From contig CAWGMQ010000006.1 in assembly GCA_963823665.1 (NCBI GenBank), positions 1,728,001 to 1,792,000 on the forward strand: a stretch of DNA of 64,000 bases. The letters run 5' to 3'. This DNA is from an uncultured Planctomycetota bacterium. Lineage in GTDB: Bacteria; Planctomycetota; Planctomycetia; Isosphaerales; Isosphaeraceae. A program made the translations under genes and the position numbers. Shown here in pieces: positions 1 through 64,000 of the stretch. How positions within the stretch are numbered: position 1 is the first letter of the stretch; each line of letters starts with the position of its first letter. The notes beneath the pieces are model-generated. The model did no database searches. It had not been told where the DNA came from and was given only the letters and a program-made list of their open reading frames with translations.

Positions 1-1484
1 GCAGCGGCGGCAAAACGTTCAACATCACCGGTTGGACCGGCAAGGGCACGTTGAGCGGTGCGTCCGAGACCCTGGTCGACAATGTCTCGGCCAAGACGAC
101 GCTCACGAACACGTCCCTCGCCGTGACCGGCAATCCCACACTGACCCTGGCCGGCTTCACCGCGGCCAACCTCACCGACCCGACCGGCGGCAACACGTTC
201 GTCGTCAGCGGCTGGACGGGAGGCGGCTCGCTCGTGGACATCCGGTCCAACGCCGACACGGTCACCGCGAGCAAGAGCGCCGGTTTCACGCTGACAAACG
301 GTTCGCTGTCATCGACCGACGGAATGAACCTCACGCTCGGCGGCATCACGACCGCGAACCTCACCGACTCAGGCAGCGGCGGCAACACGTTCACGGTCAG
401 TGGCTGGTCCGGGACAGGAACGCTCAAAGGCACGGGCGAGACGCTTGTGGATTCGGCGACAGCCAGCGTGTCGCTGGCGAACTCGTCCTTGGCGGTAACC
501 GGCGGGGCGACGCTGACGTTGAACGGATTTACAACCGCCAACTTGACCGACTCAGCCGGCGGCAACACCTTCACGGTGAGCGGCTGGACCGGGGGCGGCT
601 CGCTCTCTGATACCGGCGCGGGCGGGGACACGGTGGCTGCGAGCAAGTCCGCCGGCTATACGCTCGCGAACAGCTCGCTGGCGTCCACGGACGGAATGTC
701 GCTGGGCTTGAGCCGAATCACGACGGCCAATCTCACGGCCACGAGCGCGGGGAAGACATTCGACGTGAGCGGCTGGACCGGAAGCGGGTCGCTCACCGAC
801 ACCGCGGCGACCGGCGACACGGTGACCGCTACGAAGAGTGCCTCGATGACGCTGACGGGGACATCGTTCAGTTCGACTGACGGCATGACGCTCATCCTCA
901 GCAACTTCAAGACAGCCACTCTCACGGTGACGGCGTCGAGCGGCAATCCGTCGTACGTTGTCGATGCCAGTGCGTTCACCGGAGTCACGAACTTGACGGC
1001 GACTGGCACGGTCGACGCCATCCTGCTGGGCGGGTCGACCAATGGCAGCACGCTGAGCGCAACCGGCTCGGGCGACGACGTGTTGATCGGCGGGCCGGGC
1101 AAGAACACGCTGAGCGACACGGGGACCGGCTACAACATCCTGATCGGAGGGGCCGGAGTCGACACGCTCACCGGCAATGGCAACGACATCCTGATCAGCG
1201 GCACGACCAGCTACGACAGCAACATACCCGCAAACATCGCGGCGCTGGATGCCATTCTGGCCGAATGGTCCTCGAGCGATTCGTATTCAACGAGGATCAA
1301 CAAGATCATGACCGGAATCACCGTGGGCTCGAGCACGGTCGCCCTGAACGCCACGACGTGCCAGTCCGACGCCGTGGCAAACACATTAAGCGACGGAACC
1401 GCCCCGACCCAGAATAACTGGTTCATCGTCAACACGAAGGACAAGGTGACCAAGCAGGCGGGCGAGACGGCGACGGTCGTGTGA
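1..1484 (+). CDS. C-terminal part of a large repetitive Thr/Gly/Ser-rich surface protein with RTX-like Ca-binding tail (5' end outside the window)
   Basis: Open frame from the window start. Repeats TANLTD..GGNTFTVSGWTG, GxDxLIGGxGxDTL motifs and ALDAILAEWSS; highly similar to the C-terminus of 6874..14835. Confidence 0.85.
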   Translation, partial: SGGKTFNITGWTGKGTLSGASETLVDNVSAKTTLTNTSLAVTGNPTLTLAGFTAANLTDPTGGNTFVVSGWTGGGSLVDIRSNADTVTASKSAGFTLTNGSLSSTDGMNLTLGGITTANLTDSGSGGNTFTVSGWSGTGTLKGTGETLVDSATASVSLANSSLAVTGGATLTLNGFTTANLTDSAGGNTFTVSGWTGGGSLSDTGAGGDTVAASKSAGYTLANSSLASTDGMSLGLSRITTANLTATSAGKTFDVSGWTGSGSLTDTAATGDTVTATKSASMTLTGTSFSSTDGMTLILSNFKTATLTVTASSGNPSYVVDASAFTGVTNLTATGTVDAILLGGSTNGSTLSATGSGDDVLIGGPGKNTLSDTGTGYNILIGGAGVDTLTGNGNDILISGTTSYDSNIPANIAALDAILAEWSSSDSYSTRINKIMTGITVGSSTVALNATTCQSDAVANTLSDGTAPTQNNWFIVNTKDKVTKQAGETATVV

Positions 1485-1561
1485 TCGTCGCTCATGATGG
1501 CGAATGCGTGAACAGCGCGTATCGGCTCGTGAGTCCTGGAGGCCAACATGCGACACCGCGG

Positions 1562-4500
1562 CTACCAATCGAGGCCCATCTCGTCCAGGCTGCGACGGAG
1601 CTGTGCGAGATCCCAGACGATCGTCGGAAGCCTGAAGGCCGTGGCTGCCAGCAGCCCACCGTCGGCGCTGAAGCGCAGGCAGCGAATCTGGCCCGTGCCG
1701 CTGCGCAGCCGCACGATCCGCTCGAACGTCGAGCCGTCCCACAAGATGATCGTTCCTCGTTCAGAGCCCGACGCCAGCCAGCGGCCGTCGGGGTGGAACG
1801 TCACGGCATACACGGGCGCGTTGTGGCCCGAAAGCGATAGATGAGGCGCCGCGGGAAGTGTGCCCAGACGGTTGACCTCCCAGAGCGCGACCGAGCCGTC
1901 CTGGCAGGCCGCCGCCAGCCATTTCCCATCGCCGCGCACGGCCAGTTGGCGCACAGCCACGCCGAAGGCATGCACCAATCCCAGCGGCGCACTCTGCTCG
2001 TAGTCCCAGAGACGCACCTTTCCATCGAACGAGCAAGACGCCAGCCAGTTCCGGCCCGGCACGAACGCCAATCCCGATACGAGTCCATCCGGCGCTTCGA
2101 GATGATGGAGCTCTCGCCCGGAATCGGCATCCCATAACTTGATCTCACTGCCGCGCTTGTTTTCAGATCCCGTGGCCAGGAGCTTCGAGTCGGCGCTCCA
2201 GGCGGCGCTCCACACCTGGCCGCCGTGGCCCGCGAGAAATCGCGCGCCGGTGATCGTCTGGGCGTCTGTCAACATGACGGTGCCGAAGTCCGAGCCCGCC
2301 GCGATCCAGCGCCCGTCCGGACTGGAGGCGACGCTCCAGTCGAGGCCGGTATTCGAAAGTGGTACGGCTTCCACAGGCGAATTCAATGACACCGGCTCGG
2401 CGCGCGAACCATTGCCACTCGATCCGCCCGCGGTGCTTCGTGCCAGGTCGATCGCGGCGATCGGGTATCGATTCACCCAGCCTGCCCACATGTGAGCCAC
2501 CAGAAAACTCGACCCATCGGGGCTGAACCGGCCGGCGCGGGTGCCGTGCGGTACGACCGCCACGATCGTGCCGGAGCGAAGGTCACACACGGCAGTCCCT
2601 TTCGCGCAATCGGTGATGGCGTATCGCCCTTTCGGGTCGATCGTCACGTAATAACATCCGAGCCCCTCGAGTGTGAAGATCACGGAATCCTTTCCCGACT
2701 CGACGTCCCAGACCCTGAGGGTCCCGTCCCCCGCGACAGAGGCGAGGCGCCGCCCGTCAGGAAGAAACGAAAGTGCCATCACGTGGGCGGAATGCCCGCG
2801 GAGAAGCTGCCGGCGCCGCCCCGATCGTGGATCCAAGACGGCAATCGCACCGTCCTCGGCTGAGAGGGCCAGGCAGTTTTTTCCCCAGGCCACGGCAACG
2901 GGCGAGGGCCCGCTCTCGAAGAGCCGCCTGGGTGAACTGGCGCCCGACGCCAGGTCCCAGATCGCCGCCCCGCGCTCGGCTCCCAGCAGGAGCTCCTTGC
3001 CATCCGGACTCCACGCAACGGACTTCACCTCGCCCAGTTCCGGCGCGAGTGTTCGAACCGCGGTTCGCTGCTTCCAGTCCCAGATCTTGACCGTGCCGTC
3101 GCGAGAACCCGGAGGCCAGCAACTTGCCGTCCGGGCAGAGGGCCAGAGCGTGGACCCAGTCGCCGTGCTGCATGTGCGCTGCCTCGCGCCGCGCCGCGAT
3201 ATCCCAGATCCGAATCACCCCGTCCGCGCGGCTGAACGCGAGCCCAGCTCCGTTATCAATCACTTCTATCGCATGTACGGCGGCTTCAACGCGCATGCGA
3301 GAAGCCGCCCGCATTCCGTTCGAAAAATCGGTCATCGTTGTACTAGACACCAGCCGCCGCGAATCACCGACGAATGCAATGCTGTGGCTTCCTTCCGCGA
3401 GTACAGCTCGCTCCGCCGGCTCCGCCAACTGCCACACTCGAACCCGTCCATCCCGGTAACCCACGGCGATGTGCTCCTCGTCCGGGCTCAGGTCCAGCGC
3501 CAGCGCGGCTCCGAACTCCCCGGAGGCGATGGCAAGGCTCGTGTAGCCCCACCCGAGCCCAAGAACGGAGCGCACCCATAGTCGGACACTCCCGTCCGCG
3601 AAAGCGGTGAATACGCGCGACTTGGTGTCGATACGCAGTTTCGTAATCGGCTCGGGAGCCAAAGCAGCATGCTCGAGCACTTTGTGTATCCGCAGGTTTG
3701 TCCATCTGATTCCATAGATTTCCGTTGTCCCAAACACGATGCTCGCGCTGAAATCGTCATTACCGGGATCCGGGCAGAACGCCAACCCTCGCGGCGTGAA
3801 CGTACCGGTCAGGGCAACGCGGCGAAGAAGACCACCCGTCGCCACATCCCAGAGACGGACCTGGGTGTCCGCCGACGCCGAGGCAAAATGCTTCCCGGAA
3901 AACGAAAACGCGAGGTCGCTCACCCGGCCGGCATGTCCGGTCAGAATTCGGCCCTTCTCTGCGGCGCGCGCCACGGGATCTGCTGCCGCCGCATCGAACG
4001 GGAGCATGCGAAGGAAGCCCTTATCGCCCCCCGCGGCGAGCCAGGCACCGTCCGGCGAGAAGAGCACCGAATGCATCGGCTCTTGATCCTTCACGGCGAA
4101 GAGCGGAGTGCTCTCAGGAGGGCCGCCACCAATTTTCCAGACCCGGACCGAGCCATCGGCCGTGGAGGCCGCCAGCCAGGCCCCGCCGGGATGAAAGGCA
4201 ACCCCGGTGACATCCTTTTCGGAGCCCTTGAGGACCAGGCGGGGAGTGTCTTCACCAATCGACCAGACGCGAATCGTTCCGTCGCGCGACCCGGAAGCCA
4301 CCGATTGCCCGTCGGGACTGAACGCCGTACCCAGGACCGCGCCCGTATGGCCGGTCCAGGTCTTTTCCAGGCGAAAGCACGGAACGTCTGCGCCGTAACT
4401 TTCAATGGCCAGCTCCCGCTGCTCCGTACGGTCCTGAGCAGGACCGGCGAATTGCGTCGCCTGGCGCAGCTTCTCAAGCGCCGTGAATCGCCACGAGGTC

Positions 4501-5838
4501 TCGCGCGTCTGGATCAACCCGCGCGCCTCGCCCGTCAGCGCCCGCACGAGCGTCGCTTCCGCGCGATCGCGCTCAGTGCGGAACCGGTCCCGCTCATGGA
4601 CGACTCGCCAGAAGCCCAGCGACGCCACGGCGGCGATCGCCAGCACCGCCACGGCGATCGTCGAGGCCAGTGCCGGTTGGCGTCGGCACCAGAGTGCCAG
4701 CCGTGCCGCCGACCCCACCCGGCGCGGCGATCGGCTTCCCCGCAAGGTAACGCTCAAGGTCTTCTTCCAGCGCCAGCGCCGAGCCGTAACGCTTCTGCGG
4801 CCGCTTGTCCAGGCACTTGAGACACACCGTCTCCAGATCGCGCGGCAGCCGCGGCCGAAGCCGCGACGGTGCAATCGGCTCCTGGGTGCGCAGCAAGAGC
4901 ATCGTGTCCAGTGGACTGTGTGACTGAAACGGCGGCCGGCCGGTGAGCAGGGCGTACAGGATTCCCCCAAGGCCGTAAACGTCAGTCGCCGGACCGATCG
5001 CGCCGGTCCGTCCGTCCGCCTGTTCGGGTGACATGTACGACGGCGTTCCCAGAATCTCCCCCGATTGCGTTGCAGCCGTCGCTTCCGTCCCAACAGTGTT
5101 CATCCGGGCTAGCCCGAAGTCGGCCACCTTCGGGATGAAGTTCATGCCGTCACGTCCAGGCCAGTGCGGGCCACCGTCAGGAAGCGGCTCGAGCATCACG
5201 TTGCCCGGCTTCAAGTCACGGTGCAGCACCCCGCGCACATGCGCGTGCGCGATCGCGCCGGCGATTGTGGCCGCGATCCGCGCGGCCAATCGCGGTGGCA
5301 CGGGTTCTTCGCGCTTCTTCAGCCATTCGGAAAGCGTCATCCCCGGGCAATAGGCCGACGCGATGAAGCTGATCGACCCTTCCTCACCCGCGTCGAAAAC
5401 CGGGACGACGTTGGGATGATCGAGCACGGCAGCGGCGCGCGCTTCGCGCTCGAACCGCTTGCGCATCTCGGCCGTGACCATCACCTCCGGCCGCGGCAGC
5501 TTGAGCGCCACCTGCCGCCGCAGCCGCGGGTCAAACGCCAGGAAGACGACCCCATAGGCGCCGCGGCCCAGCTCACGACGAATTTCAAAGCGGCCGAATT
5601 GTTTCGGAGTGTCGCCGTCGGAATGTGCCGGCGCAGCATCGTCACCCAGAAGCGTCCAGGCCGCCCGCACAAACTCGCACCAGCCGGCCTGCTGCTCCAG
5701 CTTGAAGCGCAAAGCCGGCGTCAGCGTGGCGGTGTCTTCTGCAAGATTCGTGGGCCTCCGCGCCTGAAGTGCGTCGTCGTGGGCGGTAAGCCGCGCGATG
5801 TATTCGTCCTCGACCGAGCCATCGGGAAGATCGCTCAT
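1562..5838 (-). CDS. Ser/Thr protein kinase with transmembrane segment and WD40 repeats (frameshifts near 4730 and 3110)
   Basis: Kinase motifs GRGAYGVV, VALK, HRDLKPGN, DFG and GTPSYMSPEQ in 4594..5853. TM segment and WD40 repeats (GH...AFSPDG...ASGS.DGT.RVW) in 2757..5093 and 1562..3028. ATG at 5838 overlaps the sigma TGA. Confidence 0.9.
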
Positions 5839-6493
5839 GGAGCGCTCGCCCACGCCTGGCGAAGGCTCTCCATCGCCCGCACCCAGATTTTCCGGGCCGC
5901 CTCTTCCGTGCGCCCTAGCTCCTGCCCGAGCTCTAAGAAAGTCAGGCTGTTGTCCAATCGCAAGGTAATCGCTCGGCGGTAATCATCCGGCAGCTTGGCG
6001 AGCGCGGCCATGAGCGCCTCGGCCTCTTCACGCGCCACTACCTTGGCGCTCGGCGACGAAGCCGAGGGCGCCGCCACGTCGAAGACCGGCTCTCCCTGCG
6101 AGCCGGCGTCCACCAGCTCGACTTCCCGCGTCACGTCCCGTTTGCCCGTATCGCGATACTGGCTCGTGAAGACGCCCAGATTGTGTAACAGGATCCGCCG
6201 CAGCCAGACGCGAAACTCGCCACGCGATTTTCCCCGAAACTGCACAAAGTCGCGCTGGGCTTCCAGAAAAGTCTCCTGGACCAGGTCAGACGCGCCCCCT
6301 TGGCGCGCACATCGGCTCCCAGCTTCTTTTCGGCGACCAGAAGCAGATAACCGCGGTACGCTTCCAGCGCGCACCCGAGCGCCTCCGGCGAACCGGCGCG
6401 GGCATCACGGAGCAACTCATCCCGGTCGGGATCCCGCCCGGATCCAAACAACGTCTCGCCTCCCGACTCCGAGGCTCTTGCGAACAGAGCCAC
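5835..6493 (-). CDS. ECF sigma-70 factor, Planctomycete kinase-associated type (frameshift at a G-run near 6296-6300)
   Basis: Region 2 YRGYLLLVA / ASDLVQETFLEAQRDF.QFRG / WLRRILLHN. Region 4 LAKLPDDYRRAITLR...LTFLELGQELGRTEEAARK. Confidence 0.9.
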
Positions 6494-6873
6494 TAGACTG
6501 AGTCGGAGTATAACGAGGACGTGCTGCCGGATTCAACATATTGCTTGGATGGTCACACGCGCGTGTTGCTCGAATACCACGCGCCGCCCGGACGGCGACT
6601 CGCGACGATGCGGGCAGCCTGGCGCCGCGCCAATGGGATCCGCTATCTCAGAAAGGCTGGAAACGGCAGGAAAACCGGACGGACCCGGCGAGAGTTTTTT
6701 TCTGTGTCCGGATTGCTCGAGTTTTCCAGCCTCCATGGATATGGCGTGCGCCGCTGCGGGTCTGTCCAGCAATGACGGCGGCCGCGACCGCGTCGCAGCA
6801 CAACCAGGCCGTGAAGCCCTGACTCTGTCTTGTCCTGTTCGTTCTCGATGTCGATCCTCAAGGAGCCGCACCG

Positions 6874-9800
6874 ATGTCGCGCAGCCTCTCCCGTCACCTC
6901 TCCCGTCTCGTCTCCGCCGAGCGAGCTCACCGTCGCAATCCGCGGCGTGGTGCTCTGCGATCACTGGAGGCGCTCGAGCCTCGAACGCTGCTTTCCAACC
7001 TGTGGTACGTCAATTCAGCCGACGCAGGCACGCCCGATGGAATGACACCCGCCACCGGCTTCGTCACAATCCAGGCCGCGATCGACGTGGCGAGCGCCGG
7101 TGACACAATCCTGGTTGAGACGGGCAGCGGCTACAACGAGTCCGACACGGTCGGTGTCTCGAACCTCTTGATCGAAGCCGATTCAGGGCAAACCCCGGTG
7201 CTGGACGGGACGGCTTCGAGCCCCCCGTCCTCACCCGGCTTCACGGTGACGGCCGGCGCCACAGGCGTGACGATCGAAGGACTGACGATTCAGAACTTCG
7301 CGGGCACTGCCGCGATCGTTGTTCAGAACGGCGCTTCCCTCGCAATCAGCGGCGTGACCATCCAAGGAAACACGAGCGGCGGCGGCAACGGCGGCGGCAT
7401 CGACAACGACGGTACGCTCACGGTCACCGGCGCCTTGTTTCAAGACAACTCATCGGCGAACTGGGGTGGTGGCATCTACAGCGATGGCACGCTGATCATC
7501 TCCGACAGCACGTTCATGAACAATACCGCTCGCGTCGGCGGCGCCATCGCGGCCGACTACGGCGGCATGACAACGATCACTGGCGGCACGATCTCGGGCA
7601 ACACCGCCGTGTTTGGCGGCGGGATCGTGAACGTGGCCGCGATGACCATCTCGGGCGGCATGATCGAAAACAACTCGTCCACCTACGTGGGCGGCGGCAT
7701 CGACAACTACCAGGGCACGCTGGCGATCTCGGGCGCCACTTTCGAAAGCAATTCGGCCACCTCCGGCGGCGGCGGGATCATCAATTATGGCAATGGCACG
7801 CTCTCGATCTCGGGCGGCACGTTCGAGAACAACTCCAGCCCCAATTACGTCGGCGGCGCCGTCTACAGCATCGGGGCCCTGACGGCTGACGGTGTCGCCT
7901 TCGACGCGAATCACGCCCCTTACGGCGGAGGCATCTACGCCGCTGGGCACATCGACCTGACCGATTGCGATTTCACGGACAACACCGCGGGCTCCACCGG
8001 CGGGGCAATATCCAACAACGCCACGGGCTCGATCTCCGGCTGCACATTCAACCATAACTCGGCCGGTGCGGTCGGCGGGGGAGGCATCACGGTCTGGAGC
8101 GGCGTGCTGACAATCGCGACATCGACGTTTGAGGACAACAGCACGCCGGGCTCCGGCGGCGCCATCCTCGTTCATCGAGCATCCGTCACACTCGAGGACG
8201 ACACGGTCTCGAGCAACTCTGCGGCGAGCGGCGGTGGTATTGCAAACCAGAGCGCCGGCACGGTCACGATCGCGGGCGACACGACGGTCTCGGACGATAC
8301 GGCCAGCGGCAACGGCGGGGGCATCGAGAACTACGGCACGCTCACCATCTCGAGCGGCAGTATCTCGGGCAACAACAGTCACGGCGGCGGCGGCATCGAC
8401 AACTTCAATTCGCTGACAATCACCGGCGGCACGATTGCCAATAACTTTGCCGAGGGCTACGGCGGCGGCATCGCAAATGAAGGCGGCGCCACGCTCACGA
8501 TGACCGGCGGCACAATCTCGGGCAACGGGTGCTGGTGGGGCGGCGGTGGCATCGAGAACTGGGGCACGCTCTCGGTCTCGGGCGGCACAATCGAAGATAA
8601 CGCTGTATCGGCCGGGGGAGGCGGGGGCATCAGCAATGGTGGTGTGCTCACGATCTCCGGAGGCACGATCTCGGGCAACTACGGCCACGGGGGCGGCGGC
8701 ATCGACAACGTCAACACCCTGACAATCACCGGCGGCACGGTCGCCAATAACTACGCCGTGGGCCGAGGCGGCGGGATCGACAACGAATACGGCGCCACCC
8801 TCACGATGTCCGACGGCAGCATCTCCGGCAACGGGTCCTGGTGGGGCGGCGACGGCATCCTGAACTCGGGCACGCTCGCGCTATCGGGCGGTTCGATCGA
8901 GGACAATTCCGGCGGCAACGGCGCCGGCATCGAGAATTACGGCGCCGCCACGATCTCTGGCGACGTGATGATCTCGGACAATGGCGCCACCTATGGCGGC
9001 GGTGTTGCAAACTCGGGCGGCACGATGACAATCTCAGGCGGCACAATTGATGGCAATACCGCCCAGTGGCGGGGCGGCGGCGTCTTCATCAATTCCGGCG
9101 TGGTCACGATCTCCGGTGGCGTGATCGAGAACAACACCACCGTACACTCGGGGGGCGCTGGGGTTGGGAACAACGGTGGCACGCTGACGATCTCAGACGC
9201 CACAATCTCCGACAACACCGGTGGCGGTGTCCTGAACCAGGCCACGCTGACGGTCACCGGCGGCACGATCGACGATAATTCCGGCGGCGGCATGGTGAAC
9301 TACGGCACCGCGACGATCTCGGGCGAGACGATCTCGGGCAACAATGCCACTTATGGGGGCGGCATCTGGAACTTCGGCACGCTGACAATTTCCGGCGGTA
9401 CGATCGAAAATAACACCGCGAACCAGGGGGCCGGCATCCGCAACGATAACACGCTGACAATCACCGGCGGCACGATCGCGAGCAACAGCGCCGGGAGTGC
9501 TTTCGGAGGTATCTTAAGTGACGGCGGCTCGGTGACAATCGAAGGCGGCACGATCGAAGATAACTCGACCACGGGCGACGGTGGAGGCATCGGAAACGGC
9601 GCCACGCTCACGATCTCCGGAGGCACCATATCGGGTAACACCGCCTCCCATCGGGGCGGCGGCATCGTAAACTATGCAACGCTTGTGATCACTGGCGGCG
9701 CAATCGAAAACGACTTCGCCGGGTGGGTTGGTGGCGGCATCATGAACTATTCCACCGCAACGATCACGGGCGACACGATCTCAGGCAACAGCAGCCCGTA

Positions 9801-12800
9801 CGGCGCCGGCATTTTCAACCAGAGCCAGCTCTCGATTGCCAATGCCACGATCGAAGACAATTCGGCCCATGTCGGTGGCGCTGTATTCAACACGCGCGGG
9901 TCTCTGTCGGTTGGCGACTCTACCTTCGACGCGAACAAAGCCACCGGATTTGGCGGCGCGATCTTCAACCAGTACGGGCACCTCTCCTTGACCGATTGCG
10001 GCTTTACGGACAACTCGGCCGGCACCACCGGCGGCGCCGTATCCAGCGTTCTGGGCGCGGGTTCGATCTCTGCGTGCACATTCACCGGGAATTCTGCCGG
10101 GGCGGTTGGCGGAGGAGGTATCGCGGTCTACAGCGGAGCCTTGACGATCGCCAACTCTTCTTTCGAGAACGACACGGCAACGTTCGCGGGCGGAGCCATC
10201 CTGGCTATCTCGAGCTCTGTCACGCTCCAGAACGACACGATCTCCGGCGGCACCGCGGGCGGCGGCGGCGGTGGCGGCGTCGAGAACGACTTCGGAACAG
10301 TGACGCTCACCGGCGATACGATCGAGGACAACTCCGATAGCGGCATCCACAACTACCACGGTACGGCGACGCTCTCGGACGACACGATAGAGAACAATTC
10401 CGGCGGAGGCATTCAGAACCAGGGCGGAACGATGACCGTCGCCGGCAGCACGATCGAAAACAACACGTGCTCCAATGGCATCGGCGCTGGCATCTACAAC
10501 ATCACGGGCACGGTCGTGGCCGTAGACGACACGATCTCAGGCAATACATCCACCTACGGCGGCGGCATCGTGAACCAGGGCACGATGACGATCTCCGCCA
10601 GCACGATCGATGACAACTCCGCCCCCGTTGGCGCGGGCATCGCCGGGAACGGATCTCTCACGATCACCGGCGGCACGATCTCGGGCAATACGGCCAGCTT
10701 TGGCGGCGGCATCGCCGTCTACGATGGCGCACTTTCGGTCGACGGCACGACCTTCGACGGGAATGACGGAGGAGCGGTCGTCACCACTGGGGTGGACCTG
10801 CATTTGGACAATTGCAGTTTCACGAACAACTCAAGGAGCTACGGCGGTGCGGTAGGCGCGAATTCGGGCTCAGGCTCGATCTCCCATTGTACCTTCACGG
10901 ACAACAAGGCCAGTGCAAACGGCGGGGGTATCGAGGTCGTGAGCGGTACGCTCACAATCGCCAACTCCATGTTCGAGGGCAACACCGCCGGAGGCTTTGG
11001 TGGTGGAATCCTCAATTACGTTGGTTCGGTCACGATCGTGGGCGATACGTTCTCAGCCAATTCCGCTGCCTACGGCGGCGGCTTCAACAACGACGGCGGA
11101 CCAGCCGCCGTCACCGGCTGCACGTTCAGCGGCAACTTCGCTCCCGCGGGCGCCGCGATCTTCGCGGAAGCCGGATCCCTCACCATGAGCGGCGGGTCAA
11201 TCCAGGCTCCGCCGACCCTGACCGCCAGCGAGATCGGGATCGGGGGAGGAGCCAACGTCACCATCTCCGGCGTGACTATCGACAGCGCAGCCACCGCCAC
11301 CGCCATCGATGTGAACGCCAGCTCCCTCACGGCGACCAATATCGGCATTACCGGCTACTTGGTCGGCGTCTCGGTGGAGAACAACGGCGGCGCCACGATC
11401 ACCGACAGCACGCTCACGAGCGATACGACAGGCATCCTGGTGGGCTCGGGCGCCAGCGACACCTGCACGGTGACGGCAACGAACGACAGCTTTGCCAGTG
11501 ACACCACAGGCGTGCAGAACAACCAGACTGGCGGGTCATTAAACGCCACGCTCAACTGGTGGGGCAGCGCCACCGGCCCGACGAATGCGAGCAACCCCGT
11601 CGGCACCGGCGCCGCGACCGTCGGCAACGTCAGCTTCAGCCCCTGGCTGGGCGATTCCAACATCGTCGCACCCGATTACCTCGTGTTCCTCTCAACAACC
11701 GGCGAGCAGTACGCAGTGACACCGAACAGCGACAACACCAGCTTGCAGGTCACGCTGAGCGGCAGTCCGGTGGGCTCGATCCCTGGGGGCGACACGCTTG
11801 GATTCACAGGCAGCGGTGGCACGGTCACGATCAACGGTGAAACGGGGGCGAGCAGCTCCGATGGCTTCAACATCAACGACACGTCGGTGCAGTTCGCTGG
11901 GGCTGACAGCCTCGCCGGATCCATGATCGATTTCACCGGCACCGCGATCACCCGCAATGTGGATGCGCAGGGCACAGTCAACACGTTCAATATTCAGGGG
12001 GCAGGTGTGAGCGGGCCGACCGGAAGCCTGGTCGGTGATACCGGCACGAATGCCTTTGTCTTCAGCGGCGCATCGAAGCTGATCGGCAGCATCCAGGGCC
12101 CCGGATCGAGCACGCTCGACTTCTCGGCCTACGGAAGCGGCGTGACCGTGAAGCTCGCGAGTGGCACAGCCACCGGCGTGGGCGGCACCGTAGCGGGAAT
12201 CACGGCCGTGATTGGCAGTGCCTTCAACGACACCCTGAAGGCGGGCACGGTCCCCGGAGTTGCGCTCACGGGCGGGCTTGGCATCAACACATTGAGCGGG
12301 ACCGGCGCCGGCGACAGCGTGGTGGAATCGATTTCGTCGAATTACACGTTGGCGAGCGGGAGCTTGACCGGCACGGGCTCGGCCAGCTTCACCGACAACC
12401 TGACCGGGATCAAGGTCGCCACGCTCTCCGGCGCCAGCGCGACGAGCAATACATTCACCGTCAGCGGCTGGACGGGCAGCGGCTCGCTGACCGCCCCGGC
12501 GGGAACCGGCAGCGTGACGGCGAGCAAGAGCAACAACGTTACATTGAGCGACACGTCCTTGTCGTCGGGCGACGGAATGTCTCTGACTTTGAGCGGAATC
12601 GTGACCGCCAACCTTACAATCGCAGCCACCGGGCACACCTTCAACGAGACCGGCTGGACCGGCAACGGATTGCTCAGCGGCACATCGTCTACCGTGGCGG
12701 CGTCGAATCCGTCTGGCTTCACGATCACCCCGACCTCGCTCACGGCCGGGCCCATGTCGCTCTCCTTGGCTGGCATCACAACCGCCAACCTCACGGATTC

Positions 12801-14835
12801 GAGCAGCGGCGGCAACACGTTTACCATCAACGGCTGGACGGGCTCCGGCAAGCTCAGCGGCACGGGCGAGACCGTGGTCGAGAGCGTTTCGACGGGCGTC
12901 ACGCTGGCCGACAATTCGCTAGCGGTCGCGGGCATCCCCTCGCTCACGTTGAGCGGTTTCACCGCAGCGAATCTCACCGATACCGCCGGTGGTAACACCT
13001 TCACGGTGAGCGGATGGAAGGGGAGCGGCTCGCTCGACGATACCGGTTCCACGCCGGACATCGTGACGGCGAGCAAGGCCGCCAGCTATACGCTTGCGAA
13101 TACCGCGCTCACGTCGACGGACGGTATGACGCTCGGCTTGACCGGGTTCGCCACCGCCAATCTCACCACCACCGGAGGGGGGCAGACCTTCACCGAGACC
13201 GGCTGGATCGGAAGCGGGTCGCTCACGGCGACGTCCGGCACCGTCGCAGCCTCGAACCCGTCCGGCTTCACGCTCACGCCGACCTCGCTCACAGCCGGTC
13301 CGATGTCCTTCACGCTGACTGGCATCAACACGGCGAACCTCACGGATTCAAGCAGCGGCAGCAACGTGTTCAACATCAACGGTTGGACGGGAAAAGGTAC
13401 GTTCAGCGGTTCGTCGGAAACGCTCGTGGACAGTGTCTCGGCCAAGACGACGCTCACGAACACGTCGCTCGCCGTGACGGGGAATCCCACGCTGACCCTG
13501 GCCGGATTCACTGCGGCCAACCTCACCGACGCAACCGGCGGGAACAACTTCATTGTCAGCGGCTGGTCGGGAGGCGGCTCGCTCGTGGACACCGGGTCCA
13601 CCGCCGACACGATGACGGCGAGCAAGAGCGCGGGCTTCACCCTGACGATCGGCTCGTTGTCATCCACCGACGGAATGAACCTCGGGCTGACGGGTTTCAC
13701 GACCGCGAACCTTACCGACAGCGGCAGCGGCGGCAACACCTTCATCGTCAGCGGCTGGACGGGTACAGGAACGCTTAAAGGCACGGGCGAGACGCTGGTA
13801 GATTCAGTGGCCGCAAGCGTGGCACTGGCGAATTCATCCCTTGCGGTGACGAGCGGGACGACGCTGACGTTGAACGGTTTCACAACCTCCAATCTGACCG
13901 ACACAGCCGGCGGCAACACCTTCACGGTTAGCGGCTGGACCGGCAGCGGCTCTCTGGCCGATACCGGCTCGGCAGCAGACACAGTCGTCGCGAGCAAGTC
14001 TGCCGGCTACACACTCGCCAACACTTCCGTGGCGTCTACAGACGGAATGTCGTTGACCTTGAGCCGAATCAGGACGGCCAATCTCACGGCTACGAGCGCG
14101 GGTAAGACATTCGACGTCAGCGGCTGGACAGGAAGTGGGTCGCTCGCCGACACCGCGGCGACAGGCGACACGGTGACCGCGACCAAGAGCGCTTCGATGA
14201 CCTTGACCGGCACATCGTTCTCGTCGACCGACGGCATGCTGCTCAGCCTGAGCAACTTCAAGACGGCGAATCTGACGGTGACCGCCGCCAGCGGCAACCC
14301 TCCGTACATCGCCGACGCGAGTGCGTTCACGGGCGTGACGAACTTGACGGCGACGGGTACGGTCGATGCGATCCTGCTGGGCGGCTCGAGCAACGGCAGC
14401 ACCTTGACCGCATCGGGCTCGGGCAACGACGTGCTGATCGGTGGAGCAGTCAAGGACACGCTCACCGACACGGGGACTGGTGACAACATCCTGATCGGCG
14501 GGGCAGGAGTCGACACGCTGACCGGCAACGGCAACGACATCCTGATCAGCGGGACGACCAGCTACGACAGCAACTCACCCGCCAACATCGCGGCGCTCGA
14601 TGCGATTCTGGCCGAATGGTCCTCGAGCGATTCATACTCGACGCGGATCAACAAGATCATGACTGGGATCACGGTGGGCTCGAGCACAGTCGCCTTGAAC
14701 GCGACAACGTGCCAGTCCGACGGCGTGGCAAACACATTAAGCGATGGAACCGCCCCGACTCAGAATAACTGGTTCATCGTCAACACGAAGGACAAGGTGA
14801 CCAAGCAGGCAGGGGAAACCGCGACGATCGTCTGA
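6874..14835 (+). CDS. 2653-aa surface protein/adhesin: LEPR-xLL N-terminal motif, right-handed beta-helix (Pmp-like GGGI/FxxN) repeats, Thr-rich repeats, RTX-like C-terminus
   Basis: Intact ORF with AAGGAG RBS. LEALEPRTLLS; dozens of GGGI.N.GTLTISGGTI..N repeats; NWWG..GP motif; G.DVLIGG motifs. Confidence 0.9.
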   Translation: MSRSLSRHLSRLVSAERAHRRNPRRGALRSLEALEPRTLLSNLWYVNSADAGTPDGMTPATGFVTIQAAIDVASAGDTILVETGSGYNESDTVGVSNLLIEADSGQTPVLDGTASSPPSSPGFTVTAGATGVTIEGLTIQNFAGTAAIVVQNGASLAISGVTIQGNTSGGGNGGGIDNDGTLTVTGALFQDNSSANWGGGIYSDGTLIISDSTFMNNTARVGGAIAADYGGMTTITGGTISGNTAVFGGGIVNVAAMTISGGMIENNSSTYVGGGIDNYQGTLAISGATFESNSATSGGGGIINYGNGTLSISGGTFENNSSPNYVGGAVYSIGALTADGVAFDANHAPYGGGIYAAGHIDLTDCDFTDNTAGSTGGAISNNATGSISGCTFNHNSAGAVGGGGITVWSGVLTIATSTFEDNSTPGSGGAILVHRASVTLEDDTVSSNSAASGGGIANQSAGTVTIAGDTTVSDDTASGNGGGIENYGTLTISSGSISGNNSHGGGGIDNFNSLTITGGTIANNFAEGYGGGIANEGGATLTMTGGTISGNGCWWGGGGIENWGTLSVSGGTIEDNAVSAGGGGGISNGGVLTISGGTISGNYGHGGGGIDNVNTLTITGGTVANNYAVGRGGGIDNEYGATLTMSDGSISGNGSWWGGDGILNSGTLALSGGSIEDNSGGNGAGIENYGAATISGDVMISDNGATYGGGVANSGGTMTISGGTIDGNTAQWRGGGVFINSGVVTISGGVIENNTTVHSGGAGVGNNGGTLTISDATISDNTGGGVLNQATLTVTGGTIDDNSGGGMVNYGTATISGETISGNNATYGGGIWNFGTLTISGGTIENNTANQGAGIRNDNTLTITGGTIASNSAGSAFGGILSDGGSVTIEGGTIEDNSTTGDGGGIGNGATLTISGGTISGNTASHRGGGIVNYATLVITGGAIENDFAGWVGGGIMNYSTATITGDTISGNSSPYGAGIFNQSQLSIANATIEDNSAHVGGAVFNTRGSLSVGDSTFDANKATGFGGAIFNQYGHLSLTDCGFTDNSAGTTGGAVSSVLGAGSISACTFTGNSAGAVGGGGIAVYSGALTIANSSFENDTATFAGGAILAISSSVTLQNDTISGGTAGGGGGGGVENDFGTVTLTGDTIEDNSDSGIHNYHGTATLSDDTIENNSGGGIQNQGGTMTVAGSTIENNTCSNGIGAGIYNITGTVVAVDDTISGNTSTYGGGIVNQGTMTISASTIDDNSAPVGAGIAGNGSLTITGGTISGNTASFGGGIAVYDGALSVDGTTFDGNDGGAVVTTGVDLHLDNCSFTNNSRSYGGAVGANSGSGSISHCTFTDNKASANGGGIEVVSGTLTIANSMFEGNTAGGFGGGILNYVGSVTIVGDTFSANSAAYGGGFNNDGGPAAVTGCTFSGNFAPAGAAIFAEAGSLTMSGGSIQAPPTLTASEIGIGGGANVTISGVTIDSAATATAIDVNASSLTATNIGITGYLVGVSVENNGGATITDSTLTSDTTGILVGSGASDTCTVTATNDSFASDTTGVQNNQTGGSLNATLNWWGSATGPTNASNPVGTGAATVGNVSFSPWLGDSNIVAPDYLVFLSTTGEQYAVTPNSDNTSLQVTLSGSPVGSIPGGDTLGFTGSGGTVTINGETGASSSDGFNINDTSVQFAGADSLAGSMIDFTGTAITRNVDAQGTVNTFNIQGAGVSGPTGSLVGDTGTNAFVFSGASKLIGSIQGPGSSTLDFSAYGSGVTVKLASGTATGVGGTVAGITAVIGSAFNDTLKAGTVPGVALTGGLGINTLSGTGAGDSVVESISSNYTLASGSLTGTGSASFTDNLTGIKVATLSGASATSNTFTVSGWTGSGSLTAPAGTGSVTASKSNNVTLSDTSLSSGDGMSLTLSGIVTANLTIAATGHTFNETGWTGNGLLSGTSSTVAASNPSGFTITPTSLTAGPMSLSLAGITTANLTDSSSGGNTFTINGWTGSGKLSGTGETVVESVSTGVTLADNSLAVAGIPSLTLSGFTAANLTDTAGGNTFTVSGWKGSGSLDDTGSTPDIVTASKAASYTLANTALTSTDGMTLGLTGFATANLTTTGGGQTFTETGWIGSGSLTATSGTVAASNPSGFTLTPTSLTAGPMSFTLTGINTANLTDSSSGSNVFNINGWTGKGTFSGSSETLVDSVSAKTTLTNTSLAVTGNPTLTLAGFTAANLTDATGGNNFIVSGWSGGGSLVDTGSTADTMTASKSAGFTLTIGSLSSTDGMNLGLTGFTTANLTDSGSGGNTFIVSGWTGTGTLKGTGETLVDSVAASVALANSSLAVTSGTTLTLNGFTTSNLTDTAGGNTFTVSGWTGSGSLADTGSAADTVVASKSAGYTLANTSVASTDGMSLTLSRIRTANLTATSAGKTFDVSGWTGSGSLADTAATGDTVTATKSASMTLTGTSFSSTDGMLLSLSNFKTANLTVTAASGNPPYIADASAFTGVTNLTATGTVDAILLGGSSNGSTLTASGSGNDVLIGGAVKDTLTDTGTGDNILIGGAGVDTLTGNGNDILISGTTSYDSNSPANIAALDAILAEWSSSDSYSTRINKIMTGITVGSSTVALNATTCQSDGVANTLSDGTAPTQNNWFIVNTKDKVTKQAGETATIV

Positions 14836-14853
14836 CCAATTCGCCGTCTACTC

Positions 14854-14875
14854 GTAGGGTCCGCCGCTGCGGACC
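14854..14875 (+). repeat. GTAG-type REP-like hairpin
   Basis: GTAG followed by GGTCCGC-CGCT-GCGGACC (perfect 7-bp stem) just downstream of the stop codon. Confidence 0.55.
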
Positions 14876-14940
14876 ATCAGCAGGCGTGAGGAGGGCGAAC
14901 GGCGCAGAATGTGCGGCCTTCCGGCAAATTGTCCCGCTCC

Positions 14941-14961
14941 TCTTGACGAATTCCGTCAAGA
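14941..14961. promoter_or_regulatory. Perfect inverted repeat TCTTGACG-N5-CGTCAAGA, candidate operator overlapping a -35-like TTGACG
   Basis: Seen directly, about 100 nt upstream of the ATG at 15062. Confidence 0.45.
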
Positions 14962-15061
14962 ATCATTCCGTTTCGGAGAATTCAAGTTATCACGCGAAAC
15001 TCGCGAACAGACAATGACGTGACGACCACGCCGGAGTCGATCGCCCAAGGAAGGGATTTCG

Positions 15062-17545
15062 ATGCTACCCAGCAAAACCAGGAACGGGTTTGCGGCGGAT
15101 CAATTGTCCTCAGTTACCGCGCGGATCAGGCCGATCCGGCCAAAGCGCAAAGCATTGCCCGGCGGGTGTTCGGCGTTTGGACTCGAATCTCGGCTCATGC
15201 TCACCACGATCAACTCGGGCGATGTCGTCGTGGCATTGAGCGCATACCAGAATAAGTACACCTACGCTATCACAACCCCGAGTCAGCTCTATCTGACCAT
15301 TGCAGGCAGTACCACCCCGACCGAATTGTCGGTCCAGCAACCTTACGGCAGCGTGACGGTCTACGGCTCAATCACCATCGAGTCGAGCGACCAGATTCTC
15401 GTCCAGGCGGCTGAGCTGTTTACAACGGACGACGCGTCTCAGGGGGGCGGTGGTGTGGCGGCCGGGACGGAAGGCGAGTTTCTGCTGAATCTCGATGATG
15501 GATCGTGTACGACGGTGTACCTCGACCAGACTCTGAGCGCCACCTTCCCGACGGATCCTGTCAATGGTGGGATGGGCGCGTATGTCACGGCCGTCGCGCC
15601 GCCCTCGATCTCGACCGCAGGAACACCGGGCCCCGCGGGGCCGCAGGGACCGGTTGGGCCACAAGGGCCGGCGGGCGCGCCAGGTCCGGCTGGAGCGCCG
15701 GGTCTGGCCGGTTCACCAGGACCAGCGGGGCCGCCAGGTGCCCCGGGAGCTGATGGAAACACAGCGTCGGCTGCCACCATTTCGGCCTTGCAGGTGCAGA
15801 TTGCCGACTTGAGCAGCCAGCTCGCGAGCGACGAGAACAGCACCGCGGCCGAGGAAGCGCAACTCAACCAGCAGTACACCGCTCAGCTCCAGGTCAACCA
15901 GCAAATTCAGGCCAGCGTTGACGCGGCCTCTCCGGGTAGTGGCACTTCGAGTGAGGACGCCCAGATCATGTCCTTGCAAAGTCGCGTGGGTAACCTCGAG
16001 AGTACTGTTGCCGCTGAGGAGCAGCAAATTACTCAGCAGCGTTACAACGCTGAGCAGCAGACTCGATTCAATCAGGGTGGCGCGATCCTTGGCGGCTTGG
16101 CTGCTCTTGCGGGCGGCGCAATTACGATACTCACCGCCCCGGTTATCACGCCCGTCATCATAGCTGCCGGGCTCGCCTCTGCTGGGATCGGGGCGGCGGG
16201 AGCGGTGGCCACTTGGGCGGGCAGCGATCCTGCGGACCCGAATTTCACGCAGCTCGCCCAGCCGCAGGTGCAGAGCCCCGGCGCGATCACCGATCAGTCG
16301 GGGGCCTCGCCAGCGTTCGTCACGTCGTCCAATGCTCTCATCTCGGATTGTGCCGAAATCGTCGCTCTCGGCAACGCACTCTCCGCCAGCATCGATCGTG
16401 CCCAGGGCGCAGCCAACGCCAGTAATGACTACTGGGAAAATGCCCAGGTCCAGGCCGGTAACACCTACACCGAGGAGCTCGGCGTCGCGTACGGCAAGCT
16501 CCCTGCGCTCGAAACAGCCTACGTTGATGCACTCAACGCATCGGGCGTCGATACCGACCTCACCGCGGCGCAGGTTGCCGCGATTGCCCAATCGCTGAAA
16601 ACGGGGGGTGTACCCGCGTCGATGAATGCCGCGATGGCGCAATTTGGCGCGAATCCGACCATCATGGCGCTGGCGGACAGCCTCATGGTCAGCCAGGCTC
16701 AGCAGCTCGCCGCGGGTGGCGCATCGATATCGCTGTTCGACGCAGCCGACGCTCAAGCGGAGACGGATTTGTCGAGCGCCCTGGCCGAAGGTATGCTCAC
16801 CCCCTTCCAGGGCGAGCTCGCGCCGGCCTCTGATACCGGGCCCTCCCAGACGGATGGGATCACGAACGTGAATCAGCCGACCTTCCAGGGCCAGGGCCCG
16901 GTCGGCTATCTCGTGACGGTCTATGCTCAGGCCAGCGGTCAGTCCGGAATCATCACGCTGGGTCAGGCGACCGTGCAATCTGATGGTACGTGGTCGGTCA
17001 CCTCCTCCGCACTGCCCCAAGGCAAGTACGCGGTGATCGCCCAGGCGGCTGACCCGTCGGGTGCGACCACGCTCGATCGTGCCCTCGGCAGCCTGGTGAT
17101 CGACGAGAGCGGTCCGACGATCACCTCGGAGGTCTTCAACCCCGCGACCCACCAATTCTCGGTCACGCTCGAGGACAGCGGCAGCGGCCTCGATCCGGCG
17201 AGCCTGGCCGACATCTCGAGCTTCGCCTCGCATTCCCTGGCTCGCGGCGCGCGACGACCGGCCTTCGTGACCAAGAGCATCACATCCACTTCGACCACCC
17301 AGACGGGCGACTCCGAGACGGTCGTCCTCGATCTCCACCGCGGCGGCCTTGGCTCGCGCACGGTCAACGCGCTCGATGCCGCTCTCAGCCATGTGACTGA
17401 TCTGGCCGGCAACTCGCTCGAAGATCCGAACCTCAGAATCCTCCCAAGAGTGGCGCACTCAATTCCGACGGCCCACACTCTGGCTGCGCACCGAAAGCTC
17501 ACTTCTGCGGCAACGTCGCACTTGCACCGGCACCGGCACAGCTAA
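15062..17545 (+). CDS. LESR-xLL protein with collagen-like repeat, coiled coil, hydrophobic Gly/Ala segment and bacterial Ig-like domain
   Basis: GLESRLMLT; 15 Gly-X-Y triplets (15620-15754); heptad segments; about 45-aa hydrophobic stretch; [20 protein letters not shown] Ig motif. Confidence 0.8.
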
Positions 17546-17564
17546 GATCTGGCCTTCTCGAGCG

Positions 17565-18248
17565 TTACTGCTGCCGATCTTCAAACTCGGCAGCCAGGGG
17601 TGCAAGTACGGTGCGGACCCAGGAGCGGAACGAACGGATCCAGGCCGTCTCGCCCATGGTCGCGCTTGCGACGAGGAATCGGCTCAGCTCGTCCAGGGGC
17701 AGCCAAGGGAAACTTGGACTCCGCGCCACTTGAGCGTAAGTCCCGTCATCCTGGAGTTGTGCGACAATGATCGACTGGCCATCACTGCGCCAAACCTCTG
17801 ACACCCTGAGTGAGGCGTAGATTCCCATCCGGTTGAGCGCGCTCCGGGAGATCTCGACTTCGACCGCGATATCCGGCGGCGGGTCAATGTCGGGATCCAA
17901 ATCGGCGCGTCCGCGAACGGCGAACTCGTTGGCTACCCAGTAGCATTCGTCGGGCTCGAGTCCCTTCTCCTGCAATTCCTTCTTGAATGTCGTCGAGCCG
18001 CCGCTTCGGAGCGGGATATTCAGTTCTTCGGTCATCGCCTCGATCATGCGCCCGAGCAGAGTCTTGGACCATTCATGTCGCGGCGAAACCGTCATGATTT
18101 CCAGGTCCCCGTTGTCATACGTCAGCCGGATGTGACGATTGCCCATGTCTTCGAGCAGCGCAACGTAGGTGGTCCAGCGCACGCCATGCAGCAAGACATA
18201 CTCATGTTCCCGTGCCAGTACCTGCGGTGAGAGTGTTGCAATCGCCAT
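17565..18248 (-). CDS. Uma2 family (PD-(D/E)XK) endonuclease
   Basis: RLTYDNGDLEIM, GLEPDECYW, PPDIAVEVEIS, IYASLRVSEVWR. Confidence 0.9.
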   Translation of the reverse strand: MAIATLSPQVLAREHEYVLLHGVRWTTYVALLEDMGNRHIRLTYDNGDLEIMTVSPRHEWSKTLLGRMIEAMTEELNIPLRSGGSTTFKKELQEKGLEPDECYWVANEFAVRGRADLDPDIDPPPDIAVEVEISRSALNRMGIYASLRVSEVWRSDGQSIIVAQLQDDGTYAQVARSPSFPWLPLDELSRFLVASATMGETAWIRSFRSWVRTVLAPLAAEFEDRQQ

Positions 18249-18389
18249 GTTGAATGTCCTTCGAGACGAAACCCCCGACCTGCTCGATTATACCTCCCGC
18301 CCAAGGGAATCGGCAGCACGAATTGCGCCACTCGTCTCAGGGAGATTGAGCCAATCGGTTTCCGCCACGCGATTCGGCAGATTGCTGTA

Positions 18390-19282
18390 TCAGCAAGTCA
18401 CCGACTCATGCCGCTCCTGCCTCGCAGCACCGCCGTGATACATCCTGCCCGCTTCCATCGCATGCGCGTGTGCCGGTGCTGCCTCAATCTTGTAGCTGCG
18501 CGTGAGGAAGACCTCGAAAAAGAACTGAAGAAGCGTGACGCGGTGCAGCGTGATGCCCGGCTCGCCTGCCAGTTTCTCGCGCAGGGCCGGCAGCTCGTAC
18601 CAGTTCAACCGCGGGCGGACGTGATGCTCGAGGTGGTGGTCGTAGTGCAGCAGCCACACGCTGAGCCAGCGGGGGAGCACGAGTTGCCAGGTATCGTGGT
18701 ACTTGCCCGCGGGCAGGTCCATGTGGCCGGTCACGATGCGCAGGTTTTGCAGCACGGCCACCACCATCAGCGGTCCGAGAAGCGACCATTCGCGGAAGGA
18801 CCGGGGCGGCAGCATGAAGACCGCGAGCAGCAGGGTCACGATGCCCGTGAGCTCGACCAGGTATCGAACGAGCACGCGGCCGCGCATGTGCTGCCAGGCG
18901 TAGAGGTGCGTGAGCATGATGTAGGTCGGCACGCCGAAGAGGATCATCCAGCGCGATTTGAGGACCTTGTTCGGGTCGTCGTCGCGGTTGGTCGTCTGGT
19001 GATGCTTCAGGTGCAGCACCGATAGGCCGAAACCGGTGTCGCCAGGAACGTGCCGGCCAGGTTCCCCAGCAAGTCATTGAGCCAGACCCGTCGCGCCAGC
19101 AGATGATGGCTCGCTTCGTGCACCAGCCCGGTCAGAACAAACAAGCTGGTTCCGGCGATGAGCGACAGGACGATGCGCATCGAGTCGGAGTGGTTCAAGG
19201 CCAGGAGATATCCCGTGACCACGACCAGCAGAACGTGCGCACCGATGACACAACGTGACCAAAACGGCCGGCGATTCGCCAT
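18390..19282 (-). CDS. Membrane fatty acid desaturase family protein (frameshift near 19015)
   Basis: Three His boxes HEASHH, HLKHH and HLEHH, plus TM helices, across two ORFs. Confidence 0.85.
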
Positions 19283-19616
19283 GGCTAAGATTCCCTTCTC
19301 AACCCCCGCTCGAGTCCCACAACCTCCGTCGGCGGAGACCGACCGCGATACCTGGATGAATCGCTTCTTGGATCGTCAGCGACCGAACGCGCAGTCGAGC
19401 ATGAATTGCACGTTCCGAAGAACCGGGAACCGATCGGTACTGACTTGCCGGCTCTGCGGGGTGAATTGCCAAGACAATCGCAGTCGCAATTCCTAGAATC
19501 GGTACGAAGCTCAATCTCCACTGCATGAACAGAGTGCCGGCGACGCGCAAGGTCGGCGATCTCGCCGTGTCAGCCCAGTAGAGCTTGAACGCAGTGTCTT
19601 ATGAAAGGAAAGCGTG

Positions 19617-20028
19617 ATGCGATTGAATCCCCATCTGGCGTTCAATGGCCAGTGCGAAGCGGCCTTCAAGTTCTACCAGCAGTGTCTGGGCGGTGAAATC
19701 GTGGTGATGATGACGTACGGAGATTCGCCCGCGGCCGCGCAGACACCGGCTGAGTGGCGTGAGAAGATCCTCCACGCCACGCTCGACCTCGGCGACGACC
19801 GATTGACCGGCGGCGATGCCCCCCCGGGGCAATATCAGAAACCGGAGGGCATCTCCGTGTTACTTAGCCTCGATGATGCAGCGGAAGCCGATCGTGTCTT
19901 CGCGGCGCTGGCAGAAAACGGCACTGTACAAATGCCGATCCAGGAGACCTTCTGGGCGGCAGCGTTTCGGCATGCTGGTGGACCAGTTCGGCACGCCGTG
20001 GCTGATCAATTGCGGGAAGACGGGATGA
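19617..20028 (+). CDS. VOC/PhnB (glyoxalase-like) family protein (frameshift near 19960)
   Basis: LNPHLAFNGQCEAAFKFY...ILHATL...VQMPIQETFW, continuing as RFGMLVDQFGTPWLIN in another frame. Confidence 0.9.
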
Positions 20029-20053
20029 CGCTTTTATTCGACGGCACTGGAGT

Positions 20054-21292
20054 TCACTCGGACTCGGCCAGCACGACGGCGTCGCCGTGCATCACGACGT
20101 GGCACTGACCGTTTGGAAAGACTCGAAGTTCGCAGTGTCCGACCTTCTCGCTTTCGCCAATTCGCGGTTCGTTGAGTCGCCTCGCAGCCTCACGTGCACG
20201 ATCCTCGAGGGAAACGGACGGGCTGACCCGCGATTGCTGCAATTTCGCTTGAGCTCTTCTTCGGAAAACTTCGAGGCAATCAGGCGGGGTCACGCCACGT
20301 CGCCAATCGCGCACGGCCTGCTGATGCCCACCAGCACAAACGGAGTAGACGGTTCCCGCGCACCGAGAGATCTCATCCAGGGCGGCCGTTTCAGGCAAGT
20401 GATGGCGGTGGTAGGGAGTGAGCACGGCGATCGTTTGCTTACGTGAGACGAAGGTCGACCAAAGGTCCGTGCAGTATCCGTTGGTTGAACCGTGATGGCT
20501 CACCTTGACGATCTCGGCGGCGAGGAACTCGGGCATGAACTCGACCAGCGCCTGCTGCCACCCGGTTGTCTCTACGTCTCCGCCGAGAATAATCCGTGCA
20601 TCTCCATAGCGAATAAGCAAGGCGAGGGACGCCAGGTTGTGGTGGCGATGCGGGTACGCCGGTATTGAGGCGGCGTTCGTCTCGAGCCGACGTTGCAGGT
20701 ACTTGAGGAGAGACCTGATTTACTCCCGCGCCACTGCATGCGTAGGTGCGATGGCAATCACTTCCACGACGTCGTTCAGCCCGGTAGGAATGGGATAAAG
20801 TCGTTGATTCGAACGGGCTGCAAGGATCGGCATTCCGTTCGCCTCGAGTTCTTTGAGGCGATTGAAGATCGAACGGAGCTCGTCCGCCTTGAAGCTGACT
20901 TGGGGCGTTCCGCCCAAGTCGGTCGCCTCGAGCTGGAAATAGTCGACGATAAGCCGGAGGTCATCAGGGAATGTATCACAAAACGTCCAAAATGCCGCGA
21001 TCGCGAAATCGTGGAGCAGGTGAGACATTCCGCGATAGTGGTCGTCGTGAGGATGTGTCAGGCCCAAAAAGCGCAATGATCGAACCCCCTCCTCATCCAG
21101 GATCCTGTAAGCTGGATTGCTCCTGGGGTCGGCGAGCGACGACGCGTAGCAGTCCACGACCCCGTAGGTGCCATCGGGGAGCCGTACGACGATGGTTTCA
21201 CCCTTTCGGCCGCCGAACACTCGCAGCACCAGGGGACTACCTACGGGAACACCGGAGCCCAAAGCGCCGCCTTCGTCAGCCGGAACTGTCAT
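20054..21292 (-). CDS. ComEC/Rec2-like metallo-beta-lactamase-fold hydrolase (frameshifted around 20620-20740)
   Basis: GETIVV, VVDC, THPHDDH (HxHxDH), ILGGD and KVSHHGS motifs. Confidence 0.8.
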
Positions 21293-21399
21293 TGCATCCT
21301 GACCTTCACCTACGGTGTCACCACTGTGTGACGGGATCGTTGGTCCTCTTGCAACTCCGGACGGGAGGTGCACGAAGCCCGACAGACGCAGCGGTCAAA

Positions 21400-22617
21400 T
21401 CAACGATGATGAATATCGGGGTCACCGTCGTCAACTGCGATCTTCGATTTCGGTTTCGGCGCCCACTCGCGTGCCTTCTCTGGTTTGCCCCAAGCCAAAT
21501 AGAGCGTGAATAGCCGGTTCGCGGCCTCGTCCAGAGCCGACTTTTTCAACACGGGGATGTCCTTCTGAAGTGCCTTCAATCCCTTGTAGTCGTCGACCAA
21601 CGACGGCTCGGCCGCGGCATATTTCTTTTGCCCGGCCAGCGCGGCGCCGAGTTCACTCATCGTGAGGTAATAAGCCCAATCATCGGGCTGCTTCACAGCC
21701 GCCATCTCTGTGACGACGATGGTGTTTCCCGATGCATCCGTGACCTCGCGCGTCACCACTTTGTGCCGTTTCTGTATGCGGTGGCTCAGACATTCACGCG
21801 CGGTCTGTTCGGCCATGCCCCATTCGTGCGCGCTCAGATAGAGCTCAATCAAATCGTTCATCAATCGCAGAGTGAACGCGTGATCTTATCCGAGCTCGGC
21901 CTGGGCCTCAATGAACGAAAGTTCGAACGGCCGCAGTACCTGGTGCTCAGAGCCTTCGACTACGCCAATGAATCGCCCTTCTTTGGCGGCGTGCAGCGGC
22001 GCAGCCAAGGTCTTCACGTCCTCGGTGTTCAAATGCTGCGCGTACAACAGTTTATAGGCGTTCTCACTAGAAACTGGCACGTTTCGCCAAGCCTCAATCC
22101 CGATCCCCAGAGCCACCAGTAGTGAAGCGCATGCGGCCAGGCCCAGAGTTCGCATCACGCGGCCCCGAGCCACGCGCCAACGCGCGGATCGTTTAGCCGC
22201 GGTCTTGAATTCAGATCCGGACGAGACCGAGCCCTTGGCTGGCTGATCCTCGAGAAACCCTCGTTCTCGATAGCGCCTCAGAACGTCCTCAATTTCGTGC
22301 CGCATGTCGGCGTCGAGCGGTAGCGCGACAACCGGGCGGAAGTGGAACTCGGTGTGGCCGTCAACTGCTTCGGTGGTCAACTGGAAGTGATGGCCTTCTT
22401 GAATCGACTTTGATGCCAGATCCGTCGCGTCCCACTCGATTTCGACCTCGTGCCCGATGTCGTCGGTTAGCGTAAGATAAGCAACCCCGTCCCGGACGGT
22501 GTCCACCACTCCGGAGAAGTGCTCAATGCGGGGAGGCGAATCGCAAACAACGGACATGGAAGTCGCCCCCAACTCTCGAGCACGCCCGAGTCGCGCGAAA
22601 ACACGATTCGCCCTCAA
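21400..22617 (-). pseudogene. Membrane protein with TPR-like C-terminus, interrupted by an in-frame TAA at 21886-21888
   Basis: The two ORFs are in the same frame and read ...ELG*DHAFTLRLMNDL..., matching the LGxDHPxTL TPR motif. The C-terminus LGAALAGQKKYAAAEP...LYLAWGKPEKAREW is typical of Planctomycete TPR tails. Confidence 0.6.
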
Positions 22618-22723
22618 TAGTAGATTATAGCCGGAAAGGGATGTGGCTTAAGTTCTTCAGTCTCCAGAACCACGCGGACGGAACGCGGATCCGTCGCCTG
22701 CCCCGCTCTGATTCCTGTTGCTG

Positions 22724-23088
22724 TCAATCGAAAAACGACCCCCGATCGCCGAATTGCGCGGAACTCGTATGCCTGCTTCTCGGCGCCGCTCCAGTCCCTC
22801 GCGCGCGCTTTCGGAAATGAGCGCGGCCAGTTCCTTGTACTTTCCTTCCGAAATCTCGCCGGCGGTGTGCCTCTCCTCGATCAGCTTGGCGTCGCCCTCG
22901 ACTTCTTTTGGGTTCTTCAGGGAAATGGCCGTCAGAAGCGCTTCGAACGCCTGAGCGTTCTTGACCTCTCGCCCCGTCGGTTCCCCGCCGCACCCCACCA
23001 GGACGCCCGCCAGCGCGAGAAGAGCGGAAAAGCGGACCCTGCGCCCTATCGCGGACTCGGTCTTTCGACGTTCAGTACGAGTCGGCAC
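22724..23088 (-). CDS. Small lipoprotein downstream of DUF1559 (frameshift near 22810; start uncertain)
   Basis: Lipobox-like LAGVLVGCGG; C-terminus YEF/AQFGDRGSFFD lies in a second frame. Confidence 0.55.
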
Positions 23089-24134
23089 TGACCACCTCCC
23101 CGACCGCACGGCTGCTCAGGGCTTGCCACGCGAGCAGGTTGATCGACTGCTTGATGAATCGAACCGATCCGTCACCCATCAAGACATTCGCCCCACTCGG
23201 GTGCAGCGAATAAAACTCATCCGTGTGACCGAGCGGGCTATTGGGCGGATGGATCACCTGTGGCGACTCGTAGAGCGACGGACCGCTATGCGAGGCCAGA
23301 ATCGCGCCCGGATAGTCATAGTTAATTCCGGCCCCGCCCGTCCCGGCGCTGGCAAACGCGTTGTAGGCGAAATGCCGGTAACCCGGAATAATCCCCACCC
23401 AGCTCGCGTCCGCCAGGTAGGGCGTCTTCTCGCTTGCGAAAACCGTATTGCTCAGGCCGTCGGTCACGCCCGCGTAGCTTACGTGGCTGTTCCGGTAGAT
23501 CGGCCCATTGCAACCCAGAATCGGGTCATCATAATTGGTGGCCGCGGGCTGAATGCTCGTGTCGTTCCAGCCCATGTTGTACTGATAGTTGGCGCGGGCG
23601 AAGTACTGGTTCGCCACCGGAAGCAGGTTCACGTTGGCGTCGACCATCATGCATGTCGCGGTCGGATTATTGGCCGACGGGCATAGGAACACATTGATCT
23701 GAACCGCGACGACGGTGCTGTTGGCAGCGACCCACGTGGGAAGATTGAAATTGGTCGCGCCATACAGCGGCGCCTGCTCGGCGTATGGCAGCAGCATCGC
23801 CAGCCACCCCCACCCTGGCCCCTGATCCATCGTGAATGGGTCCGGATTGTAGCCCGGCACCGCCAGCGACGAGGGCAGCGTCGCGCCGGAAAGCGCAGTT
23901 GCCGCTGCCACAAAGGCTGACGTATCCCGGCACGATACAGCCAACCGCGGTCTCATAATTGGCGATCGCCAGCCCGATCTGCTTCAGATTGTTCGTGCAC
24001 TGGGCCCGCCTCGCAGCCTCTCGTGCATTTTGCACGGCCGGCAAAAGCAGCGCAATCAACACCGCGATGATGGCAATCACCACGAGCAGCTCGATCAGCG
24101 TGAAAGCCCTGGAACGCATCGCGCGGTCTGCCAT
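23072..24134 (-). CDS. DUF1559 (prepilin-type N-terminal cleavage / H-X9-DG) protein (frameshifted near 23880-23930)
   Basis: [69 protein letters not shown]. Confidence 0.95.
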
Positions 24135-24529
24135 ATTCAGTCCTCAACAATCGACGTTGCTTCGCCCTTCCCACGAGATGTTCACACGAGAGATCCTAAT
24201 CTCGTTTTTTGCATAAAGCAATAGCAAGTTTTGTAGATCCAAAATTCGTCATGCGCCTCGACAAAAATTGCGTCCGACCGAGAGTCGGATGGCGCCAATC
24301 TGGGGCGATAGTAGCGTGGCGGATTGCGTGAGAAGTCATTTGTTTGGTACGCTAGCCGTAACGTGTCCGTTACCCGAGCTTTCCGATCGAAGTCACTTGA
24401 GTCTCGCGATGAGCTTCCGGGAGGCCACTGATGAATCAATTCACGTTGGTCGTCACCGTTGCGGCCGTGCTGGCCTCTGGCGACAAATCGGGTTCATCAA
24501 CTGATCGCAACCAGTCGCGACCGCGGTTG

Positions 24530-24574
24530 CGCGATACTTCAGAGCACAGCCAGGTTTGAGCCCTCTGTGGACTC
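24530..24574 (+). promoter_or_regulatory. Conserved upstream motif CGCGATACTTCAG-N23-TGTGGACTC (copy 1)
   Basis: Identical boxes, spacing and distance to the ATG also occur at 26609-26653. Confidence 0.6.
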
Positions 24575-24622
24575 GCAAAGATTGTACGTCCCAATCGCCG
24601 ACACACACCACGGAGCCGGGTC

Positions 24623-26579
24623 ATGCTGCACGCAACAGTGCTCGCAATTGTCGTGGCAACTTTCCCTGCCGATGGTGCGTCCGGTCCAACAGCGGCCGAT
24701 CGGAAGACGTATGAGGCGGTGCGGGTCAAAGCCGGCCAGAATCCAGCGGCTCTGGTCAAGCTGGCACTCTGGTGCGAAGCTCACGGTTTGACAGTCGAGC
24801 GCGGCAAGCACCTCATGGAGGCCGTCGGGATCGATCCGGCCAATACCGCGGCGCGAGGGCTGCTCGGGCTGATCTCCTATCGCGGGGATTGGCTCTCGCC
24901 TGAGAACGTTCACGCAAAGCGAGAATCCGACACAGAGCTGGTGACGAAGCTCGAAGCATATCACGCGCGGCGCGCGGACCTTGACGCCCTGCTCCGATCC
25001 AAAAAGAACGACTCGAGCCGCCCTCCGCAAAGCCGCGCTGGCTCACGAGAAGCTGGGAGCCTGGTGCGAGCAGCAGGCGCTGAAGGACGAGGCGCTCGCG
25101 CATTTCACGACGGCCGTTCAGTACGACCCGTATCTCGATGCGCCCTGGAAGCGTCTGGGGTACATCAAGCGTCACGGCCGCTGGATGACGCGCGCGAAGA
25201 TTGCCGCAGAGGAACAGGAAGCGGCCGCCCAGCGCAAGGCCGACCGGTACTGGGAGCCGCTCTTGCGAAAATGGAAGAGCGATCTGCGCGAACCGAGGCG
25301 ACGGCAAGAGGCGGAGAAGTCGCTGGCGATGGTCACCGATCCACGCGCGGTCCCGTCGATCGCGCGCAGCTTCGCCGGCGGCCCGCCCGACGATCAGTTG
25401 AGAGCAAGCGCGATGCTGGGGAGGATCGATGCTCCCGAGTCGACCAAGGAGCTGGCCCGCCTCGCGGTCTCGAGCGCAGCGGAACCGGTGCGCAAAAGCG
25501 CGATCGAGGCCCTGAGAGACCGCGAGCCCCGTGACTACGCCGGACTTCTGATTGCCATGATTCCCCTACCCGTCGAGTACAAGCTGCAGCCTGTCCGAGG
25601 GCCCGGGTCGCAAGGTGCCCTGCTCGTCGACACCCCCCGGTTCACCATGCTGCGCACCTACGACGCACCGGTCGCTTTCACACTGGCGAGCTCATTTCGG
25701 GGCGCCGTGACGGTTGATGAATCGGACGGCATGCCCATCGTGTATCGGGGCGTCGACCTGGACGCGATGAAATTGTTGAATCCGCAGAATCAGATGCTGA
25801 AAATGCGTGAAGTCAAGGCACGGACGGCGCAGCTCCTGTTTGACGCAAACCTGCAGGCCGTCGCCGCGCAAGAGCAGTTGATGGCCGACGTGGGTGCGAT
25901 CGAGGAGTTTAAACTGCAGGCGGCGGCCGCGAGCGAGCGAGTGTTGCCGATTCTTCAGCAGGCGGCACTTGCACCCGCTTCGAGTACCGATCAAGACAGC
26001 CTGTATCAGTGGTGGTACGACCGCCTCGGGTACAGCTACCAGCCCCCGGAAAAAGTGCAGGCCGCGGTGAATGTATTCCCGGAGACCACACCTCCCAGCC
26101 TGACGACGTGTTTCGCGGCCGGGACCCAGGTGCGAACGATCGAAGGGGCACGGCCAATCGAAGAGATTCGCCCCGGTGATCTCGTTCTGAGCCAGGACGT
26201 CACGACCGGCGGGCTCGAATTCCGACCCATCGTGGTCGTTCATCACAACCCGGCGAACCAGACGCTCCGGATCACTCTGAATAACGACGAGATCCTGGCC
26301 GCGAGCATCTATCACCGGTTCTGGCGTCCGGGCGAAGGCTGGGCACAGGCGCGCGAGCTGAAGCCTGGAGACGTGCTGCGAGCGCTCGGCCGTACACTTC
26401 GGGTCGTCGCCGTCGAGCCGGGAGCCGTTGAGCCGCTTTATAACCTCGACGTCGCCCAGAATCGGTGCTTTTTCGTCGGCGAGGGCAACGTGCTGGTCCA
26501 CGACAACACGCTGCCGCCGGCGCGGCAGGCACTCTTTGACGCTCAGCCCGATCTGAGCCTCGCCGGGGGAGGGCGCTGA
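24623..26579 (+). CDS. Secreted helical-repeat protein with C-terminal HINT (pretoxin/intein-like) domain, paralog 1 (frameshift near 25020)
   Basis: Signal-peptide-like N-terminus; two WC..L...DP...LG...G.W repeats; HEAT-like region; HINT from CFAAGT (26109) via SIYHRF and YNLDV to LVHDNT. Confidence 0.85.
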
Positions 26580-26608
26580 GTGATCGGAGTGAAGTCGAGA
26601 CGGAATCT

Positions 26609-26653
26609 CGCGATACTTCAGGCCGACGCCGGTGTTCACCCCATTGTGGACTC
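26609..26653 (+). promoter_or_regulatory. Conserved upstream motif CGCGATACTTCAG-N23-TGTGGACTC (copy 2)
   Basis: Matches 24530-24574. Confidence 0.6.
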
Positions 26654-26701
26654 TGCAGCGAAGCACGTCGTCGTCAGCGACGCTCGTCCCGGAGGTGGGT
26701 C

Positions 26702-28615
26702 ATGTTGCACACCGCGTTTATCGCAATCGTCGCAACCATTTTCGCTCCTGACGACACCTCCGGTCAGGCAGCGGTCGACCGAAAGACGTACGAGGCCGTT
26801 CGCGTCAAGGCCGGCCAGAATCCGGGGGCGCTCGTCAAACTTTCGCTCTGGTGCGAGGCTCACGGCCTCACGGCGGAGCGCAGCAAGCACCTCATGGAGG
26901 CGATCGGGATCGATCCGGCCAATACGGCGGCGCGTGGGCTGCTCGGGCTCATTTCTTATCGCGGAGAATGGCTCTCGCCCGAAGAAGTTCGAGTCAAACG
27001 AAAATCGGATGAGGAGCTTGCGCGGAAGCTCGAAGAATACAACGCACGGCGGGCCGAGCTCGATGGCGCGATCAGGAGTAGAAAGAACGACGCAGGCGGC
27101 CGGCACAAAGCTGCGCTGGCACACGAGAAGCTGGGCGCCTGGTGCGAAGAACAGGGACTCAAGGACGAGGCGATCGCCCACTACACCACGGCGGTTCAGC
27201 TCGACCCCTACCTGGATGCGCCGTGGAAGCGTCTCGGGTATGTCAAACATCACGGGCAGTGGCTTTCACGCGAGAATCTCGCCGCCTTCGAGCAGGAGAC
27301 GGCGGCGCAGCACAAGGCCGATCGGCACTGGGAGACGCTGCTGCGCAAATGGAAGGTCGAGCTCGGCGAGAAGAAGAGGCGGAAGCAGGCCGAAGAATCA
27401 CTGGCGGGGGTAACCGACCCTCGAGCCGTTCCGTCGATTGCGCGGATCTTCGGCAAAGGATCCTCGAGCGACCAGTTGACAGCGGTGACGATGCTCGAAC
27501 GAATCGAGGGCCAGGCGTCGTCAAGGGAATTGGCTCGCCTCGCCGTCTTCGGCGATTCGCAGGACGTGCGTGACGCGGCGATCGCCGCGCTCAAGAAGCG
27601 CGAGCCGCGCGACTACGTCGGCGCCCTGATCGATCTGGTGCAGTTCCCCGTGCAATACAAGGTCCAAGCCGTGACCGGGCCTGGATCTCGCGGCGGTCTG
27701 CTGATCGACACTCCGCGATTCAGGCTGCTGCGCACGTATAGCGCGCCGGCGGCGTTTCACCTGACATCGAGCTTCCGCGGCACCGTCGTTTACGACGCGG
27801 ATGGCATGCCCGTCCCGTACCGCGGCGTCGAGCTCCAGCAGATGAGTTCCATGAAACCGGCGCAACAGGTCGCGAAGGAGTTCCAGATCGATATGCGCGC
27901 AGAGAGATGATGGCAGAAGCAAACCTGAAAGCTGCCGCCGCGCAGCAGCAATTGATTGCCGATGTCGGCGCGATCGAGCAATTCAATTTCCAGGCTGCCG
28001 CGATCAATGAGCGCGTCTTGCCGATCCTTCAAGAAACCGTCGGCGCGCCCGCTACCAGCACCGACCCGGATTCACTCAACAAGTGGTGGTACGACAAGCT
28101 CGGTTACAACTACGAGCCGCCGCAGCAAGTGCAGGTTACTCAGAATGCATTCCCGCAGCTTCCGCCTCCCACCCTCACCACGTGCTTCGTGGCCGGGACG
28201 CCGGTGCGGACGATGGAAGGTTTCCAGCCCATCGAGAAGATCCGCACGGGCGACCTGGTGCTCAGCCAGGATATCACCACCGGCGCGCTCGAGTTCCGAC
28301 CGATCCTGGTTGTTCATCACAACCCTCCCAATCGCACGCTGCGGATCACGTTGAGCGACAAGCAGGTCCTGGTGGCGAGCATTTACCATCGGTTCTGGCG
28401 ATCGGGAAAGGGTTGGGCCCAGGCGCGCGAGCTCGAGCCCGGCGACATGCTGCGATCGCTCGGCAGCACACGTGCGGGTCGTTTCGGTTGAGCCGGGATC
28501 GGTCGAGCCGCTCTTTAACCTGGACGTCGCTCAGAATCGTAGCTTCTTCGTCGGCAACGGCAACGTCCTGGTCCACGACAACACGCTGCCGCCAGCGCAG
28601 CCACGATCGCTTTGA
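26702..28615 (+). CDS. Secreted helical-repeat protein with C-terminal HINT domain, paralog 2 (frameshifts near 27905 and 28470; end approximate)
   Basis: Colinear and similar to paralog 1; CFVAGT at 28183; LVHDNT at 28568-28585. Confidence 0.85.
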
Positions 28616-28764
28616 TCAGCTGCCCGATTTCGAGGCGAGCACGGATGTGCCGCCACTCGAATTAATCGGCATGATCGCAGCGTCGCTCTTGACCCTGTCG
28701 CAAGCACCAGGTAGGCTGTTCTACGACGATTGTCTTAGGTTGACGGTCGCCGGGGAGCCTCGTC

Positions 28765-31700
28765 GTGCACTGGGCTAGCCTGGTCCTCTTCGCGTGCGTT
28801 CAGGTCGACGGGCCGCCACCGCACGCGGAGCCGCTGCGCGGCGTCGTCGTCGACTCTGCCGGCAAGCCGCTTGCCGGAGTGGATGTCTGGCTTGTCGACC
28901 GGATTGTCGCCGACGGGCGAGCGGCCGTCGATTGGCGGAGTGTTGTGGATGGCGGGTCGTCGGGCTTCTCTCGCCGAATTGCAGGCCACGCTTGCGCACA
29001 CGCGAACGAACGACGGCGGAGAGTTCGGCCTCGAGCTTCCCGCGGAGGTCGTGCGAGCCAGGAGCCGATGCCGGTGGCAATCTGGGCTCACGCTGCGCGG
29101 CGGTCGCGTTGCGATGAAACGATTGGCGTCGGCGATTCCCGCGCCCGACCGGAACCGATTCGCCTCGTGATCGAGGAGCCCGGGCACGCGGGCTTCCGGC
29201 TGCTCGGTCCGGACGGCGCTCCGCTCGCCGGTGCCCGCGTCGTGCCAATCGCCTTCGCCCAGACCGCGGTGCCGCGTGAGCTGGCGGAGAAGGTCGGCTC
29301 GGTGGCCGGAGACGACGGGGTCTGTCGTTCTTCCGGCATTTGCACCAGGAGAACTGCGCTGGGTTCGCGTCGATTCGGCGACGCTGGCACGCAGATCATT
29401 CGCACGCTGGGATCGGATACGACGCAGGACAACGCGAGTTTCGGCTCGAGCCTGTCGGTCGCGTATCGGGCCGCGTGGTCACCGACGCCGAGGGCAGCCG
29501 GTCAGCGGGCCTGCGGTGCGGGCGGAAACGCTTCCCGATGGATATGACCTGGGCGGCACGCTGGGAGCTGGCCACGTCACGACCGATGGGAACGGACAAT
29601 TCGAGATTCCGGCGATCGCCGCGGGAGGGTTGTCGCTGGTGCTCGAGCTGCGATCGCGTCCCGACCTTCCGTTTCGCGGTTTACCTCCGGCCAATCAGGT
29701 CGTCGAGGCCGGCCGGACCACGACGATTGGAAATCCGGTTGAAGCGGGCAGTGCACATCGAAGGCACGATCCGTGAGCGGGCGACCGGCTTGCCGATCGC
29801 CGGCGTGAGCCCCCAGATCCCCGACTGGCCTGGCGAGCTGGGGGGTAATTCCAGGGTCGTGACCGATGCTAGCGGAAGGTTCGAAGGATACATGGAAGGC
29901 GCAACAGCCTTACGCTTTTCTTTATTCGACGCCCAAGCCGTATTTTATCCCCGAAACTCCGGACACCTTTCATTTGCTGCCCGCGGGTGCCACCGAATTC
30001 AAGCTGCCGCCCACCGAATTGGTGCGAGGTGAAGCGCTAGGGGGCTCGGTGGTCGACGAGTCGGGTAAGTACGTCTCGGGCGCGCTGGTGCGGGCCTCCT
30101 GGGGCGGCGACGAGAATGTGCTCCAGTCGGTTGCCGTCCGGACCGACTCGAGCGGGCGCTACTTGCTCGAGGGGCTCGACCCGCTCGTTGATTTGCGGCT
30201 CACGGCGGAAACAGACGGGCGGAGCTCGGGCGCTGCTGTCACGGCACGGGTAACCGGCGGATAATGAGGTCAAGCTCACCGTCAGCCGGACAAATACGGT
30301 CGTCCTTTCCGGGCGCGTGGTCGACTCAGCCGGAAGGCCGGTCGAGGGCGCCCTGGTGCGGCTCCAGTCGCAGACCCGCCGCCCCGAGGGACAGACGTGG
30401 CGCACCGACCCGGTGTTCTTCGCTGAGCAGACTGTGCTGCACACGGCCGCGGATGGGCGATTTCAGACTCCCAGCGGAGTGCCTGCTGGCCTCGAGTACG
30501 AGGCATCCGTTACTGCTCCGAATGCGCCCCCGGGCCGGACCGGTCGTGCTCAAGACCGCCGGCGGTCTGGCGGCGGCGTTTGCCGACGTTGTGCTGCACC
30601 GCATCCGAGCCGTCGACGGCTTCGTGCACGACCGCCAGGGCAAGCCGGTTGAAGGCGTCACCGTGTTCCAGTCGGGAGACGGCCCGATGCGCACGCGGAC
30701 GCTCACCGATGCCCGCGGACGATTTCGACTTCCAGGGGTGATCGCAGGCAAGGCGATTCTCTTCGCGCGAAAGGACGGATTTCGCTTCCATGGTCAACCC
30801 GTCGACACCGAGGCGGGCGCGGCGGATCTGACGCTTGCGCGAGTCGAGGAGACCACGCCACTCATGAAAACGCTTGATGGGGCTGCTCGCACGTCAGGAA
30901 GAGCTGACGGTTGCTCGACGGCTGCTTGCGCCCTACGTCGAGAAGATCATGTCCAGGGGCACCGATGTGCAGAAGGTCCAGTGTTCACCGTCCTGGTGCA
31001 GGTGGACCCGGCCCGTGCACTCGAGCTGCTCGACGCAAGCTCCGCCGGCAAGCCGCAGTTTGCGGTGGACAGCTTACGCAGCAATGGTCGCTACCGCGAT
31101 GGCGAGCCAGAGCCCCGACGAAGCCGTCAGCATCGCGGAGGCGATCCACGACTCCGGCTCGCGATCGTGGTGTCTTGACCGACCTTGTTGAAAAGCTTGC
31201 CCGCCTCGGCCGGCGGTCGCAAGGCCGAGCTGCTGGCTCAATCGCAATTGCAAGCGAATGGTGTCAAGCAGCCCGGTATGCGAATCGGGCTAATCGCCCG
31301 CATCGCCGAGCGCTGGCTCGACCTGGGAGAAGAAGAACGGGCGACGGCCTTGCTCGACCAGGGGCGGTCGCTCGCCAAGGAAGTGCCCGCACCGGCCTAT
31401 GAGCTCACAACGTTTGCCGAGGCGCTTGCCCGCATCGACTTGAAAAGCGCGCTTGCGCTCGTCGAGAGCACCAAGAGCCTGGCCAAACGCGGCGACAGGG
31501 TTAACCGCGTCTTCGTCTTCGACCGCGCTTACGGCGAGATTGCCTACCGCGTCGCCGCACGCGATCCGGCCGGCGCCGAAGCCGCGCTGGGCTTGATCGT
31601 CGACTCCCACCGCCGCGGCGGATACGTTGTCGCGGCGTGCTCGCGGATTGTTCTCAAGGACAATGCTCGCGCCCGCCGGCTTGTGGAAACGATCGAAGAC

Positions 31701-32303
31701 CCGATGATCCGAGCTTATGGCCTGGGCAAGCTGGCGCACGCTGCTGGCGAGTACGGACAGGCCGTCGGCGATCGGCTTGCTCACCGAAGCGTTCAAGCGG
31801 CTGGATGAATATCGGGATGACCGGCAAGGTTACTCATCGGCCGATTCCGTGGCTGCGGTGTTACTCGAAGCTGTCGAGGCGGTCGACCCCGCGCGGTTGC
31901 AGGAGACGGTCTGGCGCGCGATCTCGCTACGGGCACCCTTGTTCGACACCCGGGGCGACGGTGTCCTCGGCCGATCTGCTGCCGAGCTCGCCATGAACAT
32001 CGCCCGCTATGATCGGGCCGCCGCTGCTGCCGTGCTGCGCGGGCGCTCGATGCTTTTCAAAAAACTGATGTTGATGGCTTGCGCCAGGGTTTCGTTGCGA
32101 TGGCGGAAGCGCTCATCGACCCTGCCCGGGTGGTGTCGCTGGTCGAGTCGCTGCCCGAGGAGCCGGGACTGGATCGCAATCTCTCGAAGAACGCCGCGCG
32201 ACTGTTCGCGGCGGAGATCCTGGCCAAGCAGGGCAAGGAACGCTGGCAGGCGGTGCGCAACTGGGGCATATCGATCTGGAAGCCGGAAGGGAGCGACCTT
32301 TGA
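28765..32303 (+). CDS. Large secreted protein with several carboxypeptidase-regulatory-like (Cna-B/prealbumin-like) domains and a helical C-terminus (many frameshifts)
   Basis: Recurrent G.VVD..GKP..GA.V and TD..GRF.L motifs in successive frames; signal-like N-terminus; ends GISIWKPEGSDL. Confidence 0.7.
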
Positions 32304-33678
32304 GCCGTTTCAGGAAGATCGCGGCGTGTTTTTTCGTCCTGTTCGGTTTTGCCCACGACGAGCGCCCGAGCCATCGAAGGCTGGCGGTTCGTTCTGCCCG
32401 GCCCCGGCGATCCCTTCGAACACCCGCCGATGCGGGCCCTCGCTCTTTCGCGTGCCAAGCCCGAAGATCTGGTGGAGAAGGTCCGATACCGCGGAGCGCG
32501 CCAGCGATATGCCCAGATCCGCTATGGCAGCCCCGGTTCGATCCGGATCACGGTTGTCCTCGACGAGGCGTCGTCGAGCGATGTCGATCTCTACGTTGAC
32601 GCGGATCGCAACCGGCGCATCGAGGCCAAGGACCGACTTGCCGGCAAGGACCGCACGTGGCGGATGCCGCTTGTCCGTGGCGGTGGTCGAGGGTGAGACG
32701 ACGAAGCTCATCCCGCGCGCGGCGATCTTCCGGCTCGGCGCCACCGGCGTGACCTTCAGCTTTGCCGCCGCGGGGTACCTGGAGGGAACGGTGAGCCTGG
32801 CCGGAGGCACGCACACCGCGCGACGAACCGACGGCGACGGCAACGGGTTTCTCACGGATTCCCAGGACAGGCTCTGGATCGACTCAAACGATGACGGGCG
32901 ATGGGACCCTGCCGACGAACAGTTCCTCTATTCCTCGCTGCTGGTCGCTCGGGCACGACCGATACGCTGTGCGGTCGGACGAGCTGGGCACGCGCCTTGC
33001 CTTCGAACGTGTGGATGGTGCTGGAATCGTGAAGTTGAAGCTGAGCCGCCCGGCGGAAGTGCGCCGGTGACCGAGGCGCACGCGACCTTGCTGGGCCGCG
33101 ACGGATCGGCCGTGGGATTAGGTGGTGACGCGGAGGGCATGACCGTGCCCGCCGGCGAATACCGGCTCGGCACTGTGTCGCTTTCGTTTGACGACCCGCA
33201 GGGCGGGCCGAGATGGAGCTTCATCTTTTCGGACAACGGCGGCACGAGCCGACCACAAGTGGCACCGGGTTCAGAAAGGAAGCACCGTCGAAATCGACCC
33301 GGTCGGAAAGCTGGTTCTCCAGACGAGCCTGGAAGATGAAGCAAAGAGCTTCCCGGCCGGAGACGACATCCCGCTCCAGCCGAGGCTCTACACCGGCGAC
33401 GGCCTTCTGATCAACACGTGTTTCCGCGGCTCGCCGACCTCGCCCGGCGGCCACGACGGGGCCGCCGCCGACATCACGCTGAAGGCAAGCGCGTCGCAGG
33501 CGCTGGCCGTTGCGACGTCGGGCTTTGCCTGAGGCACGTTCTGCCCGGCCTCGGTCCGAGTGCCACAGTTCGCAGCGGCCAGGACGAGCTCGTCCTCGAA
33601 GTCGAATTTGATTCCGGGCCGCTTGCGGGGATGCTGCGAGCGCGTACGACGGTGAATGTGATCGAGCCGAAACCGTGA
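32300..33678 (+). CDS. Secreted protein with Dx[DN]xDG Ca-binding loops and a candidate selenocysteine (TGA 33530-33532, U-G-T-F-C); frameshifted
   Basis: TTG overlaps the upstream TGA. LYVDADRN, DGDGNG and WIDSNDDGRWD loops; SGFA*GTFCPASVRVP, then coding-like ELVLEVEFDSGPLAG...IEPKP* in the adjacent frame. Confidence 0.6.
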
Positions 33679-33866
33679 CCGCGCGATTGCGCCGCACGTG
33701 CGGTAAGTCGCGGTTTCCCAATTGCCACCGGCGGCGGCCGAGTCGGATGAAAGGTTGTAGCACTCTGAAGCGGTCAAGGATCGACGCGTGCTTGACCGGA
33801 GTCGGAAAACCGGCCACAATGCTTTGTGGGAATTGATGTTGAGTAGCAAGAATGTTGCAGGTGACC

Positions 33867-34256
33867 ATGAACACGAAGAGCGGCGCAACACGGGAGATTG
33901 GTGCCGATGGGGGACCGGACCCGCTCGAAACCGAGTTTGCGGGCTCGATCGTCGCGAGCACCGAGCCGGAAGCTCTAACGTCGTCACTCTTGAGCCGATT
34001 CCCGCTGCCCGAGGGTATCCGAAAGTCCAAGGACGCCTTTTTCCGCGACCTTGCCGACTTGATTGGCGACCCGTCGCTCAGGGGCAAGTGGGTTGCGTAC
34101 CATGGAGACCAGCGAATTGGTATCGCTGCTGACGATGAGCCGTTGATCGATGAGTGTCGTCGCCGCGGGCTCGCGGCAGACGAGTACATCATTGAGACCA
34201 TAGAGGCGAAGCCCGCCGCGCCTGAGCAAATCGAATTTCCGCTTTCGTGGAAATGA
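33867..34256 (+). CDS. DUF5678-like small protein
   Basis: AFFRDLADL...GKWVAYHGDQRIGIA..E..LIDEC.RRGL. Confidence 0.65.
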   Translation: MNTKSGATREIGADGGPDPLETEFAGSIVASTEPEALTSSLLSRFPLPEGIRKSKDAFFRDLADLIGDPSLRGKWVAYHGDQRIGIAADDEPLIDECRRRGLAADEYIIETIEAKPAAPEQIEFPLSWK

Positions 34257-34747
34257 ACATCATCGATCGGCAACCCTTCCTCGACGTCCCCTCACGGGTG
34301 CCTAGCCCTGGTGGGGAGTCGATCGTGCGGGCGTTTCAGGTGGCGGTGCGAGTCGGTTTATCCGGCCGAGATGTGTTCGCGCCATCCGGCACCTCTTTCC
34401 CGGCGATCCTCGACACGGGGCTTAATCACAATTTCGCGATCCGAGAGGACCAACTTTCAAGTTGGACCGGGCTCATTCTGCCGCGAATCGGTTTGGTCGA
34501 GGTCGACAGTAACCTGTTTCCGCTGGTCGCAGCTAACCTCTGGATCTACGGAAATAACCCCGGCGAAGACACGATATCTGATGCTCCGCCCTTTCGCTTC
34601 CGGCTTGCGGAAGGCATTATCGTCTATACGGCCCAGACCGCAAACCCAGCTCGGCTACCAATACTGGGGTTGCGAGCCATTGCGACGAATGCGTTGCGGT
34701 TCACGATTGATGGTAAGGGACGTAACGCGACGTTGGCGACGTCGTGA
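34253..34747 (+). CDS. Retropepsin-like aspartyl protease
   Basis: AILDTG catalytic motif and PILG motif; ATGA overlap with the upstream gene. Confidence 0.75.
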   Translation: MNIIDRQPFLDVPSRVPSPGGESIVRAFQVAVRVGLSGRDVFAPSGTSFPAILDTGLNHNFAIREDQLSSWTGLILPRIGLVEVDSNLFPLVAANLWIYGNNPGEDTISDAPPFRFRLAEGIIVYTAQTANPARLPILGLRAIATNALRFTIDGKGRNATLATS

Positions 34748-34792
34748 GGTGTCACGCGCGCGGGGTAGGGCTGAAAGTTCCGTTGACGACAA

Positions 34793-36209
34793 TCAGCTCA
34801 AAATCGCCTTGATCACATTGCCATCCACATCAGTCAGCCGGAAGTCGCGGCCGGCGTAGCGGTACACCAGCCTGGTGTGGTCGATCCCCAGGAGGTGCAG
34901 GATCGTCGCGTGGTAGTCGTGCACGTGCACGGGGTTCTCGACGATCGTGGCCCCGAAGTCGTCGGTCTGCGCCGAACGTGCAGCCCCCCTTCACTCCCGC
35001 GCCGGCGAGCAAGGCCGTGAATGCCTTGGCGTAATGGTTGCGCCCCTGGGTTCCTGTTGCGTCCGTCCACGGAGTCCGGCCAAACTCCGTGCAAATGGCA
35101 ACGAGCGTCGAGTCAAATAAACCACGCGCTTTCAGATCTTTAATCAGTGCCGCGATCGCGCGGTCCACCCGCAGGGCCTTGGGGCGGTGCTCCTGCATGT
35201 TGCCGTGCGCGTCCCAGTTGTTATTCGACCCGGTGTCGATCAGCTCGACTACCCGCACGCCCTTCTCGATCAGCCGGCGGGCGACCAGGCACTGATATCC
35301 GAACGATGTGGTGTCGCCGGCGGAGACTCCGTACGCCTGGCGCGTTGCTTCGGTCTCGCGCTCGGCGTCGAGCACCTCGGGCGCCTTGCGCATCATCCCG
35401 GCGGCCACATCGTAAGTCGCGATCCTGGCGCGAAGGTCGGGATTGCCCGGGCGGATGGCGATATGCCGCTCGTTCACGTCGCGCAGCATCAATCGCTCGA
35501 GCGCATCGAGCGAGAGCGACTGTTCCTGGGGACGAAGGTCGGGTATCGGTTGCGGACCCGGCACGATGCGCACTCCCTGGTGGATCGGCGGCAGGAAGTT
35601 GCTGTCCCACACCTGACTGCCGGCATAAGGCAAGTTCTCGCAAAGAACCACGTAGGACGGCAGTGCGGCGCACTCGGTGCCCAGACCATAGGAGAGCCAC
35701 GCGCCCAAGGAGGGCAGCGGCACCGTGGCCGAGCCGGTGTGCATCGCCAGCACCGCCTGGAAATGCTCGACGATGTCGGTGTGCAGGCTGCGGATCACGC
35801 ACAGATCGTCGGCCAAGGCGGAAAGGTGAGGAAAGAGCTCGCTGATCCAGAGGCCCGATGCGCCGCACTGGCGAAACCGGAACGGCGAGCCCAGCAGCGG
35901 GCGCTTGCCCGTCTCGTCGCTCCCGAGCCCGAACGACGGGACCGGCTGGCCATGACGCTCGTTGAGGGCAGGTTTATAATCAAACGTGTCGACGTGTGAA
36001 AAACCGCCGGTCAGAAAGATCACGATCAGGTTCTGGGCCTTCGCCTCGTGGTGGGCGGGCCTCGGTGCCAGCAGACCGCCGCCATTTTCTTCGGCCGCCA
36101 GCAGGAGCGCATCGCGCAGGCCGGGGCCGGCGATCGCGGCGGAGCAGACGGCTTGTTTCAAGAAGCCGCGCCGGGCGATCAGCGATCGATTCGACATGTC
36201 TGGTTTCAT
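34793..36209 (-). CDS. DUF1501 domain protein with Tat-like RRGFL signal (frameshift near 34965)
   Basis: [32 protein letters not shown]; true C-terminus [21 protein letters not shown] ends at 34793. Confidence 0.92.
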
Positions 36210-36216
36210 CACCCTG

Positions 36217-38594
36217 TCAATCGACATAGAGAAACTCGTTGGAAGTGAGGATCACCTTGGCGAGGCTCACCCAGGCGAGGCGTTCGACGTCCGGTGCGGA
36301 CGCTCGCGTCTGCCGCCAGGGCCTGTCTTGCAATCCGATAGATAGCGGACTGCCCGCTCGACCTCGTCCGGCTCGGCGGGGCGCCCCCACGCCAGCTCAT
36401 GGGCGGCCGCGATCCGCGTTTGATCGTCGCCGGCGCCTGCGATCAGGCGATTGGCGAACGCGACCGCCTGCTCGTGCACGAACGGGTTGTTGCGCAGGTA
36501 GAGGGCTTGAAGCGGGACGGTCGATCGCGTCCGCAGATCGGTCGACGCGTTGGTGTCGGGCCCGTCGAAGATGGCCAGGAACGGGTGCCTCACCAGGCGC
36601 TGGGTCATCATGTAAACGCTGCGAGAGTGAGTGGGGTAAACCGCCTTGAACGGATTGTGCTGGGTCCAGTGCCAGTCGTGGATCGCCGGGAATGGATGCG
36701 GGCCGGGCCGGGCTCGTTCAAGCCTCCCCGCCACGGCCAGCATCGCGTCGCGAATCGACTCGGCGGCCAGCCGCGCCGGAGGAAACCGCCAGAGCCAGCG
36801 GTCATCCGGGTCGCGAGCCTGGCTCGCGCTGTCGGTTTCGCTCGAGAGCTGATATGTCTCCGAGAGAAGGATCTCCCGGTGCAGCCTTTTAATGGACCAG
36901 CCGTCCGATACGAACTTCGCGGCGAGCCAGTCGAGTAGCTCGGGGTGAGTGGGCGGTTCGCCGCGCACGCCGAAGTTGGACGGGGTCGCCACGATCCCCC
37001 GCCCGAAATGGTACTGCCAGATCCGGTTCGCCATCACGCGGGCTGAGAGCGGATGCCCGGCTTGCACCAGCCAGTCGGCGAGCTCGAGCCGGCCGCTGGC
37101 GGTGTGGCCCACGGACCGGGCCGGCTCGGCAGCCAGGAACGCGAATCGCGGTACGCCACGGGGCACGACGTCACCCGGCGCCGCTGGATCTCCTCGTCGT
37201 TGAAGCGGCACATCCACGGGCGATCCCTCACCCACGGCATAGCAGCCGGGAACGTCCGCCGGCAGCGACGCCCTGCGCAGCTTCGACCACTCGGCCCGAA
37301 GCTCGCCCATTTGCTTCTTCGATGCCGCGTCGCTCCTGCCCTCGAGCGCTTTCGCCTCGCGATCGAGGACGGCCAGACGCCCCTCGTAACGAACGAGCTT
37401 CGCCTTGCACGCTTCGGGCGGCGCCACCGGCACGAAATTCATCCGCGGGAATGACTTGGATTGCAGCTCTTCCGACCCGGCGTAGGGAAACGTGGTGCTG
37501 GCGAAGATCCCGTAGAGCGCGTAATAGTCGCGCTGGGTGACGGGGTCGAACTTGTGGTCATGGCACCGCGCGCAGCGCAGCGTGAGCCCCAGAAACGCCC
37601 GGCCGGTCGTGTCGATCGTGTCTTCCAGTGTCAGATGCCACAGCTCAAACGGCGCGGTGGCGTAACGGCGCGAGAGGGCGAGGAACCCGGTGGCGATCAC
37701 CGACGCGGCGTAGTTTTCCGCGGGTCCGTTCCGCGCCAGGATGTCACCGGCCAGTTGTTCGCGGACCATCCGGTCGTACGGCTTGTCGGCGTTCCACGAG
37801 TCGATGATGTAGTCTCGATAGCGCACGGCTTCCGGGATGGGGTAGTCGGCGTTGTCGCCGGCGGTGTCGGCATAGCGGACGACGTCCATCCAGTGCCGCC
37901 CCCAATGCTCGCCATAGTGCGGTGATGCCAGCAGACGATCGACGACCCGCGCGAATGCATCAAGTGATCGATCGGCCAGGAAGTCGGCAATCTCGCTCGG
38001 TTCAGGCGGCAAACCGATCAGGTCAAACGTCACGCGTCGAATCAAGGTTTTCCGGTCGGCCCGCCGGACCGGTGAGAGCCCCGCCGCCCGGCGCCTGGCC
38101 GCGATGAAGCGGTCGACCGGCGTCGACGACGGGCCCGTGGGATCTCGCGGCGGGTCGACGCTTTTCACTTTCTGAAACGCCCAGTGAAGCCCGGCGACCT
38201 CCTGCGCTGGCGGTTTCCCGCCGATCGCCTTGGGCCACGCTGCCCCGCGTGCAACCCATTCCGTGAACGCGCTCACGACCTCCTGCGCCAGGGGGTTCTC
38301 GGGCGGCATCTTCAGGTCTTCGTCAATCCGGCGAACGGCCTGGATCAGACGGCTCTTGGCGGGGTCACCCGGGACGATGGCGGGCCCCCGGTCGCCGCCC
38401 CGCAGGAGCGACTGGCGCGAATCGACCTTGAGCCCGCTGCTGGTCTTCTTCCCGCCGTGGCACGGAAGGCACTTTGTGACGAGCACCGGGCGTATCTTCA
38501 ACTCGAAGAATGTCTCCGGCGTCTCGTCTCCAGCGGCTGAACTCGAAAGGGCGAGCGCGGCGAGCAGGCCGATCGACGCAAAGAGTCGAGCCAT
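36217..38594 (-). CDS. Planctomycete cytochrome c / DUF1549 / DUF1553 (PSD1) protein (frameshift near 36300)
   Basis: CLPCH and CARCHDHKFDP heme motifs; YGEHWGRHWMDVVRYAD; PTHPELLDWLA; C-terminus SNEFLYVD* at 36217. Confidence 0.93.
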
Positions 38595-38942
38595 CGCGTC
38601 GACTCCTCATTATAAATAAGGTGGGGGGCAGACTCCGGCGGGCGGGCATCCTGTTCAATAGAAACAGATTAACTGTTTGACAAAGTTTACACAATATTTC
38701 AACGGGGGCCCGCGCGTGGGGAACCACGCAAGGTCGCGGCCGCATCTATTTGACAAGCTCCAGCAGCGACCTAAGCTAGCTCAGAGGCGTCGGTCCTGCC
38801 ACGTCGTCTCGACTCGAGAATTGTTTTCGAGATCCACGCGCTCGAAGGGTGCGTGAAAGACGGAGGCGCTCGGTAAATCGCGGCCGGTCGTCTTGATTTG
38901 GACCAGGGATCGCACGGTCCTCAGGAAGATGGGAGATCCACT

Positions 38943-39913
38943 GTGGACGCCAAGGCCAGCACCCATCTTTGTGCTTCGCCGTTGCTGCCGGCCGAGCAGC
39001 TCAACGGCAAAGCTGCGGAAACACCCTCGGCATACATGATCGTCGTGAATGGAAGTGTACCGGGAACGATGGTGCCGCTCAACGAAAGTGGTACCACGTT
39101 CGGCCGTTCCGGGGAAAGTGGGTTTCCGGTCGACGACAACACGGTCTCGCGCCGGCACGCGTCGGTCGCGGTCGACCCGGACGGAATCGTCCAGATCACG
39201 GACGAGGGCAGCTCGAACGGTACGTTTGTCAACGGGGAGCCGATCGCCGCACACCGGCCGATCAAGCTCGAGGACGGCGATCGCATCCAGCTTGGTGCCA
39301 GGCTGGTTTTCAAGCTGGTGCGGCTTGATCCGCACGACGAGCGCTTCCAGCGTGACATGTTCGAGCGAACGGTTCGAGACACGCTCACCGGGCTGTACCA
39401 CCGCGCCTATTTTCTCAGCCAGATCGGCTCACTTGCCGAGCGTTACGCCGCGTGCGGTATCGGGATGGCGATCCTGATGCTCGACATCGATCATTTCAAG
39501 CAGATCAACGACCGCTACGGCCACGTGGCGGGCGATGACGTGCTGCGCGAGGTCGCCGCGGTGATCCGCGAATCGACCCGTGCCGAAGACCTGGTCGCGC
39601 GTTACGGGGGCGAGGAGTTCGTGATTGCGCTGCCGGTCTCACTGGCGAGCCTGGCCGTGCGGCGAGCCGAGCGGATCCGGGTTGAGCTTGCCGGCCGCAC
39701 CATTGCCGCGGGGTCGCGCAGCTCGTGCGCCTGACCACCAGCGTCGGGCTTTCGTTCAACCCTCCGGGCTGGCCCCGGAACGAGCGGGCACTCATCGTCG
39801 CGGCGGATCAGGCCCTCTACGAGGCCAAAGCGGCGGGGCGAAACCGCGTTGTCTGCGCCGCGCGCCCGCTCCAAACGGAATACCGAAGACGGAGTCGTCG
39901 ATTCTGGTCGTGA
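38943..39913 (+). CDS. FHA domain + GGDEF diguanylate cyclase (frameshift near 39720)
   Basis: FHA motifs GR, SRRH and SSNGTFVNG; DIDHFKQINDRYGH; ARYGGEEF; ADQALYEAKAAGRN. Confidence 0.92.
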
Positions 39914-40081
39914 TGCCCCGGGCGTAGGAAGTCGAGACGGCTTCGTCCGATCTCCTTGTCAGCCGGCCGGCCGGCCAGTCCCTTCCCGGGGTGCTTGTGA
40001 CTTCTTCTGCCGGCGCTGATTCGGATAGAATCTCGCGATCGGGTTCGTTCGCTTTTGCACCGCTGGACTTTTCATAGATGG

Positions 40082-41020
40082 ATGAATGACGCCGTGAAAA
40101 AGACGATCCTTGCCGCGTTATCCCTCTGCGTGCTCTCCGGCTGCCTGGGAGAGTCGACGCCAGTCCAGGAAAAAACCTCGCTGCCGCAGGCGCGAGAAGG
40201 CTTCATATCAAAGCTCGTCACGCGCTCGTCCGATCGTGATCCGGTTGACGAACCGCCGGAAGCGGTTTTTCGCCTGGTCAGGTTCGATTCACCCGTCGGC
40301 AAGCTTGAAGCCTTTCTGAGCAGCTCGGACGACGACGGCGAGAAGCACCCGGCGATCATCTGGATCACGGGCGGAGACTGCAACTCGATCGGCGACGTCT
40401 GGAGCCCCGCGTCGCCGGAAAACGATCAGACGGCCAGTGCGTTTCGCAAGGCCGGCGTCATCATGTTCTTTCCGTCGTTACGCGGCGGAAATCAGAATCC
40501 GGGCCAGAAGGAAGGATTCCTCGGCGAAGTGAACGACATCCTGGCCTCGGCAGATTACCTCGCCAAGGATCCGAGGGTCGATCCCAAGCGAATCTATCTG
40601 GGCGGCCACAGCACCGGCGGCACGCTCGTGCTGCTGGTCGCTGAATGCAGCGAGCGTTTCCGCGCTGTGTTCTCATTCGGACCGGTGAGCGACGTCAGCC
40701 ACTACCCGGACCAGTTCCTCCCATTCGACCGGTCCAATTCCAAGGAGATCGCGCTGCGATCTCCGGGGCGGTGGATGGAGTCGATTCACTCGCCCGTGTT
40801 CGTCTTTGAAGGAGACGGCGGCAATTTGTCCTCGCTCCAGGCGATGCAGCGTGCGTGCAAGAACCCGATGGTGCACTTTTATCCGATTCCCCGCGCCGAT
40901 CATTTCAACGGGCTTGCACCGGCTCATGCCGCGCTTGCGCGAAAGGTCGTGGCGGACACAGGACCAGCAACGAACATCACGTTCACCGACGCGGAACTGG
41001 GCGGGCTCATGCCACGGTGA
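40082..41020 (+). CDS. Lipoprotein alpha/beta hydrolase (S9 peptidase-like)
   Basis: Lipobox LSGC; GHSTGG nucleophile elbow; DH near the C-terminus. Confidence 0.85.
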   Translation: MNDAVKKTILAALSLCVLSGCLGESTPVQEKTSLPQAREGFISKLVTRSSDRDPVDEPPEAVFRLVRFDSPVGKLEAFLSSSDDDGEKHPAIIWITGGDCNSIGDVWSPASPENDQTASAFRKAGVIMFFPSLRGGNQNPGQKEGFLGEVNDILASADYLAKDPRVDPKRIYLGGHSTGGTLVLLVAECSERFRAVFSFGPVSDVSHYPDQFLPFDRSNSKEIALRSPGRWMESIHSPVFVFEGDGGNLSSLQAMQRACKNPMVHFYPIPRADHFNGLAPAHAALARKVVADTGPATNITFTDAELGGLMPR

Positions 41021-41053
41021 ACACGACCTTGAGAGACAAGGAGTAGAACCAAA

Positions 41054-41924
41054 GTGGCGCAGTCATTCCTGACGCCGGCACACCCCGGATTGCCACCGCT
41101 AGCCCTGGGGGTTTGTAGCTGGAGCCTGCAAGTAAAGAGCATCCCGGAGCTCCAGCAATTCCTGGCCTCGCTGGGCATGAACGTCGTGCAGATCGCCTGC
41201 GGCGACCCGCATCACGCAAGCTGGGACGAAGGCGACTCGATGCCCAAAGTCGCGCACGATTCGGGTATCATCATGACCGGCGCTATGCTGGGCTTTCCCG
41301 GTGAAGACTACACCACGCCGCAAACGATCAAGGCAACCGGCGGCTTCGGTGATCCCTCACTTCGGCCGGAGCGGATCAACCGGCTGAAGTGGGCACTGGA
41401 CCGGACCATCGCGCTGGGCCTGTCCGATCTTTCGCTGCACGCCGGGTTCATTCCCGCGCCCGGCGATACCGGGGCGAGCATCGATGCTCGAGACACTGGC
41501 ACAGGCTGGGGATCTTGCCGCTGCGAAGGGAATTACCCTCGCCTTCGAGACGGGCCAGGAAACGGCCGACTTGCTGCGGCTGACTCTGGATGAGCTGCGC
41601 TCCCCGAGCTTGAAAGTCAACTTCGATCCGGCGAACATGCTGCTTTATGACATGGGAGACCCGATCCGGGCTGTCGAGATCCTCGGCCCGGATATCCGCT
41701 CGGTGCATGTCAAGGACGCCCGCCGGCCGAAAGTTGCGGGCCAGTGGGGCCAGGAGGTCGTGCTGGGCGAAGGCGAGGTGGACATCAAGCGATTCGTGCA
41801 GACGCTCAAGAAGATCGGTTACACCGGGCCGCTGGTTGTCGAGCGCGAGGTCGGCGATCAAGCCGGGCGTCTCCGCGATGTCGCCCGCGGGCTCGAATTC
41901 GTGCGCGGCTGCCTGGCGGGCTAG
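41054..41924 (+). CDS. Sugar phosphate isomerase/epimerase (xylose isomerase-like TIM barrel; frameshift near 41475)
   Basis: AFETGQE, NFDPANM, VHVKD, GEGEVD, GYTGPLVVERE. Confidence 0.9.
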
Positions 41925-41962
41925 GTCAGGAACGAAGACACCGGGCGCACAAGACCCCCCCG

Positions 41963-42178
41963 ATGACCACGGTCGCGTGACGACGGTGGTGTGGCCACAG
42001 TCGTGGAGACCGTGGTTCAGACGGGGAGCCTCCACCTCGCACGTATGTGCGATCGCCCGGGCGGATCCGGCTCAGAACAAAAACGCACTTTCGCGGAGCG
42101 AAAGGCGACTACAGGATCGGGCTTACGCCCGAGGCTGCGTACGCCCCGTCCGAACCACGCACTCACGTGCGTGGTCAC
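41963..42178. repeat. Cluster of nested hairpins and REP-like elements between convergent genes
   Basis: 15/16 inverted repeat at 42011-42026/42144-42159. Stems TCGCAC/GTGCGA, CTTTCGC/GCGAAAG followed by CTAC (GTAG on the minus strand), TCGGGC/GCCCGA and ACCACGCAC/GTGCGTGGT. Confidence 0.65.
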
Positions 42179-42220
42179 GGGTCACGCGATTGATCCGCGA
42201 TTGCCGCCGTTGGTTTCGCG

Positions 42221-42559
42221 TCAGCCGACGACGGAATTCACGACCTGCGCGAGCTGGCGGCCGGCGTCGGTCAGCGCGTAGAAATTGTGCTTGCCCGCAC
42301 GGCGCGGCTCGATCAACCGGCCGTGGCGCAACAACGCGAGATGATGGCTCACGGCAGGCTGGCTCTGCGTGCCGAGATCGCCGCAAAGCTCGGTGACATT
42401 GCGCTCTTTTTCGCTCAAGAGCATGAGCACCTGAAGGCGAGTCGGATCCGAAACTTGCTTCAATAATTCCGCGACCCGGCGGATCTCAGAAGCCGATCGG
42501 GTGGAGCTTGCCGCGGCTTTCGCGGACTTAGCCGTGCTGGATTTGGTCGAGGGAGGCAT
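42221..42559 (-). CDS. ArsR/SmtB family transcriptional regulator
   Basis: LKQVSDPTRLQVL...NVTEL...SQPAVSHHLALLR...R.GKHNFY; GAGG RBS. Confidence 0.92.
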   Translation of the reverse strand: MPPSTKSSTAKSAKAAASSTRSASEIRRVAELLKQVSDPTRLQVLMLLSEKERNVTELCGDLGTQSQPAVSHHLALLRHGRLIEPRRAGKHNFYALTDAGRQLAQVVNSVVG

Positions 42560-43021
42560 CGCATTCCTCAAGCTGTGGGCTAGTTGGGTTTCCGGTGTGT
42601 TCATCTCGTAGCGAAATCCTCGACTCCGGCGACGAGGCTTTCGACGGCTCATGATAGATTCATCCGTACGTCGCGTCAAGCCCGCTTGGAACGTTCATTC
42701 AATTGAATTCTCAGTTTAGTGAAGATTCCCAAGATGATATCCAATTCTAGGTACACACGATCGGTCTTGCGATGATCGCCCGAAGCTCTGATGAGAGAAC
42801 GGACCAGCCCGAAGCGGGTCCGCGCGGGCGTGCGCTCCGCAGCAAGATCGCGATCGATGCGATTGGTTCGCAGGGTGGGCAGTCGAGCTCGAGCCTGCCC
42901 GCTTGTAGAGGGCTCTGCCGGCCCGGTAAAGTGTGATGGGCCCGCTCGGGGTTCGTGTGTTCGTGAATCGAAGCCCGCCTGCGATCAAAGTCTGAACAAA
43001 CAGAAGGATATTTCATCGGGG

Positions 43022-44473
43022 ATGTCAAGCGCAGCGGGGGCCTTCCAGCTCGGATCGGTGCAATCGGCAGCATTCCAGCAGTGCTTGAACCCGTCCTGCG
43101 CCGCCACGTTCGGCGTCGCCGAAGCCCATTTCTCCTGCCCGGCCTGCGGCGACGCGCTTGACGTGGTCTACCAGTGGGACAAGCTCGCCGTGCCCGGCCG
43201 GCTCGCCGATTTCGAGGCGAAATGGAGCCGGCGGAGCGACCCGCTCGCGTTCTCGGGCGTCTGGCGGTTCCGCGAGCTGCTCCCCTTCGCTCCAGCCGAT
43301 CAGGTCGTCACCATCGGCGAAGGCCAGACTCTCCTGCAACGCGCGGACAAGGTCGGTCGCTACGTCGGCGTCCTACCCGGCTCGCTCTGGCTCCAGTACG
43401 AAGGCATGAATCCCTCGGGAAGCTTCAAAGACAACGGTATGACTGCCGCTTTCACGCATGCACGCATGGTTTCTGCTCGGCGGGTTGCCTGCGCGAGTAC
43501 GGGCAACACGTCGGCGGCCCTGGCGGTCTATTGTTCGGCGACGGATTTCGGCTTTCGCGCCATCATTTTTATCGGGTCCGGCAAGATCGCTTATGGAAAG
43601 CTCGCGCAGGCGCTCGATCATGGAGCGCTCACCATCCAGATCGTGGGGGACTTCGACGATGCAATGCAACGTGTGAGGCAGGTCGCCGACCGGCTGGGCA
43701 TTTACTTGATGAACTCGATCAATCCGTTTCGTCTCGAGGGACAGAAAGCGATCATTTTCCGGGTGCTGGAGGGGCTCAAGTGGGAGGTTCCGGACTGGAT
43801 CGTCGTGCCAGGGGGGAACCTCGGCAACTCGAGTGCGTTCGGGAAGGCGCTGATTGAGCTAAGCTACTTGGGGTTGATTTCACGCGTCCCGCGCCTTGCG
43901 GTGATCAACGCTGCGGGTGCCCAGACGCTCAATGAGCTGGTCGCGGGCCGCCAGCTCCGGTGGCGCAACGGTCTTCCCGAAATGGACATCGTCGACACGT
44001 ACTACCGGCAGCTTGACCTGGAGCATGTGAAGGCTTCCACGGTCGCATCGGCGATCGAGATCAACCGCCCGGTGAATCTGAAGAAGTGCCTGCGGGCGCT
44101 CGAGTTCTGTAACGGGGTGGTGAGGATGGTATCCGACCAGGAGATCATGGATGCGAAAGCGCGGGTGGGGGCCGGCGGGCTGGGTTGCGAGCCCGCGAGC
44201 GCGGCAAGCGTGGCCGGTGCCAAGCGATTGCGGGAAGAAGGTGTGATCGCTCCATCGGACCGCGTGGTGTGCATCCTGACCGGGCACCAGCTCAAAGATC
44301 CGACGGCCACCGTCGCCTATCACAGCACCGACCTGGCCCAGTTCGATCAGGTGCTGGGGTCGCGTGGTGTGCATCGGGCGGGATTCGCCAATCGCCCGAT
44401 CGTGGTGGCCAACGACCTTGACGACATCATCCGCTCGATCGCCCTCTACTCGGGCACCGAGCCGGCGCAGTAG
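43022..44473 (+). CDS. thrC: Threonine synthase
   Basis: [11 protein letters not shown] (PLP lysine), [34 protein letters not shown]-terminal Zn-ribbon. Confidence 0.95.
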
Positions 44474-44520
44474 GCAGAGTCGCCCTTCCGCTCTACTTTG
44501 TTTTGAAAGGAAAACGACTT

Positions 44521-45306
44521 GTGAATGTAGCGGTCAAGAAGGTCGGCATCCACGGCGCGCGCGGCCGGATGGGCACGCGGCTGATCCAGCTCATCGCCCT
44601 GGATCCCGAGCTTGAGCTGGGCGCCGCGCTCGAGCGGCCCGGGCATGCTCAGCTCGGGGAGGATGCCGGCGGCCTGGCCGGGATTTCGCCGCTGGGCGTC
44701 GCGCTCGCATCCTCTCTGGCCGCTGGAACCCACCTCGACGTCATGGTCGATTTCTCGCTGCCGGAGGGCTCGCTCGCGGTGGCACGCCTGTGTGCGGCGC
44801 ACGAGATTCCACTCGTCGTCGGCACCACCGGCTTCGACGCGGCGCGGCGCACGGCACTCGAGGGTCTGGCCGATCGGATTCCAATCCTGATCGCTCCCAA
44901 CATGAGCCGGGCCGTGAATCTCTTGATGCAGCTTGTGCGAGAAGCCGCTCGAGCACTCGGGGATGGAGCAGACGTCGCCATCATCGAGCGCCATCACCGC
45001 ACCAAGAAGGATGCTCCCAGCGGAACCGCCCTTCGATTGGCCGAATTTGCGCGGGCGGGCCTCGCGGCCGCTTCACCGGTCGCACAGGGCAAAGCCCGTC
45101 ATGCCGAGATCAGCATGCATTCGCTTCGTGTCGCAGACTCTCCCGGCGAGCATACGGTCGTGCTTGCTCTCCCCGGCGAGACCATCGAGCTCTCCCACCG
45201 GGCGCTTAACCGTGATGGCTTTGCCCGAGGCGCACTTGACGCGGCAAAGTTTCTGGCCGGGAGGCCGGCGGGCCTCTACTCGATGGAAAATGTTCTCGGG
45301 TGCTGA
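44521..45306 (+). CDS. dapB: 4-hydroxy-tetrahydrodipicolinate reductase
   Basis: GARGRMG, DFS, VGTTG, ERHHRTKKDAPSGTA, FARGA. Confidence 0.95.
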   Translation: MNVAVKKVGIHGARGRMGTRLIQLIALDPELELGAALERPGHAQLGEDAGGLAGISPLGVALASSLAAGTHLDVMVDFSLPEGSLAVARLCAAHEIPLVVGTTGFDAARRTALEGLADRIPILIAPNMSRAVNLLMQLVREAARALGDGADVAIIERHHRTKKDAPSGTALRLAEFARAGLAAASPVAQGKARHAEISMHSLRVADSPGEHTVVLALPGETIELSHRALNRDGFARGALDAAKFLAGRPAGLYSMENVLGC

Positions 45307-45384
45307 CAAGGGTGCAATCGTGTAGAATAGAATCGACTGGTGCGAGGCCAGTTCCGATCATCAATGCCGAACGGCGGGGATCGA

Positions 45385-45768
45385 ATGATGGCCGGTTGCG
45401 AACGCGGCTATTTGTGCGCGGTCTGCGGTGAAGACGTCGAGGAGATCACCGACTCCGTGCTTTACTTGCGGTATGTCCTGGGAGAAGTTGCCTGGGACGA
45501 CCTTGACCGCAGTCCCGAAGCGCACATTCGCTGCGATCCGATCCTGGCGCAGTTCATTGTCGCGGAGGATTTCGAACCGGTGACTGCCAATGGAGTCTTC
45601 TCGAAAGGCGCCCTTGACCCTGACTTCGTCTGTGCTGAGGAATCGCGGGTAACCAGGGGATTTCTCAGGCTGCGTGCGGTGGCAGGCACGAATGTAGCGA
45701 TAGCCGAGTATCCCTTGTCGTCAGCAGGCGCCGAGGCCAATCGCGAGGCCGGCGCTCAAGGAAATTGA
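45385..45768 (+). CDS. Hypothetical Cys-containing protein
   Basis: Compact ORF in the operon; C.RGYLC..CG and HIRC motifs. Confidence 0.65.
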   Translation: MMAGCERGYLCAVCGEDVEEITDSVLYLRYVLGEVAWDDLDRSPEAHIRCDPILAQFIVAEDFEPVTANGVFSKGALDPDFVCAEESRVTRGFLRLRAVAGTNVAIAEYPLSSAGAEANREAGAQGN

Positions 45769-45817
45769 GCGCACGTGCGCGTCGAGCGATCCTTGAGCCG
45801 GGCGGAAGGCAGCCTCC

Positions 45818-46672
45818 GTGATCATGAAATCCGATTCTCGCGACAAAAAGTTCGACGACCCAGGGCCACGCCGGCTGGCATGGAACTGGATAGCGGCGCT
45901 AGCCAGGGTCATTCTTCGCAAGAAGATCGTCCCGGCCGCGCCGCGCTTGTTGTTTCTCGACGACGACCCGCAACGGGCGGAGATCTTCCTGGCCGAGCAC
46001 CCGGAGGCGGTCTGGGTTGAAACGGTTGCCGATTGCGTCGATCGGCTGCGCGAGAACTGGGATGAAGTCCATCTCGATCACGACCTGGGCGGCCGGCAGC
46101 TTGTCGGGAGTGACGACGTCGATTCCGGGATGGAGGTGATCCGGTGGCTGTGCAGGGAGCCGCGCGAGCATCTACGCGCGACGCGATTCTTCGTGCACAC
46201 CCACAACCTGGTGGCCGGCCTCATGATGGTGCTGCAAATGCGATCCAGCGGTTTCAGCGCCGAATTCCGGCCGTTCGGCCAGGACCTGGCCAAGGTCCTC
46301 GCGCACAATGAGCCGGGCGACGACGTGGCCGAGCCCGACGGCGCCTGGGAAGAAGCCTACGATCGCAAGCTGAGCGGGAACAGATTCTGGCGATGGCTGA
46401 CAGGAAAAACCGGCCGCGCGAAGGGGCCAAACGGTGAACCGTTCGAGACGCCGGAGCGCGCCACAGAGGCAAGCGGAGAATTGCCAATAGCCGGCCCGGA
46501 TTGTATTCTGAGCAACGGAGTAAGGGGACGGCCATCGAAAGAGGCCGGTTACAGTGGTGGTCTGGTCAGGAGGGTGCTCGTTGAGAACGGTCATTACCGG
46601 CGGCGCGGGGTTCATCGGCTCGCACCTTTGCGAGCGTTTCCTCGACGATGGCAGCGAAGTCATCTGCGTTGA
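45818..46672 (+). CDS. Divergent receiver-like protein (cyclic-phosphate-processing receiver type); true 3' end probably before 46580
   Basis: LFLDDD, HLDHDLG, SGMEV..WL, VHTHN; the ORF tail overlaps the next gene. Confidence 0.7.
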
Positions 46673-47516
46673 CAATCTGCTCACCGGCACGCGGCGCAAC
46701 ATCGCGGCGCTCGTGGATAAGCCCGGATTCCGCTTCATCGAGCACAACGTTTCCGAGCCTATCGAGATCGACGGGCCGATCGACAACGTTCTGCATTTCG
46801 CCAGCCCTGCGAGCCCGGTAGACTACCTGACGCACCCGATTCCGACCCTCAAGGTCGGCTCGCTGGGCACGCATAACGCGCTGGGCCTTGCCAAGGCCAA
46901 GGATGCGCGGTTCCTGCTGGCCAGCACCTCCGAGGTCTACGGCGACCCCGAGGTCCACCCCCAGCGAGAGGATTACTGGGGGAATGTGAATCCCATTGGT
47001 CCGCGGGGGTGCTACGATGAGGCCAAACGGTTTGCCGAGGCCATCACGATGGCGTATCACCGCTATCACGGCGTCAAGACGCGGATCGTGCGGATCTTCA
47101 ACACCTACGGGCCGCGAATGCGCTTGAATGACGGCCGGGTGCTACCCAATTTCATGAAGCAAGCGCTTACGGGCGAGCCGATCACGATTTATGGCCAAGG
47201 GCAGCAGACGCGCAGCTTCTGCTATGTTTCGGATCTGGTGGAGGGGATCGTCCGCTTGCTCTACACCGAGTTTGCCGAGCCGGTCAACCTGGGAAATCCC
47301 AACGAGATCACGGTGATGCAGCTCGCCGAGGAAATCATCAGCCTGGTCGAGGGGACGAAGAGCAAAGTCATCCACGAAGGCCTGCCGGAAGACGACCCCA
47401 AGCGGCGCAAGCCGGACATCACCCGCGCCAAGACCTTGCTGGGGGGCTGGGAGCCAGTTGTCGATCGCGCGGAGGGGCTCAAACGGGCACTGGAGTATTT
47501 TCGGGGGGTAGTTTGA
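46581..47516 (+). CDS. UDP-glucuronate decarboxylase (extended SDR)
   Basis: [51 protein letters not shown] before TTG 46581. Confidence 0.93.
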
Positions 47517-47619
47517 CCTTCGGTCGCGCTGAGTGCGGAGATGCGGGCGTTCGCCCGATAGTCATGCGCACTTCAAGCTGCTAATCTGGTGTGAAGCGGC
47601 TATTCATCAAAGGACAACA

Positions 47620-47865
47620 ATGGCCACACCAGAACAGCTTCGAGCGTTGATCACCGCACAACCATTTGAGCCGTTCCTGATCCGGATGGCCGGTGGCCGA
47701 GTGTTCACGGTGCGCCATCCCGAGAACGCGGCGTGCGATCTTCTCGGCCGGGCGCTCGTTGTGCTTGATCACGACGGTATTCACCAAGGCGAGATGCTCC
47801 TGGTCGAGGTAATGGAACCGGCGGGTACGACGGCCGGGCGCGAGGGAAACGGCGCGGAAGGGTGA
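47620..47865 (+). CDS. Small hypothetical protein of a common Planctomycete type
   Basis: PEQLR..ITAQPFEPF.IRMAGG..F.V.HPE; AAGGA RBS. Confidence 0.7.
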   Translation: MATPEQLRALITAQPFEPFLIRMAGGRVFTVRHPENAACDLLGRALVVLDHDGIHQGEMLLVEVMEPAGTTAGREGNGAEG

Positions 47866-48063
47866 AACGGGGCTGCGCCCGCCATTTTGCGCTCGGCGTA
47901 GCCTATCCTCTTAATGAGTGGTCTAATCGAACGAGACCGGGTGATTCCGCCGTGGTTTCTGTTCGTGCAGGACCATTCATTTTTGACGACGTGACGCTTC
48001 TCGCGTTCAGATCGCGATCTCTTAAGCATACACCTTTCGCGTCATCATCCAGGAGATACTTCG

Positions 48064-50927
48064 ATGAGCTCGAGGAGTTTGCGCGGATTTCGTCGCCGGC
48101 GGGTGAGGGAGGCACAGAACGCGCGGCCGGGAATCGATCAGCTCGAATCGCGATCCCTCCTGAGCACGACCGTTGTCCATCCCACGTTTCTGCTCGCCCC
48201 CAAATCCGGCCCAGGGGGGGCGCCGGGGGTGGGTTCTCGCCGGCGCAGATCGAGCAAGCTTACGGATTCAGCAGTATCTCGTTCAACGGCACGGCCGGTA
48301 CCGGCAAGGGTGAGACGATTGCGATCGTCGACGCCTACAATGACCCGAACATCCAGTCCGACCTGAACACGTTCGATAACGAGTTCGGGTTGCCCGCCAC
48401 GACGGTCATCCGGGTCAACGAAAACGGTGGGGCGAGCTATCCCTCGAGCGATCCCACTGGCGGCTGGGAGCTTGAGGAATCGCTCGATGTGGAGTGGGCC
48501 CACGCGATTGCGCCGCAGGCGACCATCATGCTGGTCGAGGCCAGCTCGGCGAACGATACCGACCTGCTCGCGGCCGTCCAGTATGCGGCGTCCCGTGCGA
48601 ACGTCGTGTCGATGAGCTGGGGCGGGAACGAGTTTTCGGGCGAGCAGGCGTATGACAGCGCCGATTTTGCTCACCCCGGTGTCGTGTACGTCGCGTCCGC
48701 CGGCGACTCCGGTGCGCCTGCGGAATGGCCGGCGGCTTCATCGAATGTGCTGTCGGTCGGCGGCACGGCGCTTTCACTGGGCACTGCGAACGCCTGGTTG
48801 AGCGAAACCGGCTGGAGCGACGGAGGCGGGGGCCCGAGCGCGTATGAAGCGCAGCCGTCATACCAGGCGGGTGTGGTCACGCAAACGTCGACGGCGCGGG
48901 CGACGCCGGACGTTGCCTATGACGCGTCGCCCTCGACGGGGGTCGGCGTCTACGACTCTGTGCCCTACGAGGGAGAGTCGCTTGGCTGGATCGAGGTTGG
49001 CGGCACCAGCGCGGGGGCGCCCCAGTGGTCGGCCCTGCTGGCGATCGCGGATCAGGGACGAGCCTTGAACAGCCAGTCGCCGCTCAATAGCGGCGGTCCG
49101 CAGCAGGTCATGACCACGCTGTACAAGAACCCGGCTGATTTTCACGACATCACGACTGGCACCAGCGTCGGCAGCCCCAGATATTCGGCCGGGCCGGGCT
49201 ACGACTATGTCACCGGCATGGGCTCTCCAATCGCGAATCTCGTGGTCGGCTCGCTCGTGGGCAGCAATTCGACCGCATCCAATGACACGCTCGTTCTCTT
49301 CGCTTCTCCGAGCGAGACCGCGGGCCAGTCGTTCAGCCTCACGGTCACCGCAAAGAACTCGAGCGGGGCCACCGACACCGGGTATACCGGCACGATTGGG
49401 TTCTCGAGCAGCGACGTGCAGGCCGGCCTGCCGGCCAACTTCAAGTTCTCGGCTGCCAATGATGGCACGTATACCTTCACGGTGACGCTCAAGACCGCAG
49501 GCAGCCAGTCGATCACCGCGACGGACACAACAACGGCGGCGATCACCGGCACGCTGACCGGGATCAACGTCAGCCCGGCCCAAGCCAGCTCGTTCACGAT
49601 TTCGGGACTTCCCTCGACCGCAACCGCCGGTGCGGCTGAGTCGTTCACGGTCACCGCATATGATCCCTATGGCAATGTGGCAAGTGGGTACACCGGCACG
49701 GTGCAGTTCTCGAGCAGCGATACAGCCGCCAGCCTGCCCTCGAGTTATCCGTTCACGTCCGCCAATGGAGGGACGCATACGTTCTCGCTCACGTTCGAGA
49801 CCGCCGGCACGCAGTCGCTGACGGTGACGGACACGGCCTCGCACCTCACCGCGACCCAGTCGGGAATCAGCGTCGCACCGGCCGCCCCGACGGACCTGGT
49901 TGCGAGTGCGGCCTCGACGAGCCAGATCAATCTCACGTGGACAGCCTCGAACGGCGCCACGGGTTACTTGATCCAGCAAAGTCTCACCGGCAACTCCGGG
50001 TGGACGCAGGTTGGAAGCACGTCGGGTGGGACGACGTCGTTCCCGGAGACCGGCCTCGCCGCGGGAACGACCTATTACTACCGCGTCGCGGCCACACTTG
50101 GCAGCACGGATTCACCGTACAGCAACGTGGCGAATGCGACGACAACCGGCACCACTCCGGTGACGACGGCCAGTAGCATCTGGAATAACTCATACGTCCC
50201 GAACGAGAACGCCTACAGTTACGGGAACTACGAGGTGGGTGTGAAGTTCACCTCGAGCGTGACCGGCTTGGCGACCGGGGTCCGCTTCTACAAACAGACG
50301 TTCATGGGCGGGTATCTGCACGTCGGGCATCTCTGGTCGTCAACGGGGGCTTTGCTGGCGACCGCGACGTTCACGAACGAGTCAGCCAGCGGCTGGCAGC
50401 AGGTGAGCTTCGCGAGCCCGGTGGTGATCAAGGCCAATACGGTCTATGTGGTTTCATTCTCGACGGGAGGCGGATATTTCGGAATCAGCACTGGCTTCTT
50501 CAACGCCGGTGGCGTGACGAACGGGTCGCTCGAGGCGTTGCCCGGCAATGTTTCCGGAGGCGACGGGGTGTACAACCGCGGCGGCGCGTTTCCAGCGGTG
50601 AACGCCAACGGGATGAACTTCTGGGCCGATGTCGCCTTCACGCCGTCGTCCGGCGGCGGTCAGGCGCCGGCAGCTTCCTTGCCGGGTTCGCATTCGCTTG
50701 CGACGGCCGCTCTCGGTATGGGCACGTTGACGACCGGTCAGTCGAGCCGCTCACTGACGGCGCTCTTGGCGGCCACGCCGGCAGGGCCTGCCGGCTACTT
50801 CGCAGGGTCGCGCGGAGCGACGCCCAGCTTCACCGGCTCGACGTTCTCTCGCGGCGTGGTCGCGCAGGCGGTGACGAAGGTTGGTACGCTCAAGGATCCT
50901 TCGTTGCGGTCGGGTCTGGGTTTGTGA
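48064..50927 (+). CDS. LESR-xLL protein: S53 (sedolisin/kumamolisin) peptidase, Ig-like domains, FN3, DUF4082 (frameshift in G-runs near 48214-48232)
   Basis: QLESRSLLS; EESLDVE, ASAGDSG, GGTSAGAP, GYDYVTGMGS; FN3 LTW...YYYRV; DUF4082-like EVGVKF...GVRFYK...SGWQ. Confidence 0.9.
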
Positions 50928-50961
50928 GTCCGGTCGGGTGGTGATGCGTGCCTTCTCGGTG

Positions 50962-52155
50962 TTAACTTGCTCGCGGCGCTCGCTTCCAGGCGCGCCGGAT
51001 GCTCAGGCCGCCCACAATCAATGCGAAAAACGCCAGCGTGCTCGGCTCGGGCAGGCTCGTGATCATGGCCAGCGGCGCCTCGCCGGGTGGGGTCAGCAGG
51101 TAGTCTTGCATTTGTCCGCCCGGAGTCGTGCCGCCATAGGCAACGATCTGGCCCAGGTTGTTGATGCTTGACGCGCCAAAAAGCGTGATACCCGATAGTG
51201 AAGCCGGCAACACGCTGTTGAGGTCTGTCATCGTGCCGTTCTGATAGAGGAACGCGTGAATTGCGCCGGTTGATGTCGCAGACTCACCGACGATGGCACC
51301 GCTGTCGTTGATGGCTTGGGCCGAGCTGCCGCCCCCCAGAGTTCCGATCGTTTTCCAGATTCCGTTCGAGTACATTGCGGCGATCTGCTGTGGACCGGTG
51401 GTGAACGCGGTGCCCGCCACCTGGCCGCTGTTATTGATGGCGGTGGCTTCAACGCCGCCCGGAAAGCTCTGATTTTGCAGGCTCACGAAGTGCCCGTTGA
51501 TGTAAAGGGCGGGCGGGTTGCCCTGGTTGTCCATCACCACGATCTGGCCGGAATTGTTCATGGCGACGGACGTGATCCCGTGTGGGATGGCGCTGGCATA
51601 AACGTTGGTGCTTGCCGGTGGGAGACCGAGGTTGGTCACAGCGCCCTGGTTGTAGGTGCCCAGGTTGTTGCCGAAAGCGTTCGGCTGAGTGACCCCAGGC
51701 GGTACGACCGCGCCTGCGACTGTGCCCGCGTCGTTGATTGCCAGACCGCCGGCCGACACGGGGACGCCCGCTGCCACCGGGAAGATGCCGGTTTCGGTCT
51801 GTATGCCGGCGGCCGTCGTGAGGTTGGTCGTCTGGCCATTGCTGTAAAGGAAGGTTGCCACACCTGAGGAACTGGCGTAGGCCCCGACGACCTGACCCGA
51901 GTCGTTGAGTCCAAGCGGGTTGATGGCCGTTGCGCCGGGAATGTTAATTGGCGTGCCCTGCCCCGCGTTTGGCCCGTAACCGTTGATTAGATAGGCCCCG
52001 TTGTAGGCGGGAACGACGTACTGCCCCTGGTTGTTGAGCAAAACGCCGGTAGTATCGAAATTGACGGGCGTTACCGAATAGAGCGCGTCGGCGAAGCCCG
52101 TTTGTGTCGATGCGAGAACGAGAAGAATCGACGAAATCACACAGAGCTGCTTCAT
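50962..52155 (-). CDS. PEP-CTERM protein with HAF/DUF3466-like repeats
   Basis: Signal peptide; AINNSGQV repeats; HAFLYQNG.MTDL; LPEPST followed by a TM helix and basic tail. Confidence 0.9.
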   Translation of the reverse strand: MKQLCVISSILLVLASTQTGFADALYSVTPVNFDTTGVLLNNQGQYVVPAYNGAYLINGYGPNAGQGTPINIPGATAINPLGLNDSGQVVGAYASSSGVATFLYSNGQTTNLTTAAGIQTETGIFPVAAGVPVSAGGLAINDAGTVAGAVVPPGVTQPNAFGNNLGTYNQGAVTNLGLPPASTNVYASAIPHGITSVAMNNSGQIVVMDNQGNPPALYINGHFVSLQNQSFPGGVEATAINNSGQVAGTAFTTGPQQIAAMYSNGIWKTIGTLGGGSSAQAINDSGAIVGESATSTGAIHAFLYQNGTMTDLNSVLPASLSGITLFGASSINNLGQIVAYGGTTPGGQMQDYLLTPPGEAPLAMITSLPEPSTLAFFALIVGGLSIRRAWKRAPRAS

Positions 52156-52400
52156 CGACGACTCCTGATCGAATCCGGCGACGGGAACTGCGACGATCGC
52201 ACGCTGAACTTTGCGCGGCCGGTATTCTGGGAAAGATCGCAAGAATCGTCAAGTGCGGTCAGGATCTCGCAAGTGGTCGGCCGGATCAGATGATCCTCTG
52301 CCGAGAGAGCATTCTTGGATACGCGGTGACAAACCGTGGCAGACACGTATCTGGGACTTTTTCTGGCCGATCGGGGTTGCCGGACACAACTGGGCATGAA

Positions 52401-52712
52401 TCACGAAGCAGGCTGTTTCGTCGAGCTTGCGGATGCCACAGCTTCATCGAAGTCGTCGCTCTTCATCACCCCGGTCGCATCAAGCATCATGCGCACCGCG
52501 ATCAAGTGATGGGGCAGGACAATTTGGTTGGATCGATAGATCGGAATGGCGAACTCGGCACCGGATGAGGCATGCGCAAAGAAAGTGTACTTCTTGGGCG
52601 TGATCGTCTCAGCGAAGCCCAGATCCAACAACAATTTCCGAAGCTGCGCGAAATTGATTCTCGGATTAGACATGCTCGGAACCCCCGCGGCGAATTCGTT
52701 TTTCGATGCCAC
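52401..52712 (-). CDS. HicA-like small protein
   Basis: FAQLRKLLLDLGF...FAH...IP pattern; the canonical GSH is absent. Confidence 0.45.
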   Translation of the reverse strand: MASKNEFAAGVPSMSNPRINFAQLRKLLLDLGFAETITPKKYTFFAHASSGAEFAIPIYRSNQIVLPHHLIAVRMMLDATGVMKSDDFDEAVASASSTKQPAS

Positions 52713-53607
52713 TCATGGTCGCCCCCAGCCACCGAGGCTGGAAAGCACCGCATGAACCAGGAGCCTCGTGACCCCGGCCAGAAACTCGTAATCAAGCGTC
52801 TCCGGCGTGTCGGTCGGGCGGTGGTAGTGCGGGTTGCGGAACTCGGCGGTGTCGGTCCACATGAGCGCCGGAATACCCGCACGCCAGAACGGGGCATGGT
52901 CGCTGCGGAGCACATGATGCGAGATCCGCCCGATCATCTCCAGCGGCACGTCAGGTAAGAAGAGGCCCTGAACCGGGACGGCATGGCAATCGGCCGTGGC
53001 CAGGACATGTTCCAGGATGCGCCGAGACCCAGATGTCCCGACGAGCGCGAGGAAATCGCCGACCGTCGGCGCCTGAATCAGGGGTACGGGATTGCGCTGC
53101 GAGCCCGGTTGCCGGCTGGCAAAGCCGACCATCTCCAGGATGTGGACCTCCTCCGGGCGATGCTGGCCGAGCCCGGCGACGTGCGCCCGGCTACCCAGGA
53201 ACCCGCATTCTTCACCGTCGAAAGCAACGAAGCAGACTTCTTCGTTGGAGACCGATCGCGCGGGCCGCTCCGATCACGGCCGACACGGCGCTGGCGTTGT
53301 CGTCAGCCCCTGGCGTGCCGGGGACCGAGTCGTAGTGTGCCCCGATCAGGATTCTGGCTCGGCGGGGGTCGCCGACGACCACGTTACGCGCTTCGTCGAC
53401 CTTCACGCGCCCGCGGCCGGCTTCGGACTCCGAGAATAATTCGATCAAAGACCGTCGGACCGCGAAGTTTTCGGGCGTACCGGTGGGACGCGGGACGCTG
53501 ATTTGTTCGACGATCTGCCTCAGATCATTTGGGGCGATGGCGGCGAGGCGGCCCGATATGGACTCGGGCAGCGGCTTCGAGCCCGGACTGGACGCCACAA
53601 GTTGCAT
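52713..53607 (-). CDS. M28 family metallopeptidase (frameshifted near 53130-53250)
   Basis: GAHYD, GADDNASAV, RSDHAPFW, NPHYH.PTDT. Confidence 0.9.
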
Positions 53608-53782
53608 TGTGATAATCCCTGGGAACCACGATTCAACGACCGGAGACCCACCAGGACCGTAACTCATGGCGATTGCCCAAGCCACCCAGGAGTCTCGCCG
53701 CGCCGGTCTTTGTGGTCGCCAGGTGCAACTCGCTATCAGACGTTATCGCCTGATATGTTTTCATCCCGTTGATCTGGCATCA

Positions 53783-54073
53783 CTACAAGCTCTCCACATA
53801 ATCCTTGGCTTCCTTGAGCCCGGCCCCGGTTTGCGCTCGGTACAATTTGATCGCCTCGATCTTCCGGCCGGCCTTCACGCGCTCCATCACTTCCGGATTC
53901 ACGCCTTGATTGGGATCGAGCCCGAGATGCGCCACGATCAAGTCGACCTTTCGCTCGATCCGGACAAGCCGCCTCCTGGGCTCGCGCCCGAATCCGGACA
54001 AGATCACGCCGAGAACGAATGAGGAAAGCAGCAACACCAGCCAGAATGTCGCGTCCACGGCTTGCTCCGTCAC
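53783..54073 (-). CDS. Membrane-anchored protein with L7/L12 C-terminal-like domain
   Basis: N-terminal TM helix; KIEAIKLYR..TGAGLKEAKDYVE. Confidence 0.8.
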   Translation of the reverse strand: MTEQAVDATFWLVLLLSSFVLGVILSGFGREPRRRLVRIERKVDLIVAHLGLDPNQGVNPEVMERVKAGRKIEAIKLYRAQTGAGLKEAKDYVESL

Positions 54074-54376
54074 GTTTGAGTGGGGAAGGAAAGTGCTTTC
54101 ACGCGGTACGTTGGCGATTGTCGCCGTCGTTCAATCACCGCGCTCGCGGTCAGCGGGAATGTTTGGAGGGCCGCATCTCACAACGCGAAGCCGCGACTCC
54201 CAATTGACAGCGATTGTCTCTGTCTGTGTGCTCCTGGTCAAATGAGTGGTATGCTCGGGTGAGGGAGCTGGACCGTGATCCCTGGGGCCGAATCCCTGCC
54301 GATCGGACGCAGAGCACCTGAGAGACTTTGGGCTTTGTCGTCGTAGCGACGAGTGGTCTGGGCTAGGGAATCGTCG

Positions 54377-54616
54377 ATGATCCAAGCGGAAGGGAACAGC
54401 AGATTTGGTTGGATGCTCGTCATCGGCGGCCTGATCGTTGCCGGGGTTGGGCTTGTCTGGGTGTTGGCACCGAACCTGCCGAGGCTGGGGCGGTTGCCCG
54501 GTGATATCGTGATCGAGCGGGGGAACAGCCGGTTCTACTTCCCGATCGTGACTTGTATCGTGATCAGTGTGCTGCTCACCCTTGCGGGGTGGGTGTATCG
54601 AAACTTGATGCGGTGA
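54377..54616 (+). CDS. DUF2905 family membrane protein
   Basis: LGRLPGDIVIER.N.RFYFPIVTC. Confidence 0.9.
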   Translation: MIQAEGNSRFGWMLVIGGLIVAGVGLVWVLAPNLPRLGRLPGDIVIERGNSRFYFPIVTCIVISVLLTLAGWVYRNLMR

Positions 54617-54643
54617 TGTGTTCTGGGACCGGGAGCTGGACTC

Positions 54644-55580
54644 ATGAACGACCGGCGACGTGGAGCCTTGATCGGCCTTGCTGTGGGTGACGCACTCGGG
54701 GCCGCTGTGGAGTTCAAATCCCCCGGGAGTTTCGCCCCCGTCACCGGCTATCGCGACGGCGGGCCGCATCGGCTGGAGACCTGGAGAGTGGACCGACGAC
54801 ACCAGCATGGCGCTGGCATTGGCCGACAGCATCGCCACCGCCGGCTGGGACTTGAACGACCAGGCGGGCCGATACGTTCAATGGTGGAAGACGGGCAAGT
54901 ACTCGGTGAACGGCCGATGTTTCGACATCGGCATCACAACGCGGAGTGCGCTCGGCCATTTCGCCGCGAACAGGAGTGCACTCGCATCCGGCGACCGCTC
55001 CGAAGGGGCCAGTGGCAATGGCTCGATCATGCGGTTGGCTCCGGTTCCGATCCGATTCGGGCATCTTTACGCCGATCGGGTTGACGAGCTTGCCAGGCTC
55101 GCCGAGGAATCGAGCTTGCCGACGCATGCCAGCGAACAATGCGTTTCCGCGTGCCGGTATCTGGCGACTGTTCTGGCTGGATTGATGCACGGCGAAGATC
55201 GTGACGAAGTTCTCTCCCCGGACTGGAAGCCTTTGCAAAAGCTCAACGAGATCAAGCCGCTGCATCCGTTGATTCAAGAAATTGCCCGAGGGAGTTTTCG
55301 TCAGAAGCAACCGCCGGCGATTTGCGGATCGGGCTGGGTGGTCAAGAGTCTGGAGGCGGCGTTGTGGGCCTTTCACGACGCCTCGACGTTTGCGGAAGCT
55401 GTCTTGAAGGCCGTTAACCTGGGCGACGACGCGGATACCACTGGAGCCGTCTGCGGGCAACTGGCTGGGGCGTATTGGGGCGAGTCGGGCATTTGCGAAT
55501 CGCTGCGAGCGGGTCTGGCACGAATGGATCTGCTCGAGAGCGCGCTCGCGGGGATTGTGGGCGACGAGCGACCGATATGA
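54644..55580 (+). CDS. ADP-ribosylglycohydrolase family protein (frameshift near 54775)
   Basis: GLAVGDALG, WTDDT, GNGSIMR, THA, GDDADTTGAV.GQLAGA. Confidence 0.93.
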
Positions 55581-55840
55581 CGATCCTCTTCCTCCATGGC
55601 TGGCACTCGGTTCCGGGCGGCGTCAAGCCGACGTACCTGAAGGAGCACGGCCACGCGGTGATCAATCCTGCCCTCGACGATGACGATTTTGCGGCGGCTC
55701 TTGCGACTGCGGCTCACCGATCTTTATTTCTCGTGGTGGCTTCGCCCTGGGAAGACGCGGAGTCTTACTTCAGGGGGGGTGAATCGCGCGTACGTCGTTC
55801 ATGTTCCGAAGGACCACGATACAAGAACTCCAAAATCTGA
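55577..55840 (+). pseudogene. Truncated alpha/beta hydrolase N-terminus joined to an esterase-like fragment
   Basis: MTILFLHGW.S.PGG.KP...NPAL breaks off after about 45 aa; GGVNRAYVVHVP occurs in another frame. Confidence 0.55.
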
Positions 55841-55858
55841 TGAACCGGAGGCGATCCC

Positions 55859-56407
55859 ATGCCTGACGATGGTCTTGAACCGGTCGACATCACGGGCCGA
55901 TGGGTCGGGTTCTACCGGCAGCGCTGGGAAGAACCGGCGACTTTCCCGATCGTCGCCGAGATCGAGCAGACCGGCAACTCGATCACGGGAGAGATGTACG
56001 ATCAAATCACCGAGCAGTCGGACGACTTCGTCGAGTTCGTAAAGTTGATCGACAAGAGCATCACCAACGAGTCCAGGCGCCGACTGAAGGCGATGATCAG
56101 CCACTTAGGTCCGAAGAGCGTCAGGAATTCCCGGCTACCGGACACGTCCGACCTCGAGGGAACGGTCAGAGGCACCCAGGTGGAGTTCACGAAGATCTAT
56201 CGAGGGGCGTACGAGGTCACCTGGACCGTGGAAGGGAATCCCGTTGCCTCCGTGCGGCGAGAAGGGCACAAAGTTCGATACTCCGGTCAGCTCGATCCGG
56301 ACGGCGTGTGCATTGCGGGAAAGTGGACCATCAGCCAGCAAGGGGTCTTCGGTTGGTTCTTACCGCCCCAAGCATGGGGGTTCTTCGAGCTTTACAGGAA
56401 GTCTTGA
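55859..56407 (+). CDS. Hypothetical protein
   Basis: GGAGG RBS; ITGRWVGFY...FTKIY...YSG...GKW...GFFEL. Confidence 0.7.
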   Translation: MPDDGLEPVDITGRWVGFYRQRWEEPATFPIVAEIEQTGNSITGEMYDQITEQSDDFVEFVKLIDKSITNESRRRLKAMISHLGPKSVRNSRLPDTSDLEGTVRGTQVEFTKIYRGAYEVTWTVEGNPVASVRREGHKVRYSGQLDPDGVCIAGKWTISQQGVFGWFLPPQAWGFFELYRKS

Positions 56408-56427
56408 GCGTGCGAGGGCGGTTGCTT

Positions 56428-56664
56428 TTATCGCTGGATGATGTTGGATGCGTCATGCCAGTCCATTCCGCACGCGAAACACTGTTTCGCACTGTTCGCG
56501 CGCAGCGGTTTTCCGCAATACGGGCAGGGCTTGCCGATCCGGTTTTTGGTGTCGCCCTGACCCTCCAAGGCTTGGTCAACCCAGCATTTCGCATCAGCGA
56601 GGCCCCAGCCCGTTACTTCCCTCAGGTGCTTGATCGCCGGGATGGTGTGCCCTTGACGTATCAT
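56428..56664 (-). CDS. L7/L12-like helical domain fused to a Zn-ribbon
   Basis: AIKHLREVTGWGLADAK; CPYC...CFAC. Confidence 0.7.
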   Translation of the reverse strand: MIRQGHTIPAIKHLREVTGWGLADAKCWVDQALEGQGDTKNRIGKPCPYCGKPLRANSAKQCFACGMDWHDASNIIQR

Positions 56665-56760
56665 GGCTGTAACTTCCAGGGCTTCGGATGAGAGCTTACG
56701 CCAGATCTACAAGGCGGCAAAAGGCAGGGTCGAGGAGGATCGCTAGCCAGCGGCGAGGAC

Positions 56761-57255
56761 ATGATGACGATTCGAGACCAAGCCCGTCACTCACTGGAAT
56801 TGCTCAACGCCTCCCCGGTCTTCCTCCAAGCCTACGAAGGCCGGCGCCTGCCCGAGGACCTGGATATCTACTTCGGATGCCCCGAGGAGTTCTTTCTGGC
56901 ACCCGAGACGCTCCCGGCTTACACCGAGGGCCGCCTGATCCCGATCCTCGACGACGGCAATTTTGGCCTCATCACGTTCTACGACCCCACCAGCGGGTGC
57001 CTCGTTCAGAAAGCCATCGAGTCGCCGCATGAGGTGAGAGCCAGATTCGCCAACTGGCAACAGTACCTGGCCGACCTCATGATCCGGATCGCAGAATCGA
57101 TCGATGACGACGATCGCCTGCGCCGCATGGCTCATCTCATTGACTTCCGTCAATTCGATGAGTTGCTGGCCTTCTTCGATGCCTGCCGGGACCATCCGCC
57201 GGCCGAGGAATACGATCGACGCAAGGCCCGCTTTCTCGACGCCATCCCCGCTTGA
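56761..57255 (+). CDS. Hypothetical protein, possibly an immunity (SUKH-like) protein
   Basis: GAGGA RBS; LIPILDDGNFG..TFYD; F.NWQQYL. Confidence 0.6.
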   Translation: MMTIRDQARHSLELLNASPVFLQAYEGRRLPEDLDIYFGCPEEFFLAPETLPAYTEGRLIPILDDGNFGLITFYDPTSGCLVQKAIESPHEVRARFANWQQYLADLMIRIAESIDDDDRLRRMAHLIDFRQFDELLAFFDACRDHPPAEEYDRRKARFLDAIPA

Positions 57256-57430
57256 CGTCTCAATCTCGAACCGAGATTGATCCACGGACGTGTTGCGTCC
57301 GGAGGGTTTCGTCAGTGGCCAAATGTATCGGATTTTCACTTATTGGATAGGTCAAACAGTCCTATCTCGATAGCCAGAACGATCGCCACCATCGCAACGG
57401 CGATCATCAGGGACCGCAGCGAAGTGGCCT

Positions 57431-57690
57431 TCAGCGAATACTCCCCAGCTTCTGTTCTCTTGTTATCTCGTACCACAATTCCACCACTGCGTTTTTGTAA
57501 GCTGTCACGTTTTTCAGGTGTAATGCTTGTTCTTGTGTGACACCGTCAAGAAACTGTAGTCCGTCACCCAGAATAATGGGCTTGATCGAAAGTCTTATGT
57601 CGTCCGCCAGTTTCAATCGAATGAAGTCTCTGGCAAGCATCGCACCTCCGACTAGCCATATATTCTTGAAGTTTGGTCTCAGTCGAAGCT
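57431..57690 (-). pseudogene. C-terminal fragment of a DHFR/RibD-C family reductase
   Basis: KNIWLVGGA.LA..F....L.DDI.L...PIILG.G...VELWY; no N-terminal half; locally AT-richer. Confidence 0.75.
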
Positions 57691-57867
57691 CAGCGTAACG
57701 GCCCTCCCACCGAGCACCACTGATGATCGTGCGCGGCCACGCTCGTTGCAAGAATGCCGCCGGCGACCCGTACGTCAGCAGTCGCCACGGCAGGCGGAAT
57801 TTAGAATGGAAAAGTGCCGAGTTGGTGTGTGGCCGGTCGCGGCGATTCTGACAGAGCGAGGAGCGAC

Positions 57868-58740
57868 ATGAGAAAACTGCGTCTGATCGCGACGTTCTTG
57901 ATCGTTGTGCCGTCAGCGGCCGTGACAGCCCAGCGAGCGGGCGAGCCGCGGGACGCCGAAAAGACGTATGCACCAATGCCGTGGCATCTGGTGGATACGT
58001 GGTGGGACATCGGAAAGAACGTCCCTTTCGAGAGCCTGGCGGTCGATGTGACGATCAGCGACGACGTGCCGTCTTCGGTGAATCTCTACATCGCTCCCAT
58101 CGGGCTTGGTCACCTCAGCAAGACCCCCTTTTACGGCGGGATTCAAACCCATGCGGATGGTTACACCAAGCGGGATCAGAACCTCCGTCAGATTGGACCT
58201 GGGTTTTTGTTCTCGATGTGGGGGGAGCGAAGCGAGAGCGCGATTCGTCCCGCGGACGGAGGGTTCTTTCAGAGCTCGGGGCACGAGGGGGATTTTGTGA
58301 GCGTGCGCCGGGCGTTCGGCTGGAAGAAGGGGAAGTACACGTACCGGCTCAGCCGGATGGAACAGCAAACGATCGACGGCAAGCCTTATACCTGGGTCGG
58401 GGCGTTCGTGTATTCTCACGAGAACGACGAGAACCTTTTTGTCGGGGCGCTCCGTTTCAGGGGCGAGAACTTGATCCTGGACCGTAACGTGGCGAATTTC
58501 ATCGAGGTGTACGGGAGGCGAAAACCGGTGGAAGACATCCCGAAAGTGATCGTCACATTCAGCCCGCCTATTGTGAACGGGATAATCGCCACGAATCTTA
58601 CTGCGAAGGCGATCTATCCAAAGGGCGTGCCAGACTACGCCGAAGCCGCGGTGGAGGGTGGTTCACTGGTCATCAAGGTGGGTCATCTGGTGAGCGACAG
58701 GGAGAAAAGAGAGTCGATCCTGATCGGATCGAAGAAGTAG
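57868..58740 (+). CDS. Secreted hypothetical protein
   Basis: GAGGAG RBS; signal peptide; FYGGIQT, FSMWG, FIEVYG. Confidence 0.75.
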   Translation: MRKLRLIATFLIVVPSAAVTAQRAGEPRDAEKTYAPMPWHLVDTWWDIGKNVPFESLAVDVTISDDVPSSVNLYIAPIGLGHLSKTPFYGGIQTHADGYTKRDQNLRQIGPGFLFSMWGERSESAIRPADGGFFQSSGHEGDFVSVRRAFGWKKGKYTYRLSRMEQQTIDGKPYTWVGAFVYSHENDENLFVGALRFRGENLILDRNVANFIEVYGRRKPVEDIPKVIVTFSPPIVNGIIATNLTAKAIYPKGVPDYAEAAVEGGSLVIKVGHLVSDREKRESILIGSKK

Positions 58741-58910
58741 GCGATCAGCCCGTGAGGACTCAGAAACGTGCGAAGCCGATTCGCGCCGGATGATGCCAGT
58801 GGTGGTTGCCGAGCGGCTCGGATCGGGTTGCTGGGTCGGCAGGCGAATAACATGCCGCCCTGGTCAGGCGACCTCAATTTCATTCCTTTCCTCGAACAAC
58901 GCGATGAGGA

Positions 58911-59264
58911 TTGCGAGCAATGAGAAGTCTCATCCGGGGCCTGGCATGTGGGTTGGTGATTTTGAGCGGCGCGACGACCGCGGCTGCGGCGGATGGTGCG
59001 GGACAGGAGGGCAATTCGTCGCCCTTGGTCTGGATCATCATGTTCCTTCCCGCGTGCGTCATCGTCGTTTTCTTGTACTTCGTCATTCGCAAAAACCGAG
59101 CGATCTCTGAGGCCAGCATCAAGCGGTTCGACGAACATAGGGCATTCACCGTAGCACACATGCAGCGTCTGGAGTCGCAGATCGAGAATGTGGACAAGAG
59201 GCTGATCCGGATGATCGAACTGCTGGAAAGGATCGTGCAAGCGCAAAGGCGGGAGCAGAGTTAA
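58911..59264 (+). CDS. Small membrane protein with C-terminal coiled coil
   Basis: Signal-like N-terminus, one TM helix, heptad tail. Confidence 0.6.
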   Translation: MRAMRSLIRGLACGLVILSGATTAAAADGAGQEGNSSPLVWIIMFLPACVIVVFLYFVIRKNRAISEASIKRFDEHRAFTVAHMQRLESQIENVDKRLIRMIELLERIVQAQRREQS

Positions 59265-59497
59265 AGTTCTCGGTGCGTGACGTCGTCGAGCGAAAGACGT
59301 TTCCAATTGCCCGCATTCGCCTAGCCGCTCGCCGGATCGATTGGTCACGGCTGCTTGGTGATGTTCGTGCCGGTCACCTGGTTTCGGCAGCAGCCGTCCC
59401 GATGGCGTCCCTGTGAGGTGCCATAGCATCCGTCCCAGGAAGGGGCGTAAAATGGTAGATGGCAACTCCGTCAAGGCCTGCTGAGGAGCGAGATCGT

Positions 59498-60241
59498 ATG
59501 ACGACTCACGTCGCAAGGGCTTCCCGATGGGCCTTGCTCATGTTCCTGGCGATATGGGAACCGGCCACCGCGGACGGGCCCGACCCTACGTCCGCCTATG
59601 AGAAACGCTCGGTCCAGGATTTCACTGTGCTGGTCAACCGCCGGGTGCTCGATCACAAGAAGGATGGCGCCGAGTCGCTCAAGGAGGTGAGCGCGCAGCT
59701 CGAAAGGATCGCCCGCGTCGTTTCGCCCAAGCGGCTGGCCAAGCTGCGAAAGGTCCGCATCTGGGTGGAGTGGGCGGACGATCCCAAAGACTTGACGGTG
59801 TTCCACCCCTCGGCGAAATGGCTCCGTGAGAACGGCTACAACCCGGAGAAGGCCGGCGGCATCGAGGTCCCCAGCGCGTCCAAATTCATCGAGTGCTCGC
59901 GCGACGACCAGCCCTGGTGTCTGATGCACGAAATGGCCCACGCCTACCAGTTCAACGTTCTCGGCGAGGACCACCCCGCCGCCCAGAAGGCGTACCAGAA
60001 GGCGATGGACCGCGGGCTGTATCAGTCGGTTGCCCACGTCCATGGGGGGAAGCGGAAGGCCTACGCGGCGACGAACTACAAGGAGTATTTCGCCGAGCTG
60101 ACCGAGGCGTACTTCGGCAAGAACGACTTCTTCCCCTTCAACCGCGCGGACCTGAAGAAGTACGACCCGACCGGGTATGAGTTGATGCAGGATGTCTGGG
60201 GGCAGCCGAGCGAGGGTGCGGCCCCGTCCCGGAAGCGATGA
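59498..60241 (+). CDS. Secreted zinc metallopeptidase (ATLF/MtfA-like)
   Basis: HEMAH; YAATN.KEYFAE; FFPFNR..L..YDP; GAGGAG RBS. Confidence 0.85.
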   Translation: MTTHVARASRWALLMFLAIWEPATADGPDPTSAYEKRSVQDFTVLVNRRVLDHKKDGAESLKEVSAQLERIARVVSPKRLAKLRKVRIWVEWADDPKDLTVFHPSAKWLRENGYNPEKAGGIEVPSASKFIECSRDDQPWCLMHEMAHAYQFNVLGEDHPAAQKAYQKAMDRGLYQSVAHVHGGKRKAYAATNYKEYFAELTEAYFGKNDFFPFNRADLKKYDPTGYELMQDVWGQPSEGAAPSRKR

Positions 60242-60289
60242 GCGGGCCGAACCGAGAATGAGGGTTCGGCGCAGCCGATTCGTTCGTTG

Positions 60290-60500
60290 CTGGAATCGGT
60301 CCAAGCCCTTCGACGTCGGCGGTGGCCAGGCCCGCCGCGGTGATCGTTGCCACGGTGGTGGTGGCCGAGGCTCACGTCACCTGGCTCGTGAGCATCTGGG
60401 TCGAGTGGTCCGAATAGGTGCCGGTCGCTCTGAACTGTTCGCTCAGCCCCTTGGCGATGCTCGGGTTGGCGGGCGTGACCGCGATCGAGACCAGCGCCAC
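60290..60500 (-). pseudogene. Decayed bacterial Ig-like (Big_2) domain
   Basis: LVSIAVTPANPSIAKG.SEQF.ATGTYSD.ST..LTSQVT*AS...VATI...GLAT, with TGA at 60372-60374 in place of the conserved Trp. Confidence 0.7.
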
Positions 60501-60637
60501 CGAGAACTGATACGTCTCCCGGCGCCGCCCCGGACTGGTCCGAAGGTCTCCACCGTTGGCCGCGGGTCTCGCGCCATCGTTGAAGGTGACCCGGGCCCCG
60601 TTGCTGGGCGAGCCGCCCGTGCTGGCGTTCCCGTCAC

Positions 60638-63600
60638 CTACGTCACCGTCGCCACTTGCACCGGGTTACCGCTGCTTTCGTCGTCGGTGGTCACCACCAC
60701 CGTCAGGCTACCGGCGTTTGTTGGCTTGGTCGAGAACGTCACGGTCAGCGAGGTCGCGGTCGCCGCGGTGATTGTGCCGACGGCGCCGTCGTTGAACGCG
60801 ACCGTGTTATTGGCGGCGGACGGATCGAAGCCGAAGCCGCTGATCGTGATCTGGGTCGCGCTCGCGGCCAGGTTGGCGGTGCTGGAGGTCACGACCGGAG
60901 TCACCGTCGCCACTTGCGCCGGGTTACCGCTGTTTTCGGCGACGCCGGCGTTGTCGGTGGTCACCACCGCCGTCAAGCTGCCAGCGGTCTTGGGCTTGGT
61001 CGAGAACGTCACGGTGAGCGAGGTCGGGCTCGCCGTCGTGACCGTGCCGGCGGCACCGTCGTTAAAGGCCACTGTGTTATCGGCGGCCGTGGGATCGAAG
61101 CCGAAGCCGTTGATCGTGATCTGGGACGCGTTGGCCGACAGGTTGGCGGTGCTGGCTGTCACCACCGGCGAGACCGTGCCCACGTGCACCGGGGCGCCGC
61201 TGCTCTCGTTGTCGATGGTCACTATCGCAGTCAGGCTGCCCTCCGTGGTGGGATCGGTCGAGAACTTCACGGTCATCGTGGTGGAGTTCGCCGAGGCGAC
61301 CGTGCCGACGGCGCCGTCGTTGAAGACGACGGTGTCATGGGCGGCGGTCGGATCGAAGCCGAAGCCCTTGAAAGTGAACGTGGTCGCGTTGGCGGCCACA
61401 CCGTAATTGCTGGCGGTCACCACCGGCGTCACGGTCGCGACTTGCACGGCGGCGCCGCTGCTGACGCCGTCCGAGTGGACGATGGCAGTCAGACTGCCGG
61501 CGGTGGTAGGCGTTGTCGAGAACGTCACGGTCAGCGCGGTCGAGGTTGCCGCCGTCACGGAACCGACCGCGCCGTCATTGAAGGTCACCGTGTCATAGGC
61601 GGCAGTCGGATCGAAACCGGAGCCTTGGATCGTGATCTGGCCTGCGCTGGCGGCCAGGTTGGCCGTGCTGGACGACAGCACCACCGTGACCGGAGATATC
61701 ACCGTCGCGACTTGCACGGCGGCGCCGCTGCTTTGGTTGTCGGTGGTCACCACCGCGGTCAAGCTGCCTGTGGCGGTGGGCTTGGTCGAGAACGTCACTG
61801 TGAACGAGGTCGGAGTGGCCGTCGCGACCGTGCCGACGGCGCCATCGTTGAACGCGACCGTGTTATTGGCGGCGGTCGGATCGAAGCCGAAGCCGTTAAT
61901 GGTGATCTGGGGCGCATTGGCAGCCAGGTTAGCCGTGCTGGCGGTCACCACCGGCGTCACCGTCGCCACTTGCACCGCAGTCCCGCTGCTGATCTTGTCG
62001 GTGGCCACGACCGCGGTCAGGCTGCCGGCGGTGGCCGGCCGGCTCGACAAGTTCACGGTCAGCGCGGTCGCGGTCGCCGTTATAACCGTGCCGGCGGCAC
62101 CGTCGTTAAAGGCGACCGTGTTATCGGCGGCCGTTGCGTCGAAGTCCAAGCCGTGGATCGTGATCTGGGTCGCGCTCGCGGCCAGGTCGGCCGTGCTGAG
62201 TGTCACCACCGGCGTCACGGTCGCCACTTGCACCGGGGCCCCGCTGGTGACATTGTCGGTGGTCACCACGGCGGTCAGAGTGCCGACGATGGTCGGCCGG
62301 CCGGTGAAGTTCACGGTCAGCGAAGTCGGGGTGGCCCCCGTGACCGTGCCGTGCGCGCTGAGATTGAAGGTCACCAAGTTATTGGCGGCCGTCGAATCGA
62401 AGCCGAAGCCGTGGATCGTGATCTGAGTCGGGTTGGCGCTGATGGCGGCGGTACTGGCGGTCATTACTGGCGCCACGGTCGCCACTTGCACGGCGGAGCC
62501 GCTGCTGACGCCGTCCGAGTGGACGATGGCAGTCAGGCTGCCGGCGGTGGTGGGCCTGGTCGAGAACGTCAGGGTCAGCGCGGTCGAGGTTGCCGCCGTC
62601 ACCGAACCGACCGCGCCGTCATTGAAGGTCACCGTGTCATAGGCGGCCGCCGGATCGAAACCGGAGCCGTCGATCGTGATCTGGCCTGCGCTGGCGGCCA
62701 GGTTGGCCGTGCTCGACGACACCACCACCGTCACCGCAGATGTCACCGCCGCGACTTGCACGGCGGCGCCGCTGCTTTGGTTGTCGGTGGTCACCACCGC
62801 GGTCAGGCTGCCGGCGGTGGTGGGCTTGGTCGAGAAGTTCACGCTAAGCGAGGTCGGAGTGGCCGACGTGACCGTGCCAACGGCGCCATCATTGAACGCG
62901 ACCGTGTTATTAGCGGCGGTTGGATCGAAGCCGAAGCCGTTGATGGTGATCTGGGGCGCATTGGCGGCCAGGTGGCCCGTGCTGGCGGTTACCACCGGCG
63001 TCACCGTCGCCACTTGAACCGCAGTCCCGCTGCTGATCTTGTCGGTGGTCACGACCGCGGTGAGGCTGCCGGAGGTGGTGGGCTCGGTCGTGAGCGTCAC
63101 GGTGAACGAAGTGGGGCTGGACTTCGTGACCGTGCCGGCGGCGCCGTTGTTGAACGTGACTGTGTCATTCGCGGCCGTCGCATCGAAGCCCAGGCCATTG
63201 ATCGTGATCTGGGTCGCGCTCGCGGCTAGCTGGGCCGTGCTGGCAGTCACGACGGGCGTCACCGTCGCCACTTGAACCGCGGCGCCGCTGCTTTGGTTGT
63301 CGGTGGTCACCACCGCGGTCAAGCTGCCGGCGGTGGTGGGCCTGGTCGAGAACGTCACGGTCAGCGCGGTTGGGCTCGCCGTCATGACCGTGCCGACCGC
63401 GCCGTCGTTGAACGTGATCGTGTTATTGGCGGCGGTCGGATCGAAGCCCAGGCCCTTGATCGTGACCTGGGTCGCGCTCGCGGCCAGGTCGGCGGTGCTG
63501 GCGGTCACGACCGGCGTCACCGTCGCCACTTGCACCGCGGCGCCGCTGCTTTGCTTGTCGGTGGTCACGATGGCGGTCAGGCTGCCGGCGGTGGTGGGCC

Positions 63601-64000
63601 TGGTCGTGAACGTCACGGTGAGCGCGGCTGGGCTCGCAGTCATGACCGTGCCGGCGGCGCCGTCGTTGAACGTGACCGTGTTATTAGCGGCGGTCGGGTC
63701 GAAGCCCAGGCCGTTGATCGTGATCTGGGTCGCGCTCGCGGGTAGCTGGGCTGTGCTGGCGGTCACCACGGGCGTCACCGTCGCCACTTGCACCGCGGCG
63801 CCGCTGCTTTGCTTGTCGGTGGTCACGATGGCGGTCAGGCTGCCGGCGGTGGTGGGCCTGGTCGAGAACGTCACAGTCAGCGCGGTTGGGCTCGCCGTCA
63901 TGACCGTGCCGACCGCGCCGTCGTTGAACGTGATCGTGTTATTGGCGGCGGTCGGATCGAAGCCCAGGCCGTTGATCGTGATCTGCGACGCGCTCGCGGC
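60638..64000 (-). CDS. Large IPT/TIG-like Ig tandem-repeat surface protein (5' end outside the window)
   Basis: About 13 repeats of about 86 aa: PVVT.ST..L...A.QITI.G.GFD.TAA.NTV.FNDGA.GTV..A..T.LTVTF... Confidence 0.88.
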   Translation of the reverse strand, partial: AASASQITINGLGFDPTAANNTITFNDGAVGTVMTASPTALTVTFSTRPTTAGSLTAIVTTDKQSSGAAVQVATVTPVVTASTAQLPASATQITINGLGFDPTAANNTVTFNDGAAGTVMTASPAALTVTFTTRPTTAGSLTAIVTTDKQSSGAAVQVATVTPVVTASTADLAASATQVTIKGLGFDPTAANNTITFNDGAVGTVMTASPTALTVTFSTRPTTAGSLTAVVTTDNQSSGAAVQVATVTPVVTASTAQLAASATQITINGLGFDATAANDTVTFNNGAAGTVTKSSPTSFTVTLTTEPTTSGSLTAVVTTDKISSGTAVQVATVTPVVTASTGHLAANAPQITINGFGFDPTAANNTVAFNDGAVGTVTSATPTSLSVNFSTKPTTAGSLTAVVTTDNQSSGAAVQVAAVTSAVTVVVSSSTANLAASAGQITIDGSGFDPAAAYDTVTFNDGAVGSVTAATSTALTLTFSTRPTTAGSLTAIVHSDGVSSGSAVQVATVAPVMTASTAAISANPTQITIHGFGFDSTAANNLVTFNLSAHGTVTGATPTSLTVNFTGRPTIVGTLTAVVTTDNVTSGAPVQVATVTPVVTLSTADLAASATQITIHGLDFDATAADNTVAFNDGAAGTVITATATALTVNLSSRPATAGSLTAVVATDKISSGTAVQVATVTPVVTASTANLAANAPQITINGFGFDPTAANNTVAFNDGAVGTVATATPTSFTVTFSTKPTATGSLTAVVTTDNQSSGAAVQVATVISPVTVVLSSSTANLAASAGQITIQGSGFDPTAAYDTVTFNDGAVGSVTAATSTALTVTFSTTPTTAGSLTAIVHSDGVSSGAAVQVATVTPVVTASNYGVAANATTFTFKGFGFDPTAAHDTVVFNDGAVGTVASANSTTMTVKFSTDPTTEGSLTAIVTIDNESSGAPVHVGTVSPVVTASTANLSANASQITINGFGFDPTAADNTVAFNDGAAGTVTTASPTSLTVTFSTKPKTAGSLTAVVTTDNAGVAENSGNPAQVATVTPVVTSSTANLAASATQITISGFGFDPSAANNTVAFNDGAVGTITAATATSLTVTFSTKPTNAGSLTVVVTTDDESSGNPVQVATVT

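Follow-up and report, generated by a model that had tools for sequence, protein, structure and literature searches.

The window, by which we mean the whole stretch of 64,000 nucleotides of planctomycete DNA analysed here, harbors two adjacent genes on the forward strand. The upstream or partner gene (28765..32303, +) has about 1,170 codons with a presumed start and is broken by indels. The downstream gene (32300..33678, +; ca. 455 codons) is referred to below as the selenoprotein gene. Its TTG start codon (32300-32302, +) overlaps the TGA stop codon of the partner gene (32301-32303) and is preceded by a purine-rich, ribosome-binding-like stretch at 32285-32293 (+). Short gaps or stop/start overlaps between the two genes are also found in homologous loci, and the gene arrangement makes translational coupling likely.

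Alignment with four orthologues placed seven single-base indels in the selenoprotein gene, with extra bases at 32343, 32671, 32945, 33247, 33570 and 33584 and one base missing after 33048. The open reading frame ending in S-G-F-A, to which the initial annotation referred, is just the last piece of the gene that starts at 32300. In its frame S-G-F-A is followed by a TGA (33530-33532) and then by G-T-F-C-P-A-S-V-R-V-P, with a cysteine (33542-33544, +) four residues past the TGA, exactly as the initial annotation had described; this Cys is present in all 54 TGA-type loci and in 48/48 full-length rows. The tail, which contains F-D-S-G-P-L-A-G and ends at the TGA at 33676-33678, lies in a different frame. 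It is protein-like, as had been noted, but the single indel proposed to precede it is in fact two extra bases (33570 and 33584) between the Sec codon and the tail.

Since neighbouring genes in the window are interrupted by indels in the same manner, the seven indels are likely long-read assembly errors. Intact homologues of the selenoprotein have 450-510 amino acids, and close to or at 32341, 32670, 32946 and 33054-33063 the window disagrees with contigs of relatives that come from other runs. A search of sequencing runs retrieved no run of the source strain (best share 0.14), nor was an RNA run listed. The window copy could also be a pseudogene, because it is frameshifted past the SECIS hairpin described below. 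The source genome carries a second copy of the gene (L008:1774-1908, on contig C3 of G000) with the same TGA and SECIS; it is 47% identical to the window copy in the last domain and has partner-like genes on both sides.

Other genes surround the pair. Directly upstream of the operon are two tandem paralogues (24623-26579 and 26702-28491, +), both split by indels. Each is predicted to start with a signal peptide, contains helical repeats and carries a Hint domain at the C-terminus (PT-HINT, E 1e-12). A DUF1559 prepilin-type gene is located at 23667-24134 (-). Downstream, a sigma-70-like site (33792-33820) is followed by two small overlapping genes (33852-34256 and 34247-34747, +) without a Pfam match at 1e-5, the second of which has an ILDTG motif that we take to be aspartic-protease-like, and by a typical planctomycete DUF1549/DUF1553/PSCyt1 and DUF1501 pair (34830-38594, -).

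The codon aligned with the TGA was compared in several overlapping sets of homologues, the counts of which are not additive. A scan of species genomes with two patterns, one demanding Cys at the column and the other demanding the tail motif, gave a set of 59 homologous loci that is unbiased towards TGA yet selected for a conserved tail. The TGA is present in 52 of these loci and a Cys codon (TGC or TGT) in 5, while 2 are remnants. The titles of the loci name Isosphaeraceae, Pirellulales, Gemmatales, other Planctomycetota and two Abditibacteriaceae. The conserved TGA occurs in two phyla, both in isolates and in short-read MAGs; the hosts of the Cys-type loci are Pirellula and Pirellulaceae. Among 61 related genomes the gene was found in 11, with TGA at the column in 15/15 matches and a conserved stretch of 39-57 residues beyond it, a regularity that far exceeds what chance would give. 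Matches in metagenomes, obtained with a pattern that permitted any TGN but fixed the hairpin, have TGA in 62/62 cases, 50 of them distinct. Within the family to which the window belongs, 34 of 121 genomes harbor the gene and the TGA lies inside 46 of 50 matches, counted by its presence rather than by a match-by-match check of its position; the other four cover the tail only. In an even sample of the phylum the gene was found in 4 of 401 genomes, which indicates a patchy distribution. Thus the homologue comparison proposed in the initial annotation gave TGA or Cys at the column and 40-55 residues of conserved sequence beyond it.

Protein databases give a different picture of the same column. 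A family profile matched 861 representatives (clustered at 50% identity, fragments included), and of the best 150 of these, 115 stop just before the column and three continue with Cys, the remaining 32 being fragments, frameshifted sequences or short alignments. Gene callers thus treat the TGA as a stop. This and the many indels in the window's gene are the points in favour of seeing in the TGA a genuine stop or an error of assembly, with a tail that would be a small gene of its own, a gene remnant or chance sequence. Against this, 52 loci from two phyla, in short-read MAGs as well as isolates, share the TGA, and its conservation led us to reject a sequencing error at this codon. Moreover, G-T-F-C is conserved although it lies upstream of any possible start codon, the Cys forms (which include further homologues among database proteins besides the five loci read at the DNA level) have one continuous reading frame, and in the structural model the three strands of the tail are required to complete the last domain. 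Contradicted as it already is by the exchange of TGA with Cys, a true stop or error is hardly credible to us.

The U and C of the U-G-T-F-C sequence are the sole invariant Sec/Cys columns of the family, and the U-x-x-x-C spacing is kept in all aligned rows. Further downstream, a D-S-G-P-L-A-G loop (33610..33630, +) is invariant or nearly so in sets of 32 and 48 rows, with the reservation that loci of the 59-locus scan were partly chosen by that motif. A quick tree built from 54 rows needs four changes to explain the Cys label, one of them forced by strong branches, which is compatible with a repeated change of Sec to Cys in the family as judged from these sequences.

The cultured carriers are Aquisphaera giovannonii, with two copies ending at the column, Aquisphaera insulae and Saltatorellus ferox. 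The A. insulae copy (L056:9210-9225) has a frame shift in a run of C just past the SECIS, with the tail motif continuing in the other frame; this may be an assembly error, slippage or the mark of a pseudogene. Two Isosphaeraceae loci (L081 and L082) have kept the last 33 residues and lost the Sec region, and these tails are remnants of a deleted gene. The two Abditibacteriaceae loci (L066 and L070) have the TGA, the SECIS, the partner gene and a tRNA-Sec and form a long branch outside the Planctomycetota.

The initial annotation had placed a SECIS stem directly 3' of the UGA, formed by GGCAC (33533-33537) and GTGCC (33560-33564). These segments are indeed complementary, but the pairing does not occur in the minimum-energy folds; this outer stem shows no covariation among 51 distinct homologues, its score being reached by 358 of 500 shuffles. 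The proposed stem is therefore the wrong one. The supported structure is an inner hairpin at 33547..33564 (+), of the bacterial SECIS type, with a stem of seven pairs, one bulged U and a G-U-C apical loop (33554-33556). The loop is 21 nt past the UGA and the hairpin has a folding energy of -7.7 kcal/mol. According to the bSECIS model (PMC13188914) the loop should have 3-9 nt, the stem 4-16 bp and the spacing 16-37 nt, with a G within the first two loop positions and an energy of at most -7.5 kcal/mol; the window hairpin agrees with the model in each of these respects, as computed with our own script.

Conservation of the hairpin was analyzed in the TGA-type loci. The four core pairs are present in 54/54 of these loci, from which the structure was itself derived, and in none of the 5 Cys loci or 228 upstream control sites; the G-U in the loop is found in 53/54. 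Among the 51 distinct sequences (over 39 nt) of the 54 loci, the core pairs C-G, U-A and C-G are paired in 153/153 cells. Changes on both sides are seen for two core pairs (in 2 and 3 sequences), with 3 more sequences changed at the loop-closing pair, and such compensatory changes alter the encoded residues, S-V-R becoming F-V-E, T-V-R or P-V-R. The covariation score of the inner hairpin was reached by 0/500 shuffles, a control inflated by the relatedness of the sequences; sliding the register by -1 gave a score above that of the true register but with pairing of only 47%. RNAalifold recovered the same core hairpin. Synonymous codon use is constrained as well: CCG and GCC are used in 27/27 and 43/43 cases (backgrounds 0.54 and 0.50), and CGA for Arg and GTG in 49/51 and 47/52 (backgrounds 0.14 and 0.32). 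In an alignment of five orthologues with a mean column identity of 78%, the 38 nt from 33527 to 33564 form the sole invariant run longer than 12 nt. Folding energy alone is uninformative here, as the window sequence folds no better than its shuffles (z -0.8 to -1.4), and a looser fold-based SECIS filter passes 47/54 TGA loci but also 76/228 controls. Only 2 of the 1,951 TGA triplets of the window are followed by the SECIS core pairs; the second, at 62631 on the minus strand, lies in a repetitive region in a frame full of stops and was dismissed as a chance match. A SECIS in which residues change while pairs are kept also supplies clean natural data for work on the bSECIS model.

The source genome encodes the selenocysteine machinery that the initial annotation had suggested looking for. 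All scores are above the curated cut-offs: selA 503.6 bits, selB 364.1 bits, selD 381.1 bits, and a tRNA-Sec with TCA anticodon 75.2 bits. In the family of the window, tRNA-Sec was detected in 31/34 genomes with the gene, as compared to 50/87 without it; the three gene-bearing genomes in which it was not found are 60-79% complete. Sec machinery is common in this family regardless of the gene (81/121 genomes). Among the further genomes reached through the loci, tRNA-Sec is present in 11/11 of the TGA type and in 0/4 of the Cys type, related genomes not being independent in this comparison. The Cys-type genomes are not cleanly Sec-negative: one (G064, contig C36:35637-36995) has a selA over the cut-off, with no selB or tRNA-Sec found, and another (G062, contig C139:4-681) has only a partial selB, also over the cut-off. 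These are either incomplete assemblies or decaying Sec systems.

The possibility that a special tRNA or an altered genetic code causes the UGA to be read as Cys or Trp was considered in view of the Cys homologues and of one database protein (P0158) that has Trp at the column. The Trp is likely a miscall, and a cluster-mate of P0158 at 90% identity ends at the TGA position. The only tRNA with a TCA anticodon that was examined is a canonical tRNA-Sec, accompanied by selA, selB and selD, and the hairpin, which the Cys forms lack, agrees with the bSECIS model. A genome-wide code change can be discarded, since TGA serves as the ordinary stop codon in many of these genes and in the partner gene. Readthrough with another amino acid is thus very improbable. 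Selenocysteine remains the preferred reading: the UGA column, the conserved tail and the Sec machinery all point to it, none of the refutation tests that were run went against it, and we are highly confident, from sequence comparison, that the UGA at 33530-33532 encodes selenocysteine.

The protein was proposed to be exported, and this can be maintained as a prediction. Its N-terminus (32300..32372, +, including the extra base near 32343) resembles a Sec-pathway signal peptide with a basic start, a hydrophobic core and an A-x-A end. A hydrophobic segment at this place is found in 121/124 family rows as compared to 115/650 control windows, using a simple hydropathy test rather than SignalP; the same 124 rows contain no Tat motif and four lipobox-like sequences. 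Export by the Sec pathway is therefore predicted with good confidence. Modeling suggests that the mature protein would consist of three all-β domains, the first with putative Ca-binding loops. These are three Dx[DN]xDG-type loops (32598..32919, +), predicted sites for Ca2+ or a lanthanide, which in sequence only weakly resemble lanthanide-tag and EF-hand constructs (E 0.12-0.52). Bound Ca would, on this prediction, stabilise the N-terminal domain, and the Ca-binding suggested in the initial annotation is upheld to the extent that such Asp-rich loops are predicted. Residues D100, D183, N187, D192, D195, D200, D204 and E212 are 87-100% conserved in 130 rows. A link of this N-terminal domain to TlpA-fused proteins is conceivable; when the domain was sought in other architectures, no Pfam domain was found among the best 120 of 270 matches.

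The last domain (33293..33678, +) is predicted to be a macroglobulin-type (Ig-like) β-sandwich that carries the selenocysteine, with U and C placed by the model at a hairpin turn. Confident models are β-only around the Sec site and lack thioredoxin helices. No PDB sequence matched with E below 0.1, the whole-protein fold search gave no overall match (best TM-score ca. 0.25), and the ESM Atlas returned unnamed clusters only, in one of which 38% of the members have a GEVED annotation. The selenoprotein has no Pfam match over the cut-off, A2M included. For eight proteins NCBIfam release 20 gave 0 matches at E 0.1, and for 32 C-terminal domains scattered weak NCBIfam matches only.

The partner in the window is predicted to begin with a signal peptide; CarboxypepD_reg (transthyretin-like) repeats follow, and a helical solenoid of ca. 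440 amino acids makes up the C-terminus. Pfam PF13620 was matched on a piece of it and on intact homologues, and both partner profiles match the window. In the homologous loci the partner has 900-1,670 codons with the same combination of repeats and C-terminal solenoid, and is located upstream of the selenoprotein gene in most loci and downstream in the Pirellulaceae-type loci. The solenoid profile matched 49/58 loci, 21 of which were used to build it; of the nine loci without a match, seven have less than 2.7 kb of upstream DNA, and in the other two (L050 and L054) the partner is absent within the 9 kb upstream flank. The coupling to a carboxypeptidase-regulatory-like protein that was predicted initially thus holds at the level of gene neighbourhood. 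More than one gene with CarboxypepD_reg repeats surrounds the selenoprotein gene in L034, L035, L024-L026 and L066. The Sec domain and the partner solenoid showed no homology to each other. A two-subunit extracytoplasmic module of selenoprotein and partner seems somewhat more probable than not.

In some loci the module is connected to signalling domains. A BlaR1/M56 head is fused to the Cys-type protein in L072, L073, L075 and L076 and to the partner in L048 (2633-7892) and L071 (2288-7608), and a BlaI gene precedes this head in six loci. In one locus (L046:3263-7936) an ECF sigma head is fused to the partner. All four M56 fusions on the selenoprotein side that were read at the DNA level are Cys forms, and three M56-type fusion proteins in the databases (P0129, P0137 and P0149) end at the TGA column. 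The operon in the window has no M56 or ECF-sigma head. Such heads may just be shuffled onto many planctomycete surface proteins.

A working mechanism can be proposed on this basis. As in established bacterial Sec insertion, SelB would bind the hairpin 21 nt downstream of the UGA and deliver Sec-tRNA, after which about 45 further residues would be made that close the last β-sandwich. Either in the periplasm or at the cell surface, the selenoprotein would then pair with the CarboxypepD_reg/solenoid protein translated along with it. There, a substrate held by the partner may offer a disulfide, peroxide or electrophile for attack by the selenolate, and the Cys would resolve the attacked Sec as a selenenyl-sulfide, so that the pair cycles between this form and the selenol/thiol. 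In lineages with a BlaR1/M56 or ECF-sigma head the same Sec-Cys reaction could act as a signal. Because a UxxxC motif on an Ig-like fold has no precedent among the families listed in Table 1 of PMC13188914, the redox role is argued by analogy. A search for a conserved reductant gene or a universally conserved partner Cys gave neither; the best Cys column of the partner, located in the solenoid, is occupied in 12/21 sequences and was rejected as a universal redox partner for this reason. A Sec-Cys site that cycles through a selenenyl-sulfide outside the cytoplasm is thus plausible by analogy, at slightly less than an even chance. The overall reading, in which the UGA is decoded as Sec in an exported protein with a reversible extracytoplasmic Sec-x-x-x-Cys redox site, appears to us somewhat more probable than its alternatives together.

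The main rival is that Sec is inserted but U and C ligate a soft metal or metalloid such as Cu(I), Hg(II) or As(III), the module serving to trap, deliver or sense it outside the cytoplasm. Sco/SenC copper chaperones bind Cu(I) with a CxxxC motif and a His ligand on a thioredoxin fold. Their two chalcogen residues are spaced in a loop just as in the UxxxC described here, but neither the thioredoxin fold nor a His conserved at 80% is seen in the selenoprotein. Indeed, no His, Met or third Cys is conserved at a level of at least 80%, and among the neighbour clusters examined, some of them annotated, there are no recurring metal transport or resistance genes. Soft-metal ligation is considered unlikely. 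A third option is that Sec is inserted but forms a bond with a structural or anchoring role. It could lock the hairpin through a permanent Se-S bridge or tie the protein covalently to its partner. Adhesins, S-layers and macroglobulins use scaffolds of this fold type, and many partners have the single solenoid Cys just mentioned; however, this Cys is absent from many TGA-type loci, and most lineages have kept Sec and its constrained SECIS, which is costly where Cys would suffice. Such a fixed bond seems improbable. The reversible redox pair remains our preferred role for the Sec-Cys site. A more specific possibility is that a Sec-Cys switch on the macroglobulin-type domain, together with the solenoid partner, functions as an extracytoplasmic sensor of redox state, electrophiles or soft metals. 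Since two kinds of signalling head are found fused to the module, the idea that it acts through BlaR1/M56 proteolysis or through an ECF sigma factor in some lineages stays alive, although we consider the sensor role as a whole doubtful.

Similar to other bacterial selenoproteins decoded with a bSECIS, the family has an in-frame UGA, Cys homologues, a hairpin whose small apical loop contains G-U and follows the UGA at a distance of 21 nt, and selA, selB, selC and selD. Thioredoxin-fold selenoproteins with UxxC or CxxU motifs (Trx, Grx, DsbA/DsbG-like proteins and the UGC forms of TlpA), some of which are extracytoplasmic, also have a Sec with a nearby invariant Cys. In contrast to these, the present proteins have three residues rather than two between U and C, and the model is an all-β sandwich without thioredoxin helices. 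The MG-type domain fold is shared, according to the model, with α-2-macroglobulin and complement C3/C4/C5. These are composed of a ring of several MG domains and a thioester domain in more than 1,400 amino acids, unlike the selenoprotein with its single MG-like domain, 455 amino acids, 14% identity and no thioester domain. The MG-like fold does not indicate a function, since the scores of many unrelated Ig-like domains differ by no more than 1-2 Z. Signal transducers of the BlaI/BlaR1 (M56) and ECF-sigma type with CarboxypepD_reg extensions share their heads with 6 and 1 of the homologous loci, respectively; compared to the BlaR1/M56 transducers the sensor part is something other than a penicillin-binding domain, and the window operon has no head.

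In the literature searched, nothing relevant turned up on a UxxxC motif or on Sec in these organisms. The work of Deng et al. 2026 is said to list unvalidated novel selenoprotein candidates. Judged by sequence, these proteins very likely form a selenoprotein family that has not been described before and whose motif and scaffold are new, although Haft and Tolstoy 2025 or Deng et al. 2026 could contain it. None of the 119 families in Table 1 of PMC13188914 has UxxxC or a listed macroglobulin/Ig-like domain, the comparison being made by motif for the rows that list one. Another survey (PMC13326102) describes a search for known selenoprotein families only, and its genome list includes both Aquisphaera genomes. 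Planctomycetes are not mentioned in the main texts of PMC13188914, PMC13326102 and PMC12013277.

With these genes a sizeable and systematically mis-annotated family joins the bacterial selenoproteome, in which public records end the protein one residue short of its most conserved site. It places Sec on an Ig-like scaffold with a UxxxC spacing, a combination absent from the current catalogue as tabulated in PMC13188914. Recoding and chemistry are directly testable, since there are cultured hosts and no Sec machinery is needed to express the natural Cys forms. If the sensor reading is true, the protein would be a signal-transduction selenoprotein on a fold for which no redox chemistry has been described.
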